This document shows positions 1 to 64,000 of a DNA stretch of 64,000 nt, one piece after another. The position numbers and the translations under genes were made by a program. The DNA lies in contig CAWEXO010000003.1 of NCBI GenBank assembly GCA_963813025.1, positions 1-64,000 of the forward strand, read 5' to 3'. Every line of letters begins with the position of its first letter. Within the stretch, counting starts at the first letter, position 1. The notes under the pieces are model-generated. The model was not told the DNA's origin. It worked only from the letters and a program-made list of their open reading frames with translations, and did no database searches. The DNA comes from an uncultured Verrucomicrobiae bacterium (GTDB lineage Bacteria; Verrucomicrobiota; Verrucomicrobiia; Chthoniobacterales; JAFAMB01).

Positions 1-405
1 CTCAGAGCGAGTATTGCCGACCCGGATACGGCTGCATTGATGGGCATCCCAGTCAGGCGATACGTGACGGGCGTCTTCGTCTATGGAAGCGTATTGGCCG
101 GATTAGGTGGCGCACTGATGATCGCCCTTTTTCCCATTACTCCGTTTACCGGGAGTGTCGTCATTATTCGCGGGTTCGCCGTTTCGCTGATCGGCGGGCT
201 CGGGAATGTCGGAGGCGCCGTCCTGGGCGGTCTGATTCTCGGCTTGGTTGATGGTTTGAGCGCCGGGTACGGGTTTCCGGAGTGGACCGATGCCTACTCG
301 CTTGTCGTCATGATCGTGATTCTCATCGTGCGCCCTCAAGGGCTTCTTGGGGGGAACACTTGGGCCGCGCGCAACTTGATGGGTTCGGCAGCCAAGGAGA
401 GGTAA
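1..405 (+). CDS. livH: Branched-chain amino acid ABC transporter permease (LivH-like), 5'-truncated by window edge
   Basis: Hydrophobic ORF with LivH C-terminal motifs (IGGLGNVGGAVLGGLILGLV, ILIVRPQGLLG); first gene of a LivH-M-G-F run. Confidence 0.85.
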   Translation, partial: LRASIADPDTAALMGIPVRRYVTGVFVYGSVLAGLGGALMIALFPITPFTGSVVIIRGFAVSLIGGLGNVGGAVLGGLILGLVDGLSAGYGFPEWTDAYSLVVMIVILIVRPQGLLGGNTWAARNLMGSAAKER

Positions 406-408
406 GCG

Positions 409-1479
409 ATGGAAGATAACCTGCCCGAACCTAACACGCCTCTCGCAGTGGACCAAGGCGTCGGACCAAACCGGGAGGCTCCTCTGGCACTGGTGGGCGG
501 CCCCCGCGACGAGCATCCTGGCTGGAAGCCCTCCCGGGCAGAAATGGTTGCCGGAGCGCTCGTTGTCGGATTTCTTGTCGGATTCCCGTCAATAAATCCA
601 GGTTACCGCTTTTTGTCGCTGGCCATCACCACCGGTTTCACGGCCATCGCATTGTACGGTTTAGGGTTTCAGTTTGGACAGACTGGCATCATGTCGGTCG
701 GACACGCCGGATTGATGGGCATTGGCGCGTACACCGCTGGGATCCTGGCGAGCAGATTCGAAATCGGCTTCTGGCAGGCACTTCCATGTGCTGCTTTGGT
801 TTCCGCCATTGTGGCCGGTCTGATCGGGCTGCCCTCACTGCGGGTGAGCGGGCAACACTACATTATTATTACCTTCTGCTTCTGTGCTTTGTTAATTATC
901 GCACTCACCAATGGCGGGGGAATCACGGGTGGTGCAAGCGGTCTGGACGTGGGCTCGATCGATTCCGCTTTTGGCCTTAATTTCAATAAGCTGATCGTCA
1001 CTTACTACCTGATCGCCGTGGCGCTACTTACCTGCCTTTTGGTTACCTACTTTCTCGTGAACTCCTCCTATGGCCGGACACTTCGGGCTATCCGAGAAAA
1101 CGAAAGGCTCGCGCGTGCCGTAGGCATCAATACGAACCTGCACAAGATCGGTGCGCTCATGGTGAGCGGCACATTTGCGGGGGTGGCTGGAATTCTCCAG
1201 GCTTACTATCTCCGTCATATTTCACCGAGTTTGTACGGCCCTTTTCCAAGCCTTTACCTTGCGTTAATGGTCATGCTGGGCGGCTCGCGACTGCTTTATG
1301 GACCGTTAGTCGGAGCGATTATCGTGAGTTTCCTTCCCGAGATCCTGAAGCTGAATCCGATCGATTCCAGAATCGCTTATGGCATAGGGCTCCTCCTCGT
1401 CATCCTGTTGCTTCCAGGCGGGGTGAGTGCCGGGCTCCTAAACGTCTACCGCTGCCTTTTGCCGAAACGGCGACCCTGA
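409..1479 (+). CDS. livM: Branched-chain amino acid ABC transporter permease (LivM-like)
   Basis: GIMSVGHAGLMGIGAY, GLPSLRVSG, S.YGRTLRAIRENE motifs; GGAG RBS upstream. Confidence 0.88.
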   Translation: MEDNLPEPNTPLAVDQGVGPNREAPLALVGGPRDEHPGWKPSRAEMVAGALVVGFLVGFPSINPGYRFLSLAITTGFTAIALYGLGFQFGQTGIMSVGHAGLMGIGAYTAGILASRFEIGFWQALPCAALVSAIVAGLIGLPSLRVSGQHYIIITFCFCALLIIALTNGGGITGGASGLDVGSIDSAFGLNFNKLIVTYYLIAVALLTCLLVTYFLVNSSYGRTLRAIRENERLARAVGINTNLHKIGALMVSGTFAGVAGILQAYYLRHISPSLYGPFPSLYLALMVMLGGSRLLYGPLVGAIIVSFLPEILKLNPIDSRIAYGIGLLLVILLLPGGVSAGLLNVYRCLLPKRRP

Positions 1480-1494
1480 AACAGAGTAGGCATC

Positions 1495-2220
1495 ATGGCC
1501 ATCCTGGAGATCACCAAATTGCGCAAGGAATTCGGCGGCTTGGTTGCCTTGGCCGGAGTGGACCTCTCGATCGAGTCAGACAAAATCATCGGCATTATCG
1601 GCCCAAACGGGTCCGGAAAGACCACTCTGTTCAATGTCATTACGGGCGTGCATAAACCGACCTCTGGTCGTGTGGTCTGGCGTGGCGAAGACATCACCGG
1701 TCAACCGGCCTACCGGATCGCGCGGAGGGGATTGGTGCGAACCTTTCAGCAGGCAATGTCCTTTCCGGGACTTTCCGTCCGCGAGAACGTGCGTATCGCG
1801 TGCGAGCACACTCGGGCTGGCGGCAACGCGACCAGAGCCATAGGCGGCTCACCAGAGGAACTCCTTCGTTTCGTCGGTCTGGTTGACCAGGGATATGAAA
1901 TCGCGGGTTCTATGCCCTTCGGGAACCTTCGCCGTCTAGGTGTCGCCTTGGCTTTGGGAGCAAATCCGCTGCTGCTGCTGCTTGACGAACCAGCTGCTGG
2001 CTTGAGTCACAGCGAAGCGGACGACCTGATGGCGTTAGTACTCCGTTTGCCGGAGCTGGGAATCGGGGTATGCCTGATTGATCATGATATGTTTTTGATG
2101 AGTTCCCTTTGCGAGCGCCTGGTCGTGCTCAATTTCGGCACCAAGATCGCTGACGGCCCACCGACCCTGGTCCTCAACGATTCCAAAGTCAGGGAGGTTT
2201 ATCTCGGGACTGACCTATGA
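1495..2220 (+). CDS. livG: ABC transporter ATP-binding protein (LivG-like)
   Basis: Walker A GPNGSGKTT, RTFQ, LLLDEPAAG, C-terminal V.EVYLG. Confidence 0.9.
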   Translation: MAILEITKLRKEFGGLVALAGVDLSIESDKIIGIIGPNGSGKTTLFNVITGVHKPTSGRVVWRGEDITGQPAYRIARRGLVRTFQQAMSFPGLSVRENVRIACEHTRAGGNATRAIGGSPEELLRFVGLVDQGYEIAGSMPFGNLRRLGVALALGANPLLLLLDEPAAGLSHSEADDLMALVLRLPELGIGVCLIDHDMFLMSSLCERLVVLNFGTKIADGPPTLVLNDSKVREVYLGTDL

Positions 2221-2966
2221 ATCCCTTAGAGGCCGAGCACCTGCGAACTGCTTACGGCCCCGTGGTGGTAAGCCGGGATGTTTCGCTGACGGTTGGGCAG
2301 CGGGAGATCGTGACCATTCTCGGGCCGAATGGGGCGGGCAAATCAACGCTGCTACGGGCCATCGCGGGATTGTTACGCCCAAAGAAAGGCACCATTCGAT
2401 GGAACGGTCACGAGGTCACGGGGGTGCCTGCCGATCGCATGGCGAGCATGGGCGTGGTGATGGTGCCGGAAGGCCGGCGTGTGTTTGCCGATTTGACCGT
2501 GCAAGAAAATCTCCGTCTCGGCGGATATTGCCGTAAAGACCAGGCCGCCATCGAAGATGATATCCAACGCATGGAAACTTACTTCCAGGTTCTTGCCACG
2601 AAGCGATCTGCCCGGGCTGGAGACCTTAGTGGAGGCCAGCAACAGATGCTGGCAATTGCCCGCGGCCTAATGGCTCGGCCTCAGATTTTATTACTTGATG
2701 AACCTTCGCTTGGCCTATCGCCTCTACTGGTCAAGGAGGTGCGTTCCGTAATCATGGATGTTCGCGACAAATTTTCCGCCTCGGTCCTGCTCGTTGAGCA
2801 AAACGCCGGGCTCGCGCTTGCGGTAGCGGAACGAGGCTATTTGTTGCAGCACGGCGAGATCGTTGCGTCGGGTTCAATCGCGGAACTGAGGGACGATCGT
2901 TTGATGCATGAACTTTATTTGGGGCAAGCTCGGAGCGCGAAAACTATCGTCCGCAACAGCAAGTAG
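2217..2966 (+). CDS. livF: ABC transporter ATP-binding protein (LivF-like)
   Basis: GPNGAGKST, VPEGRRVF, LSGGQQQMLA, LDEPSLGL; ATGA overlap with previous gene. Confidence 0.9.
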   Translation: MNPLEAEHLRTAYGPVVVSRDVSLTVGQREIVTILGPNGAGKSTLLRAIAGLLRPKKGTIRWNGHEVTGVPADRMASMGVVMVPEGRRVFADLTVQENLRLGGYCRKDQAAIEDDIQRMETYFQVLATKRSARAGDLSGGQQQMLAIARGLMARPQILLLDEPSLGLSPLLVKEVRSVIMDVRDKFSASVLLVEQNAGLALAVAERGYLLQHGEIVASGSIAELRDDRLMHELYLGQARSAKTIVRNSK

Positions 2967-3039
2967 TCGATTTGTTAACGTTACTCCGGCCAGGTGGATG
3001 ACTCCCCGGGGCTGAGCGCGTAATTACCCCGCCCCGCGG

Positions 3040-3684
3040 TTACTTTACCCGCACAAAAGCATAATGAACGTCCGGATTCTCGGGCGGATAATCCGTCCGG
3101 ATCGAGATGGTGGCATTCGCTGGCTTGGTGGTATGGGCCGGCGTAACTTTTACTTCAAACACTTTGCCCGGATGGGTCTCCCGGATTTCCAGTTTCACCG
3201 TCGCGTCGTTAGATTGTACGGAAACAATCCGTGCCGGGAACTCGTGCATAACGGCAATTCTAAGAATCTTGGGCTCGGGGCGATCACCTATGCTCCACAT
3301 CAGCAACTCCGGTTCAATCTTGATCGCCTCGGGAATGTCTACCACCAAACGCAACAGCGTCGGATCGTCAGGAGCCAAATCGGTGGTAACGTAGATCCAT
3401 TTTTCCTGGTGGCCGATGCGTCCCGCAAACTGAAACTTTGCCTCGATCTCTCCAGATTCTCCGGGAGCGTAATCCCGTTTTACCAAAGCCGTAGTGGTGC
3501 ACCCGCAGGATGTCCGGACCTCACGGATTGTGACTAACGAGTTTCCAAGGTTCGTGAATCGATAATGAGCGATCACCTGTTTATCTAGCGGCGCCGGAGT
3601 GAAAGTTTGAAGGGGCTCGTTCCACTTCAGTTGGCCGAATGCGGACGTCGCGCAGGCGAGGAAAAGAGAGGAAAGGAATTTCAT
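3040..3684 (-). CDS. Secreted DUF1573-domain protein
   Basis: Likely start MKFLSSLFLACATSAFG (signal peptide) at 3684; Y.F.N.G...V.I..V.TSCGCT motif typical of DUF1573. Confidence 0.75.
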   Translation of the reverse strand: MKFLSSLFLACATSAFGQLKWNEPLQTFTPAPLDKQVIAHYRFTNLGNSLVTIREVRTSCGCTTTALVKRDYAPGESGEIEAKFQFAGRIGHQEKWIYVTTDLAPDDPTLLRLVVDIPEAIKIEPELLMWSIGDRPEPKILRIAVMHEFPARIVSVQSNDATVKLEIRETHPGKVFEVKVTPAHTTKPANATISIRTDYPPENPDVHYAFVRVK

Positions 3685-3744
3685 GAAGCGCCGTAACGTT
3701 ACCAGACGATAGCAATCTTGGGCCAACGTTTTTCGGGGTAATAT

Positions 3745-4096
3745 CCTGGGCCTGAACCGTGCGGAAGTGATGTTTCGCGAAGGGCAGTACGTCGAAGCGC
3801 CGGAATTTCCTTCGCTGCTTGGATACGAAGCTGCAGGCGTTATCGAAGAGATCGGCCCCGGAGTTGAAGGACTTAGGCCAGGTGACCGCGCCGCGACCAT
3901 TCCGGCGTTTTCCATGAAGCGCTACGGCACTTACGGTGATTCCGTTGTTCTGCCCGCTGCCGCCATGGCGCTGACGCCGGCTAATCTGTCTTCTGTTGAA
4001 GCCGCTGCCTGCTGGATGCAATACCTGACGGCTTACATGCTCATCGAGTTTGGTGATATGAAGGCTGCGGATGACGTCCTCATCGCGAGGAGGTAA
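3745..4096 (+). pseudogene. Zinc-binding dehydrogenase / quinone oxidoreductase fragment
   Basis: GLNRAEVMFREG, LGYEAAGVIEEIG, AAACWMQYLTAY; lacks N-terminus and NAD(P)-binding C-terminal half; start approximate. Confidence 0.75.
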
Positions 4097-4314
4097 TTGG
4101 TCGACTGAGCCACAGAGGAGTCGGAAGCTATTTCCAAGATCCTGTAGCGGTAGTGCCAAGCGTTTCCTGGGGTGCGGCTGGTTCAGAAATTTCTCACCCG
4201 ATTGTAGTATAGCAAATTTACCGGTATCGCGATCTACTAACTGGAGCGGTACTGAGAGACAAGAGAAGAAGACGCTCGCGGCCGGTTGTATATACGCCTT
4301 CATGACGAAGAACC

Positions 4315-6315
4315 ATGGCTGAGAAAGAAGAAAGATCGTCCTCTATCCCATGGCTGCCGCTGATCTCCTTGATCCTGGTGGGCAGTGGGGTTGTCCTTTC
4401 GTTCCAACAGCTCACCAGTTCTAGGCCCGGAGGCGGCGACATCCGACTGGCGAGAGACACATTTGAGCCCGAAACCATCGACGCGAGACTTTGGGAGGAT
4501 CCTTTGGGCGTGACCGCCGCGGACCGCGACGGCAACCGAAATGGCAGCGAAGCACACGCTATCCACCGGTTTCAAAGAGTTCTCATAGATAAATGCTTCG
4601 CAGCAATACCAATCTATTCGTCCAAAAAGCATTTGTCCTTCGCGGAACAAGAGAAACAGGTACAGATGCTTTCGGGGCAGATAAAGATTTTGGCGGTGAT
4701 GCTACCAGGAGGTCCGTATGTTGAGGACGTCGAACGGCGCCTCCGCGGCCGCCGAGCGGTGATTGAGGGGTTAGCTGCGGCAGACTACGAACCCGAGAAG
4801 GACCACGAGATTGGGTATTTCTGTGTGCCATGGCAAAAACTCAATCCCACTGTCGGCGGCTGCATTTCGACGTTGGAGACGGATCGAGACAAAGATGAAA
4901 CTGGTTGGTTTTCAAATGACGTCGGGATTCATCCAATGAGAAACTACAACAGGTCAGAGGGACAGGAGTCGGACCAGCACCTCCTGGTTGTTCCTTGCGA
5001 GTGGTACGAGCAAGCGCGTTTTGGCTCCCAGGAAGGCCCTTGCCATGTGCTGGTACTCTGGCTTAACGATGCTGCATTTCGGGATGCTCCTCTCGCGCGG
5101 CTGGCAGACCTCATCTCATGGTTTCGTTTCAAACTCGTTAATTATCTTCGATTCGCCTATTTTCCGCCTTTCCCAGTATTCGCTCCCGTCTTCACAGTAC
5201 TTGGCCCGGATAATTCCGGAACGCTGCGCGAAATGGTCATGGAGGCTAACGAAGACCGGTGGGCCAATGAGACGCGGCGGTGCCTGGCGACAACCCATAT
5301 CTATTCATACCAAGCCTCAGCGGCTGATTCTCGTTTATTATATGGATTACCCGGGTCAGGTAAGTCTCCCATCTGCAAAAATCTAATCGAAGAAAAAGTC
5401 AACGCGGGCAGCGGCTTCTGCTTTGAGCGTATGAACCTTTTGGATGATCAAGTAGTAGAGACTCTGTGGCACGAATTAGGACGCCGCGGCCTTAAAAAGG
5501 ATGATCACGTCGCCATCATTTCAGAGGAGGACACGTACTATGCGCGAGCTCTGTGCTCAAGCTTTATGGACCCAGTCGTCAGTAAACTACCTCCTAAAAA
5601 TATTCAACGGTACACCTATCTCCGAGGAATCGACGGGAAGCTTCCGTCGAAGAAGAATGATGGGAAAGAAGCGAACGACGTGCCTGAGGGTGCTGCCGAC
5701 AAAAATACTCGATTCTCTTTGCGCCCGAGGGAGCGAACGGAAGGCCTTAGTCAATCAGATGATATTCGCCGCCTGGCAGAGAAGCTACAGAAATCGGATA
5801 TACACTTCAAAGCGGTCGGCCTACTCGGCAGTGATGTGTACGATAAGCTAGAGCTTCTTAAAGCACTGCGTCCGATGCTTCCTGAGGCAGTGTTTTTTAC
5901 CAACAATCTCGACGCTCGCCTGGCACATCCTGACGAGTGGAGCGAGACGCACAACCTGGTAGTTGTTTCGGCACGAGGTCTCTCCTTGGATAACGATCAG
6001 GATGTCCCCTCAACGGAAAGCGATCAGAAGTTCCCTCCATTTCGGGATAGTGCGCAGACGGCTCTTTTTGAGGCAACGTTGGAGGCAATGGGAGGACATC
6101 CTGCGATACCCAAGTCTCCCCTCATCTTTGAAATCGGGCGCAATGGCGCTGAACAGTTGGGCCTCCCAGAGGATAGGATTAAGCTATTTGCTTCATTCCA
6201 AAACTATCTCCTGCATTTCGGCTGCTTCATCGCATTCGGCTGTCTGCTTCTGGCTTGGGTATGGCTGGTTTCACGAGTCAGTTTAGTACCTTCGAATGAG
6301 GAAACCCGAGCATAA
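4315..6315 (+). CDS. Uncharacterised protein, 666 aa: N-terminal TM, large soluble domain, C-terminal TM
   Basis: Long ORF; hydrophobic segments at approx. aa 12-30 and 630-655; motifs DARLWEDP, ISEEDTYYAR, GLLGSDVYDKL, FTNNLDARL, FRDSAQT. Confidence 0.8.
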   Translation: MAEKEERSSSIPWLPLISLILVGSGVVLSFQQLTSSRPGGGDIRLARDTFEPETIDARLWEDPLGVTAADRDGNRNGSEAHAIHRFQRVLIDKCFAAIPIYSSKKHLSFAEQEKQVQMLSGQIKILAVMLPGGPYVEDVERRLRGRRAVIEGLAAADYEPEKDHEIGYFCVPWQKLNPTVGGCISTLETDRDKDETGWFSNDVGIHPMRNYNRSEGQESDQHLLVVPCEWYEQARFGSQEGPCHVLVLWLNDAAFRDAPLARLADLISWFRFKLVNYLRFAYFPPFPVFAPVFTVLGPDNSGTLREMVMEANEDRWANETRRCLATTHIYSYQASAADSRLLYGLPGSGKSPICKNLIEEKVNAGSGFCFERMNLLDDQVVETLWHELGRRGLKKDDHVAIISEEDTYYARALCSSFMDPVVSKLPPKNIQRYTYLRGIDGKLPSKKNDGKEANDVPEGAADKNTRFSLRPRERTEGLSQSDDIRRLAEKLQKSDIHFKAVGLLGSDVYDKLELLKALRPMLPEAVFFTNNLDARLAHPDEWSETHNLVVVSARGLSLDNDQDVPSTESDQKFPPFRDSAQTALFEATLEAMGGHPAIPKSPLIFEIGRNGAEQLGLPEDRIKLFASFQNYLLHFGCFIAFGCLLLAWVWLVSRVSLVPSNEETRA

Positions 6316-6343
6316 GACATAAAGAACGAACAACGGATGAGAA

Positions 6344-7588
6344 ATGAAGATAGGGACGTTAATGCAAGCATTGCGAAAGCATCGTGACGTAGTCGCCGCA
6401 TCGAGTTGGCTTGCAGTACCGGTCTGCGCGATTCTGGCAGGTGTAACGGTTTGTGGGATCTACATCTTTCAGAATCACTCGGGGAGGGGACAAGCGTTTG
6501 CTTGGTTCAATGGAACCAGCTCTTGGCCTTCTATTGGGATTTTTCTCTTTTCCGCGCTCTTGTCGGTGCACTTTGTGTTCAAAATGCATTTCCAACTAAA
6601 GGAAAACGCCGCCAAATTGGCAGAGGAGTTCGGATTAAAACCAGAGATCCCGAAGGAAAGTTGTTGGTTAACTTTGAAGAGGATAGCCCTCGGTTGGGAT
6701 CCGCCCAAACTTGTAGAAACCCATGCCTCCGCTGTTCTTCCCGGATGGGAAGAAGAAAAAGAGAAGAAGATCGATATCGAAGCTTTGTGGGGTCGCTATG
6801 TTTCCCGCGGCCGATTTTGGGCACGGCTGTCACGCGCAGCGCCGATGACTGTTCTTTATATGTGCGCTCTAGGCTTCCTACTACCTCTCAATGGCCATTT
6901 CCCAGACCCGCCCATGCGGGGCAATTTCAATTTTCCGTTGTTAATGTTTTTTACGATTGTCCCCTTCCTCTTCCTTACCTTTTTCGTGATCGATGCCGTT
7001 CGGCTGCACGAAGGCTTCCTCAAACAGCTCGCGTGGAAGAAGACCTATTGGCCGAACACTACCTTCGAGAAATACAAATATACCGTCAGACCCAAGGGTC
7101 CAAAAAACGAGAAACACCAAAAGAACGAGAAGCGCCCAAAAAATGAGAACAGCCTTGCGGACTATTGGGACATCCTTCTGATTGCAAGGCGCACTGAAGC
7201 AGTCGGGAATCTCATCTACTATCCTTTCGTCATTCTTTCGCTCTTGATTGCAGCCAGGTTGAAATACTTTGGTAACTGGACATGGCCGCCGGTCCTCCTC
7301 GTTGCGCTCTCCCTGCACGTCTCTCTCGCACTCTACGCAGCTTGGTGGCTTCCGAAAGTGGCAAGGGAATACCGAGACAAGGCCTTAACGCGGCTAAAGC
7401 GACGCAGGCGCCAAGATCTCATGCTTGCGCGACGGTCGCCCGAGGTAAGCGATACCATGATCGAGGAAGTTCAATCGACCCATCAGGGGGCATTCTCTTA
7501 CTTATGGGAACAGCCAGCAGTACGAGCAATCTTGTTGCCGTCCGGCGGGTTAGGTATTGCCACACTGCTTCAATACCTGCCCCACTAG
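6344..7588 (+). CDS. Uncharacterised multi-pass membrane protein, 414 aa
   Basis: About 6-7 hydrophobic segments; motifs LIYYPFVIL, AARLKYFGNW, GAFSYLWEQP.VRAILLPSGG; 28 bp after the previous gene. Confidence 0.8.
   Translation: MKIGTLMQALRKHRDVVAASSWLAVPVCAILAGVTVCGIYIFQNHSGRGQAFAWFNGTSSWPSIGIFLFSALLSVHFVFKMHFQLKENAAKLAEEFGLKPEIPKESCWLTLKRIALGWDPPKLVETHASAVLPGWEEEKEKKIDIEALWGRYVSRGRFWARLSRAAPMTVLYMCALGFLLPLNGHFPDPPMRGNFNFPLLMFFTIVPFLFLTFFVIDAVRLHEGFLKQLAWKKTYWPNTTFEKYKYTVRPKGPKNEKHQKNEKRPKNENSLADYWDILLIARRTEAVGNLIYYPFVILSLLIAARLKYFGNWTWPPVLLVALSLHVSLALYAAWWLPKVAREYRDKALTRLKRRRRQDLMLARRSPEVSDTMIEEVQSTHQGAFSYLWEQPAVRAILLPSGGLGIATLLQYLPH
7100..7150 (+). repeat. In-frame degenerate 18-bp tandem repeat (about 3 units; PKNEKH-QKNEKR-PKNEN)
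   Basis: ccaaaaaacgagaaacac / caaaagaacgagaagcgc / ccaaaaaatgagaac. Confidence 0.75.
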
Positions 7589-7598
7589 GGAGGCCGCA

Positions 7599-7860
7599 AT
7601 GAAAGCGGTGGCGTTCGCCAACAACGATATTGCGGTCGTGGCATGGACGTTTGGCGGCAAGCTGCCGAACTGCCGCGGCTTCGCGGTGTACCGCATAGAT
7701 GTGCGTGCGGGAACCGAGACCTGCCTGCCAGCCATGGCGACGTTCTCTGGTCAGCAAGCGACGCCTGGGCGCACCACGACCCGGTTCACCGAGTATTAAT
7801 TGATGCGGTGGCGGATGCGTTGAAGGCGAGGCCGACGCTGTTCGTGCGCGGCGGCGCCCT
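7599..7860 (+). pseudogene. Remnant of a probable phospholipase-D-like protein
   Basis: GGAGG RBS, then MKAVAFANNDIAVVAWTFGGKLPNCRGFAVYRID, which resembles N-termini of bacterial PLD-like proteins; jumps to an apparent internal piece (LIDAVADALKARPTLFVRG); no HKD motif retained. Confidence 0.5.
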
Positions 7861-7920
7861 GACCGCTTCGCCGGCGGCAAGCGGATTCTACACCTCCGTC
7901 AGGCGACCATCGGTTGAGGG

Positions 7921-9723
7921 TTAAGTTCCGGGTGCTGATTGTGGCTTTTTTTCAAGTGCGTTCCCCCAAACTGCGATCGGCTGACCCAAGAGCTTTCTCG
8001 GGCCAACAATTTGCGGCTGTTGGCCAATGCCAAGATCTCGTAGACGAATTTGGATCGCATCCATTAATTGCTCGAACGTCAGGTTCAGCTCGTCGCTCCC
8101 GCCTTGTCCGATCGCACTAATGAGCGCGTAGGTAAATGCGCCATGGATCGTTGCGCCATCCGGATATTCAAATGACGGTTGATTATCGCCGCAGGCCTCC
8201 AGCACGACCGGAAGAAACGGTCCATCATGCTTTTGCCGTTTGCGAACCGCGTCGTAATCGGACTGCTGCAATGTTCGCAGTGGAACGGCACGTCCCAGTT
8301 TATAGGTACAATGGTTTTGTCCAGTGTAAGCGTTCTGTTCTCCATCCAGGCCAGGAAGCACACTCTTGAATTTGCGACTGACCCAGCGTTGCTCCGGAAT
8401 GTCCCATTGCAGAAAAGCGTGCCGGATCGATTCGGGAATCGGCAGGCAACGAACGCCGCTCTGTTGGGATTTGACCATTCCTCCAGAGAAGCACGAGTCG
8501 AAAATCGAGAGAAACCGCGACGCTTTTGGCAATTGGCTATACAAATCCAGGAAGTCCCGGTCGGTAATTGCGTTAAGCTTCTGCCAAGCAAAATCCACCG
8601 GCACGATTCCGTCCTCGAGGTGATCAATCACGCCATTTGTTCCCCGCCCAGGTAGCTGGATTCCATGCCCGCTATAATAAAAGATTCGATTCGCCTGATC
8701 GTTGCAGTCCGCGAGCAGCCAGTGCAAACGGTCAAGAATATTTTCTCTCGTGGCGCGTTCATTGAGAAGGACGCTAATGTCCTCGGGCGAGAAACCCTTT
8801 CCCTGAAGCGTGGCGCTCACGGCATAGACATCGTTGACACAGCCTCTGAGCTTGTTTGCCGGATCAGGATATTCATTGATCCCGACCAGTAACGCTCGGC
8901 GATGGGGAGGCTCTGTCGCCTTGTTGACAATGGCAAAGCCGCGCGAAACCAGAGTATCCTCAACCCCTCTCGAAATTGGCTCCCAAACCTGAATGAGCGT
9001 GTTCGGGTGATCGAGATAGCCGGGATTTGCGCGGATGGCGATGGGGCTGTGGCCGGCCGGAGAATCTGTTTCTACCTGGCTAAAACGCGCTTGGCCGGGC
9101 TCCGAGATAGGCGCGGTGAATGCTGGATCCAGCTTGTTGAACAAGTGATACCATTTCCTGGCCGAAACCATTGGCACCAAGCCAGCCCACATTCTGGCCC
9201 GGATAAACAGATTGGCAATCTGCGATCCACAGGTGATGTAAATCTTGCCGTCGAGCAGGTTTCGGCCGACGTCATCGTGGGTGAATAAATCGAAAGAAAG
9301 CAGTGTGCCGAGGCTATGCGCGAGAATAATGTCCGGCTGAAACTGCTGCATCGTCGTGGTGAGATCATCCCTGAGTTTTTGCCGCAGCTGTCCGTTGACG
9401 ACCCATTGTGCAACCATTCCGGCGTACCAACGACCAACGTACTTGAAAGCATCGAGAGGTTCGAATGCTCTTGGTTGCAGAGGGTCAGTGGCGGCATGCC
9501 AGGCGGCACTTCCGAGAAGCTCGGTGACCGCTTCAGCATCTTCAGCCGCGTTGCTCGGGAATTGTTCAAAAATTTGGTCATAGGAGAGCGTAGCAAATTG
9601 CAGGTTGCCTTGATTCGCTCCGCCAAAGGCGTGAACGATTGCGTCTCTCCATGGCTGATTCCAGTCACGGTTTGCTTCGGCATGTCCGATCCCGTGAATG
9701 CAGAGGATTTTGTAAGAAGGCAT
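7921..9723 (-). CDS. Alpha/beta-hydrolase - caspase family (peptidase C14, metacaspase) fusion, 600 aa
   Basis: N-terminal IHGIG and AHSLG nucleophile elbow; C-terminal RALLVGINEY..LRGCVND, YSGHG (catalytic His), DSCFSGG (catalytic Cys), HGAFTYAL. Confidence 0.88.
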   Translation of the reverse strand: MPSYKILCIHGIGHAEANRDWNQPWRDAIVHAFGGANQGNLQFATLSYDQIFEQFPSNAAEDAEAVTELLGSAAWHAATDPLQPRAFEPLDAFKYVGRWYAGMVAQWVVNGQLRQKLRDDLTTTMQQFQPDIILAHSLGTLLSFDLFTHDDVGRNLLDGKIYITCGSQIANLFIRARMWAGLVPMVSARKWYHLFNKLDPAFTAPISEPGQARFSQVETDSPAGHSPIAIRANPGYLDHPNTLIQVWEPISRGVEDTLVSRGFAIVNKATEPPHRRALLVGINEYPDPANKLRGCVNDVYAVSATLQGKGFSPEDISVLLNERATRENILDRLHWLLADCNDQANRIFYYSGHGIQLPGRGTNGVIDHLEDGIVPVDFAWQKLNAITDRDFLDLYSQLPKASRFLSIFDSCFSGGMVKSQQSGVRCLPIPESIRHAFLQWDIPEQRWVSRKFKSVLPGLDGEQNAYTGQNHCTYKLGRAVPLRTLQQSDYDAVRKRQKHDGPFLPVVLEACGDNQPSFEYPDGATIHGAFTYALISAIGQGGSDELNLTFEQLMDAIQIRLRDLGIGQQPQIVGPRKLLGQPIAVWGNALEKKPQSAPGT

Positions 9724-9845
9724 ATCGGCTCAGTGATTAATTAACGTTCATCACTTGTTTGCCGGGGTCTGTCTGTACTCCGTTGGGGTGAGTTTTGGAT
9801 TGGGGATAGACTTCCATCTGATCAACCGTGAACCGATAGGCCCTT

Positions 9846-9873
9846 CCTCGCCGTCGCTAAAGCTACGGCGGAC
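9846..9873 (-). repeat. REP-like palindromic repeat, copy 1
   Basis: Reverse complement gtccgccgtagctttagcgacggcgagg is a hairpin and matches 57722-57749 at 22/28 positions. Confidence 0.55.
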
Positions 9874-10462
9874 ACGTCAGATTTATTCTCGCTCTACCGG
9901 ACGGATGAGAAAATCTTGTCTAAAACAGACTTCATTCCTGCGGTGTCAGCCCTCCCAGGATTGCATCCAGTCCGGCTGGTTGGTCGCAACTGTACTACGA
10001 ATGACTATTATGATTTGTGCTACGGGAGGGAATCCCACCTTGGACCAGAGAATTGCAATCCGTCTAACTAAGTCGGATGGGTAATTGCCGGCTCTGCTAG
10101 TCCGGCGTTAGTTGCAGTCGTAAAATTTATGAAAACGTGGTCTGTCAATTCTTCATTACCTCTCTGCAAGGCGCTCTGCCAAGGGGACGTTCCTTCATTT
10201 TCTGAAGCCATCCAGCCAACCGCATTAGTTTCCGCGGTGAAAGAAACCAGCGGCGAAGCTGGTTTGCGACGGTTCCCGAGCAGGATCGGATATTTCCTGG
10301 CTCGGTTGGTCGATGATTCTGCTTTTCGGGAAATCTCCTCCGGGCATAAAGTCAGGGTCGCGCATACGGCGAACGGTCTGCTGGTTTATTGATCGTTGAT
10401 TGATTCCAAGAAACCTCCTTCAGCCGGGGGGAGGGCGTCTCGAGATAAAGCCCCTTAGACGG

Positions 10463-10975
10463 TTATTCGCCACCTGAATGCGCTAACATCTGCTTATCAA
10501 TCGCTTCAGCAAGATCCTTAACCTCAGCATGCTTGGGCCCAACACTTTCAACCTTGATGAAAAGGTTGCCTCGCACAAACCTCACTGCAGTCTGCGTAGT
10601 CCCGTAACCAGCAAATGCAATGTGCCCAACATAAATGTTCTTTTCCTCTGCTCGCGGCAGAGACGGAGCCATGGATTTCGATAGTTCCTCCGCAAGTTCC
10701 TCATGGGCTTGTTCAACCGTTTGGTTCTGCAAAACCGTCACGGCAAAACGGATCCCTTCATCGGAAGTACTCTTGTAATATTCGATATAACCACGAAATC
10801 CCGGTCGGTCCTCAGGCAGTTCTACTCGCCTTTCGAGCTGGAAATTAGTCTCCGCACTGGGAAGAGGGCCGAAAGCGAACGCTCTCTCTACGAGATGGGG
10901 GGCGGTCGTTTTGCCCCAGTCGTCAAAGCCGTACTCCTTTTTGATCGCGTCGTGTATTGCTTCAAATTCGCTCAT
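10463..10975 (-). CDS. Hypothetical protein, about 170 aa, translationally coupled to the upstream gene
   Basis: ATG at 10975 overlaps upstream TAA (TAATG); protein-like composition, G.IAF...RFVRGNLFIKV. Confidence 0.75.
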   Translation of the reverse strand: MSEFEAIHDAIKKEYGFDDWGKTTAPHLVERAFAFGPLPSAETNFQLERRVELPEDRPGFRGYIEYYKSTSDEGIRFAVTVLQNQTVEQAHEELAEELSKSMAPSLPRAEEKNIYVGHIAFAGYGTTQTAVRFVRGNLFIKVESVGPKHAEVKDLAEAIDKQMLAHSGGE

Positions 10976-12207
10976 TAAATCAGTCCTCTCCGACCACCCC
11001 GCGCGTTTGGCCAAGGTCCGATCGGCACGCAACGCCCAATTCCGGTCTCAGAATTTTGCGCCAATCTTTCCCGATAACCTGCCATATCTACCGGCGTTGG
11101 AATAGGCAAATTCGGAACCTCACCATGATTGGTGAAGATCTCATTGGCTGGCAACATGGGGGTGTGAGTCAAAACCGGATCCGTCCAGTCCCAGGGATTA
11201 CTGCTGTGATCCGCCAGGAGACAAGCATCGAAGATTTGGTCCCCGTGCTTGAATGCACCTGTCCAAGCCACCTCGTGATAGGCAAACCGGTTCGCTGGCG
11301 GGAAAGGATAATTCCATAACGCGCCTTTACCGATCGCAATGATCTTGTTACAGAGGAATCCTCCGGGACTGGCCATCACCGCTGCAGCCAACTGACAGCC
11401 GAGGAGATTCGCAAATGATGAAACGATCGTCGCGCAGTCGGTGCAGTTCACAACGTCTCCTTTGCCTTCCGGCTGCCGGTTGATAAATGCCAGAAAGGCC
11501 GTGCATAAAAACCAGGAAATGTTGCCCACCGCCTGGGCGTACTTGCTCGCTCCATGAGAAACGTCATAGGTGAGCCCTAAGTTGCTATTGACGGCCTGCG
11601 TAACGGCTGTAGCGGCATCCAGCGGATTCAGTTTTCCTCCAGCCCATACGCAGGCTTGGTCCAGAGCGTCAACCCAAGGCAACTGGGTCACGGAAGCGGG
11701 CACGGTCGGAGGTTGTAGCCAGGGCAAGCAGGGACTGTCCAATACGACGTAGACCCGATGCGAGGAACTGCCCATTGAGACCCACGTCTCGTCGCTCGAT
11801 TTATAAAACCAATCCCATTGAATGTCCTGCTTTAGAATTCCCCACGGCCCGATTTGATGATGTGCCAGGCTTAGCGTGACGAATTCAGGAACCGAAGTTC
11901 CACCGCTGATGTTGATCGTCGTTGGATCGATTGCGCCTAACACCCCGCCCCCCTCAGCGCGCACATCGATCGTGGCCGGCGCTCCCGGATCGGCAGCGAA
12001 GCTGGCTTGAATGGTGATGATTTTGCCTGTTACGGCGGCTATCGAGTACGCGACCGGCGAGCTTTTGGGGAGCGTCTTGCCCTTGACCCATTCAGGAACA
12101 GCAACACCGGTAGCGAAATTCTGGCGAATGGACAACGCATTCACCAGCCCGGTGCTCTGACCGCAATTAAATTTGATCCCGGTAAGTTCCATTCCCTCAT
12201 GCCGCAC
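10975..12207 (-). CDS. Hypothetical protein, about 405-410 aa, with a putative transglutaminase/papain-like Cys-His-Asp triad
   Basis: VNCTDCATIVSSFANLLGC, FAYHEVAW, IFDACL in triad order; start is GTG 12207 or ATG 12192; no signal peptide. Confidence 0.7.
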   Translation of the reverse strand: MRHEGMELTGIKFNCGQSTGLVNALSIRQNFATGVAVPEWVKGKTLPKSSPVAYSIAAVTGKIITIQASFAADPGAPATIDVRAEGGGVLGAIDPTTINISGGTSVPEFVTLSLAHHQIGPWGILKQDIQWDWFYKSSDETWVSMGSSSHRVYVVLDSPCLPWLQPPTVPASVTQLPWVDALDQACVWAGGKLNPLDAATAVTQAVNSNLGLTYDVSHGASKYAQAVGNISWFLCTAFLAFINRQPEGKGDVVNCTDCATIVSSFANLLGCQLAAAVMASPGGFLCNKIIAIGKGALWNYPFPPANRFAYHEVAWTGAFKHGDQIFDACLLADHSSNPWDWTDPVLTHTPMLPANEIFTNHGEVPNLPIPTPVDMAGYRERLAQNSETGIGRCVPIGPWPNARGGRRGLI

Positions 12208-12400
12208 GGAGGGTTGCCTTCGTCCGCCTACAAGCGATGGCGAAGGTCACGCGTCGATCCGAACTGCAAAAATTTGTGGACCTGAAGAGTGTTGCAACCA
12301 GGTCTTGGGTATCTCAAAAAAGTGCTGGCCCCGCAAGCAGCGATCTCACGTTTGCCTTTGTTTTTTTCAAAAAAATCTGTCTCTGGACCCAAACGGCCCG

Positions 12401-12598
12401 TCAAGCTAGCTCTGGTTGGACAGGCCCTTGGAATTGATGCATAAGCAATCCCAATCCACTCAACACCGCACATGCCGCGAACAGGGACGGATATCCGAAG
12501 CTCTGCGCCCATCCGCCGGCAGCAAGGCCCGCAAATAGAAATCCCGCATTGGTGCTGTTTGAAAACAAGGTCGCTGCCCAACCAACTCGATCTGGCAT
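12401..12598 (-). pseudogene. MFS sugar-efflux transporter C-terminal fragment
   Basis: MPDRVGWAATLFSNSTNAG..FAGL.AG resembles the last helices of SetA-type MFS proteins; no upstream part. Confidence 0.5.
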
Positions 12599-12693
12599 GA
12601 GCGCCTGAATGTGAACTCTAATATTGAACGCTCGAATAGCGGGATCGAAATTGATTAGCTCGGATCATAAGTTCATCTGAGACTTCCATTTTC

Positions 12694-13680
12694 ATGGACG
12701 CACGCACGACCCACATGCAGCGGCCGGTCCGGGATTACGCTACGCAGGAATTTGTGCAACTGCGCGAAACCATGCGAGTGGATGAGGCCCTGGAACTGAT
12801 CCGTCGCCGCCGATCGACAACCCAAACGCTCATCTACTTTTATGTGGTCGATGCTGCTTCCCGCCTCACGGGTGTACTGCAAACACGTGCACTGGTCGCT
12901 GCACAGCCCGATGAACGGCTCTCCGACATCATGATCCAGCGCGTTGTTGCTATTCCAGAAACCGCCACAGTCCTCGACGCATGCGAGTTTTTCGTGCTGC
13001 ACAAGTTCCTTGCATTCCCAATCATTGATCGCGAGCGACACATTGCAGGCGTGGTGGACATCAGTTTGTTCAATGAGGAGGTCTTTGGCATTCCGAAAAC
13101 GGAGAGCGGCGACGAGCTGTTCCAGGCAATCGGGTTCCACATTTCACAGGCGCGCCTCGCTTCGCCGCTGCAAATCTTCCGTTTCCGTTTTCCCTGGTTA
13201 CTTGTCACAATCATTGCCGGCACAATCTGCGCCTTTCTTGCCCGGGCTCACGAAAAGACACTGCAGCAAACATTAGTGGTTGCATTTTTTCTCACACTGG
13301 TGCTTGCGCTCGGGGAAAGCGTTGCCGTCCAATCGCTGGCCCTTGTCTTGGAAGCCTTTCGGTTAAGAAAAGTTACTCTGGGCTGGTTCCTCACCACTTG
13401 CCGACGTGAGGCGCTCACCGCGCTACCGTTAGCTGTGGCCGCCGGATTGGTCGTGTTTATGGTTGTCTTGATGTTGGACCACGCACTCTGGCCGGCGCTG
13501 ATCATCGGCGGGAGTGTTGCGTTCACCGTCGGCGCTGCCTGCCTGCTCGGCATCAGCATTCCTACCTTGTTGCACGTCGCGAAACTAGATCTCACCATTG
13601 CGGCTGGCCCGATCACGCTGGCGATCACTGATATCATAACCCTGCTTCTTTACCTCAGCGTGACGAGCGCGCTTCTATAG
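12694..13680 (+). CDS. mgtE: Magnesium transporter MgtE-like (CBS pair + membrane domain; lacks the N domain)
   Basis: IYFYVVD..RLTGVL CBS, RFPWLLV, and AGPIT.AITDI (conserved TM5 Asp). Confidence 0.85.
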   Translation: MDARTTHMQRPVRDYATQEFVQLRETMRVDEALELIRRRRSTTQTLIYFYVVDAASRLTGVLQTRALVAAQPDERLSDIMIQRVVAIPETATVLDACEFFVLHKFLAFPIIDRERHIAGVVDISLFNEEVFGIPKTESGDELFQAIGFHISQARLASPLQIFRFRFPWLLVTIIAGTICAFLARAHEKTLQQTLVVAFFLTLVLALGESVAVQSLALVLEAFRLRKVTLGWFLTTCRREALTALPLAVAAGLVVFMVVLMLDHALWPALIIGGSVAFTVGAACLLGISIPTLLHVAKLDLTIAAGPITLAITDIITLLLYLSVTSALL

Positions 13681-13817
13681 TGGACCAATAAATAGCACAA
13701 AGGATAATCGCCAGCAGAATTGATATAAGACGGTCATCCGCTTTACCGGCCGCCAATCCAAACGTTTGGCAAAGTAGCGATAATTACGATTTCGTAAGCA
13801 GCGCCGTAAGTTTCAAG

Positions 13818-14558
13818 TCAGGCGATGAGCGTAACACGACCGGTGTCGAGGCTGTAAATTCCCCCTGCAACCTTCAATTTCCCTCCTTGTACGAAGTTGC
13901 GCAGAATCGGACCTGCTGTTTTCAGCTTTTCTACATTGAGCATGACGTTCTGTTTGATGGCGTTGTCAAGCAGATCGCCGGGCTGATCCTGCGCAGCCTT
14001 CACTGCCGGCCGAATGGCCTCAATGAGAGACGGGATGTGGCCTGGAAATTCTATGTGATCCTTCACCGCCTTGACGGCGGCATCTACAGCTCCACACTGG
14101 TTGTGGCCGAGAACCAGGATTAGGGGTGTGCCAAGCACAGCGACAGCGTATTCCAAGCTGGCGATCGAATTGACGTCGGCGAAATTGCCGGCTACGCGAC
14201 ACACAAAGACGTCTCCGCGACCGATATCGAAAGCGTATTCTGGTCCTACACGCGAATCTGCACATCCCAAAACTCCGGCAAACGGATTCTGTCCGAGAGT
14301 TAGTGCGGGACGTTCGCCAATGAAATCGTGACGTTTCATTTTCCCGTCCACGTAACGATCATTCCCTTCCATCAGGCGCTCAAGGGCTGCATCGGGCGAA
14401 ATCACGTTTTGCGGTTTTGGAGGGGGATTGATCTCCGCCGCGGGAGATCGTCCGAAAAAGCCGAAGCTCAATGCGGCAGAACCTGCGCGCTTAAGAAAAT
14501 TGCGGCGGGGCAGAGCTAGCGTGTGGGTCGCTGAGTGGTCACCACATTGTGTGCACAT
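13818..14558 (-). CDS. Beta-class carbonic anhydrase with Tat signal
   Basis: RRNFLK twin-arginine motif; CADSRV and GHNQCGAV zinc ligands; RVAGN. Confidence 0.93.
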   Translation of the reverse strand: MCTQCGDHSATHTLALPRRNFLKRAGSAALSFGFFGRSPAAEINPPPKPQNVISPDAALERLMEGNDRYVDGKMKRHDFIGERPALTLGQNPFAGVLGCADSRVGPEYAFDIGRGDVFVCRVAGNFADVNSIASLEYAVAVLGTPLILVLGHNQCGAVDAAVKAVKDHIEFPGHIPSLIEAIRPAVKAAQDQPGDLLDNAIKQNVMLNVEKLKTAGPILRNFVQGGKLKVAGGIYSLDTGRVTLIA

Positions 14559-14599
14559 AGATACGAAGATTAAATGCGCTGATGCTCTGGTCTATCAAC

Positions 14600-15010
14600 A
14601 CGAAAATCGAAAGCGGGAGTAATCCAATGACCTCTGCAAGAGCTCAAGTCGCAGATCGATTCGTCGTTGGTCCGATCAAAAAGCTTGGTAATCCTCGGTG
14701 ACCCGTGCCCGGCCATTTGCTGGGCGTGTTCCAGCCGACCGCCATTTTCCAAGTAAACCGTAACGCCCGTGTCGCGCCAGGTATGACAGACGACAGGCGT
14801 CGAAAACCCTGCTTGTTTGGCTCTTTTTCGGATCGCGACCCAAGCGTTACTGCGGTCGAGCGAACGGCCCGTTAAAGCAGTCCCAATTTTTGTAATACTC
14901 TGAAACAATGGTTCGTTATCGTCGAAGCTCACAGCAGAGAGATATTCATCCAGCGCCTCTTCAATCTGGGTGATGTGCTGGTATTCGTGTTCTTTACCGC
15001 CTTCTCTCGC
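14600..15010 (-). pseudogene. Tyrosine recombinase/integrase C-terminal remnant
   Basis: CHTWRDTGVTVYLENGG.LEHAQQMAGH.SPRITKLFDR; catalytic Tyr position reads Phe; degenerate EKGGKEHE-like piece near 15010; boundaries approximate. Confidence 0.75.
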
Positions 15011-15011
15011 T

Positions 15012-16817
15012 TCACCGGCGGAGAATCTGTAACTCCAGAGGACGCAGCTCTACCCGCAGGCTTCGTGCTGGCCCATCTGTTATCGCGCCGCTGACTTCGT
15101 TGATCCTGACGGCGCCCTTTGGCTTGTCGAATACAGGATTGGGTACGACAGCACTGTTTGTATTGCTAAACCGAATCTGGTACGAAGAGCCTGCGGGATT
15201 AAGTTGGCGGTCAACGATTACTTCGCCCGCAAATCCTTGTTCGGTATTTGTGTTTGCGACTATGACGACTTCCTGGTCATTTAGGATCCGCGAAAAAGCG
15301 ATGACGCCGGACGGAAATGACGAGAGGCCAAAGTTAAAGCCATCCCCCGAGATCGGCCGGAAGTAGAGCCGCCCATAACGGAGCGCCGGTTGTCCGTTGC
15401 GGACTCCAAGGATCTTTTGAAGTGCCTGATACAGCGGGTGACTTATGTCAAAGCCGTTAAGCTTGCCCCATAATGCTTCCCGCACCATCGAATCATCCTG
15501 GTGCTGGGCATCCTTATGTCCCGAAAGTCCCTGTTCAGTGCCGTAATAAAAACAAGGGATCCCCTGCAACGAGGATAGCACGCCCATGCCCAAAGTGATT
15601 TGATCCTGCAACTGCGTTGGACCGGTAAAACCAAAGCGCTGCGCCTGATCGTGGTTGTCCAGGAAAGTGACGAAATACTGGCCGGCTTCGCCGTGAGAAG
15701 TAAGAACGTCGGCTTCGATACGTTTGCGATTTTCGAAAACATTCGCCAGCTCGAGAGGGCTCGCGCCGAGTCCCTTCAACACGCCCGGCAGCGTGAAGAA
15801 CAATGGATAGTCCAGCGCTGCGTCCACTCCGACGACATCACCGGTCGCTGCTGTGTTGCGACCGATGAAAAGTGCAATCTCGTTCTCGTTGTCAAACACC
15901 TCGCCAAAGGTAAAGAAATTTTTCTTTCCGACGCTGAGGGCAAATTCCCGCATGGCATTGCCGAAAATCCGCTCAAAATCAGGGGAGATAAATTTAAGTG
16001 TGTCGATCCGAAAGCCGTCCACGTCGAATTTGGCGATGATGTATTGGTAGGCACGTACAAGGGCAACGTGCGCCGGTTGGAAGCCGTTCTCTGCGACGTC
16101 AGAATCAATCCCTTTGAGCGAATTGAAATCTCCCTTTGGGTGGAAGCCGTCGCTCATTGCATTTCCTCGCTGTGTGAACAGCACATCCCGGCGAAGCTCG
16201 TCCGGAAAAACGGCAGCATCCAGAGGCGGATTCGTCGGAGCCTGCGTCCACTGTGGGTGACCCATTCCGTGCTCGTCCCGCCAGCGCACCGCGATTTTCG
16301 GCTGATCCTGCCAAGGCTCCTCGCCTCGCTCCTGGCCTCCGCTGACGTATTCAAAGACATCGCCCGCATGGTGGAGGACAATGTCAAAAATCACATAGAT
16401 CCCCAAACGATGCGCTTCATCGACTAAATTGCGTAATTCGCTCTCTGCCAACCCGGGTCTTGAGGCAAAGCGCGGCTCCACAGCCAGAAAATTTTGGATG
16501 CCATATCCGTGATAGGCGTGGCCATCGAACTGGCAGTTCTTCAGCACGGGCGACAGCCACAGCGCACCTATTCCTAAATCCTTTAAATAGCCAAGCTTCT
16601 CGCGTATCCCGTTGAACGTCCCACCTTGGAACTGGTTGAACTGTGCATCGAATGGCGCGTTCCTTGGCGCAGTGTCCGGATTGTTAAAGCGATCGACCAT
16701 GAGAAAATAGATACACTCGTCTCGCCAATCCTCCGGGGATGGGAACAGATTGCCGCTTGGTGTCTGCCCTTGATCGAGTACCGTCTGAACTTCGTCATCG
16801 AAAATTGATGTTGCCAT
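15012..16817 (-). CDS. Alpha-amylase family glycoside hydrolase (GH13)
   Basis: IYFLMVDRF, YHGYG, DIVLHH, DGFRIDTLK, GEVFD, FLDNHD, YYGTEQG. Confidence 0.92.
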   Translation of the reverse strand: MATSIFDDEVQTVLDQGQTPSGNLFPSPEDWRDECIYFLMVDRFNNPDTAPRNAPFDAQFNQFQGGTFNGIREKLGYLKDLGIGALWLSPVLKNCQFDGHAYHGYGIQNFLAVEPRFASRPGLAESELRNLVDEAHRLGIYVIFDIVLHHAGDVFEYVSGGQERGEEPWQDQPKIAVRWRDEHGMGHPQWTQAPTNPPLDAAVFPDELRRDVLFTQRGNAMSDGFHPKGDFNSLKGIDSDVAENGFQPAHVALVRAYQYIIAKFDVDGFRIDTLKFISPDFERIFGNAMREFALSVGKKNFFTFGEVFDNENEIALFIGRNTAATGDVVGVDAALDYPLFFTLPGVLKGLGASPLELANVFENRKRIEADVLTSHGEAGQYFVTFLDNHDQAQRFGFTGPTQLQDQITLGMGVLSSLQGIPCFYYGTEQGLSGHKDAQHQDDSMVREALWGKLNGFDISHPLYQALQKILGVRNGQPALRYGRLYFRPISGDGFNFGLSSFPSGVIAFSRILNDQEVVIVANTNTEQGFAGEVIVDRQLNPAGSSYQIRFSNTNSAVVPNPVFDKPKGAVRINEVSGAITDGPARSLRVELRPLELQILRR

Positions 16818-17076
16818 AACTGCTTTCTCCCTGTTCGTGAGGTTTTAACTGACTTCTCCATCAATTAGAGACGCCATCCTCGTCGAGGCTTATGTCTTCG
16901 GTGTGCCGCGTATGCAGCCCTCCGCTGCTCCCTGGAACTTGCTCGAAACCCTGGAGTGACTACGTCGAGAAGAACGGCGTTCGGGAGAAGGGAATCGGGT
17001 AATAGGTGAGATATATTTACTCGCGCTTTATACCGCTATTACCCGAACGGGTTATCTCGATATAACAGAACATCCA

Positions 17077-17200
17077 TTGCTGGTCGTATACATCCATGGA
17101 TGGCTCAATAACGCCATATCGGGCGACGTCGGCAAATTTAAAGGGTTCCTAAACCGGCTGTCCCAATCCAGACAAGTGAAAATCCATCACTATAATGTGA
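17077..17200 (+). pseudogene. Alpha/beta-hydrolase-like fragment
   Basis: LVVYIHGWLNNA..GDV.KF..FL; short, with no continuation. Confidence 0.35.
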
Positions 17201-17642
17201 GCAACGACTGTTTCCGGGTGATTCCGACGCCTTCGGCTACAACCTGGAGAACAATCCAGTAGGCGGAATTTTCTTCACGAGCGCTCCCGAGGATTGCGAG
17301 ACTGCTGCGGCAGCAGGGGGAAACTATCGCGGCCAGCAGCGGCCGCTCCAAAAACTCAGCCGCAAGCTTGGCAAATTCAACTTGTACACCCAGGCACTAT
17401 CAGATGAGCAAATACAAGCATACAAGCCGATCTTATCGGCGAAGCCTCCCAGTAACGCCGGCGTAACCAGGATGGCCGAGGAGCCGGTCGCCTACCGGCC
17501 GGAGGCGTGCCGCACCAAATATGGCGGCCACCCCTTGGTAGGAAACATGAGCACGCGACAACAAACTGGCCGAATTACTCATTGGCAAGCTGGATCCGCG
17601 GGTGCTCCGCGAAGAAAAGTTGTTCCGTAGGCTGTAAACCGA

Positions 17643-18269
17643 TTAATCCTTTGGCGAAGGAATGTCCAACTTTTCTGCCATCCGCACCAACTCTGCCAAC
17701 GATCCGGCCCGCATTTTTTGCATGACTCCTCTGCGCTGGATTTTGATGGTGAATTCGGTGGTCCCCAGGTTAGCGGCAATTTGCTTATTGAGTAGACCGG
17801 TCACAACGAGACCCAGCACTTCGCGTTCGCGCTGCGTCAATAATTCGTAGCGTGCACGCTGTTTGGCAATCTCAGCTTGGCGCTTTCGATTTGCGCAATC
17901 GCGCTGGAGCGCCTGGTGAATCGCGTCGAGCAAGTCCTGGTCGCGAAAGGGTTTGGTCAGAAACTCAACCGCACCGGCCTTCATCGCTTGCACCGACATC
18001 GGGATGTCGCCATGGCCGGTGACGAACACGATCGGAATCTCAAGCCCGGCTGCAGTCAGTTCGTGCTGGAGATCGAGGCCGCTCAATCCCGGCAGACGCA
18101 CGTCGAGCACCAGGCATGCCGGCGCGTCCGGCCGCTTGAACATTAAAAAGTCCTGCGCTGAGGCAAAGATCTCGGCCCGCATCCCGATTGACCGAAACAG
18201 GCGGCCTAGCGCTTCTCGCATTGAAGCGTCGTCATCGATAGCGAACACGATTCGCTCTTCCAGATTCAC
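17643..18269 (-). CDS. FixJ/TodT-family response regulator (REC + LuxR HTH)
   Basis: [47 protein letters not shown]. Confidence 0.93.
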
Positions 18270-18272
18270 GGT

Positions 18273-19463
18273 TTAGCTCCCCCGATCAATTGGCAGCGTG
18301 AAGTAGAAGCTACAACCCGGCCCATCGTTAGCAACAGCCCAGAGTCGTCCGCCATGGGCCTCGATGATCGAGCGATTGATGGTCAAACCCATGCCGATGC
18401 CCTCCACCTTCGTCGTATAGAACGGCTCGAAAATTCGGCTCGAATGTTCCGGATCCAGACCCACACCCGAATCCTGGACAAGGACGACTATACTGCCCGA
18501 AAACTGCTCCTCTGTTCGAATATGCAATACCCGCGCCCGATTGCTGACTGCGCGCATGGCTTCCAGGGCGTTCATGATGAGATTTAGCATCACCTGCTGC
18601 AGTAGGATCCGATCAACAACTACCGGAGGAAGATTTCCCGGCATCTCTGTCCATGGGAAAGCCCCGTTTCGCCGAAGTTCACCGTCCAACAAGGCAATGA
18701 CTTCCCTAATAATGTCATTGATGTCCAAGCGCTCCCTCAATCGTTCCCCTCGCCTTAGAAGGCCGCGAATCCGCACAAGCACACTGCTTGCCCGAGTTCC
18801 ATCTCGAATGATGGCCTCAACGCCCTGCCGCGCCTCCTCCAGGTTGGGCGTTTTTGCGGCGAGCCAACGCAAACAAGCATCTCCACTCGTGACAATACTG
18901 CCGAGTGGCTGGTTGAGTTCATGAGCAATCGAAGCAGCAAGCTCGCCCATAGTCGTTATCCTTGCTATGCGCGCAATTTCGACCTGCGCCCGCCGCAAAC
19001 CCTCCTCCGCCTCCTCCCGTTCCGCGATTTCGAATCGCAATTGTTCGTTGGCTCTTTTGAGCTCCGAAGTTCGTTCTCGAACTTTCGCATCCAGCTCATC
19101 GCGCGTTTGGCGGAGCGATTCCTTTGTCCGCGTTTGATCGTCGCTCAGCCAGCTGATGAACAACGCCGTGGTCAAAAAGACGATCACATCCGGTGCTTCC
19201 TCGAGGGTAATGCCCAAAGCATAAAGCGGCGGAATAAAGTAGTAATCCAGAGCGACAATGGACAGCAAAGACGCGCAGATTCCCGGCCCGAGCCCGCCAT
19301 ACCAACTACTGAGCATGACCGAGCAAAAGAAGAGCGTTGTAGTGTGCTTTACGACCGACCCTAACCTTAACGTGATGACCACTGCGATACCTACTGAGAT
19401 AGCAACCACCACGTAACTTGACAATATTCCTGTCAGCGTCCGGACTCGATCAGATTCTGACAT
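18273..19463 (-). CDS. Membrane sensor histidine kinase (DUF4118-like TM input)
   Basis: 4-TM N-terminus (ALDYYFIPPLY); H-box SIAHELNQPL, NLIMNA, DSGVG, FYTTK, GMGL. Confidence 0.9.
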   Translation of the reverse strand: MSESDRVRTLTGILSSYVVVAISVGIAVVITLRLGSVVKHTTTLFFCSVMLSSWYGGLGPGICASLLSIVALDYYFIPPLYALGITLEEAPDVIVFLTTALFISWLSDDQTRTKESLRQTRDELDAKVRERTSELKRANEQLRFEIAEREEAEEGLRRAQVEIARIARITTMGELAASIAHELNQPLGSIVTSGDACLRWLAAKTPNLEEARQGVEAIIRDGTRASSVLVRIRGLLRRGERLRERLDINDIIREVIALLDGELRRNGAFPWTEMPGNLPPVVVDRILLQQVMLNLIMNALEAMRAVSNRARVLHIRTEEQFSGSIVVLVQDSGVGLDPEHSSRIFEPFYTTKVEGIGMGLTINRSIIEAHGGRLWAVANDGPGCSFYFTLPIDRGS

Positions 19464-19707
19464 AGCAACGCTCTAATCTCGATTTCGCGTTTTCAACAGC
19501 GATGTTTTTGGTCGAAGGAGGATACCGCTTTCCTAGATGATGCATGGGCAAACCAACACGTGCACTTCAGAAGTTCCGGCCGGAGAGTAAAGGTGTCTTC
19601 AATGGGCCAACCCCAACACTTATCGCATCTGAATTCTGCCATGTGAATTCACACGCTACGAATACCACCTTCCAGACGAGACGGAAGCAAGCCTTCGCGC
19701 GCAACCG

Positions 19708-20781
19708 TCAAGGGTAAACAATCACGGTCCCCTTCATGCCCAAATTGTCATGAAGTGCACAAACATAAGGGAAAACGCCCGGATTCTGAAAGGTTACGCG
19801 AAACCGCGTGAAGCCTAGAGGTGACTGCTCCAAGCCAAGTCGCTCCTGCGAGGGCGCGACGATAAGTCCCGAGTTAACATTGTCTGTAGAGGAATTGATT
19901 GTAGCATGCAGCGCCCCATCAGCGTCCTCGTTTACGTTGCTGGAAGGAAGGACCGGGTTTAGCGGTTCCGTCCCGAAAGTGATGGTGTGAGGTGTCACAG
20001 GGTCATGATTGTTCCACTCCACAGTCTGCCCGGCATGAATTTCAATCTTGTCGTCTTTGAAGCGCACCACCGACAGTGTTTGAGATCCTCCCGCCGTCGC
20101 CGAGATTTCTCCGATACCAGCGATCACAAGGTGCGCGTCGATTGAGTGGTGTGCCGCATGATCTCTTTTTTGCGGATGACACGCGTCAACGCACTCGTCG
20201 CGATCTGAAAGTAAGTCCTGGCGCTGATCAGCAGCCTGGCGGTCGTAGAAATCCTGAGGATGTGGAAGTTGTTGGGCAGGTTCGAGGACATGAACGGCAC
20301 CGGTCATCCTTTCATGGACCAAGCACACCAGCTTGAAATTTCCCGCGGTCGGAAATGTTACCATAAAAGTCTGTCCTTTCACGAGAGGAGGAGTGCTCAC
20401 GGATATTGTACCATCAAAGGTGGCAGAGCCGGACGAAAACCCATTAGGCGGTCCCACTGAGAAATCCGGTCGCTTGTCGGTGGCATTTAGGAAGGTCACG
20501 GTATGGACATCGTCCGCGTCGAATTGCCATTTAATGCTGTCGCCCGCGTGAATCCAGATTTCATTCGGGAGAAACGTCAGAGCCTGACGTCCTTTATCGT
20601 TAGACTGAGCTCCCACAGTAGCGTTCCACAACTGCCCACCCCGCACCACCGCGGGAACAATCAAGATGGTAAGCAACGAGGTCCAACGCACGAGGGCTGA
20701 AAACCGGGTCGAGCGGAAAATCTGAATCTTCGTTTTTCTTCCAAACATTTTGTGCAGCGTGGATTTATTCATAGGATTCAA
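19708..20781 (-). CDS. Secreted tandem cupredoxin (plastocyanin/azurin-like) protein
   Basis: Two type-1 Cu-like motif sets: HTVTF...CLVHERM and HTITF...CALHDNLGM; His-rich linker; hydrophobic N-terminal segment; start uncertain. Confidence 0.82.
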   Translation of the reverse strand: MNPMNKSTLHKMFGRKTKIQIFRSTRFSALVRWTSLLTILIVPAVVRGGQLWNATVGAQSNDKGRQALTFLPNEIWIHAGDSIKWQFDADDVHTVTFLNATDKRPDFSVGPPNGFSSGSATFDGTISVSTPPLVKGQTFMVTFPTAGNFKLVCLVHERMTGAVHVLEPAQQLPHPQDFYDRQAADQRQDLLSDRDECVDACHPQKRDHAAHHSIDAHLVIAGIGEISATAGGSQTLSVVRFKDDKIEIHAGQTVEWNNHDPVTPHTITFGTEPLNPVLPSSNVNEDADGALHATINSSTDNVNSGLIVAPSQERLGLEQSPLGFTRFRVTFQNPGVFPYVCALHDNLGMKGTVIVYP

Positions 20782-20829
20782 AGGTCCTGTGTGTGGTACT
20801 CGTTATGATTAAGGCGAGTAGCGAATCCT

Positions 20830-21103
20830 GGATATACGTCTTTCGGGTAGTATTGCCACTGTGGAAGGTTGCTATGGGACGATCGACACAGAGAGATTCG
20901 AGGATTGCCCAGGCCGCGGTGACTGCGGCCGGAGGGTCTTTTTCGACGTCCTCGAGCGCACGGGCGGACGGCCGACGGGACAACTTCCCGGTCTTTCTCA
21001 AGGCGGACGGGAATAAAGGGGAGCCGGGGTCTTTCTCTAAGCCGGTCACTTTGAGATACTCGTCAAGAAGCTCTTCAAGCTTGTGGTGAACGGGGAGATC
21101 CTC
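20830..21103 (-). pseudogene. Chimeric remnant: tyrosine-recombinase fragment joined to an abortive-infection (Abi_C-like) fragment
   Basis: LPVHHKLEELLDEYLKVTGLEKDPGSPLFP..RKTGKLSRRP (integrase-like), then RALEDVEKDPPAAVTAAWAILESLC...KTYIQD (Abi_C-like); recognition from memory only. Confidence 0.45.
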
Positions 21104-21230
21104 GTTCTGCCTTACACGTTATTTGCATTTGCCTTAGTTTGCTTGCTGGATGTGCTTCACCGACTTCTTCAACAAGTTCTCCTCCGCAAAAGAAGGTTGT
21201 AGGCACAAATGTCGAAAGTGGCCCTACATC

Positions 21231-21500
21231 TCAGGCCACGTGGTTGTATCTATAGGTGTGCTTGGCCCCGGGAACAGCCGGAAGACAGGCGCCGACAGAG
21301 GGAAAGCAAGACTCGCATCCCGATGGCGTGGTAGTACCCGTCCCGCTCGGCGCGGCGCAGTTGTAAATATTGACGTCGCCATGACAGTCGATACGAATGT
21401 CGATGTCGCAGCAGCCGCCGGAGTTCCCATCGCGCTTCCCTTTGGTGTTGTCCCCGGTCGGGTCGTTGGTGCCGGTGGATACAGTCTCTCTGTTGTTCAT
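21231..21500 (-). pseudogene. Cys-rich hypothetical protein, probably C-terminally truncated
   Basis: MNNRE...GGCCDIDIRIDCHGDVNIYNC...CESCFPSVGACLPAVPGAKH; ends abruptly before remnant DNA. Confidence 0.5.
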
Positions 21501-21668
21501 GCTGGCCTTCTTTTGTTCGACCAATCTTGCTATGCGGGTGGTTGGTGTGTGTGTTTTAACCCTCGTGCTCTTGGTCTTTTAACTGGGAAGGAGGGAAAAT
21601 TCTGCCAGACTTTTGGATACCGGAGAGCGGTCGACTGCAAGCCGGGGTTAGTCCGCCAAACAATCGTC

Positions 21669-22505
21669 CTACGCCTCCGCCCACCGGACTTCGTACATCC
21701 GTATGAGGTGATCGAAACCCTTGGGTTCAATTTCTCCTAGGTCGGAGAACCACTGCGCCTTGCCAGGGCATTGATCCCGCACCGTCTCGGCGACGAGAAT
21801 CCGACCGGGTTCAGCATGCGCACAGACGCGAGCCGCCAAATGGACTACATTCCCAAACAGGTCGCCATCTTCCTCAATGGGTTCACCGGCGCTAAGACCA
21901 ATCCGTAGATGCATCGCGGCGTCAGGGTTTGCTTGGTTATAAGCCGCAAAAGCCTTCTGGATGGCAATGGCACACTCGACCGAATCAAATGCGGACGCAA
22001 AGGAGGCCATGATCCCATCGCCGGTGTGTTTGACCTCACGCCCCTGATGGTTCCTGAGCGCATTGCGTGTCAGCGCATTGTGGATGCGGAGCAGATGCAG
22101 CGCCCTGCTATCTCCTAATATCCTGGTCATCAGGGTGGAATCTTTCAAATCGGTGAACATGATGACACGGAATGCCGCGTCAATGGGTACCTCTCCCATC
22201 TTTCCAGGGGACGTGTCAAAGGGCGTAGGGTCTCTGACCCTACCCAAGAAGGCCTCCACGACGCCGGGATTAACCTCAATGATTTCGTGGGGAACCAATC
22301 CGTGGGCTTCGTTATGCGCTTGTTGGAGGGTCTCTTTATCAGGAGACTCGACAAGGCAAAACGCTGAACAGCGTGCATCGTCGAACCAGTAGGTTAGAAA
22401 CTTGACTTGATACTTGTCTTGCACCGCCAGATCCAACTGGTGAGCGTGGGCTACCGCATGTCGAGTTGCTCCTTCGATGTAGTGACGATCCATATACAAA
22501 GGCAT
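21669..22505 (-). CDS. DUF4242 (nickel-binding SCO4226-like) domain fused to class III adenylate/guanylate cyclase
   Basis: MPLYMDRH..AVAHAH..DL..Q...YWFD...FCLV..P......H..AHG, then IMFTDLKDST, VKHTGDGIMASF, RIGL.AGE, DLFGNVVHLAARV; AAGGAG RBS. Confidence 0.88.
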   Translation of the reverse strand: MPLYMDRHYIEGATRHAVAHAHQLDLAVQDKYQVKFLTYWFDDARCSAFCLVESPDKETLQQAHNEAHGLVPHEIIEVNPGVVEAFLGRVRDPTPFDTSPGKMGEVPIDAAFRVIMFTDLKDSTLMTRILGDSRALHLLRIHNALTRNALRNHQGREVKHTGDGIMASFASAFDSVECAIAIQKAFAAYNQANPDAAMHLRIGLSAGEPIEEDGDLFGNVVHLAARVCAHAEPGRILVAETVRDQCPGKAQWFSDLGEIEPKGFDHLIRMYEVRWAEA

Positions 22506-22815
22506 GTTCTTTATCTCCTTTTGGCAGGACGACCCGCGAATTTTGAGGGGGGTAACGAGAAATCAGTGAAGGATCGCACGATAAGGCGAGACAGTTACGC
22601 CTGTCGCCCCTGGAAAAGCATCTAAGTATTCCCTTTCGATTGCCTGCTAAAAGACTCTTAGTTCCCTTCGAGTCCCAACTGCTTATGCTCGCCTTTTCGG
22701 TCAAAATAGGTTTGTTCCGAACGAATTTTATCATCTTCAGCCGGGGTGAAGCTTGCCCTCGGGACCGTGACTTTTCGACCGCACAGTGACGACTTCCGGG
22801 AAAGGGTGAGGGTGC

Positions 22816-23111
22816 GACTAAGGTCGCTGCTCGGAGGTTCGTTATGCTACTATTAAGGGTATTTTCATTATCACCTCGGAAGATTTAGGATCGTTTGTCG
22901 CCTAACGACTTGGTGCGGGTTTTCTCACGTCGCCAGATAACATCCGTGTCGCTGGGGGCAGAAGGAACAACGCCTTTAATCAAAGGTCGCTGGAAGCGAC
23001 AAATACGTTTACACGCCCATCCCCTATTGGAAATCAACGAGTATTCAATATCTCTTTGGTATAACTTCACTAGTCCTTTTGGACTAAGGTCGTTGCTCGG
23101 AGGTTCGTTAT
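22816..23111. repeat. 30-bp direct repeat, two copies 266 bp apart
   Basis: gactaaggtcg(c/t)tgctcggaggttcgttat at 22816-22845 and 23082-23111, one mismatch. Confidence 0.85.
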
Positions 23112-23249
23112 TTAATCTACTTCACCGGTAACATCGGACGTGTCGATCCAAAAGGATTTTAGGTTACTCTGCGCCTCTTGCACGCCAGACGCCCACCTGT
23201 TCGCTTGGCTCTTTGAGCAGCTTCTTTAAGCGCGGCTGCTGTCTGCAGC

Positions 23250-23390
23250 AGGGCGGGCCTGGAAGGAACTCGGCGTCGCGAAGCAATATGCCGGGCTTGC
23301 CTCACCGGTCGAACGCGAACTCATCGAAGCGCTCAGCCAACGCTATGCAAACTGGCAGCCTAAAGAACGCAGCCAGGCCTCCTCGGTAGA
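23250..23390 (+). pseudogene. TPR-like protein fragment
   Basis: RAWKELGVAKQYAGLASPVERELIEALSQRYANWQP; no start or continuation. Confidence 0.35.
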
Positions 23391-24109
23391 TCATCGGTTT
23401 GATTGTTAACCTGCGTTTTGCTATAACCTGCTTCGGAGTGGCAAGCTAACTATGGGCTCCTCTCAGCGCAAAGACGTCTGGACTGCTGGTACTTTTTATG
23501 AACAGCGCGCCGCGCAACAAGCCAATGTAAGATAGCGGGCACTCGATCTGTATGCTAAGTACGTAAGCCTTTCCTGCAACATGAGTTTTTCCGCCTTTGC
23601 AAACGACTACATAGTCTTGCCAGTCAGATTCGACCAAGCAAAGAACCTTGAGAAACTGAATGCGAAGTCTAAACTTTATCAGGAGAGTTTGAAGCGCTTG
23701 GTAGACAATAGCGACGGGTTCGTGGAACAAATTGTTGAGGTGTTTTCTACCATACCGGAACGATTGAGGTAATATCTTAAAGTTTGAGTAATTATTTTCT
23801 CATCGAATGTACTAATCATTTAATCCCTTTCCATTGAGAATCTGCTGCATAGATTTTTCAACCCTTGACTCCCGAGTTTTGGATTGTTTGGGTGCAGAAA
23901 AATAAAGAGTGTATGCTCTTTGCCGTCCCGGCGTCAATGCACCGAAAGCAGTTTTCAAAGCAGGGATTTCATCGAAGGATATGTTTGATCAAGCCCGACG
24001 AGCGGGGGGACGATTAAATGGTCGACCATGAAGTCCTCAAACCGTGCAGTGAAGCGGGAGTTTCTCCGCCGAAAGCCGTGAAATGCCAAACCGAAGACGG
24101 GCACGTGCC

Positions 24110-24440
24110 TGCAGGTGCGAGAGAGCAGGCGTCCACTACATCGTCGGACTGGCCAAGAATGAGCGCTTGCCTGCGCTCTCGGCCAAGTTGCAGAAACGGG
24201 CCGTAGCGCAAGTACCAAAGAAGGGGCAAAAAGTGCGGCTCTTCACGGAATTTAAGTATAAGGCCTAGAGTTGGGACAGGAAGCGACGGGTCATTGCCAA
24301 AGCCAAACATTCTCTCAAGGTATTAATCCGCGGTATGTTTTGACCAATCTGGAAGGTCGCGCCCAAGGACTCTAGATGAGATTTATTGCGCGCGGCGTGA
24401 GATGGAAAATCGCATCAAGGAACAACAACTTGGTCTCCTT
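24110..24440 (+). mobile_element. IS1380-family transposase remnant (stops and frameshifts)
   Basis: GVHYIVGLAKNERL...EFKYKA*SWDRKRRVIAK...NPRYVLTNL...EMENRIKEQQLGL; boundaries approximate. Confidence 0.75.
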
Positions 24441-24850
24441 AGTTGGTGATAGAGCTCAATGCCACTGTGGTTTCAGGTCCGGTCGACGACTCACAGCGAC
24501 GGGTCCTCGCACCAGTCGCCCGCAATAGCTTTCAGGTTCCGGAGTGAAGTCGATTATCAGGGACATTGAATGGATGTCCCGTAGGGTCACCATTCTTTAA
24601 AGGAGCTGGACGTTCTTCCGACGTCGCGGTCCGGTTTTCACGAGCATGCTTTTTCGGTCAGCTTGACAACCCGGATATTCGTAGCCTATTAAACCGAAAG
24701 CTATTCGAAAGCTTCGTTCGTGCGTATGCTTTCCGAGAACTTACAGCTTCTTCCCCCAGAACTTCGTGACCGCGTGGAGATTGCTGCTTCATCAGGAAAA
24801 CCCACCGCAATTTCCCCCAACATTCAAATACCCCCAACCCAAATATTTCG

Positions 24851-25843
24851 ATGATAGCGTCTTCTAAAACATCCTGTCGGTCCCTTTTTACAGCGCTCTT
24901 GGCCGCTGCGTTCGTGATTCCTTCGATCGTCGTTTCGCAGGAGAGCATTAAGTTCGAAAAGAAGAGTCCGGTGAAAATCGGGTACTCGGTTTTCGATCTG
25001 CAGCAACCTTACTGGCAGGCGTATACGAAGGGAGTTCAAGATGCGTGTAAAGCGGCCAGTTACCAATTCATCATTTCCGACCAGAAGAGCAGCCAGCAAG
25101 CTGAGGTGTCTGGGAGCATCGACCTGATCAACCAGGGGATTAGCGCCCTGATCAATTCACCGATTGAGCCTGCCGCCTTGCCGGCGGTCATCGACAAGGC
25201 ACATCAGGCCAAAATACCGGTAGTTATTGGCGACGTTGGTGTCGCGGGCAAATACGATGCCTTTATCCTATCGAACAATGAAGAGGGGGGTAAGCTCGCA
25301 GCCCAGTATATGGTTGACCATCTCAAGGACAAGTCTGGGACGAAAGAGATTCTTGTGATCGAATTGCATCCTGGCGCCGCAGTCGGCGTGCCGCGGACCA
25401 AAGGGTTCGTCGATGAAATCAAGAAGCACTCTGACTGCAAAATCGTCGCATCTCTTAACGGCAACGACACAGTGCAAGGCGGCTACCAGGCAACGCAGAA
25501 CGCGTTGTCGGCTAATCCGAACCTGGCAGGGATCTATGCGACGAACGATCCTGAGGCCGAAGGAGCGGTACAGGCGTTGAAGGCCGCGGGCAAAAACGCG
25601 GTGAAGGATGTCTTTCTGGTCGGATTTAACGGAGATCCCCCTGCACTGGAGCTGATTAAAAACGGTCAGATGGCCGCAACGATCCGTCAGGACCCTTACG
25701 GCCAAGGGCAGAAATGCGTTGAGATCGCAACGAAGTTGATGAATAACGAGGCCGTTGAATATTCGGACACCGCGACAAAGTCGATTTTCTTTCCGGTAAA
25801 GGTGATCGACAAGGAGAACGTCGACCAAGTTCTCCAGAAGTAG
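24851..25843 (+). CDS. Sugar ABC transporter substrate-binding protein (RbsB-like)
   Basis: Signal peptide; AHQAKIPVV, SNNEEGG.LAA, IYATND, VGFNG, ATIRQDPYGQG. Confidence 0.9.
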   Translation: MIASSKTSCRSLFTALLAAAFVIPSIVVSQESIKFEKKSPVKIGYSVFDLQQPYWQAYTKGVQDACKAASYQFIISDQKSSQQAEVSGSIDLINQGISALINSPIEPAALPAVIDKAHQAKIPVVIGDVGVAGKYDAFILSNNEEGGKLAAQYMVDHLKDKSGTKEILVIELHPGAAVGVPRTKGFVDEIKKHSDCKIVASLNGNDTVQGGYQATQNALSANPNLAGIYATNDPEAEGAVQALKAAGKNAVKDVFLVGFNGDPPALELIKNGQMAATIRQDPYGQGQKCVEIATKLMNNEAVEYSDTATKSIFFPVKVIDKENVDQVLQK

Positions 25844-25894
25844 GGGTGCAACGAATTTGGGACCGCAGACGAAAATAGCCTCGTTCCTGTTACG

Positions 25895-27451
25895 GTGGAA
25901 GAGGTAAGGACAGACCAGGCATCAAGAGATAGCCCGGAGCCGCTTCTCAGTCTGACTGGTATCTCGAAGCAATTTCCAGGGGTAAGAGCCCTTGACGGCG
26001 TCGACTTCAATCTCTTTGCCGGAGAGGTTCACGCCCTGATCGGAGAAAACGGTGCGGGAAAGAGCACACTGATTAATGTCATCAGCGGGCTCTTACAGCC
26101 GACATCCGGGAAAATTTGCGTAGCTGGTCAGGAGGTGGTCTTCGCCAGTTCGATGCAAGCGCAAAGGGCGGGTATCAGCACGATTACCCAAGAATTTAAC
26201 CTCGTGCCCCAGCTGACGGTGGCGGAGAATATTTTTCTCGGGCGCGAGCCGACCGGAAGAATGGGTCTGCTGAACTGGCGAGAGATCAAGCGTCACGCTT
26301 CGGAGGTACTTAACGAACTGGGTCTCAAGGTCCCGCTCGATCAGCGTGTCGCTTATCTGAGTGTTGGAGACCGGCAGCTTGTCGAGATTGCAAAAGCTCT
26401 GTCGATGGAGTTTCGCATTATCACGATGGATGAACCGACGGCGGCCCTGAACGCCGCGGAGGTAGCACGGCTGTTTGAGATCGTTGAAAAATTGAAGGGG
26501 CGCAAAATCGCGGTTCTTTATGTTTCTCATCGCCTGGGGGAAATATTCCGGATAGCAGATCGCGTGACCGTTCTGCGGGACGGCAAGCGTGTTAATACAC
26601 AACTCGTCCATGAACTCACGGAAAACGACGTTGTTACGATGATGCTCGGTCACGCCCTAAAGAAAGAAACGGCACTTTATCAAACGATCCCGGCTTCCAA
26701 AAGGACGGCACTTTCCGTAAATAACATGGCGGTTCCGGGTCTTCTTTCAAATGTCTCGTTCGATCTGCGTATTGGAGAGGTATTAGGTTGCGCCGGGTTG
26801 GTTGGATCCGGGCGCTACGAGTTGACGCGCACGCTGTTTGGTCTTCTCCAAATCTCAGCCGGCGAGGTCAAGATAAACGATCAGCCTGCCCGGCTTGGCT
26901 CCTCAATCAACGCAATTCGTCGCGGCATTTATATGCTGCCAGAAGAACGGAAAGTCGAAGGCATTTTCCCGGATTTGACCGTCCGCGAAAATTTAGTGAT
27001 CAGCGCAAAACGCTTGTTTAAGCGATTATCGGAGCTGTTGATCGACGCCAACGAGGAAGAAAAACAGTATGAACAGATGCGAAACTCGCTCGATATTCGT
27101 GCCTCTACTTCAGCGCAGAAAATAACGAAGCTGAGTGGCGGAAATCAACAGAAGGTAATGCTAGGGCGAGCCTTGCTGAGCAACTCGCGCATTCTTTTAT
27201 TGAACGAACCTACTCGAGGTGTCGACATCGGGACGAGGGTCGAGATTCATGCAGTCATCCGCAAATTGGCTCAAAATGGTTACGCGATCATGGTGAGTTC
27301 TTCCGACATCCCCGAACTTGTCAGTGTCAGTGATCGTTGTCTCATCTTGACGGCGGGCCGTGTAAACGGGTTGTTAAATCGAACTCAAATTAGCGAGGAC
27401 AACATTACGGCGCTCGCAATCGGCCAAGAGATCGCAGGAGATGACAGATGA
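25895..27451 (+). CDS. Sugar ABC transporter ATP-binding protein (RbsA-like, two ABC domains)
   Basis: GENGAGKST, MDEPTAAL, YVSHRL, LSGGNQQKV, EPTRGVDIG. Confidence 0.92.
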   Translation: MEEVRTDQASRDSPEPLLSLTGISKQFPGVRALDGVDFNLFAGEVHALIGENGAGKSTLINVISGLLQPTSGKICVAGQEVVFASSMQAQRAGISTITQEFNLVPQLTVAENIFLGREPTGRMGLLNWREIKRHASEVLNELGLKVPLDQRVAYLSVGDRQLVEIAKALSMEFRIITMDEPTAALNAAEVARLFEIVEKLKGRKIAVLYVSHRLGEIFRIADRVTVLRDGKRVNTQLVHELTENDVVTMMLGHALKKETALYQTIPASKRTALSVNNMAVPGLLSNVSFDLRIGEVLGCAGLVGSGRYELTRTLFGLLQISAGEVKINDQPARLGSSINAIRRGIYMLPEERKVEGIFPDLTVRENLVISAKRLFKRLSELLIDANEEEKQYEQMRNSLDIRASTSAQKITKLSGGNQQKVMLGRALLSNSRILLLNEPTRGVDIGTRVEIHAVIRKLAQNGYAIMVSSSDIPELVSVSDRCLILTAGRVNGLLNRTQISEDNITALAIGQEIAGDDR

Positions 27452-28461
27452 GCAACTCTTCGGATGCGCTAGGCTTGCGGACCATCTTTAGTGTAGCGAA
27501 TGCGACTCGTTTCATCCAAGTTGCGGAAAGCCTCGGGGTTCTCGCGTTGCTGGGGATCGTCATAGTGGGAGCATCAATAATGGCGCCGGGGTTCTTCACG
27601 TACACAAATTTGACGAACACGCTCATTACGGCCTCCATAACGGCGGTAACCGGTTTTGGGATGACATTTGCTATTGCGATGGGAGGCTTTGATCTTTCGG
27701 TCGGCTCTGTTCAAGTACTAACCGCAATCGTGGCCGCAGGTTTGCTTTCCGTGGTTGATCCGCCGCTAGCGATTCTCGGCGCCCTCCTCGCCGGTCTGGC
27801 TGTCGGGCTGCTTAATGGAGTCCTGATCAGTAAGCTCAGGCTCCCTGCTTTTGTCGTGACGTTTGGAATGATGAGTATCGTGCGTGGTGTCGCACTACTC
27901 ATTACGCAAGGACAATCGGTGATGATCACGAAGCATATAGAATTCGGATTGCTTAACAATGGTAAGATCGTGGGGTTACCTTCTCCATTCATTATACTGA
28001 TGATCGTGTTCATCATCCTCAGCGTCCTGCTTAAGCATACGCCCTTCGGGCGCCATGCCTGTGCAATCGGAGGAAGTCGGACAACGGCAATCGTGTCCGG
28101 CATCAACATTGACCGTGTTACTATAGCCGTGTTTGGCCTCGTCGGTGTGACCGCCGCAATTTCCGGAGTGATGCTTAGCTCCCAACTGATGATTGTGGAT
28201 GCAACGCTTGGAATCGGGTTCGAGCTTCAGGCGATCACGGTCAGCGTCTTGGGCGGCACTAGTCTCTCTGGGGGGCACGGGAATCTGGTGGGAACCTTGT
28301 TTGCCGCTTTACTTTTAGCAACGATTGCTAGTGCCCTAAACATTCTGAAGGTGATTCCGTCTTACCAATACTTGGCGCTGGGAGTGCTCCTGATTTTCGC
28401 ATTGGCAATCGACACGCTGCGTCGCGCGATCATTTCCAAAGCCCTTCTAAGCCGGGTCTAG
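27448..28461 (+). CDS. Sugar ABC transporter permease
   Basis: GGFDLSVGS, LPAFVVTFG, HTPFGRH..AIGG, LGGTSLSGG.G. Confidence 0.9.
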   Translation: MSNSSDALGLRTIFSVANATRFIQVAESLGVLALLGIVIVGASIMAPGFFTYTNLTNTLITASITAVTGFGMTFAIAMGGFDLSVGSVQVLTAIVAAGLLSVVDPPLAILGALLAGLAVGLLNGVLISKLRLPAFVVTFGMMSIVRGVALLITQGQSVMITKHIEFGLLNNGKIVGLPSPFIILMIVFIILSVLLKHTPFGRHACAIGGSRTTAIVSGINIDRVTIAVFGLVGVTAAISGVMLSSQLMIVDATLGIGFELQAITVSVLGGTSLSGGHGNLVGTLFAALLLATIASALNILKVIPSYQYLALGVLLIFALAIDTLRRAIISKALLSRV

Positions 28462-28471
28462 AGTTATTATC

Positions 28472-29464
28472 ATGCACCTGAGCCAAGTGACAAATAGGAG
28501 ACTCGGCGCTCAGCGTCACGGAATAACCGCCCTAAACTTTTTCACGAGATTCTATATTCAGTTATTGCTGGCTGTGGCGGTCGTACTTCTTGCGGCAGCG
28601 AATCCCTACTTCAGGACATTAGCAAATGCGGAGAATATTTTGCTTCAGGCTTCGTTTTCCGCGATCGGGGCCGCAGGCATGACACTCTTGATCGTTTCCG
28701 GTGCTTTCGATTTGTCCGTAGCCGGCCTACTCGGGCTTTGCGGCGTCATGACTGCCGAACTGTTACCTTCCTTCGGCGTAGTCTTAACCATCATAGCTTC
28801 TATAGTCCTGGGCATTCTCTTGGGTTTTCTAAATGGGCTGGTGGTAACCAAACTGCGAATCCCTGCTTTTATCGCGACTTTAGGAATGATGAACGTCTAT
28901 CTCGCGCTTGCGTTTATCTGGACCCAGGGTAGCCGGGTGATCTCCGTCTCAGCCCCAAGCTTTGATTCCCTCGGTACCGGGACTTTGCTCGGTGTTTTAC
29001 CAATACCGTTTGTGGTGACGATTGTGACATACTTCTTTTGTTTCGGAATTTTGAATCGGAGTGTTTATGGCCGTTACCTTCGCGCCGTGGGAAGCAGTGA
29101 AATCGCAGCACGGACTGCCGGCCTTCCAGTGGACCTGATCAGAATTCTGGCGTTTGCAATCGTCGGGGGTTGCACGGCTTTGGCCGGTGTCTTCCTCACT
29201 GCGGAGCTATCCTCTGCCAGCGCGATAATGGCCACCGGTTACGAACTGACGGTTATAGCCGTGGTAGTGATCGGCGGCACGAGTTTGAAGGGAGGCGAGG
29301 GTAGCCTTTCCGGTTCATTCACGGGAGCTCTTTTTTTCGCGGTGATCAGCAGTGCGCTCAACATTTTGAATGTCGCAGCCTATTGGCAATATGTTGTCAC
29401 TGGTGTCTTCCTCATTAGCGCGCTTGGTGTACAGGCGCTGCGTAGCTATATTGTGGTAGACTAG
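28472..29464 (+). CDS. Sugar ABC transporter permease
   Basis: GAFDLSVA, IPAFIATLG, YGRYLRAVG, IGGTSLKGGEG. Confidence 0.9.
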   Translation: MHLSQVTNRRLGAQRHGITALNFFTRFYIQLLLAVAVVLLAAANPYFRTLANAENILLQASFSAIGAAGMTLLIVSGAFDLSVAGLLGLCGVMTAELLPSFGVVLTIIASIVLGILLGFLNGLVVTKLRIPAFIATLGMMNVYLALAFIWTQGSRVISVSAPSFDSLGTGTLLGVLPIPFVVTIVTYFFCFGILNRSVYGRYLRAVGSSEIAARTAGLPVDLIRILAFAIVGGCTALAGVFLTAELSSASAIMATGYELTVIAVVVIGGTSLKGGEGSLSGSFTGALFFAVISSALNILNVAAYWQYVVTGVFLISALGVQALRSYIVVD

Positions 29465-29769
29465 GCAATGACGTAAGCGTTTGAGTGACTCGTAGTGCGA
29501 AATGCCAACAACCCCGGGGGTTATGCCGCGGAAAGTTTCCTACAGTCGATCTCATCATTTCCCACGACAAATCGCCTGGGAACCGTTTTGTATTTAAGCG
29601 GCTGTCCTCGCCGGGGAGCGGCCGTGACTGCGTCGAAGGCTGGCGAGCGTGCCTTCTGTTAGACAGCCGCGAAGAACGGAAAGAGGCAGCGCTCGGTTTT
29701 GAAAGAGAGCCCTTATCGGTATGAAGCGGAGACCTGGCAAAGCGTTGCGCCTTCCGTAAACGCGGACGG

Positions 29770-29983
29770 CCTCGTCCGTACTCGGGGGGGCAGTCTGCAG
29801 AATTATCTGCGCACCCACGAGGAGCTGATGCAGCGCGCCAATGACGTCATCGCGGGAATACGAGCGGGCTGGCTGGAATTGAACATCGGCCGCGTGCTGC
29901 CGCTGGCTCAAGCTGCACAAGCCCATGAGCTCCTGGAAACTCGAAAGACACAGGGCAAGCTCGTATTGTCCGTCGCGAATTGA
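29770..29983 (+). pseudogene. Quinone oxidoreductase C-terminal fragment
   Basis: TRGGSLQNY...EEL..RA...LPLAQAAQAHELLETRKTQGKLVL; start approximate. Confidence 0.7.
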
Positions 29984-30090
29984 CAGCCATTGTCATAAGA
30001 GCACTTTGACCCTCAGGTTAAGATCCATCCCTCTCGGGCGCAGCCAATCCGCTATCAATCCGGACCTACAGGCCGCTTTAGCGTGAGTGC

Positions 30091-32163
30091 TCAAATCCCG
30101 GCGTGGATGGCGGGGCGATGCTCTGGGTCGGGCTCTGCCTTGCGTAGCACTTCCCGGGTCACGGGAGCAATGTCACCTTCGCCGCTGAGCACGTAGTAGA
30201 TGAGGTATAAGAGGGGGTTACCCTCGCTCCAATTAAAATAAGCATGCGGTACTTTTCCCTTATCGTCGCGTAAATAGAGCAAAAAAGCGGCAATCGCATT
30301 TGGTACTGCCGCACTTTGTCCGCGCAGAACGCGATGATGGCCTACGTTGACGCCCTGGACGTTCAGATCGGCCGAGAACTCGCTGGGGTCGCGCACGTAG
30401 ATCTCCAAAAATACGACTGGATCATCTGGAGGGATGTTATTGTCCTCGCGCATTTCTTGTTCGCGGTAACTATACTCGGCGTCGTCACACCGGCGAGGGT
30501 GGTTGGCGATGATGCGCAGTTCGCCGTGGGCAGCCATGTCTTTGAGGAAGCGCTCGGCCTCATTATCGAGCGTAATCTTCTCGACACGTAGTTCGGTCGT
30601 GCGCCAAACGCGCGAGACGAGAGAGCTCAGGACGATAGCGACAATAAAAAAGGCGCCGATTTTGACGCCGTCTGGCCGCTCGATAACATTGACCAAAGTC
30701 GTGTAAACAAACACGAGTGTGATCAAGCCAAAGCACACACCGGCAACTGACTGCGCCCGCCGCCATGTGGAAAGCGTCACGGCCACCGCGGCCGAAGTCA
30801 TCAGGACGAGCACCCCAGTTGCATACGCGCCACCTTGCGCGTCCACGCTTGCGCGGAAGATCAGGGTTACTGCAAACCCGAGGGCCGTGTAGATCAGAAC
30901 TAGCGGCCGACTCGCCCGAGTCCATTCCGGGGCCATCCCGTAGCGCGGCAAATAGCGCGGCACGATATTCAGAAGTCCTGCCATAGCGGATGCTCCGGCG
31001 AACCAAAGAATCGCGATTGTGGAAAGATCATAGGCAGTTCCGAATCCGTCACCCAGGAATTGATGCGCTAAATAGGCGAGCGCACGCCCGTTGGCGGGGC
31101 CGGCGGGCTCCCCGTCAGCACCCGCGGAACGGAAAGCCTCCGAGGGGATAAGTAACGTTGTAACGAGCGCTGTGCTCAAAAGAAAAAGGCTCATAATCAG
31201 CGCGGCTGTAAACAGAAGATGATGGGTGTGACGTATCTTACCGGCAGGGCGGGGCTCCTGATCGTCGAGCGATCCTTTGACTAATGGCATCATCGCCACA
31301 CCAGTTTCAAAGCCAGACAATCCCAGGGCTAACTTTGGGAACAGGAGCAGACTGACACCAACCATCACGAGCGGGTTGCCATGGGCGGCAAAAAGTGCAC
31401 TTTTCCAATCCACGAACACGTGAGGATTAGTCGCAAGATGCTCGAGGCCGACGCTAACGACAATCAGATTGAGCGTTAAATAAACGCCCACCAGGGTGAC
31501 CGCAATACCGATGGCTTCCTTAAATCCTTTCAGGAACACCGCGCCCAGTAGCCCAACAAGAAAGAGTGTGACTGGCACCTGTTGACCATGGAGAAGGCGA
31601 GAAACAAACGGATTTTCGATCAAATGCGCACTCGCGTCGGCCGCCGACAAGGTAATGGTGATAATGAAATCAGTTGCAGCGAAGCCCAAGAGTGTCAGCA
31701 CAAAGAGCTTCCCTTTCCACCACGTCAGCAGGTGCTCCAGCATAGCAATCGACCCTTCTCCGTGCGGGCTTTCCCTGGCCACGTGACGGTAAATGGGCAA
31801 CGCACCAAAGAGCGTCAGTAGCACGAGGACGAAGGTAGCCACAGGTGAAAGCGCGCCCGCAGCTAAAAAGGCAATGCCGGGCTGATAGCCGAGCGTCGAA
31901 AAGTAATCGACGCCCGTCAGACACATCACCTTCCACCAGGGCTGTTCAATCTCCCCTTTGGTGTGTGGCCCTTGGGTGCCTTTGACTGGTAAGTCGGCGA
32001 TTAGCCATCGCTTGAACGGGTGTGCCGTTGATGAATTAGCAGTCTGCGGCGGAACATTGCTCGACGATGCGTTAATGTCGCTCAAAGCGCCTTCTAGCAA
32101 GTTCCCCAGAACTCTGCGCGTTCTTTTTGCGGCAAGAAACACTGGATTGATTGCCTTGGGCAT
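30091..32163 (-). CDS. APC-superfamily amino acid/cation transporter
   Basis: [39 protein letters not shown]; about 12 TM segments plus a soluble C-terminal domain. Confidence 0.85.
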
Positions 32164-32198
32164 CTCGACGTAGAAAGTAGGCAGCAGTGGGTCGGCAG

Positions 32199-32398
32199 TT
32201 AAGACCGGTGTGGCATTGGAGCTTTATGCCCGATAGCTAGTTTGGTTCCGAGCGTTTTGGTTGTTGCATTAGCGAAGCTCCAGATCGGGTTGTTTGCCGA
32301 TCTGGAGCTATCCTGTTTAGGAGATTTCTCTCTATCTACCAACTCGGGCCGATGCGCTGCAGTGTGAAAGCAAGAACAACATCTAACCCAAGAGAGGT
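32199..32398 (+). ncRNA. Candidate IS110 bridge RNA (structured non-coding left end)
   Basis: Perfect 13-bp hairpin at 32276-32309; TTAGGAG at 32317-32323 equals the element right end at 37085-37091; lies upstream of an IS110 ORF. Confidence 0.5.
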
Positions 32399-33055
32399 AT
32401 GGCAAAGAAAACCACGACCAAGCGAAAGAACAAATCAAAAACTCACCGGAGTGTTCTGGAACGGATCAATCTCAAGGCCGCAGGAATCGATATCGGGGCG
32501 AATTTTCACCTGGTGGCCATTCCCGAAGACCGCGGCTCAGAAACGGTGCGCAAGTTTGGCCCTTTTACGAGCGATCTGCAGCGGATGGCTGACTGGCTGA
32601 GCGAACACCACATTGAGACCGTAGTGATGGAATCAACGGGGGTTTATTGGATACCGGTGTTCCAGATTCTGGAGCAGAGAGGGTTGGAGGTAAAATTGGT
32701 CAACGCAGCTCATGTCAAGAATCTGCCTGGACGCAAAAGCGACGTCTCGGACTGCCAATGGCTTCAACAACTCCACACCTTTGGTCTTTTAAACGGCTCG
32801 TTCCGACCCAAGGACGAGGTCTGCGTCTTGCGCAGCTTCCTGCGCCTGCGCGACACCTTGGTTAAGGACTGCAGCAGCCATGTGTTACGCATGCAGAAGG
32901 CCTTAACCGAAATGAATATCCAAGTGCACCGCGTGTTGAGCGACATCACCGGTTATAGTGGCATGGCGATGATTCGGGCGATTTTGGCCGGAGAACGCAA
33001 TCCGCTCAAGCTTGCCCAGATGAAACACCCCCAAGTGAAAGCATCCACTGATCAG

Positions 33056-34467
33056 AAGAGAGATATTGTCAAAAGTTGTGTATTGGGAACGGGCGCATCC
33101 TTTGAAATGATCGATTAAGCGGCCTGTTGGGTTTGTTCTTCGCCATCGACGAACCGGACACCAGTAACTACCTTTGGGATCAGTTCGAAGCCCTGAAGCC
33201 GGCGCCAATGCTTTTGGGCTTCCAGACCGAGTTTAAAGACCATTGTCAGTGTCGCGATTCGTGAACCGCAACCCTTTGTTCGGTGAGTTCGTAATCGGAC
33301 GGTAGCAAAGGTGGATTCGATGGGGTTGGTGGTCCGTAAATGCGGCCAATGTTGGGCTGGGAAGTCGTAAAAGGTAAACAGGACTTCTTTATCTTTGTCC
33401 AAGCATTCGCAGGCTTTTGGGAACTTGATTTGGTAACTGGAGATGAACTGATCGTAGGCCGCCAGAGCTGCTTTGCGGGTCGGCGCCAGGTACATTTCAT
33501 GGATGAGTTGCTTAGCTTTACCTTGCACACTCTTGGGCATTTTATCCAGGATGTTGGCTGTCTTATGCACCCAACAACGTTGCTGGGCGATCGGGCCATA
33601 TTCTTCCTGCAGAGCGATCCAGAAGCCGAGCGAACCGTCACCGATGGCCAACTTCGGCGCGGCGGACAGGCCTAGGCGTTTGAGCTGCCCAAGCAGTTCA
33701 CGCCAGGATTGGGTGCTTTCGCGATAACCGTCGACAACAGCTAAGAGTTCTTTGGTGCCATCCTCGGTGGCTCCGATCAAGACCAGCACGCAGGTTCGCT
33801 CTTCGTCGAGTCGGACGTTGAAATAGACGCCGTCGGCCCACCAATAAACGTAACGCTTCTGCCTCAAGTCACGCTGAGTCCATGCCTTGTAATCGGCTTC
33901 CCAACTGCTCTTGAGTCTGACGATGTTGGTGGCTGAAAGCCCACTGGCTCCTTCGCCCAAAATCGCTGTCAACGCTTCGCTGAAATCTCCGGTTGAGATC
34001 CCTTTGAGGTAAAGGGCTGGAATCAAAGCATCGACGCTGGGAGCCCGACGCATATACTTGGGCAGAATCGCGCTGGAAAATCGACCTTGGTCGCGATGCC
34101 GGATCCGTGGCTGACGAACCCGGATCGGACCCACTCCACTGACCACCTCCCGCTCCGGCAGATGTCCATTGCGTACCACCAGCCGCTGCCCATTCTCATC
34201 CCGCTGATCTTTGTGGAATTGGATATAGTCGATCACCTCATTCTCGATTGCCGCCTGTAACAGCTTCCTGGCCCCTTCCTGCAGTAACTGTTCCAGGAAG
34301 GGCTTCTCTTCATCTTTTGCTCGCTCATCAAGCGAGACCACTTTATTCTCTGGCATTGGTGCATCCTTTCTTTTTGGCGTCCTCGAGTGAGGCTGCCGTG
34401 TTTCTTTTTCTCACTGAAAGGATGCGCCTTTCTTTATCTCCTCATCCACAAAATTCGGTTATAGCTC
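33056..34467 (-). mobile_element. IS256-family element, apparently intact (transposase 33115-34356, 413 aa)
   Basis: RNGHLPER, LYLKGISTGD, YWWADGVY, IGDGSLG, QRCWVHK, LRTTNPIES; imperfect IRs gagatattgtcaaaagttgtgtattgg / gagctataaccgaattttgtggatgag; flanking duplication CTGATCAG(A) at 33048 and 34468. Confidence 0.93.
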
Positions 34468-34623
34468 CTGATCAGATCGTCAAAGCCTTACAGGGAGATT
34501 ACCGAGCCGAGCATCTCTTCGCCTTGCAAACGGCCCTGGAACTCTATGACACCTACCAGCTCAAGATCACCGCCTGCGAAAGCAAGATTGAGCAACAACT
34601 TGAGCAATTCGACACTAAACTAG

Positions 34624-36497
34624 ACCTTAAGGAAGCGTGATTTAACCGCATGAGGGGACAAAAAAGCTCGAAATGCGCTTCGATGCTTGGTTTGCTGGGA
34701 AGTGCAAAGCTAACCAGACCAAGGAAGAAAGGCATTTCGAGTGAGTAGAAGTTATCCGAAGATCCTGCGTAATCGCAAGCGCCGAATCGAACGTCGTTTG
34801 GATCCTGAGCGGCGATGGAGTGAACAGCCGACACCGATGCTGAGTGCCAGCAACATCCATTTTGAGATGGCTGAACGTAACCGGGCGGTAAACTACGGCG
34901 GTATTGGCGCGATCCATCTAATGGGGCAGCGGCTAGGATTAGCCGAGGAGATCGATGGGCGGGTGCAGCTTCTCAAACGGCATTTGCCCTATCACGAAAG
35001 CGATCATGTGTTGAACCTGGCCTACAATGCACTGTTGGATGGCCAACGGCTGGAAGATATCGAGTTGCGGCGCAACGATGAAGCTTTCCTGGAGGGTCTG
35101 GGCGCGCAACGTATCCCTGATCCGACTACCAGCGGAGATTTCACCCGGCGCTTTGACCAAGGCTCGATTCTGGATTTGCTGGAAGCCATCAACACGACTC
35201 GGCAGCGGGTGTGGAAAAAGCAGCCTCGGGCTTTTCTTGCCCAAGCCTTTCTTGATATCGATGGCACAATGGCTCCGACTTTAGGGGCGTGCAAAGGCGG
35301 AGTAGGGCTTTCCTACAAAGGCATCTGGGGTTATGCGCCCTTGATTGTCTCGTTGGCAAACACCCGAGAAGTGCTTTATCTGGTTAATCGGCCGGGCAAC
35401 GTCGTCAGCCATGAAGGATGTGTGCCATGGATTGAGCGGGCCATCGAGTTGGTGCGCCCCCATGCCGGTGAGATCACGCTGCGCGGGGACAGCGATTTTA
35501 CGCTCAGCGCCGAGTTAGATCGCTGGGATAGCCAAGGGATCAAATTTCTCTTTGGCATGGATGCTCATCAGAAAGTAGTGCAACTGGCCGAAGCCTTGCC
35601 GGAAGCAGGCTGGCAGCCGCTGGAACGCTTGGCTCGCTATGAAATTGCCACTGAGCCGCGACGTAAGCCCCTTCGGGTCAAGGAGGCAATTGTGCGGTTT
35701 AAGGGGTACTTGAACAAAAAGTTGGTGGGCGAAAGCGTGGCCGAGTTTAATTATCAGCCACTCAAATGCGGACGCAGCTATCGGCTGGTGGTGATGCGCA
35801 AAAACATCAGCCTCCAGAAAGGGGAAACGGTGCTCTTGGAAGAGATTAGATACTTCTTCTATCTCACCAACCACACCAATTATCGGGCCCAAGAGATCGT
35901 GGCGCTGGCCAACCAGCGGTGTGACCAGGAGAATGTGATCGAGCAACTCAAAAATGGGGTTAACGCCATGCGCATGCCGGTAGACGATCTCCTCAGTAAT
36001 TGGGCTTACATGGTCATCAGTGCCCTGGCCTGGAATCTCAAATCCTGGTATGGACTGCTTATGCCCAATCGGCAAAGGGGGCTGGAGCTAGTCCAGATGG
36101 AGTTCCGGCGCTTCCTGCATGCCATTGTGTTGTTGCCGGCACAGATCGTGCGCAGCGGTCGGAGGATCATTTATCGGATCATGGGTTACAACAGTTGGCT
36201 AAAAGACTTCTTCGCTGCCTGGGAAAATCTTCGGCGGATGGCACCTGCCTGAAGCAGGCCTATTGACGATACTCTAGGCGGAACGCTCAAATTTCCAAGG
36301 CAGAGCTATGCCCTGGCGAGGCATGTATCGGCGCCCAAAATCGCACTAACTCCAAAAACTTTCATTGTTTTGGCCTGAGAAAAGCAAACCTGGGCCTTCG
36401 GTCGCCAGAACCAACCGGATTTGCACCATTTTCTAAGAATTTGCCTGGCCGAACGGGAAGTTCGTCGCGTCGCATTCGGAACTCGCTTATTTTGAGA
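34624..36497 (+). mobile_element. IS1380-family element, apparently intact (transposase 34741-36252, 503 aa)
   Basis: LDIDGT, LRGDSDF, NQRCDQENVIEQLK DDE motifs; CTAG duplicated at 34620-34623 and 36498-36501; weak terminal IRs ending AAGCG. Confidence 0.9.
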
Positions 36498-37299
36498 CTA
36501 GATTTGGAGCAAGCCCTCGAGCAAAGCGGGGCGGCCCAAGCACGGTCGGCCCAAGTTCGCCTAGCCCTGCAGCGCCGAGCGCATCTGGCCAGCGTTTGTG
36601 GTGTCGATCTGAGTCAGTTGCCTGGCTTGAGCACCTTGGCGGTGGAAGTCATCATTTCGGAAACGGGTTTAGACATGACCTGTTGGAAAAGCGAAAAACA
36701 CTTTTGCTCCTGGCTTAAACTCTGTCCGAACAATCGCATCAGCGGCGGCAAACTGCTCAGTTCCAGCCCCAGAAAAACCAAGAATCGCGCGGCGGCCATG
36801 TTCCGGCTGGCGGCCCAAGGAGCCATGCAAAGTAAGACGGCCATCGGCGCTTTTATCCGCCGCATCAAAGCCCGATTGGGGGCACCCACCGCCATCAACG
36901 CCGGAGCTCATAAACTGGCACGCTTGTTCTATCGCATGCTCAAGTTCGGAGCTGCCTATGTCGAGCAAGGGCAACTCTACTACGAGAAAAAATACAAAGA
37001 CCGCCTACTTCACAATCTCAGCCGACGAGCCAAAGAATTCGGACTCCAACTCACGCCTCTAGACCCAGCCACGGATTTAGTTTCTTAGGAGCTGTGGGGA
37101 GACCGTCTCATGCCACTGCCTGATCGCTCTTGAGCTCCTAATCGGTCGGCTTACCGCGAGTGATTGCCAATCTGGCCTGGTGATCGATTCGTTCTCTGGA
37201 ACAGAAGTCTTCAGGCTGTCGGATCTGAACTCCTCCTCGAGCTGCTGGTCGTCTTGGGCCAGAGGGGAGCACCTCGAGAGAGTAGTGGTTTGGGCAGCC

Positions 37300-37830
37300 G
37301 TACGCGGCCAAATCCGGTCGGAACCCCGGAGTCGAGTTCGGCGCCGGCAGGTCAGCCAGCAACGCTTCGTGAGCCAGATACGTCCGCTTCGAAAGGGCCT
37401 GCGCCAGCCGCAAACTGGCCGGCATCGCGGCACGCAGCTCCCCGTTGATGATTGGGCCCAACAGCGCCTCCAGCGCGGGCCCGATCCGCGCATCGTCCAC
37501 CAGTTTATTCAGCTCCGCCGAAGCCCCCGGCGTGGCGTAGGAATAAAATTCGGACTCGATGGTCTCCGGCCGGATGCGGTCGGTCAGCGGCACCCATTTG
37601 GCATAGGTTCCCAGCTTGGCGGCGTCGGTCCTCGACCCGATCACGTGGCCAGGCGCATTATTGAAGTTGTAGTAGCCCGGCGCGAGCTCGTCACAGGTCA
37701 GCAGCACGTAGGGCCGCCCTGGCGCGTTGGCCGACTTCAGCATCGCGATCAGGTCGTGGCGACCGCCGTACAGCGCCCCGGCATCACCCGTCAACCATTG
37801 CTGGCCGCCGTTGTAGCCTAAGCTCACCAC
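37300..37830 (-). pseudogene. GC-rich gene fragment of uncertain function (possibly the C-terminus of a sulfatase-like protein)
   Basis: Strong GC3 codon bias over PYVLLTCDE...NFNNAPGHVIG.RT..AKLG.Y...EFYSYATPG; no clear start; boundaries approximate. Confidence 0.35.
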
Positions 37831-37895
37831 AGCCGCCCAGATCGACCTTCGTCAAAGCCAGGTTAGAGTGGGAGGTTAAATTGGGAAACAGGAAC

Positions 37896-38060
37896 ATGAG
37901 CAAAAAAAACTCTCTATCTATTTAAACGACCATCTGGCCGGATCCGTCGTCGCCCTGGAACTGGTCGATCATCTCGTCGAGACCTATAAAGGAAAGCCAA
38001 TCGGGCAGTTCTTCAAAGATCTGCGCAAGGAAATCGAGGAGGATCAAGATGGGAAGCAGG
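37896..38060 (+). pseudogene. Fragment of a small helical hypothetical protein
   Basis: ATG, frameshift in an A9 run, then YLNDHLAGSVVALELVDHL...FFKDLRKEIEEDQ; truncated. Confidence 0.5.
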
Positions 38061-38294
38061 TGCCGTTTCCTAAATCCGATGTGGTGCAAAGCTCAGCGAT
38101 CGTTAGACAGCTGCCGGTTTGGATTGGAGCAACGCCTGATATTCACGCTAGGCGTCCAGTAGCACGTCTAGGATGTATTCCAGGGTTGCATCTAAGCGGG
38201 AGTGAGTTGTCGCTGGGTCCGCCAGCGAGTGACCTTCCGGCAGCAGGAAAACTCGCAGAAGGTTGCGCTCTGCGTTCCGGGGCCAAGTCCGCTT

Positions 38295-38990
38295 AGTCGC
38301 CCAGGTGTCCCGGCTGTATTACGAAGAGCGCATTTTTTGGAGACAACCTTGAGGCCGCTGGAGGTCATTGGTGTGGCCTCTTGGAGCGCCACGTTGCGGT
38401 CGATGGTCGAGCAGATGCGCCCGATTTGGAAAGTTGCCGATTGCCAGGTAGTCCAGCTTTTGGCGGAGTGGGCGATCCTTCAGTCGAACAACACCACAAT
38501 TATCTGATGACGCAATTGGCGAATTTGGTCCACGGGGAACCGCATTTTTTCCGGCACCTTGCCTGGTAGAGTCTAAAGATGCGGCCGACGTCCTCGCGCA
38601 GGACCCGCACCTTAGCAAAACGATGGCGCTGTTCGATCGGATTACCATGGCGCTAACTAGGTCGGGATTGACTCCGTCGAGCCCTCGCCGTTGTTCGTCG
38701 GCCTCGGGAGACATTTCTTGACCAAAAAACCCCAAAAAGCCCCGAAGCGAAAGGGGCGGTGGGTAACATTTGCCTTCGTTTTTACGAAAACCGACGGAGA
38801 ACAGATAGATAACTCGCTGGGCGCCCGGGTCTTCGGACTGGAATTGGCCCAATTAAAAAGTATTCCTCGAACAGTGGGAATTGCCGGCGGGAAGCGGAAA
38901 CGCCAAGCCATTCTAGGGGCGTTGCGGGGGACGCTGGGTCAATGTGTTGATCACCGACGAATTTAGTGCAGAAGCACTCGTCAGGGCATG
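38295..38990 (+). pseudogene. Degraded SorC/DeoR-family sugar-binding regulator, paralog of 40914-41920
   Basis: AQVSRLYYE joined directly to HFLETTLRPLEVIGVASWS; later IAGGKRKRQAILGALRG; internal deletion and many frameshifts. Confidence 0.75.
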
Positions 38991-39146
38991 AGGGGCTGCA
39001 GTGCGCCAAATCTTGGGTTCGTTTTAGTCAAGCTGCTGGTTCCGTCCTCGCCGGGAACTTGGGAGTTGGCTGGTTTGAGGCGGAACTAGGCGTTAGGACG
39101 AGCTTTCCGAGAGCCTACAAAAGTTCGATCACTTAAACGGTTGCCA

Positions 39147-39246
39147 TTGACAACCAAGCGGCGTTCGTCTTTCAGTGACTTAGCGATGATATAACACAAA
39201 GTGCATATTTATTCAGAAGATTGTTATTCACCCGTATGTTTATACA
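39147..39246 (+). promoter_or_regulatory. Putative promoter and tandem operator boxes upstream of the kinase operon
   Basis: TTGACA at 39147; TGCATATTTATTCA at 39202-39215 followed by two degenerate boxes at about 15-16 nt period; matches the box upstream of 43069. Confidence 0.5.
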
Positions 39247-39328
39247 TCACACTTAATTTACGCGCCGAATAGAGCGATCTCTTGCCAACTGATTTGAGAG
39301 AGGCGCTTTGAAAAGGAGCCCATTCTTT

Positions 39329-40802
39329 ATGAAAGTCATTCTTGCGCTGGACGCCGGGACTACCAACGTAAAGGCGATTTTGGTTGATCGCCAGGCCAAC
39401 GTGCTAGCCCGAGTTCGGTACCTCTAGCGATCGACTTTCCCAAAAGCGGCTGGGTCGAACAGTCGGCCCAAGAAGTTTGGCGCGCCGCACGACAAGCGTT
39501 GGAAGACTGTTTGGCCCAGGGCGGCGGACATGAGGTGGTCGCGCTAGGGATTTCCAACCAGAGGGAAACCCTTGTGGCCTGGAACCGAGGGACGGGCGAG
39601 CCTGTGGCCCCGTGCATCGTCTGGCAGTGCCGTCGCAGCGCGGAAATCTGTCAGTCGCTGCGCCAAAAAGGCTTAGAGGAAACCATTCGAGCCAAGACCG
39701 GCCTGCAGGTCGATCCCCTGTTTCCCGCGAGTAAAGTTCAGTGGCTACTGGAGAATCGTTCTGACGTCCGCAAGCTTGCGGAAGCGGGCGATCTTTGCCT
39801 GGGCACCGTGGACGCGTGGCTCGTGTGGAACCTCACCGGCGGTAAACGGTTTGTGACTGATTTCAGCAATGCTTCCCGAACGCAGCTCTTTCAATCTTGC
39901 AAAGGGCGCGTGGGATCCAGAGTTGCTTACGCTTTTTGGGGTGCCGATGTCCGCCCTCCCAGAAGTGGTTGCCTCCAACGAGGCGCTGGGCGACGCCACT
40001 TTAGGTGGGGACAAAGCGATCCCGATCTGCGGCATTTTGGGCGATTCCCACGCCGCGTTGCTCGGTCACGGCGTGCTCGCGCGGGGCAAAGTGAAGGCCA
40101 CTTACGGCACCGGTTCATCGCTTATGACTCTCTGCGATAGCCCGCAGGGCGACGACAAGGGCATCTCGAGCACCATCGCTTGGAAATTTGACCGAATTCA
40201 ATACGCCTACGAAGGAAATATTACCGTGACTGGCTCCGGGCTGTCTTGGGCATTGGCGCTTACTGGCTTCAAGGATTTAGAGCCGGCGGTTAAGCTTGCG
40301 ACCGAACTGGATGGCAACGGAGAGCGTCTATTTTGTGCCCGCCCTGGCCGGCTTGGGCGCGCCCCACTGGGACGAAAGGGCGCGCGGTGCGATCGTGGGT
40401 TTATCATTTGGCGCGCGAAAGGAACACGTGGTGCGCGCCGCCCTGGAGGCGATCGCTTTTCAGGTAAAGGACGTGTTTGACGCGATGCAGCAGGCGGCTG
40501 GCGCACGGCTGGAAGCGCTCTTGACCGATGGCGGGGCAAGCAAAAACGATTGGCTGATGCAATTCCAAGCCGACGTGATTGACCGGCCGGTCCTGCGCAG
40601 CCAAACGGCTGAGCTCTCTGGGCTGGGGGCGGCGTTTGCCGCCGGGCTGGGTTGCGGGTTTTGGTCCTCGACCGAGGAAGTCGCAAAGGTGGTGGCCTCG
40701 CACGACGAGTTTAATCCAAGGCTTGAGGAGAGCGATCGAAAGCGCCTCGTGCGCCGTTGGAATGGGGCGGTGGCTTCGGTTAAGTCGTACGGGTTAACCT
40801 GA
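39329..40802 (+). CDS. FGGY-family carbohydrate kinase (glycerol/apulose kinase-like), frameshifted in this sequence
   Basis: ILALDAGTTNVK, ISNQRET, GTVDAWL, DFSNASRT, GDSHAAL, KATYGTG, FVPALAGLGAPHW, DGGAS.N..LMQFQAD spread over several frames; AAGGAG RBS. Confidence 0.85.
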
Positions 40803-40913
40803 TGGATGGGATGCCAACTATTCGCCAAGGCACTCCGTTTCGCCCGGCCGCTCAGGCCAAGCCCTTGCGTAACCGCGGTTGGTGACAGAAGGGATCGGAG
40901 CAACTGTGCTACC

Positions 40914-41920
40914 ATGATTAACCACGGCCCAGATCTCAGGCTCATAACCCGTGTCGCTCGACTCTACTATGAGGAAGGGCTAAACCAAATCGAGGTGGCC
41001 CGCCGACTCGGGATCACGCAGGTGGCGGTGTCTCGCTTGCTAAAAAAAGCGCAGGAGCACGGAATCGTGCGAACAACGGTAGTCACGCCACCGGGAGCGT
41101 TTGCCGAACTGGAAGAGTTAATTGAGCGCAGGTTTGAGCTTGGCCAGGTAATTATCGGCGAAGCCACAAGCGATTCGGAGGATGCAGTTCGTGCCGCGAT
41201 CGGCTCCGCCGCGGCGCAGTTTCTTGAATCCACCCTCAAAGCCGGAGAGGTAATCGGGATCTCGTCGTGGAGCGCGTCGCTCTTGTCGATGGTGGAGCAC
41301 ATGCATCCCCCGAGGAAATCCGCAAACTGCCTAGTGGTGCAAATATTGGGTGGGGTGGGCAACCCGGCTGCCGAACAACACGCCAATCGCCTAGCCGTTC
41401 GTTTGGGCGGGTTGGTACACGGCGACGTGCGGTTTTTGCCGGCCCCGGGTGTGGTGGGCTCTGCCAGAGCGGCCAAGGTTCTGTGTGCAAGATCCTTACG
41501 TGCGCGAGACCGTGGCACTCTTTGAAAAAGTCACCTTGGCGCTGGTGGGCGTCGGCGCCCTTGAACCCTCGGAATTTGTCGCCAGCAGCGGGAACACCTT
41601 TTCCCAGGGTGGAACTGGAAGCGCTGCAAAAGAATGGCGCTGTCGGAGACATCTGCTTGCGCTTCTATGACACCAATGGCCATGAGGTGAGGGGCACTCT
41701 GGATGGCCGCGTAATCGGGATGGAGCTGGAAAGCTTACGCCGGGTGCAGCGGTCGGTCGCGCTCTGCGGCGGCAAAAAGAAGTTCCCGGCGATCCTTGGC
41801 GCATTGCGCGGCAAATGGGTCAATACCCTGATCACGGACCAATACACGGCGCAACGGTTGGTCAAAGCACAACCTGCCAAAACTATCGCCGGTGTATCGG
41901 CGGTACCCAAGCCATCGTGA
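40914..41920 (+). CDS. SorC/DeoR-family sugar-binding transcriptional regulator, frameshifted
   Basis: VARLYYEEGLNQIEVA.RLGI...VSRLL HTH; GAVGDICLRFYD, GGKKK..AI.GALRG. Confidence 0.85.
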
Positions 41921-42005
41921 TAAGAAAAATGGTGGACGCCAACTGGAAAATGAACCTCACGCACGATGAGGCGAAACCTGATCTGGACAAGTTAGCCGAA
42001 GTCGG
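41917..42005 (+). pseudogene. Triosephosphate-isomerase-family N-terminal remnant
   Basis: IRKMVDANWKMNLT.DEA (ANWKMN signature); stops resembling TIM after about 28 codons. Confidence 0.55.
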
Positions 42006-42082
42006 AGAGGGGGCGAGGTGCAAGATCGAGTCCCCGATTCACCGCGGCTACCCGACTAAAGCTAAATCAACACTCCCCCCCT

Positions 42083-42866
<784 letters not shown>

Positions 42867-42954
42867 GCGCATACCCTCGTTTCGCCTGGGTAACTTCCAA
42901 CGAAAGCGGAGCGCACGTGTCCACAACGTTTTTTAAGTTTTTTACGCGTCCCAC

Positions 42955-43035
42955 TTGACAGGGAAACCAGATCTCACCTTAATCTGGATTATATAATAAC
43001 GTAGTGAATTTTTATTCAACGTAACTTTTGTTCAG
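42955..43035 (+). promoter_or_regulatory. Putative sigma70 promoter and palindromic operator
   Basis: TTGACA-N17-CTTAAT at 42955-42983; perfect TGAAT-N4-ATTCA at 43005-43018, followed by a degenerate copy. Confidence 0.55.
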
Positions 43036-43068
43036 CTTGTCGCAACTCGATCCCTCAAAAAAAATTTT

Positions 43069-43902
43069 ATGCTGACTGAACGCGAGCTTCAGCGAAAGTC
43101 GGTCCAATACCGCAAAGCCCTGCTCCGGCTCATTAAAGCATGCGGGGCCGGCCATACCGGCGGCGATCTCTCCTGCCTCGACATCCTCAACGTGCTCTAC
43201 AACCGCGTCCTGCGGGTCAGCCCGGAGACCTTTAAGAGCCCCGACCGCGACTACTACATCCAGAGCAAGGGTCACTGCGCCGAGGCGCTCTTTGTGGTGC
43301 TGGCCGATCGCGGCTTCTTTCCCGAAAAAGACCTTGAAACCTTAAATCGCTACGGCTCGCATTACATCGGCCACCCCACGCGCGACGTCAACGGGGTCGA
43401 GCAAAATACCGGTGCGCTCGGGCCACGGACTGGCGGTGGCCGTCGGGATTGCCTTGGCCGGGAAAATGGATCGTAAAGATTACCGGGTCTTTACACTGCT
43501 TGGGCGACGGCGAATTGGCCGAAGGCTCCAATTGGGAGGCGGCTATGATGGCGGCCCACTATCGACTGGATAACCTCATTGCCATCGTTGACCGCAACGG
43601 GCTGCAGATTACCGGTTCGACCGAGGACGTCTGCCAACTATCGCCGCTGGATGAGAAGTTTGAAGCCTTCGGTTTTGCGGTACAGCGCTGCGACGGCAAC
43701 GACGTCGGGGAGTTAGTTCGCGCGCTTTGAAGCGGTGCCCTTTCGGCCGGGCAAACCGAGTTTGGTGTTGGCCAAAACCCGCAAGGGCAAAGGCGTCAGC
43801 TTCATGGAGAACGTCGCCAAGTGGCATCACGGGGTGCCCAATGATGATGAGTTTAGCCGGGCCATGGCCGAACTGGAGGCAGCGGAAGCCGCTGTTGCAT
43901 GA
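43069..43902 (+). CDS. Transketolase, N-terminal (TPP-binding) subunit, frameshifted
   Basis: GHTGGDLS, QSKGHC, GHP, NTGALG, GDGELAEGSNWEA, KGKGVSFMEN..KWHH. Confidence 0.88.
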
Positions 43903-44847
43903 TGGAACAAGCGCAAGCAAATTTAGAGATTTTCGCGGCCGCGCTCCTGGAACTGGCGCGTCAGGATTCTGATCTTTTGGTGGTCACCAGCGATTCGCGG
44001 GGCTCGGCCAAGCTGGCCTCATTCGCTAAAGCCGCGCCGGGCCAGATCGTGGAAGTGGGCATCGCCGAACAAAACCTGGTGGGGGTGGCGGCGGGCCTCG
44101 CTGCGGCCGGCAAAAAGGTTTTTGCGGTATCCCCGGCATGCTTTCTCACGGCTCGATCCCTGGAGCAGATTAAGAATGACCTTTGCTATTCCGATCGGCC
44201 GGTTAGAGCGGTAGGCATTAGCGCGGGAGTTAGTTACGGCGCCCTGGGCACCACCCACCATTCGTTGCACGATTACGCTGCGCTGCGCGCGATCCACAAC
44301 ATTGTGATTGTTGCGCCGGCCGACAATTTTGAGACCCGGGAAGCGGTTCGGGCGGCCGCTCAATTGCCGAAACCAGCTTACCTGCGCTTTGGTAAGAAAC
44401 GGATGCCGCACTTGCCGCGGGTAGAGCCTGATTTTGAACTGGGCAAAGCCTCATTGATCCGGCGAAGGCACAGACTTGAGTTTTCTGGCCTGCGGCGAGA
44501 CGGTGGCTCTCGCCTTTGACGCGGCGGAATTGCTGGCAAAGGAGAGTATTCAGTGCCGGGTCTTAAGCCTGCATACGATTAAGCCGCTGGACCAAGCCGC
44601 GGTGCGGCGAGCCGCGGTCGAAACAGGGGGCTTAATCACGGTGGAGGAGCACAGCGTCAACGGCGGCTTAGGCGAAGCCTGCGCCGGATTGCTGCTCCAA
44701 GAAGGCATCATCCCTACGCGGTTCAAAATCGCAGGTTTCCCGGATGACCACACCGTAACGGGGAGCCAGGAGGAAATCTTCCGCCACTACGGCATCGATG
44801 GCCCGGGGCTCGCGGTCGCCGCTCGTAATCTTTTAGCAAAACGTTAA
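43899..44847 (+). CDS. Transketolase, C-terminal subunit, frameshifted
   Basis: VGIAEQNLVG, ARSLEQIKND, GTTHHSLHD, TIKPLD, VEEHSVNGGLG. Confidence 0.88.
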
Positions 44848-44859
44848 CTGAGAATCGAC

Positions 44860-45875
44860 ATGGCCACTCCCCAGACAAACAAAGACGCCGCCGCAACGCA
44901 GACAGCGGCCGCCCCAGCCGCCCGGCCCGGAGCCTCATGGGCTAGTAAGCTCATTGGCGTGCAAGGCCCCCTAATCGGGCTGGTGGTGCTTTGCATCGTA
45001 TTTTCCTTCGCGACCAGCGCGTTCCTTTCGTTTCGAAACCTACTGAATGTTCTGGATCAGGTCACGGTGCTAGGGATCCTGTCGATCGGCATGACGGCGG
45101 TGATCGTGATCGGCGGCATCGATCTATCCGTAGGATCGATCCTGGCCTTTTCCATGATGATCCTGGGATGGCTGAGTCACGATTGTAATCTGCCGCTGAT
45201 CGTTGCGATCGTAGTGGCTCTCCTGGTGGGTGCTCTGTGCGGTTGGGTCAATGGTTTGCTTGTTACCAGGGCCAAGCTGCCAGCCTTCATCGCCACCTTA
45301 AGCATGATGACCATCGCTCGCGGCCTGGCGAACATCATCACTGACGGACGCCAGATCGTAGGTTATCCCGATTGGTTCGACAGCTTTGCTACCCTCCGTT
45401 ATTTTGGATTTCTCTCTCTAACGGTCACGTTGGCCGTCGTGTTGGTCATCGCAAGTTGGATTTTCTTGCGTTACCGCGCGGCGGGCCGCGGGCCTTTACG
45501 CCATCGGCGGCAGCGCCGAGGTGGCGCGCCTGGCGGGGTATACGCGTTCGACAAATGACGACGTGGGTCTACGTGGCGTCCGGACTCCTTTCGGGCCTGG
45601 CGGGCATCGTTCTGGCAAGCCGGTTGGATTCTTCCCAGCCCAGTGCCGGCCTGGGTTACGAACTTGACGCAATCGCGGCCGTGGTCATCGGCGGCGCCAG
45701 TTTGAGCGGCGGCGTTGGCGGAATCGGCGGCACGGTGGTGGGCGTCCTGATCATCGGCGTGCTGCACAACGGCCTGAACTTGACGGGCGTTTCCCCCTTC
45801 ATCCAGCAGGTGGTCATCGGCGTAGTGATCGCGCTGGCGGTCAGCTCCGATACGCTGCGCCGCCGAGCAGCTTGA
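44860..45875 (+). CDS. Sugar/polyol ABC transporter permease, frameshifted
   Basis: [37 protein letters not shown]. Confidence 0.88.
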
Positions 45876-45985
45876 TCATGACAAAAAACCAATACGTGTG
45901 CGTTGGGCCGCCAGTCTCTAAATTCTCATCCTAAAGAAAAACAAACCCTAAAAAAACCTAACCTTAGCATTTCCATTATACTAAT

Positions 45986-46926
45986 ATGTTCCTCCGAAAA
46001 GCATTCTTTGCCACTGCCCTCACCGCTTCGAGTCTGTTGCTTAGCCCTGCAACCGGCTCAGCCCAGGAGAAAAAATTGGTCGGCTTGGCCGTTGCCAACT
46101 TGCAGGCGGATTTTTTCAATCAGATCAAGCAATCCGTGGACGCCGAAGCCAAGGCCAAAGGCGTTAACCTCATCGTGGTCGGATGCGAAAGGCGACGCGG
46201 CCACCCAAGTCGACCAGATACAAGACCTGATCACCCGCGGGATCAAAGCGATAATCTACATCCCGGCGGGCGCCACGGCCGCGGGGGTCCCAGTAAAAGC
46301 GGCCAGAAAGGCCAATATTCCCGTCGTCAACGTGGATCGAAACGCCCCCGACGCGCCGGGCGATACCTTCATTGCGACAGACAGCGTTGCGGCGGCCAAA
46401 ACGCTCGGGGAACACGTTTGCAAGGTCACCGGCGGTAAAGCCAATATCGCCATCATTCAAGGCCAACTGGGCACCACGCCTGAAATGGATCGCGATAAAG
46501 GCTTTAACGAGGCGGTGGCCAACTGCCCCGGCATCAAGGTGGTGGCAAAGCAACCCAGCAAGGCGTGGATGCAAGATGAGGGCTTTGCGATAGCCCAGGA
46601 CATGCTGCAGCGCTACCCCAACATCAGATACCTTTTTCGGCCGGGCGGACGCACTGGCCCTCGGGGCGGCTCATGCCGTGAAGGTGGCCAACGTGGGCCA
46701 CAAGGTTTGGATCTTCGGCTTTGACGGTGACGTGGCCGGACTCAAAGCCGTTCGTGATGGAACGCTGGATGCGACCATGACTCAGAAGACGCAGTATATG
46801 GGTAGGCTGGCGCTGGATTCGGCCCTGGACCTCATCGGCGGCAAGCAGCTGCCGAAGGAACAGCTGCAAGAGGCGGTCCTGACGACTAAGGAAAACGTGG
46901 GTACCTTTATCGATAAACATCCCTAG
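45986..46926 (+). CDS. Sugar/polyol ABC transporter substrate-binding protein, frameshifted
   Basis: Signal peptide MFLRKAFFATAL..SAQ; GLAVANLQADFFNQIK, IPVVNVDR, GFDGD, ATMTQ. Confidence 0.87.
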
Positions 46927-46948
46927 ACAACAACAGGAACACAGCCGG

Positions 46949-48489
46949 ATGAGTTCACGCAGTGCCAATGCGGTCGCCGACGGGGCGCAGGACGCCTCTC
47001 AACGGGAAGCCGAGCCGAGGCTATCCTTGCGCGGCATCGAGAAAAGCTTCGACACCAACGTGGTTCTGTCCGGTATCGACTTGGACGTTTATGAAGGGGA
47101 GCTCGTTGCCTTGCTTGGAGAAAACGGGGCAGGCAAGTCTACAATGTCGTCGATCATCGCGGGGATTTTTCCGCCCATCTGCTGGCACGATGACGTGGGA
47201 GGGTAAGCCCTACGCGCCCACCCGGCCGGGGGAGGCCATCGAAACCGGCATCGGGCTGATTCACCAGGAAATGCGGCTCTTGCCCGATTTGTCGATAGCC
47301 GAAAACGTCTTCGTCGGCCGGCTTTTAATGAAAGGAGGCAGGATCGACCGCGAGACCATGAATCAGCGCGCGGCCGAGCAACTCCGCACGGCTCGGCCTG
47401 GACGTCTCGCCAACGACCCTCGTTCGGACCTTAAGGGTCGCCGCGCAGCAACAGGTCGAAATCGCCAAAGCCCTCACGCTCAAAGCGAGGCTCTTGATTC
47501 TGGATGAACCTACCGCGGCACTGGGCGGAGAGGAAACGGAACGGCTTTTTGCGCAAATCGACCAGCTGCGCAAACAAGGAGTAAGCTTCATCTACATCAG
47601 TCATCGCCTTGAGGAGATAGCGCGTATCGCGAACCGTATCGTGGTGTTGCGCGACGGCCGGCTGGTGGCCACGCATTCTTCGGCGCAGGTGCCTGTAAAC
47701 GTGTTGCTCGAAAACATGGTGGGGCGAAATGTCGACCGAATTTTTCCAAAGCTTGAGGAGCCCACCGGCAAGGAAGTCTTCCGCGTGGAGGGATTGACGG
47801 GAGCCAATAGCGCGTTTCGGGACGTCAGCTTTTCGGTGAAGGCCGGTGAGATTTTTGGCATTGCCGGTATCGTCGGGGCTGGGCGCACGGAGCTGGTTCG
47901 CGCGATCGCGGGCGCGGATCCGCTCGTGGCCGGTTCGGTCTTCGTCGATGGAAAAGAGGTTCAACTCAAGGCGCCTGAGGATGCGATCAAAGCAGGAGTA
48001 GTGCTGGTACCGGAAGACCGCAAAGCGCAAGGGGTAGTGCTGAATCATACGGTCGCCACCAACCTCGCGCTCGGCAACTTTGATCGACTGGCTCCCGCTG
48101 GCTGGCTGATGCCGGCGGAAGTCGCCTCCTTTGCTGCAAACGCTATTAAGCGCCTCGGAGTCAAGGGTCAGGCCAATCAGTTGATGCGTTTTCTTTCCGG
48201 CGGTAATCAGCAGAAAGCGATCATAGCCCGGTGGATTTCCCGTTCGCCAAAGGTCTTCATGCTCGATGAACCCACCCGCGGGATCGACATGGGCGCGCGG
48301 GCTGCAATCTATGAGACCATCGCCGGACTAGCCAGAGAGGGAATGGCGGTCATCGTCGTCAGCTCGGACCTTGAGGAGGTTATCGGCCTGTCTCACCGGG
48401 TGCTTGTGCTCGCCCGCGGCCGATTACAGGGCACTTTAAAACATAGTGAAGTAACCAACGTCGCAATCATGGAATTAGCAACACGCTAA
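46949..48489 (+). CDS. Sugar ABC transporter ATP-binding protein, frameshifted
   Basis: GENGAGKST, LDEPTAAL, YISHRL, LSGGNQQK, DEPTRGID. Confidence 0.88.
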
Positions 48490-48531
48490 AGCAGCATGCG
48501 CGTTGCACAAAAGCCTAACTAAACTATTGGA

Positions 48532-49299
48532 ATGATGGATTTATTCAGCCTTGAAGGAAAGATTTCGTTTGTTACCGGAGCGGGCAGCGGCATCGGCCAA
48601 CGCATCGCCCTAGGGTTGGCCGAAGCGGGCGCCTCCGTCGGATGCTTCGACTTGAGGTCGAGTAAGGGCCTGGAAGGCACGGCCGAACAGATTAAAGGTC
48701 TTGGCCGTCAAGCCATCGCATTAATGGGCGACGTCACGCAAGCCACTGATCTGCGCCAAGCCATCGACGCCGTGGAAAAGGAGCTTGGGCCGCTCACGGT
48801 CGCAGTCAATTGCGCCGGCATCGCCAACGCCGCGCCCGCCGAAGAAATGCCGCCGGAGCAATGGCAGCGGGTGATCGACATTAACCTCACGGGCACCTTC
48901 CTTTCGTGCCAGGCGGAGGGGAAAGTTATGCTGCCGCGCAAACAGGGTTCGATCGTTAACATCGCTTCCATGTCAGGCATCATCGTGAACCGCGGGCTCT
49001 TGCAAGCCCATTACAACACTTCCAAAGCCGGGGTCATTCACTTGTCCAAAAGCTTGGCTATGGAATGGAGCAATCGCGGCGTTCGCGTTAACTCGATCAG
49101 CCCCGGCTACACGGCCACGCCGATGAACCTGCGCCCGGAGGTGGCGGAACAAGTCAAGCAGTTCGAGGCCGACACACCGCTGGGACGCATGGCCACCGTC
49201 GATGAGTTGGTCGGGCCGGCTGTGTTCTTGTCAAGCCCAGCGGCGTCCTTCTGCACGGGCATTGATCTGGTTGTCGATGGCGGATTCGTTTGCTGGTGA
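48532..49299 (+). CDS. SDR-family oxidoreductase (polyol dehydrogenase-like)
   Basis: TGAGSGIG, NIASMSG, AHYNTSKAGV, NSISPGY. Confidence 0.9.
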   Translation: MMDLFSLEGKISFVTGAGSGIGQRIALGLAEAGASVGCFDLRSSKGLEGTAEQIKGLGRQAIALMGDVTQATDLRQAIDAVEKELGPLTVAVNCAGIANAAPAEEMPPEQWQRVIDINLTGTFLSCQAEGKVMLPRKQGSIVNIASMSGIIVNRGLLQAHYNTSKAGVIHLSKSLAMEWSNRGVRVNSISPGYTATPMNLRPEVAEQVKQFEADTPLGRMATVDELVGPAVFLSSPAASFCTGIDLVVDGGFVCW

Positions 49300-49709
49300 G
49301 GTGTTCACCATCGACCCGTGATTTTCCGTTACATTGGGAGAGAACTCGTTGGGGTCGTCGCCACTAACTCCGCGAGCGTAGTTGATTCCCCGGGTGTTCA
49401 TCGCTCTTTGCTAGAGCTGCACGTTGTGAGTGGCGCTGTTGGCAAGAAAAAAGTTCCGCGCTTCCGGGGAGCGCCAAATGGCCCCTCATGACACAACTGT
49501 TGGAAAGGCTAGAATGCATGAAGTCGATTTCAAAAAGGAGGGGTGATGACGTCCATTTGTCCATTCTCGTCCTGCGCCCACCGCAGCCAAGTACTGCCAA
49601 ATTGAGAAGAGGGTTCGCCAAGATTGGCCCAGCGAGGTTGGCGCCTTTGTACATGATTTAGATCTGTAGATGAAACTCGATGATCACGGAAGGGAGACAT
49701 TACCAAGGG

Positions 49710-49912
49710 CTTCCGTTATTATCGAATTTGACGGCAAGAGCGTGACCGACAGCTGCCATTTTCGACTCATGGTGGCCGAGAAACCGCCTGGGTCTGAGGT
49801 AAGCGTCAAAGTCTTTCGTGACGGCAAACAGCAAACTTTCACTGTCGAGCTCGGCGAATTGGCTTCGGAGGATCTGTTCCAGCCCGGCGGACCTAGCGAC
49901 ACTTGGCGGTAA
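49710..49912 (+). pseudogene. PDZ-domain fragment (DegP/HtrA-like)
   Basis: VIIEFDGKSV.D...FRLMVA..PPGSEV.VKVFRDGKQ..F.V.LGEL; no protease domain. Confidence 0.6.
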
Positions 49913-50384
49913 CGAGCGAAGATGCCGGCTTCGGCTATGGGAGATTACGCGTGTTGCTGGTACGTTAATGGTCGCCATTCCAAAAATAACTCCAACGTCG
50001 GACAACTCGGAATCTAGGGACTCTCCGAAATCGGTAAGCTGACGACGCTAACGTACTTCGTCGTCATTCTTTGGTCCTTCGCTGACAAGGATCTCCATAG
50101 AAATCAAGAGCCCACTTTTCGTAAGCTGCATTATTCGGAGTGACGTTGCCGTTGAAAATCTCATGCACGTGAAAGACCAGAAGACTTGCAGGAATCGGAA
50201 ACGCACACCATAGGAGGGCGAAACTAATTTTTTGCGAAACTATTTTTTTCTTCGTAGCCGGTTGCCGAGCACAAGTTTGGAGGATACTTCACCAAAATTC
50301 GCAAAGCGGCTTCGTCGTCCACTGATAAGCTCGAGAAAGTTCTCTGTTCTTCAATGGACGAGCCGCAGAATCACGAACATCATT

Positions 50385-51049
50385 ATGACAACGAACAAGC
50401 AGACACGAAGCGATGATTCGATTCGAGACGATGTCCTTTTTGAATTGAAATGGGACCCGAAAATTAACTCCAGCGATATCGCTGTAGCCGTCAAAAACGG
50501 GGTGGCGACGCTAAGTGGGTTTGCGTCGAGTTATTGGGAAGACTGGAAGCCGAAAAGGCGGCGAAACGCGTCTACGGAGTCCGTGGAGTTGCGAACGATA
50601 TCCGCGTGAAGCCGCTTTTTAGCCGAACTGACCCCGAAGTTGCGCGGGACGCGGTACCCGAACTGGAGAGCCACGTCAGTATCCCCGCCGATCGAATTCA
50701 AGTAACCGTAAAAGATGGATGGGTAACGCTGGAAGGAACCGTGGACTGGCAATTTCAGCGGACCTTGGCCGAGTCGGCGGTGAAGAAGCTGCGTGGAGTG
50801 GTCGGGATTACCAACAGCATCCAGGTTAAGTCGAAGGTCTCTCCGACGGAAATCAAAAACAAGATCGAAGATGCCCTGCGCCGGAGTGCGGAGTTGGATG
50901 CTAATCAGATTACGGTGCAAGTGGATGGCGGAACGGTAAAACTTTATGGCCTTGTGCGATCCTGGGCGGAGAAAGACGAGGCAGAAAGAGCGGCTTGGTC
51001 AGTTCCTGGAACGGTAAACGTGGAGAACCACATTGATGTAGAGCCATAA
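50385..51049 (+). CDS. BON-domain (OsmY-like) protein with three BON repeats, one frameshift near 50540
   Basis: IAVAVKNGVATLSG, VKDGWVTLEGTV, V.GV.N, VKLYG.VRSWAE...AWSVPG. Confidence 0.85.
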
Positions 51050-51115
51050 GGTAGACAGTGAATCAGCGCTCCCGAGGAGTGCGATAAAGAAAGTCAAAAT
51101 ACAAAGAGCTATACC

Positions 51116-51682
51116 GTGGATAAATTGGATATGAACGCGCCACTTCTACGCGAAGTGGCTGGCTATGATTGGTTGAACCTCGCCCTGCGCGGAGCGGTAG
51201 CGGTGGTCTTCGGTTTGATAACGTTCTTCCTGCCGGGAATTACCCTGTTCTTTCTCGTGATGCTTTTCGGGGTCTACGCCCTGGTCGACGGCATCCTCAG
51301 CTTGATCTCGGCTTTCCGCGCTCCTGCCCGGCATTGGCCGCTCTTCCTGGAAGGGATTGTGGGATAGCCGCTGGACTTCTGACGTTTTTCTGGCCGGGCA
51401 TTACGGCGGGAGTGCTGGTCTGCCTCATCGGTTTTTTGGGCGATCGTTACCGGCGTTCTTGAGATCGTGGCGGGCATCCGTTTGCGCAAAAGAAATCCAT
51501 CGTGAGTGGCTGTTGATCGGAATGGTATTTTATCAGTATTATTTGGAGTGCTGGTTTTTCTGTTTCCGGTAGCTGCCGCGTTGGCGATAGTATTCTGGAT
51601 TGGCGCTTACGCGCTGGTTTTCGGTGCGTTTCTAAGCGCGTTGTCGCTGCGCGTTCGCGGTCAATCTCATCTGGCTACCTAG
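51116..51682 (+). CDS. HdeD/DUF308-family membrane protein, frameshifted
   Basis: LRGAVAVVFGLI, FGVYALVDG, FWPGITA, IGAYALVFG. Confidence 0.78.
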
Positions 51683-51869
51683 GTGATGTCTGCCTGGGAG
51701 ACTTTTACATCGATCTTAGGGATCCAAACTTCGCCAAAATGCAGGGGTGGCTCTTTGCGACCTCAGATCCAACGTGAGAGGCTAGAATTGGGGTGGGAGG
51801 CATTCTTAAAGAAATTCGCCTTTTAGTTCTTCGCCAGTTTCTCCGACGAATTCTATAAAGGGCCGGTTG

Positions 51870-52943
51870 AGAAACGTGGGCTCGGAAGGCGTCGGATGGA
51901 AGTCGACGGACAATGCGAAGGTAAGCGATTGGTTGAGGTGAAATTGGCTGGGATCCAGCGCAACAGCAGCGGACCGGGAACCTGCTCTTTGGAAGTAGGG
52001 TTGGCCGAAGGCCGGCGCATTGAAGTCAGGCGGGACTTTGATGCTGAAACTTCAGCGCGCTTGATCCGAACCCTCGAGGAGATCTGATCGGTGTTTGGGC
52101 TTGGACCGACAACCAGGATCTATGTCGCTCTTGGAGCCATCGACCTGCGCAAGGGACTGAGGTTCGCAGAGTATAAGGTCCGGGTATTGGCAGAGAGACT
52201 GCGTCTGGTACGGATCGAGAAGTACGGGCCCGAAAGCGAGAAGCTCTCCGACGCGCAACTGGAATTGCTCGAATTGGAGCCCGGGGTCAGCAGGGCCGAA
52301 GTAGAGGCCGAGAGTCAACGAGACTAAACGCAACGCCGCTTAAAGCTGCGCGCAAGCATCCGGGCCGGCAGGAACTACCAGCGGTCCAGATGCACGATGG
52401 CAGAGGAAAAAACCACCAAGCCGACCTTTGGCAATACAGTCGGCCGGCCGGGGCGGCGGTCTTCGACTTTCGAATGGGTCGCGAGCAAGAAGGACCCAAA
52501 CGGTTCCTGGGTAATTTCGAAGGCATTCTGCAGTGTGATGGTTACGGGGCGTACGATCATGTCGGTGGACCCAAGATCGTGCTTACAGCGTGTTGGGCGC
52601 ATGCCAGGCGCAAGTTCTTCGAAACGGTCAAACTCAATCCCAAAGATCAAACTTCGATCCGGATCGTGGCGCAGATGGATTTGCTTTCTGCCATCGATGA
52701 AAAGGCTCGGGCTCAGAAATTAACCCAGAGTGATCGTCACCTTCACGACAGCAAAAAGCGCGGCCGCTGCTGGAGCAGATTAAAGAGGCAATCGAAGCGG
52801 CACGGGTGCTCAGTGCTGCCCGGGTTAGGCGATTTTCCAATCGGCCGAATCGCCGAGCTCACTCCAACAGAATGGGCGGACCGAAACTGACGAACTAAAT
52901 CCGGTGGCCCCGCCAATCGTGTGTTTGCTACCCGGATACGTAA
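51870..52943 (+). mobile_element. IS66-family remnant (tnpA, tnpB, tnpC fragments with internal deletions)
   Basis: RRIEVRRDFD (TnpA), TRIYV...DLRKG (TnpB), KYGPESEKL..QLEL, HPGRQEL, LQCDGY.AY, CWAHARRKF, IAELTP.EW (TnpC); left boundary approximate. Confidence 0.85.
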
Positions 52944-53042
52944 CTGGTGCGTTTTTAGTTCCGCTATGGGACCAAAGAAGTCGTATGTGCATGCAGCGCA
53001 ATGTGATTAATTGATGGATCGACAGGAAGTCGTTTTCCCTCC

Positions 53043-55310
53043 ATGAAAAGAAAAACCCTCGTTCTATTTATGCAGGCAATAGTCGCCTGCGCGGCAGTTT
53101 ACGTTGGTCAGCAATCGATCAAAGCTCAAGGCGTCGCTCCCGGCGGCCCCGGCGGTAACGCAGATTGGTTGCCATCGAACAAAACCGGTTTCGGCACGAG
53201 CTACACCACCGCGAGCAACGTATGGTTCACTCTGGAGGGCGGCCGTCTAAGCGAGGTCTACTACCCTCTCCTCGACACGCCCAGCGTCCGTAACCTCGAT
53301 TTTGTCGTCACCGATGGGCAGAGCTTTGCGGTCAAGGCCCAGGACGCGTCCACTTCCACGCGGCTTGTGAACCCGAATCAAGGGCGGCGTGAAGAGGATC
53401 ACGGGTGGCGTATGGACGGAGACGATCCCAACAGCCTGACCTACCAGATTGTCAACACTGACACCGCCAATCGGTGGCGCCTCACCACCACCTTCGTTAC
53501 GGATCCCTCTCGGACAACCCTGCTCATCGAGGTTGAGTTTACCTCTTTGAACGGCCAGCCTTACCAGCTCTACGCAATCTTCCATCCGCAGCTTAACAAC
53601 CCGACGGTGGAGGCACCCCTTAACGAGTCAGGGATGACGCAGGGCAACGCGCTACTGGCCTCTGACGCGCAGGGCAAGGTCGCGAGCGCGTTTGTCGCGT
53701 CGCCCGCCTTTACGGAGACCTCCAACGGCTACCTGGGTACGAGTGACGGCGGGACGGACTTGAGCCAGCACTACCGGCTAACCGCCCACTACAGCTCCGC
53801 GCCGAACGGAACCGTGGTGCAGACCGGCCGGTTACCCCTGACGGGGCTCTGGGGCAGTCGCCACCTCACGCTCGCGCTCGGCTTTGCCGCCGCCGAGTCC
53901 GCTGCGCTCGATACGGCAAACGCCTCGCTGGGGGCCGGGTTCCACCAAATCTCTGAGGAATACGCCGAGGGTTGGGACCAATACCTGAACTCTTTGCACG
54001 ATGCTCCGCCGAGCCTTTTTACCAAGCACCAACGCCAGCTGTACGCCGTTTCTGCGATGGTGCTCGCCGCCAGCGAGGACAAGACCTTCCGGGGTGGCTT
54101 CGTCGCCTCCCCGACGATGCCGTGGGCGTGGGGAACCGGCTTGTTTAATCCCTCCGCCCCCTACCACGCGGTGTGGTCCCGCGACCTGTACGAAATCGTA
54201 ACGGCGCTTCTCGTCGACGGGGACCTGGCCGGCGCGGGCCGCGCCTTGGACTACCTCTTTAATGTCCAGCAAAAGCCCGATGGCTCCTTCCCCCAAAACT
54301 CCAAGCTCGACAGCACGCCGGTTTTCGGCGGCTTGCAGCTTGACGAAGTGGGCGACCCGATCATTCTCGCTTACCAGCTCGGCCACACGGACGCCGCCAC
54401 TTGGTCGCACGTCAAACGGGCAGCTGACTTCCTGGTGAACTTCATGACGACCGACACGTTCGGCACGCACCACGCCCCCTACACCCCGGGCGAGCGGTGG
54501 GAAAACCAGAGCGGCTATTCCCCCTCGTCCACCGCCAGCGAGATCGCCGGCCTGGTGTGCGCGGCCCACATTGCCCAAGCCAACGGCGACGCGGTATCCG
54601 CGCAGCTTTACCTTAACACGGCCGACTCCTGGCAGTCGCAGTTGGAAATATGGATGGTGACCACAAACGGGCCCTTCAGCCCGTTGCCGTACTACCTGCG
54701 CCTGACCAAGGACGGCATGCCCAACGTCGGCACCACCTACGGCCTCGGGGACGGCGGTCCGAGTGTCATCGACCAACGCAAGGTAGCTGACGCCGGTTTC
54801 CTTGAGTTGGTGCGCCTTGGAATCAAGCCCGCCTACGACGTGGTGATTATCAACAGCCTCCAGGTAGTCGATGCGCAGATCGCCACGACGACCCCCAACG
54901 GCACCTTTTGGCACCGCTACAACTTCGACGGATACGGCGAGACGGCCACCGGTGCCCCGTGGGGCGTGACTTCACCTGACACTTTCACGACCCATGGCCG
55001 GCTCTGGCCCATTTTCGCCGGAGAACGCGGTGAATACGACTTGGCGGCTTACAACGTGTTTGGAGCGGAGGCGCACCTTATTGCTATAAGCCGTACCTCG
55101 AACGATGGTGATTTGCTGCCCGAGCAGGTCTGGGATAACCAGCCGCCGATTGGCCAGCCTGGCTTCGCGTCAGGCACCGGCACTTTCTCGGCCACTCCCC
55201 TGGCCTGGACGCACGCCCAGTTCATTCGGCTTGCCTTCGACATCGCGGCCGGCCGCTTACTCGAGCAACCTGCAATCGTCGCGGATCGCTATCTCCATCG
55301 CCAGCATTAG
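53043..55310 (+). CDS. Secreted glucodextranase / glucoamylase (GH15)
   Basis: Signal peptide; APGGPG, KTGFGT, VWFT..G.LSEVYYP, YHAVWSRDLY, GSFPQN, QLDE, ERWENQSGYSPS, RYNFDGYGE, LPEQVWD, SATPLAWTHAQF. Confidence 0.92.
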   Translation: MKRKTLVLFMQAIVACAAVYVGQQSIKAQGVAPGGPGGNADWLPSNKTGFGTSYTTASNVWFTLEGGRLSEVYYPLLDTPSVRNLDFVVTDGQSFAVKAQDASTSTRLVNPNQGRREEDHGWRMDGDDPNSLTYQIVNTDTANRWRLTTTFVTDPSRTTLLIEVEFTSLNGQPYQLYAIFHPQLNNPTVEAPLNESGMTQGNALLASDAQGKVASAFVASPAFTETSNGYLGTSDGGTDLSQHYRLTAHYSSAPNGTVVQTGRLPLTGLWGSRHLTLALGFAAAESAALDTANASLGAGFHQISEEYAEGWDQYLNSLHDAPPSLFTKHQRQLYAVSAMVLAASEDKTFRGGFVASPTMPWAWGTGLFNPSAPYHAVWSRDLYEIVTALLVDGDLAGAGRALDYLFNVQQKPDGSFPQNSKLDSTPVFGGLQLDEVGDPIILAYQLGHTDAATWSHVKRAADFLVNFMTTDTFGTHHAPYTPGERWENQSGYSPSSTASEIAGLVCAAHIAQANGDAVSAQLYLNTADSWQSQLEIWMVTTNGPFSPLPYYLRLTKDGMPNVGTTYGLGDGGPSVIDQRKVADAGFLELVRLGIKPAYDVVIINSLQVVDAQIATTTPNGTFWHRYNFDGYGETATGAPWGVTSPDTFTTHGRLWPIFAGERGEYDLAAYNVFGAEAHLIAISRTSNDGDLLPEQVWDNQPPIGQPGFASGTGTFSATPLAWTHAQFIRLAFDIAAGRLLEQPAIVADRYLHRQH

Positions 55311-55477
55311 CCAAACGTGCAGCCAAAACCAATTCTGGACTAGCGCTACAACAAAGTCTGGGACAAGCGCGTGCCTATCCACCGGCTTCAATTCCTCTGA
55401 GCTTTTCTGACTCCGGTTGATGCTCTGAATCTGCCCGTTCTGCGAGAGTCAACTCGTCGATGAGTTGGCGCATTCGC

Positions 55478-56002
55478 TTATAAATCGACGAATCGGACGC
55501 AAGTAACTACCTTTGGGAGCAGTTCGAAGCCCTGGAGCCGGCGCCAATGCTTTTGGGCTTCCAGGCCGAGTTTAAAGACCATGGTCAGTGTCGCGATTCG
55601 TGAACCGGAACCCTTGGTTCGGTGAGTTCGCAGCCGAACGGTAGCGAAGGTGGATTCGATGGGATTGGTGGTCCGTAAATGCGGCCAATGTTGGGCCGGG
55701 AAGTCGTAAAAGGTAAACAGGACTTCTTGATCTTTCTGCAGGCACTCGCAGGCTTGAGGGAATTTAGCCCGGTAACTGGAGATGAACTGATCATAGGCTG
55801 CCAGAGCTGCTTTGCGGGTCGGCGCCAGGGCTGGAATCAGCGCATCAATGCTGGGAGCGCGACGCATGTACTTGGGCAGAATCGCACTGGAAAATCGACC
55901 CCTGTCACGAGGCGTCCTCGAGTAAGGCTGCCGTGTTTCTTTTTCTCACTGAAAGGATGCGGCTTTCTTCATCTCCTCATCCACAAAATTCGGTTATAGC
56001 TC
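55478..56002 (-). mobile_element. Internally deleted IS256 copy related to 33056-34467
   Basis: Same terminal sequence ...ccacaaaattcggttatagctc ending at 56002; two internal deletions and a truncated 3' end. Confidence 0.9.
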
Positions 56003-56466
56003 TAATTGATGGAGGCCAAAGCGTAACCATCCCCTAAAAGTTGTAAATCATTTGGATTCAAACTATCGCCAAACTTATCTCCGTGAGCAGATCCCGCCGC
56101 AGTGAACGTAAACAATCAGCGGCATATTCTTTTGGTTAGTTGGCCAATAAAGATCTAGCTGCTGTTGGTAATCCAATTCATTGTTTCCGTTAAGCGGGGG
56201 GTGAAGAAGCTTTTTACCATCGGGTTTGCTTAAACGGGATTTGATCACAGTAGAACCTACATGCCTACATGCGCCGGTTCATCTCGGCCTTTTCCGCGCA
56301 CGCGTACGTCCTTCTCCCAAAATTGCCCGATAGGTGTCACTTCCGCTATTCGACCTTAGTGCAATGTATTGTCTCTGCCGGGGCGAGCAGGCGGCACTTC
56401 TCGTGAATGTTGCGCGAGTAGATGTTCCACGATTGACAAACAGCGTGCATTGCAAGAGGGAACCTT

Positions 56467-57504
56467 ATGAAATTTGCCGCACTTGTTTTCCTCTCCACAG
56501 TCGCCTACGCTATGGCGCAAGGCGAGTCTTCGTCCGCTCCGGAGCTAAAATTTGGAGATCTTGGGGACTTCAAGCTCGAAAGTGGCGCGGTCATACGGGA
56601 GTGCCGCATCGGCTACCACACGTTGGGGAAGTTAAATGATGATAAGTCGAACGTGGTGCTGTGGCCGACCTGGTTCACCGGCAGCTCAAAGCAGCTCATT
56701 CCCCTCGTGGGTCCCGACGGGTATGTTGACCCTTCGCGCTTCTTCGTAATTTTCGTTGACGCTCTCGGCAACGGGGTCTCTTCCTCTCCATCCAACAGCT
56801 CCGTCCAGCCTCGCATGGCCTTTCCCGTCTTCACGATCGGCGACATGGTCAATTCTCAGTACCGCCTGCTTACGGAGAACCTCGGGATCAATCATATTCG
56901 CGCGGTGATGGGCATCTCGATGGGAGGCATGCAGACATTCCAGTGGATTGTTTCTCACCCCGAATTTATGGACAAAGCCGTGGCAATTGTCGGCTCACCG
57001 CGGCTCACCGCCTACGATCTGCTGCTTTGGCGCAGCGAGCAGAGCGCAATCGAAGAGGACAAGGACTGGAACGGCGGCAATTATACCACCGAGCCACGTC
57101 TCGACACTGTCGCAGAGATCCACAACCTGGCTCTCACCACCCCTTCTTATCGCGTTCGCGAAACCGCGGCGGCCAAGTTTCCGGAGTTTCTTGATGGAAT
57201 CGATAAGGACGGTCTCGGGCGCATGGACGCCAACGATTGGCTGCGTCAGCTCCAAGCGATGATGACCCACAACATTGCCGCACCTTTCGGCGATTCCCTC
57301 GAGAGCGCCGCTAAGCAAGTCAAGGCGAAGGTGATGGTGGTGGCAGCAACGCAGGACCATATGGTGAATCCCACACCGGCCATGGAGCTTGCCGGGATTC
57401 TCCATGCCACAGTTGTGCAGCTGACGGGCGACTGCGGCCACCTTGAGCCGGGCTGCGACAAAGCCGAGGCTGCTCCGAAGGTCAGGGAGTTTATCGCTCA
57501 GTGA
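56467..57504 (+). CDS. Secreted alpha/beta hydrolase of the homoserine O-acetyltransferase (MetX)-like family
   Basis: Signal peptide MKFAALVFLSTVAYAMA; F.LESG, TLGKLN, GISMGGMQ (Ser), QDHMV (Asp), DCGH (His). Confidence 0.85.
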   Translation: MKFAALVFLSTVAYAMAQGESSSAPELKFGDLGDFKLESGAVIRECRIGYHTLGKLNDDKSNVVLWPTWFTGSSKQLIPLVGPDGYVDPSRFFVIFVDALGNGVSSSPSNSSVQPRMAFPVFTIGDMVNSQYRLLTENLGINHIRAVMGISMGGMQTFQWIVSHPEFMDKAVAIVGSPRLTAYDLLLWRSEQSAIEEDKDWNGGNYTTEPRLDTVAEIHNLALTTPSYRVRETAAAKFPEFLDGIDKDGLGRMDANDWLRQLQAMMTHNIAAPFGDSLESAAKQVKAKVMVVAATQDHMVNPTPAMELAGILHATVVQLTGDCGHLEPGCDKAEAAPKVREFIAQ

Positions 57505-57721
57505 GCACGGGTGCCTAGTCCGGACCGGCTAAGTCAGGGCGCGGCCGTTCAGGTTCGCGACTTGGTTGTGGACCGCCACTACAGACTTGGAGCATTGACC
57601 GGACTCGTCTTTTTGGCCCACGAAGGGGTCGGCGAAAGACAACTGCCGTGAGGCGGAGAATCGTGAAAGCGAGTGACTTTTCTGCCCAGGTAGACACCTT
57701 TGCGTCCTTGGCCGACAATGT

Positions 57722-57749
57722 GTCCGCCAAAACTTTGGCGACGGCGGAG
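57722..57749 (+). repeat. REP-like palindromic repeat, copy 2, between convergent genes
   Basis: gtccgccaaaactttggcgacggcggag; hairpin; 22/28 match to the reverse complement of 9846-9873. Confidence 0.55.
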
Positions 57750-57797
57750 ACCTTGTTAAGTCTGCTTTGCGCGAGGGCTTTTTCGCGTGCACAGCAA

Positions 57798-58403
57798 TTA
57801 TGGCCTTGGCATGTATGGCAATTCCGCTATCCGTTCCGTAACTAAAGCGCTACCCTCCAGGAGTTCGCCAATTGGGTCCCAACGACCGTTAATCAGTGCA
57901 TCACGCGCGCTGGACCGAATAGAGGCCGGAAAACAATCATCTCCAAAACGAATCTTCTCGGCGACCAAATCGATGCTCATCTCGTGGTTTGGTTCGGACT
58001 CGACCATTTGGCGGATCTGGTTGAGGTCGTGTCGTGAAGCGCTCACACAGGGGAGCCCTAACGTCGTCGAATTTCCGAAGAAAATTTCAGCAAAACTCTC
58101 CGCAACGACCGCGCGAAAACCATAACGGTAGATCGCTTGGGGAGCGTGCTCACGGGAACTACCGCACCCGAAATTTCTGCTGCCGATCAAGATCGCTGCT
58201 CCTTTGAATCGGGGATCATTCAGGGAGCAGGTTGTGGGCTGTCCATTCTGGTCGAAGCGCACGTCGTAAAACAAGAACTCGCCCAAACCTTCAAAGGTGA
58301 CGCATTTCAAGTATCTGGCCGGAATGATCCGGTCCGTATCCACGTCATCCCCTGGGACCGAGACGCAACGACCGCTTACTTCGAGAATCTTTCTTAAGGC
58401 CAT
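57798..58403 (-). CDS. leuD: 3-isopropylmalate dehydratase small subunit
   Basis: DVDTDRIIPARYLK, NFGCGSSREHAPQA, SFAEIFFGN; start MALRKI at 58403. Confidence 0.95.
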   Translation of the reverse strand: MALRKILEVSGRCVSVPGDDVDTDRIIPARYLKCVTFEGLGEFLFYDVRFDQNGQPTTCSLNDPRFKGAAILIGSRNFGCGSSREHAPQAIYRYGFRAVVAESFAEIFFGNSTTLGLPCVSASRHDLNQIRQMVESEPNHEMSIDLVAEKIRFGDDCFPASIRSSARDALINGRWDPIGELLEGSALVTERIAELPYMPRP

Positions 58404-58434
58404 GACGTTAGTTTTGAATTCAAAGTCTTCATGA

Positions 58435-59841
58435 TCATCGGCTAAACAATTCCCGGGCATCCGTAATCTCACCCGCAATTGCCGCCGCTGCGACCATGAC
58501 CGGGCTCATTAGTACGGTCCGGCCGGTGGCGCTCCCTTGCCGGCCCTTGAAGTTCCGGTTGCTGGAACTGGCGCAAAGCTGATCGCCGACCAGCTTATCT
58601 GGATTCATCGCGAGGCACATCGAGCAACCAGCCTCGCGCCATTCAAACCCAGCCGCGGTGAAGATCCGATCAATCCCTAGTTCCTTGCAAGCAGCTCCGA
58701 CGGCCTGCGAGCCAGGAACCGCGATGGCTCTAATGCCTCGTGCGACATGCCGGCCTTCTATATATTTAGCGACTTCTTTGAAGTCCGACAGCCGGCCGTT
58801 GGTGCAACTCCCAAGAAATGCGACTTGGATTGGAGTTCCTTTAATTGGTTGCCCCGGTCGCAAGTTCATATGTTCGAGGGCTTCCGCGAGCGATCCGCGC
58901 TCATCCGCGGAGGTCGTTTCTGGGGTGGGTAATTTCTCTGAAATGAAAACTGCCTGGCCGGGATTGATACCCCACGTCACCGTCGGCTCAATCTCTGCGG
59001 CATCGAAATCGGCCACATCGTCGTAAACACAGTCGGAATCCGAGACGTATGACTCCCATCGGTTGATCGCCTTCTTCCATTCGTCACCTTTTGGGCTGTA
59101 GGGACGGCCCTCAAGATAAGCGTATGTTGTCTCGTCCGGGTTGACGTACCCGGCACGGGCGCCGCCCTCGATCGACATGTTGCAGACGGTCATCCGCTCT
59201 TCCATTGTAAATCTGTCGAAGACTTCTCCGCCGTATTCGTAAGCAAATCCATTGCCTCCGTTTACCCCCAATTTCCGAATAATGTGAAGGATCACATCCT
59301 TAGCATAGGTTCCCGCCGGCAGCTTCCCATCGACATTGATCCGCCGGGCTTTCAATTTGCCGATTGCCATTGTCTGGGTTGCCAGCACGTCACGCACTTG
59401 GCTTGTACCAATCCCAAAAGCAATCGCGCCAAAAGCACCGTGGGTCGAGGTGTGAGAATCTCCGCAAGCGATCGTCGTCCCTGGTTGCGTGATACCCTGC
59501 TCCGGACCCACCACATGAACGATGCCTTGCTTACCAGAAAAAACGTCAAAGTAGGTGATTCCAAATTCCGCGCAATTCTTGCGCAGTTCCTTAATCATCG
59601 CGTCGGCCAGCGGATCTGAAAACGGCTCGGTCCGTTGATCAGTCGGAATAATGTGATCGACCGTCGCAAATGTCCGATGAGGAAAGGCGACGGGAAGCCT
59701 CATTTCCCGAAGCATTGCGAACGCCTGTGGGCTGGTGACCTCGTGGATGAGATGAGTTCCGATGAGCAACTGGGTTTGGCCATTTCGCAATTCGCGCACT
59801 GAGTGCGCCTCCCATACTTTCTCAAAAAGTGTTTGTCCCAT
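58435..59841 (-). CDS. leuC: 3-isopropylmalate dehydratase large subunit
   Basis: [53 protein letters not shown]; start MGQTL at 59841. Confidence 0.96.
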
Positions 59842-60027
59842 TTTGCAGTATTGTACTCCGTTGTTCTTATAAGGAAAGTTTGCCGCCTGCACAACTGTTT
59901 GGCACGTCGACTTTAGCTTTCCGGCTCCTGGCTATCGGTTTGAACCGCATTTGGCTATATCCGTCCGCTTTCTGCTCCAGCTGCCGTCTTCGTTGTCTCG
60001 AATATCAAATAGTAGGCAGATCGAAGC

Positions 60028-60411
60028 ATGACCGATCTCAATCCGCAGCCAAAGCAGATGGCCGATGAGTCCATGGTACGTGCATTATCCGCGCAGGCGC
60101 GGCCGCTCGCAAAAACAGATCCTTCGAATCTTCCGCCCATGCAAAGTCGCGAATCTACTTTAGCTCCGGCGTCACCAAAACTATGGCCGCCACATCAGTC
60201 GAACAAGCCGGACCAATCCTTGAAGGATTCAGCCAGGCCAGCAAATCTAGACACAGCGTTTGCCGAAATAGACGAGGAATTGAAGTTCGATTGGCCGGAA
60301 AGTTTGGCGGTGGAGCGAGTCTACAGTGGAATTGCGGAAATTGTAGCCGCTGCCTTCGGGTTGATCGGATTTGTCGTGCTCGCTCTGCGAGCGATTGCTA
60401 GGTTTGGATGA
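60028..60411 (+). CDS. Hypothetical protein with C-terminal TM helix
   Basis: 127-aa ORF, Pro/Ser-rich N-terminus, hydrophobic IVAAAFGLIGFVVLAL. Confidence 0.45.
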   Translation: MTDLNPQPKQMADESMVRALSAQARPLAKTDPSNLPPMQSRESTLAPASPKLWPPHQSNKPDQSLKDSARPANLDTAFAEIDEELKFDWPESLAVERVYSGIAEIVAAAFGLIGFVVLALRAIARFG

Positions 60412-60823
60412 GTGCCTGGTGACGGAGAATCGTTGGCTGGGATGTATTCGTTGTACGCGTCGCCGGACACCTCCTTGTTGCTTGGAGAGGCCGTCGCGCT
60501 TAGCTAAGAGAATGAGCCAAGGCGAAATAGGCATCGCTTGAAGAAGGGAATCGCCCGAATTTGAGGCGGTTCGCCCTCGTGAAGCACCAACGCAGATTCT
60601 GACATTGGCGTCGAAACCGAACGTCCCTATTGAGAACTGTTCTTCTAGCACAATATGGTTCGATGCATATTATCCCGTATAGCCGGTCGTTAGATACTCA
60701 GGTGCTCCCCATCGTCTGGACAGGTTCGATGGGTTTGTTAGCTATAAATTTCCTTCAAAAGGAGCGGGGAAAACCAGCCGATTCTTCCGCGCGACCTTTT
60801 GTCGGAGTTTTGTAGGGATTCTG

Positions 60824-61035
60824 TTATATACGGCAGCAGGCGACCGATTGGCAAGACTGCTGTGCGGCCGCTGATCGTTGTAGAAGGAGAAGTAGCGACC
60901 GATACTCCGCCAGGCGGGTTCGCTTGTGGTTGACGGACCAACCCTGGTCGTGCAACGCAAGGGTCATCCGGCGTACCCCGTAAAAGGGCCAGCGGGTATA
61001 GAGTCGGTCCAGGGCGCTCATCAGCACCAGATCTC
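60824..61035 (-). mobile_element. IS3-family transposase remnant with the catalytic core deleted
   Basis: LM..LD.LY..WPFYGVRRM....GW.VNHKR joined to RYFSFYNDQRPHSSL..RSPA.VY. Confidence 0.8.
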
Positions 61036-61452
61036 CAGGTCTTTTTTCTATCTTAGCGACCTGTCCAGATTTTGGGGAGCAATTCACTCACTTCTACTGA
61101 GATAGGGTCGGGAAGTGTTCAAACTCATAAACGCGACCAATCACAGCAGAGTCGCCATCGAGCGGCCTGCAGGACATTTGCAGATCCATCAGTATCTTGG
61201 ATGCGAGCCGCGATCAAGGACAGTTGTCAATAATGTCTCCTGTGCTCGTTTCGGGAGATAAAGCTACACGGTAAAGTTTTCGGCCATCAAAAGCTATCGC
61301 ACCAACCATTCAGTGAGCAACCAGGGGGGACCCAAGGACCTCGCGGGGGATGGAAGAGCGACTCGTTAAGGGTGACAAGGGTGGCCCAGGTTCCAGCTTA
61401 GGGGAGTCTTGCAATCATCTTTTGGGGAGATTAAGATTCGCGCTCCGGAAGA

Positions 61453-62109
61453 ATGAAATTCAAGCTGTGGTGTTTCTTTATCGTCTTAGCCCATACATGT
61501 CTGGGACAAAGCCCAACGGACGCATGGAGTGTGTTTCTTACAATTAATAGTGACATCGTTATTATCGAGAACGGCGTAAAGAGCCCAATATTGAAGAAAA
61601 AGGCATCAAGGCTAGATGCTGTCTTATTAAAGTATCACCCTATTAGCAGAGATTCTGGTGAGTGGAATCAAATCACCTTGGCGGAAGACTATCTTTCGCA
61701 ACTGAATCATGACGCTTTAGTGCTCAAGACCGCTTACGCTTTAATCCATGATAAAAAGGATATAGACTCTTATGACCCGCTTGGTCCTGCCCTTGATGAC
61801 TTGTACTTGAAAGCCAATGCTTGCCTTCTCAATAATGGATATGCTGTGGGGTCAGTTCCCGTGAAAGTGCACACGAAAAAAGCGGGCATCGAAGTGTCCA
61901 ATTGGCGAGTGGTCTGCATGGCAAAAATTCTCCGATTTTTCACTAATTTTTCACCCACGGCATTTCCTCAGTTGAGCAGTCCTACGAAATGGGAGCTTGC
62001 TCCAGGGAATTATATTATGTGGGCGGAGGATCCGGAGACTGGAAGGAAATCCTCGCAGCAAGAAATTCCTGTAGATCGAAATCAGGAATGTGACCTTGCC
62101 GTCCCATAA
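61453..62109 (+). CDS. Hypothetical secreted protein, 218 aa
   Basis: Signal peptide MKFKLWCFFIVLAHTCLG; helical N-half, beta-rich C-half (LSSPT..ELAPGNYIMWA); lower GC than neighbours. Confidence 0.7.
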   Translation: MKFKLWCFFIVLAHTCLGQSPTDAWSVFLTINSDIVIIENGVKSPILKKKASRLDAVLLKYHPISRDSGEWNQITLAEDYLSQLNHDALVLKTAYALIHDKKDIDSYDPLGPALDDLYLKANACLLNNGYAVGSVPVKVHTKKAGIEVSNWRVVCMAKILRFFTNFSPTAFPQLSSPTKWELAPGNYIMWAEDPETGRKSSQQEIPVDRNQECDLAVP

Positions 62110-62125
62110 GGAAATCAGGCTCCTG

Positions 62126-62746
62126 ATGACCGCTACTGAGCACATTGGTTGGTCCGCGATTGGTAGGAATTGGACTACTTTGACGCAGGTCGCAACTGGG
62201 GTAATGACAGTCGTGGCAACGATTGTTACTCCACCCCCGACACCTGCAGGCACGCAGGGAATTCGGCCCTTCGCTAGTTTTGTCGTGGCTATTCTGGCCG
62301 GAATCTTTTTCCTCGCACTAAGACGGTTCAGAAGACAAGAAGACACACGGTTGTGGGCTGCAGTTGCAGCTATCCTGCTGGCGCTGACCGTTGTGGCGTA
62401 TTTTTGGTATGCCAATTTGACCGATAGCCTAACAGTGATGTGGCAGGAACATACTTTCGTTTGTGGAACGGAGCTACGATCAGAAATACAAAAGGTTTAC
62501 GGATCGACTATTTCGAAGCCCTTAGTTAGAGAGCTAATCAAGGACGCTGCAGGCGATCCCGCCTTAATTTGGACCGATCAATCTATTCATTCGAGCAAGG
62601 ACCTACTGAGTATCTCCTATCTCGTTATGGTTCCGCTCATCGGTGGGTGCATTATGGCGGCTTCACAGATCGTAATTTGCGTGACACTACCGCGCTCTCG
62701 TGAGAAATCTGCGAAGACCAACAAGAAAAGACCACGGACTCACTAA
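62126..62746 (+). CDS. Hypothetical membrane protein (about 4 TM), 206 aa
   Basis: ATG 16 bp after the previous stop with AAGGA upstream; three N-terminal hydrophobic segments, a soluble loop and one C-terminal TM. Confidence 0.7.
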   Translation: MTATEHIGWSAIGRNWTTLTQVATGVMTVVATIVTPPPTPAGTQGIRPFASFVVAILAGIFFLALRRFRRQEDTRLWAAVAAILLALTVVAYFWYANLTDSLTVMWQEHTFVCGTELRSEIQKVYGSTISKPLVRELIKDAAGDPALIWTDQSIHSSKDLLSISYLVMVPLIGGCIMAASQIVICVTLPRSREKSAKTNKKRPRTH

Positions 62747-62947
62747 TGCACCAAGCCTCTTTTGATGACTAGCGGCGAGACCTACGCTACTGCTTTGCGA
62801 CGGGAGACGAAGCCTACGCCGAACGATACTAAATTCAATTGAACAAGGATCGATAACTGCGTCAACTAAATAGCCAGAATTGCCAACCACAGATACTGGT
62901 GAGCCTGGATTGCCCACAAATCTCTAAAGGATTTGTGAGCAATCAGG

Positions 62948-63748
62948 CTAGGGGTGCAACTCACTTGACAAGAATGTCGACACGTCCCGACGCAACATCT
63001 GGTAGCCAAGGCCGCTAAGGTGAATTTGGTCCTGAACGAAAAGGGCAGGATTAGGTTTTTGGTCTGATCCGAGCATCGCCGTGTAAATATCGATGTATTG
63101 GGTCGCCGGCTGGTTCTGCAGGAACGTCTGCACCATCTGATTCAAGCGAAGGATGTTGTCGAGGTAGCGGAGTCGAGCCGGGGACGGTTTAACCGAGATA
63201 TAGGCAATTGGCATCTGCTCCGAATAGCCGCGTAGTGCACGGTAAAGATCCCGGAACGAGGCAAACGCCTGCTCTGGCAGGGCGCCTTGCGCCAAGTCGT
63301 TATCACCTGCGTAGACCACCACCGCCGCAGGCTTAAGGCGTAAGACCAGGCGGGACACATACCGAACGCAATCGCTCAGGCGCGAACCGCCGAACCCGCA
63401 GTTGACGACCGGGTACCCGATAAAATCCTGGCTCAGAGTCTTCCAGCGGCGAATGGACGAACTTCCATAAAATATAATCGGCCGTTGCGAAAACTCAATT
63501 CGCCGGTTTTCGAGTAGGATGACTTCCTGCTCAAACGGACCAACGGAAGGAGCGTGGGACGCCAGTGAAGGAGTGCCACCGGGCATCACCCGCACGCGCA
63601 GGTTGAGAGTTGGAGTTGCTGAGGCAGAACCGGACGTAGAAGCAATGTCGGGGGCGACCTGAGCGTCTGCCGTAAACGCGTTGGCATAAATCGAGATTGC
63701 CAACAGGCCCTCAGCGAATCGTAAATGGTTGCCAGCCTTGAGGCTCAT
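62948..63748 (-). CDS. GDSL/SGNH-family esterase/lipase
   Basis: FYGSSSIRRW, NCGFGGS, YAGDNDL, DQIHL. Confidence 0.9.
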   Translation of the reverse strand: MSLKAGNHLRFAEGLLAISIYANAFTADAQVAPDIASTSGSASATPTLNLRVRVMPGGTPSLASHAPSVGPFEQEVILLENRRIEFSQRPIIFYGSSSIRRWKTLSQDFIGYPVVNCGFGGSRLSDCVRYVSRLVLRLKPAAVVVYAGDNDLAQGALPEQAFASFRDLYRALRGYSEQMPIAYISVKPSPARLRYLDNILRLNQMVQTFLQNQPATQYIDIYTAMLGSDQKPNPALFVQDQIHLSGLGYQMLRRDVSTFLSSELHP

Positions 63749-63751
63749 CTT

Positions 63752-64000
63752 CTACAGAGGGTGTAAAACTGGTTGCCTGACGGTGCGAGAAGGCAATGGA
63801 TGCCTTTTCAGGCGTGTCTCCGCGAGCGAGATGTAATGGTTAGCGCCCAGCGCCGGAGGTACTGGGCGAGCCGATTGCATAGCGACCGACCGCAATTCCA
63901 AAAACCAGGCGAACAGGGGTGCGGTGAGCAGCTGACAGATTACTAAAGCGGAGGTCATCGGTATCCGTCTTTCTAACTGCACGGTAATCCCGGCGACGCC
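63752..64000 (-). CDS. Hypothetical protein, possibly extending beyond the window
   Basis: Short ORF ending 3 bp before the GDSL gene start; no recognisable motif. Confidence 0.3.
   Translation of the reverse strand, partial: GVAGITVQLERRIPMTSALVICQLLTAPLFAWFLELRSVAMQSARPVPPALGANHYISLAETRLKRHPLPSRTVRQPVLHPL

Follow-up and report, generated by a model that had tools for sequence, protein, structure and literature searches.

A large bacterial protein family joining an α/β hydrolase to a metacaspase, and its likely relation to protease-activated death effectors

Cell-death effectors held in check until a protease acts are coming to be recognised as a central principle of bacterial immunity. The closest described system is the LcHydrolase/LcCaspase pair of Lysobacter capsici AZ78 (reported residues R73, R117 and Cys129), for which a preprint describes LcHydrolase as a zymogen that becomes lethal once LcCaspase cuts R↓G sites in its lid region; two such sites flank an inhibitory fragment of ~44 residues, which is excised (Evans et al. 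2025, PMC12642450). Related combinations are recorded in two earlier papers. The pairing was first noted in VMAP conflict systems, whose caspase domains are always accompanied by an α/β hydrolase next door (Kaur et al. 2020, PMC7159879), and a Chitinophaga pinensis metacaspase is fused to an Amidase_2 domain and a GDSL lipase, which its authors interpret as a weapon uniting lipase, amidase and protease (Asplund-Samuelsson et al. 2012, PMC3501461). The described α/β-hydrolase modules comprise two genes under the control of large sensors, whereas the protein analysed here, P0001, is one sensor-less chain of 600 aa, and is likely a fused, sensor-less variant of this known anti-phage module. We found no description of such a hydrolase–metacaspase fusion in the literature, and the available text of the preprint describes no single-chain hydrolase–caspase form. 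The fusion would be the simplest model for how a metacaspase is switched on, what the hydrolase acts upon and what part a metacaspase plays in cell death; whether bacterial metacaspases truly execute cell death is a question as old as their discovery.

The first-pass annotation of the window (the whole stretch of DNA analysed, 64,000 nucleotides) had proposed a lipase-like hydrolase fused to a metacaspase at positions 7921–9723. The span coincides exactly with the P0001 ORF, which lies on the minus strand; a plus-strand reading is ruled out by stops throughout its translation. Every motif that the annotation had named is present, far in excess of chance: HG (H10-G11, within ILCIHGIGH), AHSLG (S137), NKLDP (D199), AGHS (H225), SGHG (H353) and DSC (C411). 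Both domains look catalytically intact, as had been claimed, with H10, G11, S137, D199 and H225 each conserved in 99/99 rows of one alignment and the His-Cys dyad in 98/98 full-length homologues. The stated lack of a signal peptide also holds: the chain opens straight with a strand (residues 4–9), and neither a signal peptide nor a membrane segment is seen on the Kyte-Doolittle scale (19-residue window, maximum mean 1.09). Pfam, NCBIfam and PADLOC models detect no domain in P0001 besides C14, and no sensor domain. The AlphaFold model has a pLDDT of 81.3 for the whole of P0001 and of 85.8 for the N-domain alone. A search for a riboswitch upstream gave no Rfam match within 9600–10600 at E≤1, and a promoter and terminator scan round the gene gave nothing exceeding shuffled expectation. 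The features are collected in Table 1.

Table 1. Positions of the features of P0001 in the window, with the support for each.
Feature	Position	Strand	Support or remark
Whole ORF P0001, α/β hydrolase fused to metacaspase, 600 aa	7921..9723	-	single copy in genome
N-terminal α/β-hydrolase domain, residues 1-255 (predicted)	8959..9723	-	AlphaFold model, VIA-align, hhalign
H10-G11, oxyanion-hole-type HG motif after first strand (4-9)	9691..9696	-	99/99 conserved
Lid loop, residues 78-98, predicted protease cleavage region	9430..9492	-	pLDDT <50 in full model
R85, lid-loop boundary, predicted site	9469-9471	-	K/R in 98/99
R98, lid-loop boundary	9430-9432	-	K/R in 93/99
A-H-S-L-G nucleophile elbow, Ser137	9307..9321	-	S137 99/99
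Asp199, candidate triad acid	9127..9129	-	99/99; after strand 190-195
His225, candidate triad base	9049..9051	-	99/99; after strand 214-218
Inter-domain helix/linker, residues 256-272	8908..8958	-	partly low confidence, pLDDT <50 at 257-264
Metacaspase (Peptidase C14), residues 273-583: p20-like, conserved insert, p10-like	7975..8907	-	Pfam, PDB, Foldseek
S-G-H-G, catalytic His353	8662..8673	-	98/98; aligned to ysGHG of solved metacaspases
D-S-C-F-S-G-G, catalytic Cys411, Asp409 two residues earlier	8479..8499	-	C, D each 98/98
Conserved insert between p20- and p10-like parts, residues 420-500	8224..8466	-	invariant columns, 34-sequence alignment

The modelled N-terminal domain has the marks of an α/β hydrolase, namely a nucleophile elbow, candidate triad order, an oxyanion motif and structural likeness: S137 sits at a strand–helix elbow in the AlphaFold model (strand 132–136, helix 138–149), the order S137-D199-H225 along the predicted strands is the canonical one, and H10-G11 aligns by hhalign with H8-G9 of stand-alone relatives described below. 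H239 was rejected as the catalytic histidine because it varies: it is kept in 92/99 sequences, and the other 7 have N or Q there. VIA-align of the model gave Z scores of up to 13.8, with 385 of 48,161 chains at Z≥8, and the best 50 chains (Z 11.2–13.8) are nearly all named or recognisable α/β-fold hydrolases. The closest structures are minimal lipases and LCAT/PGAP1-type enzymes (B. subtilis LipA, 1i6w; Lip_vut1, 6nkc, Z 13.8; LPLA2, 4x90, Z 13.1) and the Nir2 DDHD domain (9jyx, Z 12.9; Foldseek E 4.7e-4), at Z 12.9–13.8, together with a carboxylesterase (13.1). A sequence relationship to LipA, Lip_vut1, LPLA2 or the Nir2 domain is not detectable, and the N-domain differs from these structures in its helical insert, which follows the second strand and precedes the nucleophile strand. 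The domain has no match at E≤1 among Pfam, NCBIfam or PADLOC models, residues 1–270 find nothing in a PDB sequence search (phmmer), and the N-domain profile finds no PDB match at E≤10. The label “lipase” in the first-pass annotation is unproven: the fold fits lipases, esterases and thioesterases about equally, and since thioesterases and carboxylesterases score as well as lipases, lipase activity is not implied. The ESM-Atlas neighbours of the domain, at a score of 0.87, bear LCAT, PGAP1, DUF900 and DUF676 labels, which we record as a lead only.

The second half of the protein is a complete C14 domain, as the annotation had it (Pfam Peptidase_C14, PF00656, residues 275–573, E 5e-28, 98.8 bits against a cut-off of 21.4). 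A sequence search of the PDB matches it to metacaspases from fungi, plants and trypanosomes (E 5e-20), Foldseek places it nearest to AtMC9 (E 1.8e-15) and also finds AtMC4, Yca1, TbMCA2 and GSU0716, and the modelled domain shows the caspase-hemoglobinase fold, divided into a p20-like and a p10-like part. The counterpart of C411 in AtMC9 C147A (chain 8a53) is the catalytic residue that was mutated there. P0001 shares the His-Cys dyad and the D-x-C motif with the metacaspases of MEROPS C14B (Yca1, TbMCA2, AtMC4, AtMC9, GSU0716); it differs from them in having an enzymatic N-terminal domain where a prodomain would stand and in an insert, residues 420–500, that is specific to the fused family. In a 34-sequence alignment R425, P430, H435, W440, W447 and R450 of this insert are invariant, and the region is possibly autoinhibitory or autoprocessing. 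C295 and D298 are invariant in the same alignment and D409 is conserved in 98/98 homologues; these three residues are candidates for the acidic S1 pocket, following work on TbMCA2. Eukaryotic metacaspases are activated by Ca2+, and Ca2+ dependence and Arg/Lys specificity are traits of the metacaspase family, which we assume for P0001 as well. The domain falls below membership of the EACC1-associated caspases (NCBIfam NF047832; 51.8 bits against a curated cut-off of 140), and in PADLOC-DB v2 P0001 gives only a partial match to the generic “caspase” model (positions 3–130 of 453, E 7e-17).

The two-domain form is a large family whose N-terminal domain is nameless: it occurs at at least 531 places in species-representative genomes of many phyla, in hundreds of species that include culturable Pseudomonas, Bradyrhizobium, Cupriavidus, Geomonas and Sulfuriferula. 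Among the best 120 full-length matches, 117 cover at least 95% of the query and all 120 carry PF00656, and as judged from these sequences the fusion is obligate. Matches to the N-domain alone (17, then 124) are mostly fragments or frameshifted copies of full-length genes; a stand-alone N-domain of the fused family was accordingly considered and rejected, since the short matches inspected were of this kind and no free-living form of the family is therefore established. The distribution is patchy, like that of accessory genes, with a strong match in G000 only among 401 sampled genomes of its own phylum and in 2/401 genomes of a gammaproteobacterial order. No record among 50,697 phage and 72,556 plasmid records covers at least 80% of the query; the C14 half alone finds matches there. 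The C. pinensis fusion resembles P0001 in joining a bacterial metacaspase to lipid- or wall-degrading enzymes, and differs in the hydrolase fold (SGNH/GDSL against α/β) and in being a one-off rather than a large conserved family. Because the N-domain has no Pfam match, a survey based on Pfam domains would presumably have missed the fusion described here.

Distant relatives of the N-domain are tied to proteases as well. Its profile finds them in 31 further genomes of the 401 from one gammaproteobacterial order (E 1e-8 to 1e-17 per genome), and they include 19 open frames of 802–967 aa, with Peptidase_S8 confirmed by Pfam in one long frame (L093) and subtilisin motifs recognised by eye in two others (L094, L095). 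The remainder are stand-alone hydrolases of ~290–320 aa, which adjoin TPR-S+Trypsin_2 proteases at four loci and, at five, caspase-like proteases that are mutually homologous and carry FxGHG and DACR motifs; TIR, nSTAND1 and WD40 genes accompany these stand-alone hydrolase loci. The S8 fusions and the trypsin-linked hydrolases belong to the same hydrolase superfamily as P0001 and, like it, link a hydrolase to a protease. Both differ from it in protease class, the S8 fusions also in a long, basic, low-complexity N-terminus, and the trypsin-linked hydrolases also in being separate genes with TIR/nSTAND/WD40 neighbourhoods. By profile comparison the N-domain is homologous to these protease-associated hydrolases (hhalign probability 99.5%, E 9.8e-23, 243 columns), a score that is not fully independent because the protease-linked sequences were gathered with the N-domain profile. 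The caspase-linked relatives have two (R/K)↓G motifs ~41 residues apart (R73 and R114 in L119), and the partner-protease Cys falls at 129 if numbering starts where the alignment of the over-called L126 frame to its shorter homologues sets in; from site numbering, length, gene order and order-level taxonomy, we take relatives of the L119 type to be the LcHydrolase family.

Compared with the LcHydrolase/LcCaspase pair, P0001 has a homologous hydrolase of the same HG...GHSLG...D...H layout (hhalign to the presumed family members), it likewise couples the hydrolase physically to a C14-type Cys protease, both systems are leaderless, and its lid has a conserved basic residue followed by G/A that aligns with the published site 2. 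The differences are these: P0001 is one chain with the hydrolase first, whereas the published module is two genes; its protease, which has a p10-like part and a conserved insert, is of the canonical metacaspase type and of another C14 lineage than the LcCaspase-like partners (BLASTP E 0.067); no WD40, STAND or TPR sensor, as known from the published modules, is found in P0001 or its neighbours; and the ~44-residue middle fragment of LcHydrolase is shrunk to a short loop in P0001, with no counterpart of site 1. Within the lid, hhalign sets R85 against the second of the two R↓G sites in LcHydrolase-like sequences, and the residue after position 85 in 99 sequences is G (49), A (24), D (22) or E (4). 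R85↓G/A/D in a loop predicted to be disordered matches the published R↓G sites and would be a plausible point of cleavage. The segment from H76 to W99 has just 20–42 residues in the fused family and the region of the first published site is absent; the published double cleavage is therefore not directly transferable.

We consider that P0001 is most likely a self-contained, single-chain, protease-gated death effector, with a probability of roughly 55%, on the strength of two intact domains, the homology of the first to a cleavage-activated hydrolase and the putative site at R85. Before activation, the hydrolase would be kept silent by its lid loop (residues 78–98); a trigger, for which phage infection, envelope or ion stress and Ca2+ are candidates, would switch on the metacaspase, which would then cut after R85 (P1' G/A/D) and perhaps R98 too, either in cis or between two copies; and the hydrolase, once freed, would act on an ester or a peptide, possibly on membrane lipid, leading to cell death or lysis. 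As no separate sensor is present, sensing would lie in the metacaspase, in the 420–500 insert or in a partner encoded elsewhere. The metacaspase lineage differs from the LcCaspase-like partners, and the specificity for the lid loop is therefore unproven. The first-pass annotation had put forward a single-chain protease-gated lipase for cell death or abortive infection; strong precedent in the protease-paired hydrolases supports its protease-gated, single-chain part, and its lipase activity and defence context fare less well. Its analogy with CapV holds at the functional level and no further. CapV is a patatin-fold enzyme.

Enrichment near defence genes, on which the first-pass annotation had made its reading depend, was not borne out for the fused family: 2 of 83 neighbours from related loci match PADLOC (REase_II and a PglW fragment), besides 2 caspase matches, and in the window none of 7 neighbours matches any PADLOC model. 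Immune-sensor genes (STAND, WD40, TPR, TIR) are found neither in the window nor among 245 Pfam-scanned neighbour ORFs of 80 related loci (125 adjacent ORFs and 120 same-strand second or third neighbours); TIR/STAND/WD40 contexts occur only at the distant stand-alone relatives. The 666-, 414-, 189- and 410-aa ORFs next to the gene in the window lie beside no homologue and match no Pfam or PADLOC model. Neighbours of 1345–1771 aa were considered as STAND sensors and rejected, as they match no Pfam or PADLOC model and are not conserved from one locus to another; the longest of them, at 1771 aa, is probably not a real gene. The census rests on a crude codon-position-GC ORF caller and on tblastn.

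What does recur beside the fused family, in place of the TIR/STAND genes of the LcHydrolase-type loci, is other hydrolases. Leaderless proteases or murein hydrolases stand next door at 31/80 related loci (a raw count), always on the same strand, mostly within 150 bp and on either side of the gene; by locus they are C11 (8), stand-alone C14 (9), C70 (3), astacin-like (7), Amidase_2 (3), PG_binding_1+CHAP (3) and Rv2525c-like+SH3 (1). All 31 partner N-termini inspected (C11, C14, C70, PG-hydrolase, astacin-like) begin with the domain and have no signal peptide, and the loci span several phyla. These neighbours suggest that P0001 might belong to a self-lysis or proteolytic-cascade toolkit, a reading that we hold to be possible, if not probable, in which activation would pass from the metacaspase to leaderless zymogens encoded nearby (clostripain-like C11, extra C14, C70 and astacin-like proteases), or from them to the metacaspase, and the hydrolase would open the membrane from within the cell, giving leaderless murein hydrolases access to the wall. 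Such a toolkit would serve regulated autolysis, during development or to set free public goods or tail-like particles; anti-phage defence need not be its purpose. Consistent with it are a homologue, P0003, with a C-terminal Rv2525c-like domain fused to the hydrolase–metacaspase protein; a Sulfuriferula multivorans locus (L012) with astacin, Amidase_2+SH3 and patatin-like genes besides the fusion; a locus, L009, at which the gene, part of a same-strand run of hydrolases, is followed immediately by sheath, gp19-tube and Pvc16_N genes; and the protease and amidase partners reported for metacaspases in general by Asplund-Samuelsson et al. (2012, PMC3501461). Against it, the gene in the window has no such neighbour and 49/80 loci show none, though many contigs are short; the partners are interchangeable and not conserved; and the gene calls come from the crude ORF caller. 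A bolder combination, which we regard as doubtful, would make the fusion a sensor-less executioner core whose metacaspase senses damage such as ion influx, cuts its own hydrolase at R85 and activates the neighbouring zymogens; if true, murein hydrolases and proteases of the clostripain-like, extra caspase, C70 and astacin-like kinds would together dismantle membrane, proteome and wall from within, and gene transfer would have carried this demolition programme, akin to apoptosis, across many bacterial phyla.

The roles of the two domains could also be reversed: the metacaspase would then do the damage, by proteolysis that is either broad or targeted, and the hydrolase would be its regulator or sensor, for example by binding or hydrolysing a small ester or lipid signal. 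This would fit the absence of any other visible sensor in P0001 (Pfam, NCBIfam, PADLOC), the conservation of the 420–500 insert and the entire C14 domain as strongly as that of the hydrolase, and the report by Evans et al. (PMC12642450) that a caspase-like protease without an effector shields E. coli from phages. We nevertheless think it unlikely: a regulator does not need a fully conserved candidate triad and oxyanion motif (99/99), and the same preprint has the homologous stand-alone hydrolase as the toxic component of the tested system.

An exported or injected toxin, carried by a contractile injection system or another leaderless route and acting on other cells, is very improbable. The protein is leaderless, as many such cargoes are, 49 of 98 homologues have a polybasic C-terminal tail, and L009 offers the expected sheath, gp19-tube and Pvc16_N genes; that context, however, is found at 1 of 80 loci, and tblastn with the L009 sheath and tube finds no other. 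In the genome of P0001 itself (80% complete) nothing matches sheath, tube or VipB, and the lone Pvc16_N match lies on a different contig from the gene; no conserved immunity-like neighbour is seen; we reject an eCIS or T6SS cargo, such a context being confined to L009. Just as improbable is an ordinary housekeeping enzyme of lipid or protein turnover without a part in cell death, for which the mainly unrelated metabolic or transport genes of the neighbourhoods and one automatic annotation of a truncated Bradyrhizobium form as “pimeloyl-ACP methyl ester carboxylesterase” might be cited, and against which stand the sparse, patchy distribution, the homology of the N-domain to a proven death effector, and an obligate protease link and recurrent hydrolase neighbours that are ill-suited to core metabolism.

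The N-domain merits a family model of its own, because current annotation gives only “caspase family protein”.

The interval 7921-9723 is a genuine ORF on the minus strand, with a product (P0001) of 600 aa; a plus-strand reading was rejected for its many stops. P0001 is a leaderless two-enzyme protein, an N-terminal alpha/beta hydrolase (residues 1-255) fused obligatorily to a metacaspase (residues 273-583), and each half keeps its full catalytic set. The six motifs named by the first-pass annotation were all found, at H10-G11, S137, D199 and H225 (hydrolase) and at H353 and C411 (metacaspase), and the absence of a signal peptide was confirmed; P0001 also lacks a membrane segment (top 19-residue hydropathy mean 1.09). 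Peptidase_C14 is the sole Pfam match; PADLOC gives a partial match to its generic 'caspase' model, and the NCBIfam EACC1-type caspase model scores 51.8, far under its cut-off of 140. Residues 1-270 gave zero matches at E≤1 in Pfam, PADLOC and NCBIfam and matched no solved structure in sequence or profile searches, and the N-domain is still without a family model. Its own genome (4.4 Mb, 80% complete) holds a single copy of the fusion gene.

AlphaFold modelled full-length P0001 with pLDDT 81.3 and pTM 0.80, and the N-domain alone, with a 99-row alignment, with pLDDT 85.8 and pTM 0.86. An exhaustive structural search with the N-domain gave Z 11.2-13.8 for the best 50 matches, nearly all named or recognisable alpha/beta-fold hydrolases, and Z≥8 was reached by 385 of 48,161 chains; the lipase Lip_vut1 (13.8) came first, followed by lysosomal phospholipase A2 and a carboxylesterase (13.1), and the Nir2 DDHD domain (12.9) gave the longest alignment of the search (204 residues). 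Foldseek results were weak, with the Nir2 DDHD domain best (E 4.7e-4), and ESM-Atlas neighbours, no more than a lead at score 0.87, are labelled LCAT, PGAP1, DUF900 and DUF676. As modelled, the N-domain certainly has an alpha/beta hydrolase fold. Its substrate class is not certain because lipases, esterases and thioesterases score alike, and with no pointer to a lipid substrate the label 'lipase' proposed earlier is not well founded. The C-terminal half has matches among metacaspases of known structure (AtMC9, E 1.8e-15; AtMC4; Yca1; TbMCA2; GSU0716), with C411 aligned to the catalytic position mutated in AtMC9 C147A.

Features of P0001, of its surroundings and of related loci
Feature	Position or occurrence	Detail
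H10-G11	after strand 4-9	N-domain model
Helical insert	~residues 50-130	N-terminal to nucleophile strand; loop 78-98 inside, pLDDT <50; model
S137	elbow, strand 132-136 / helix 138-149	N-domain model
D199	after strand 190-195	N-domain model
H225	after strand 214-218	N-domain model
Peptidase_C14	residues 275-573 of P0001	Pfam E 5e-28, 98.8 bits, cut-off 21.4
Flanking ORF, window	4315-6315 (+)	666 aa
Flanking ORF, window	6344-7588 (+)	414 aa
Flanking ORF, window	10463-11032 (-)	189 aa
Flanking ORF, window	10975-12207 (-)	410 aa
Clostripain-like C11 neighbour	8/80 loci	
Stand-alone C14 neighbour	9/80 loci	
C70 neighbour	3/80 loci	
Astacin-like neighbour	7/80 loci	
Amidase_2 neighbour	3/80 loci	
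PG_binding_1+CHAP neighbour	3/80 loci	
Rv2525c-like+SH3 neighbour	1/80 loci	
Patatin-like, GDSL, C1 neighbours	one occurrence each	
Long hydrolase frames (19)	L093-L099, L101-L105, L107-L109, L111, L112, L116, L118	one gammaproteobacterial order

Of 7,997 candidates scored in a word-seeded HMMER search, at least 755 proteins reached E≤1e-3. Among the 120 best matches listed, all contain PF00656, 117 reach at least 95% query coverage at 39-93% identity, and the only names, if any, are 'caspase family protein' or 'metacaspase-1'. A one-genome-per-species scan confirmed at least 531 relatives among 597 pattern matches, in Verrucomicrobiota, Alpha-, Beta-, Gamma- and 'Delta'-proteobacteria, Gemmatimonadota, Planctomycetota, Nitrospira, Chloroflexota, Acidobacteriota and others, cultured relatives including Pseudomonas, Bradyrhizobium, Cupriavidus, Geomonas and Sulfuriferula. 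H10, G11, S137, D199 and H225 are each conserved in 99/99 rows, and the metacaspase His, Cys and the Asp two residues N-terminal of the Cys each in 98/98; the ORF and its motif set exceed chance. H239, the alternative candidate His, was rejected as not invariant (92/99). Short proteins with the N-domain only numbered 17 in a single-sequence search and 124 in a profile search, the majority on short contigs. Those read individually proved to be full-length genes cut short or shifted in frame (P0129 enters the RRALLVGIN caspase start before its frame is lost), and none of these short matches bears another alpha/beta-hydrolase Pfam label. The hydrolase-metacaspase fusion is obligate. Bradyrhizobium japonicum has two shortened forms (P0149 and P0180), one of which, 409 aa, is named 'pimeloyl-ACP methyl ester carboxylesterase' at source.

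The accessible text of Evans et al. 2025 (PMC12642450) places the alpha/beta hydrolase among the most abundant protease-associated effectors; in the Lysobacter capsici module that it describes, LcCaspase (catalytic Cys129) cleaves LcHydrolase at the R73-G and R117-G bonds, and the co-expressed N- and C-terminal fragments of LcHydrolase are lethal to E. coli only if the split lies precisely at the cleaved bond. In VMAP conflict systems, according to the part of Kaur et al. 2020 (PMC7159879) consulted, caspase domains always occur with a neighbouring alpha/beta hydrolase. We searched the N-domain profile of the fused family against 401 genomes of the gammaproteobacterial order containing the related locus L076: two carry the full fused family, and 31 further genomes (28 at E 8e-8 to 4e-17 per genome) gave weaker matches, all to the catalytic core (profile positions ~100-241). 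Nineteen of these matches are open frames of 802-967 aa. The L093 frame has a long N-terminus rich in Lys, Ala and Pro, followed by a fusion of the hydrolase with Peptidase_S8 (Pfam E 2e-43), and L094 and L095 have the same subtilisin motifs by eye; the L093 type is a second kind of single-chain hydrolase-protease fusion. The other weaker matches are stand-alone hydrolases of ~290-320 aa. Those at L122, L123, L128 and L129 adjoin TPR-S+Trypsin_2 proteases (Pfam scan of flanks), at loci that also carry ThsB-TIR, TIR, TIR+nSTAND1, DUF4062 or WD40 genes; five others (L120, L121, L124, L125 and L126) follow immediately after genes for caspase-like proteins that are homologous to one another and have FxGHG and DACR motifs; Pfam C14 passes its cut-off in L124 (37.3 bits) and falls slightly short of it in L125 (20.1 bits).

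The hydrolase L119 (298 aa), which adjoins the L126 caspase-like gene, has R73-G and R114-G, and the remaining caspase-linked hydrolases have the same two (R/K)-G motifs, ~41 residues apart; the caspase-like Cys of L126, an over-called frame, is residue 129 when counted from the start of the alignment with shorter homologues. Because site and Cys numbering are nearly those in the published text available, we take the caspase-linked stand-alones to be the LcHydrolase family, an identification based on numbering, not on alignment to the LcHydrolase sequence. Profile-profile comparison of the fused and stand-alone families gave 99.5% and E 9.8e-23 over 243 columns, a score not fully independent since the stand-alone alignment was gathered using the fused-family profile; the matched columns include HG, W25, the GHSLG serine, the Asp, the His and then Y-L. 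At the level of sequence, the P0001 hydrolase is demonstrably homologous to protease-linked effectors, and one effector superfamily therefore pairs with proteases of four kinds: caspase-like and trypsin-like ones and, as fusions, metacaspase and subtilisin. The P0001 protease classes as a canonical metacaspase outside the LcCaspase lineage (BLASTP E 0.067 against the L124 caspase-like protein). Bradyrhizobium stylosanthis encodes an LcHydrolase-like stand-alone hydrolase (L090:892-1923) with two K-G motifs and an apparent twin-arginine-like leader, RREIL then a hydrophobic stretch up to AxA; provided that its start is called correctly, it would be an exported member of an otherwise leaderless family.

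In hhalign, R85 of P0001 falls at the second R-G site of the stand-alone family. Of the 99 rows, 98 have K/R at position 85, and the next residue is G (49), A (24), D (22) or E (4); position 98, which is K/R in 93 of the 99, directly precedes the near-invariant W99, the start of the next helix. The segment H76-W99, just 20-42 residues long, is the low-confidence loop of the models. The fused family thus retains a basic site on an exposed loop of the lid, which a metacaspase substrate would require; unlike LcHydrolase as described in the text available, it has neither the long excised fragment nor the first site. We infer that cleavage would occur at this lid-loop site: the metacaspase would gate the hydrolase by cutting at R85, perhaps also at R98, and the hydrolase once freed would be lethal. 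The earlier idea of a single-chain protease-gated enzyme is well founded, because both sites are intact, the fusion is obligate and the hydrolase is homologous to protease-linked effectors.

In the window, the fusion gene stands alone, convergent with the 414-aa membrane ORF and 740 bp downstream of the next minus-strand ORF. None of the four flanking ORFs is matched in Pfam or PADLOC or recurs next to a homologue; hydrophobic membrane-like stretches are seen by eye in the 666- and 414-aa ORFs. Upstream of the fusion gene we found no Rfam family and no convincing promoter or terminator. A 120-aa ORF ~5 kb from the fusion gene (14570-14932, minus strand), whose match to the phage integrase family is confined to the C-terminal profile positions 101-170 of 172, resembles the remains of a tyrosine recombinase. 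Neighbourhoods vary among the 80 related loci (352 neighbour ORFs in 281 clusters); this and the other neighbourhood counts given here are raw counts that rest on a simple self-made ORF caller, without a background rate. A defence-island setting was not borne out: known defence genes are not enriched in a PADLOC scan of 90 proteins (7 from the window and 83 from the loci, picked mainly for Pfam silence), which matched only REase_II, a PglW fragment and two caspases, and phage and plasmid collections contain no full-length copy.

A tblastn census found at least one same-strand peptidase or murein-hydrolase gene at 31 of the 80 loci, mostly <150 bp away (families in the table are Pfam labels), with no signal peptide in any of the 31 neighbours of this class whose N-termini were inspected. 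The main rival explanation is a wider self-lysis or proteolytic cascade in which P0001 acts with such hydrolase neighbours; it does not conflict with gating and departs from it chiefly in purpose. That the protease is the effector and is regulated by the hydrolase is less likely than gating of the hydrolase. Injected cargo, also less likely, is suggested by one eCIS-adjacent locus of the 80, L009, in which a same-strand run (L009:4362-17745: astacin-like, two unknown genes, hydrolase-metacaspase, Rv2525c-like+SH3 murein hydrolase) leads into an eCIS-like operon of phage-type tail sheath, gp19 tube and Pvc16_N genes; the arrangement could be a lysis or cargo module. The genome of P0001 has a lone Pvc16_N-domain ORF (G000:C11:899561-900016, minus strand; 172 aa, 72 bits), and no sheath, gp19 tube or VipB was found elsewhere in this 80% complete assembly. 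A housekeeping enzyme is likewise less probable; the fusion gene is patchily distributed, since only this genome matches strongly in an own-phylum sample of 401.

The pairing of alpha/beta hydrolase and caspase is already published, computationally in 2020 and experimentally in 2025, as far as the text of those papers was available. For the single-chain, sensor-less, metacaspase-type form we found no published description in the accessible texts or through literature searches, and preprint figures or supplements may show such forms. The fusion protein is of clear interest as a minimal model of bacterial metacaspase activation.

Several further arrangements were seen among the homologues. In Sulfuriferula multivorans, an island of leaderless hydrolases (L012:2-17726), all genes but one on the same strand, comprises three unknown genes (364, 1649 and 634 aa), the fusion protein, a C70 protease, an unknown gene, an astacin-like protease, Amidase_2+SH3 and a 907-aa patatin-like protein. 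The homologue P0003 has a C-terminal Rv2525c-like domain fused on, and in B. stylosanthis the fusion gene is followed, after 20 bp, by a second C14 gene that stands alone (L072:7983-10707). A Verrucomicrobiae locus carries a gene for a chagasin-family (I42) cysteine-protease inhibitor (L006:11279-11602) three genes downstream of the fusion gene, and in L025 a papain-like C1 protease lies about equally far from the fusion gene. A polybasic C-terminus (5 to 9 K/R among the final 15 residues) is present in 49 of 98 homologues and may bind anionic membrane or nucleic acid; the tail of P0001 itself is weaker, with KK only.
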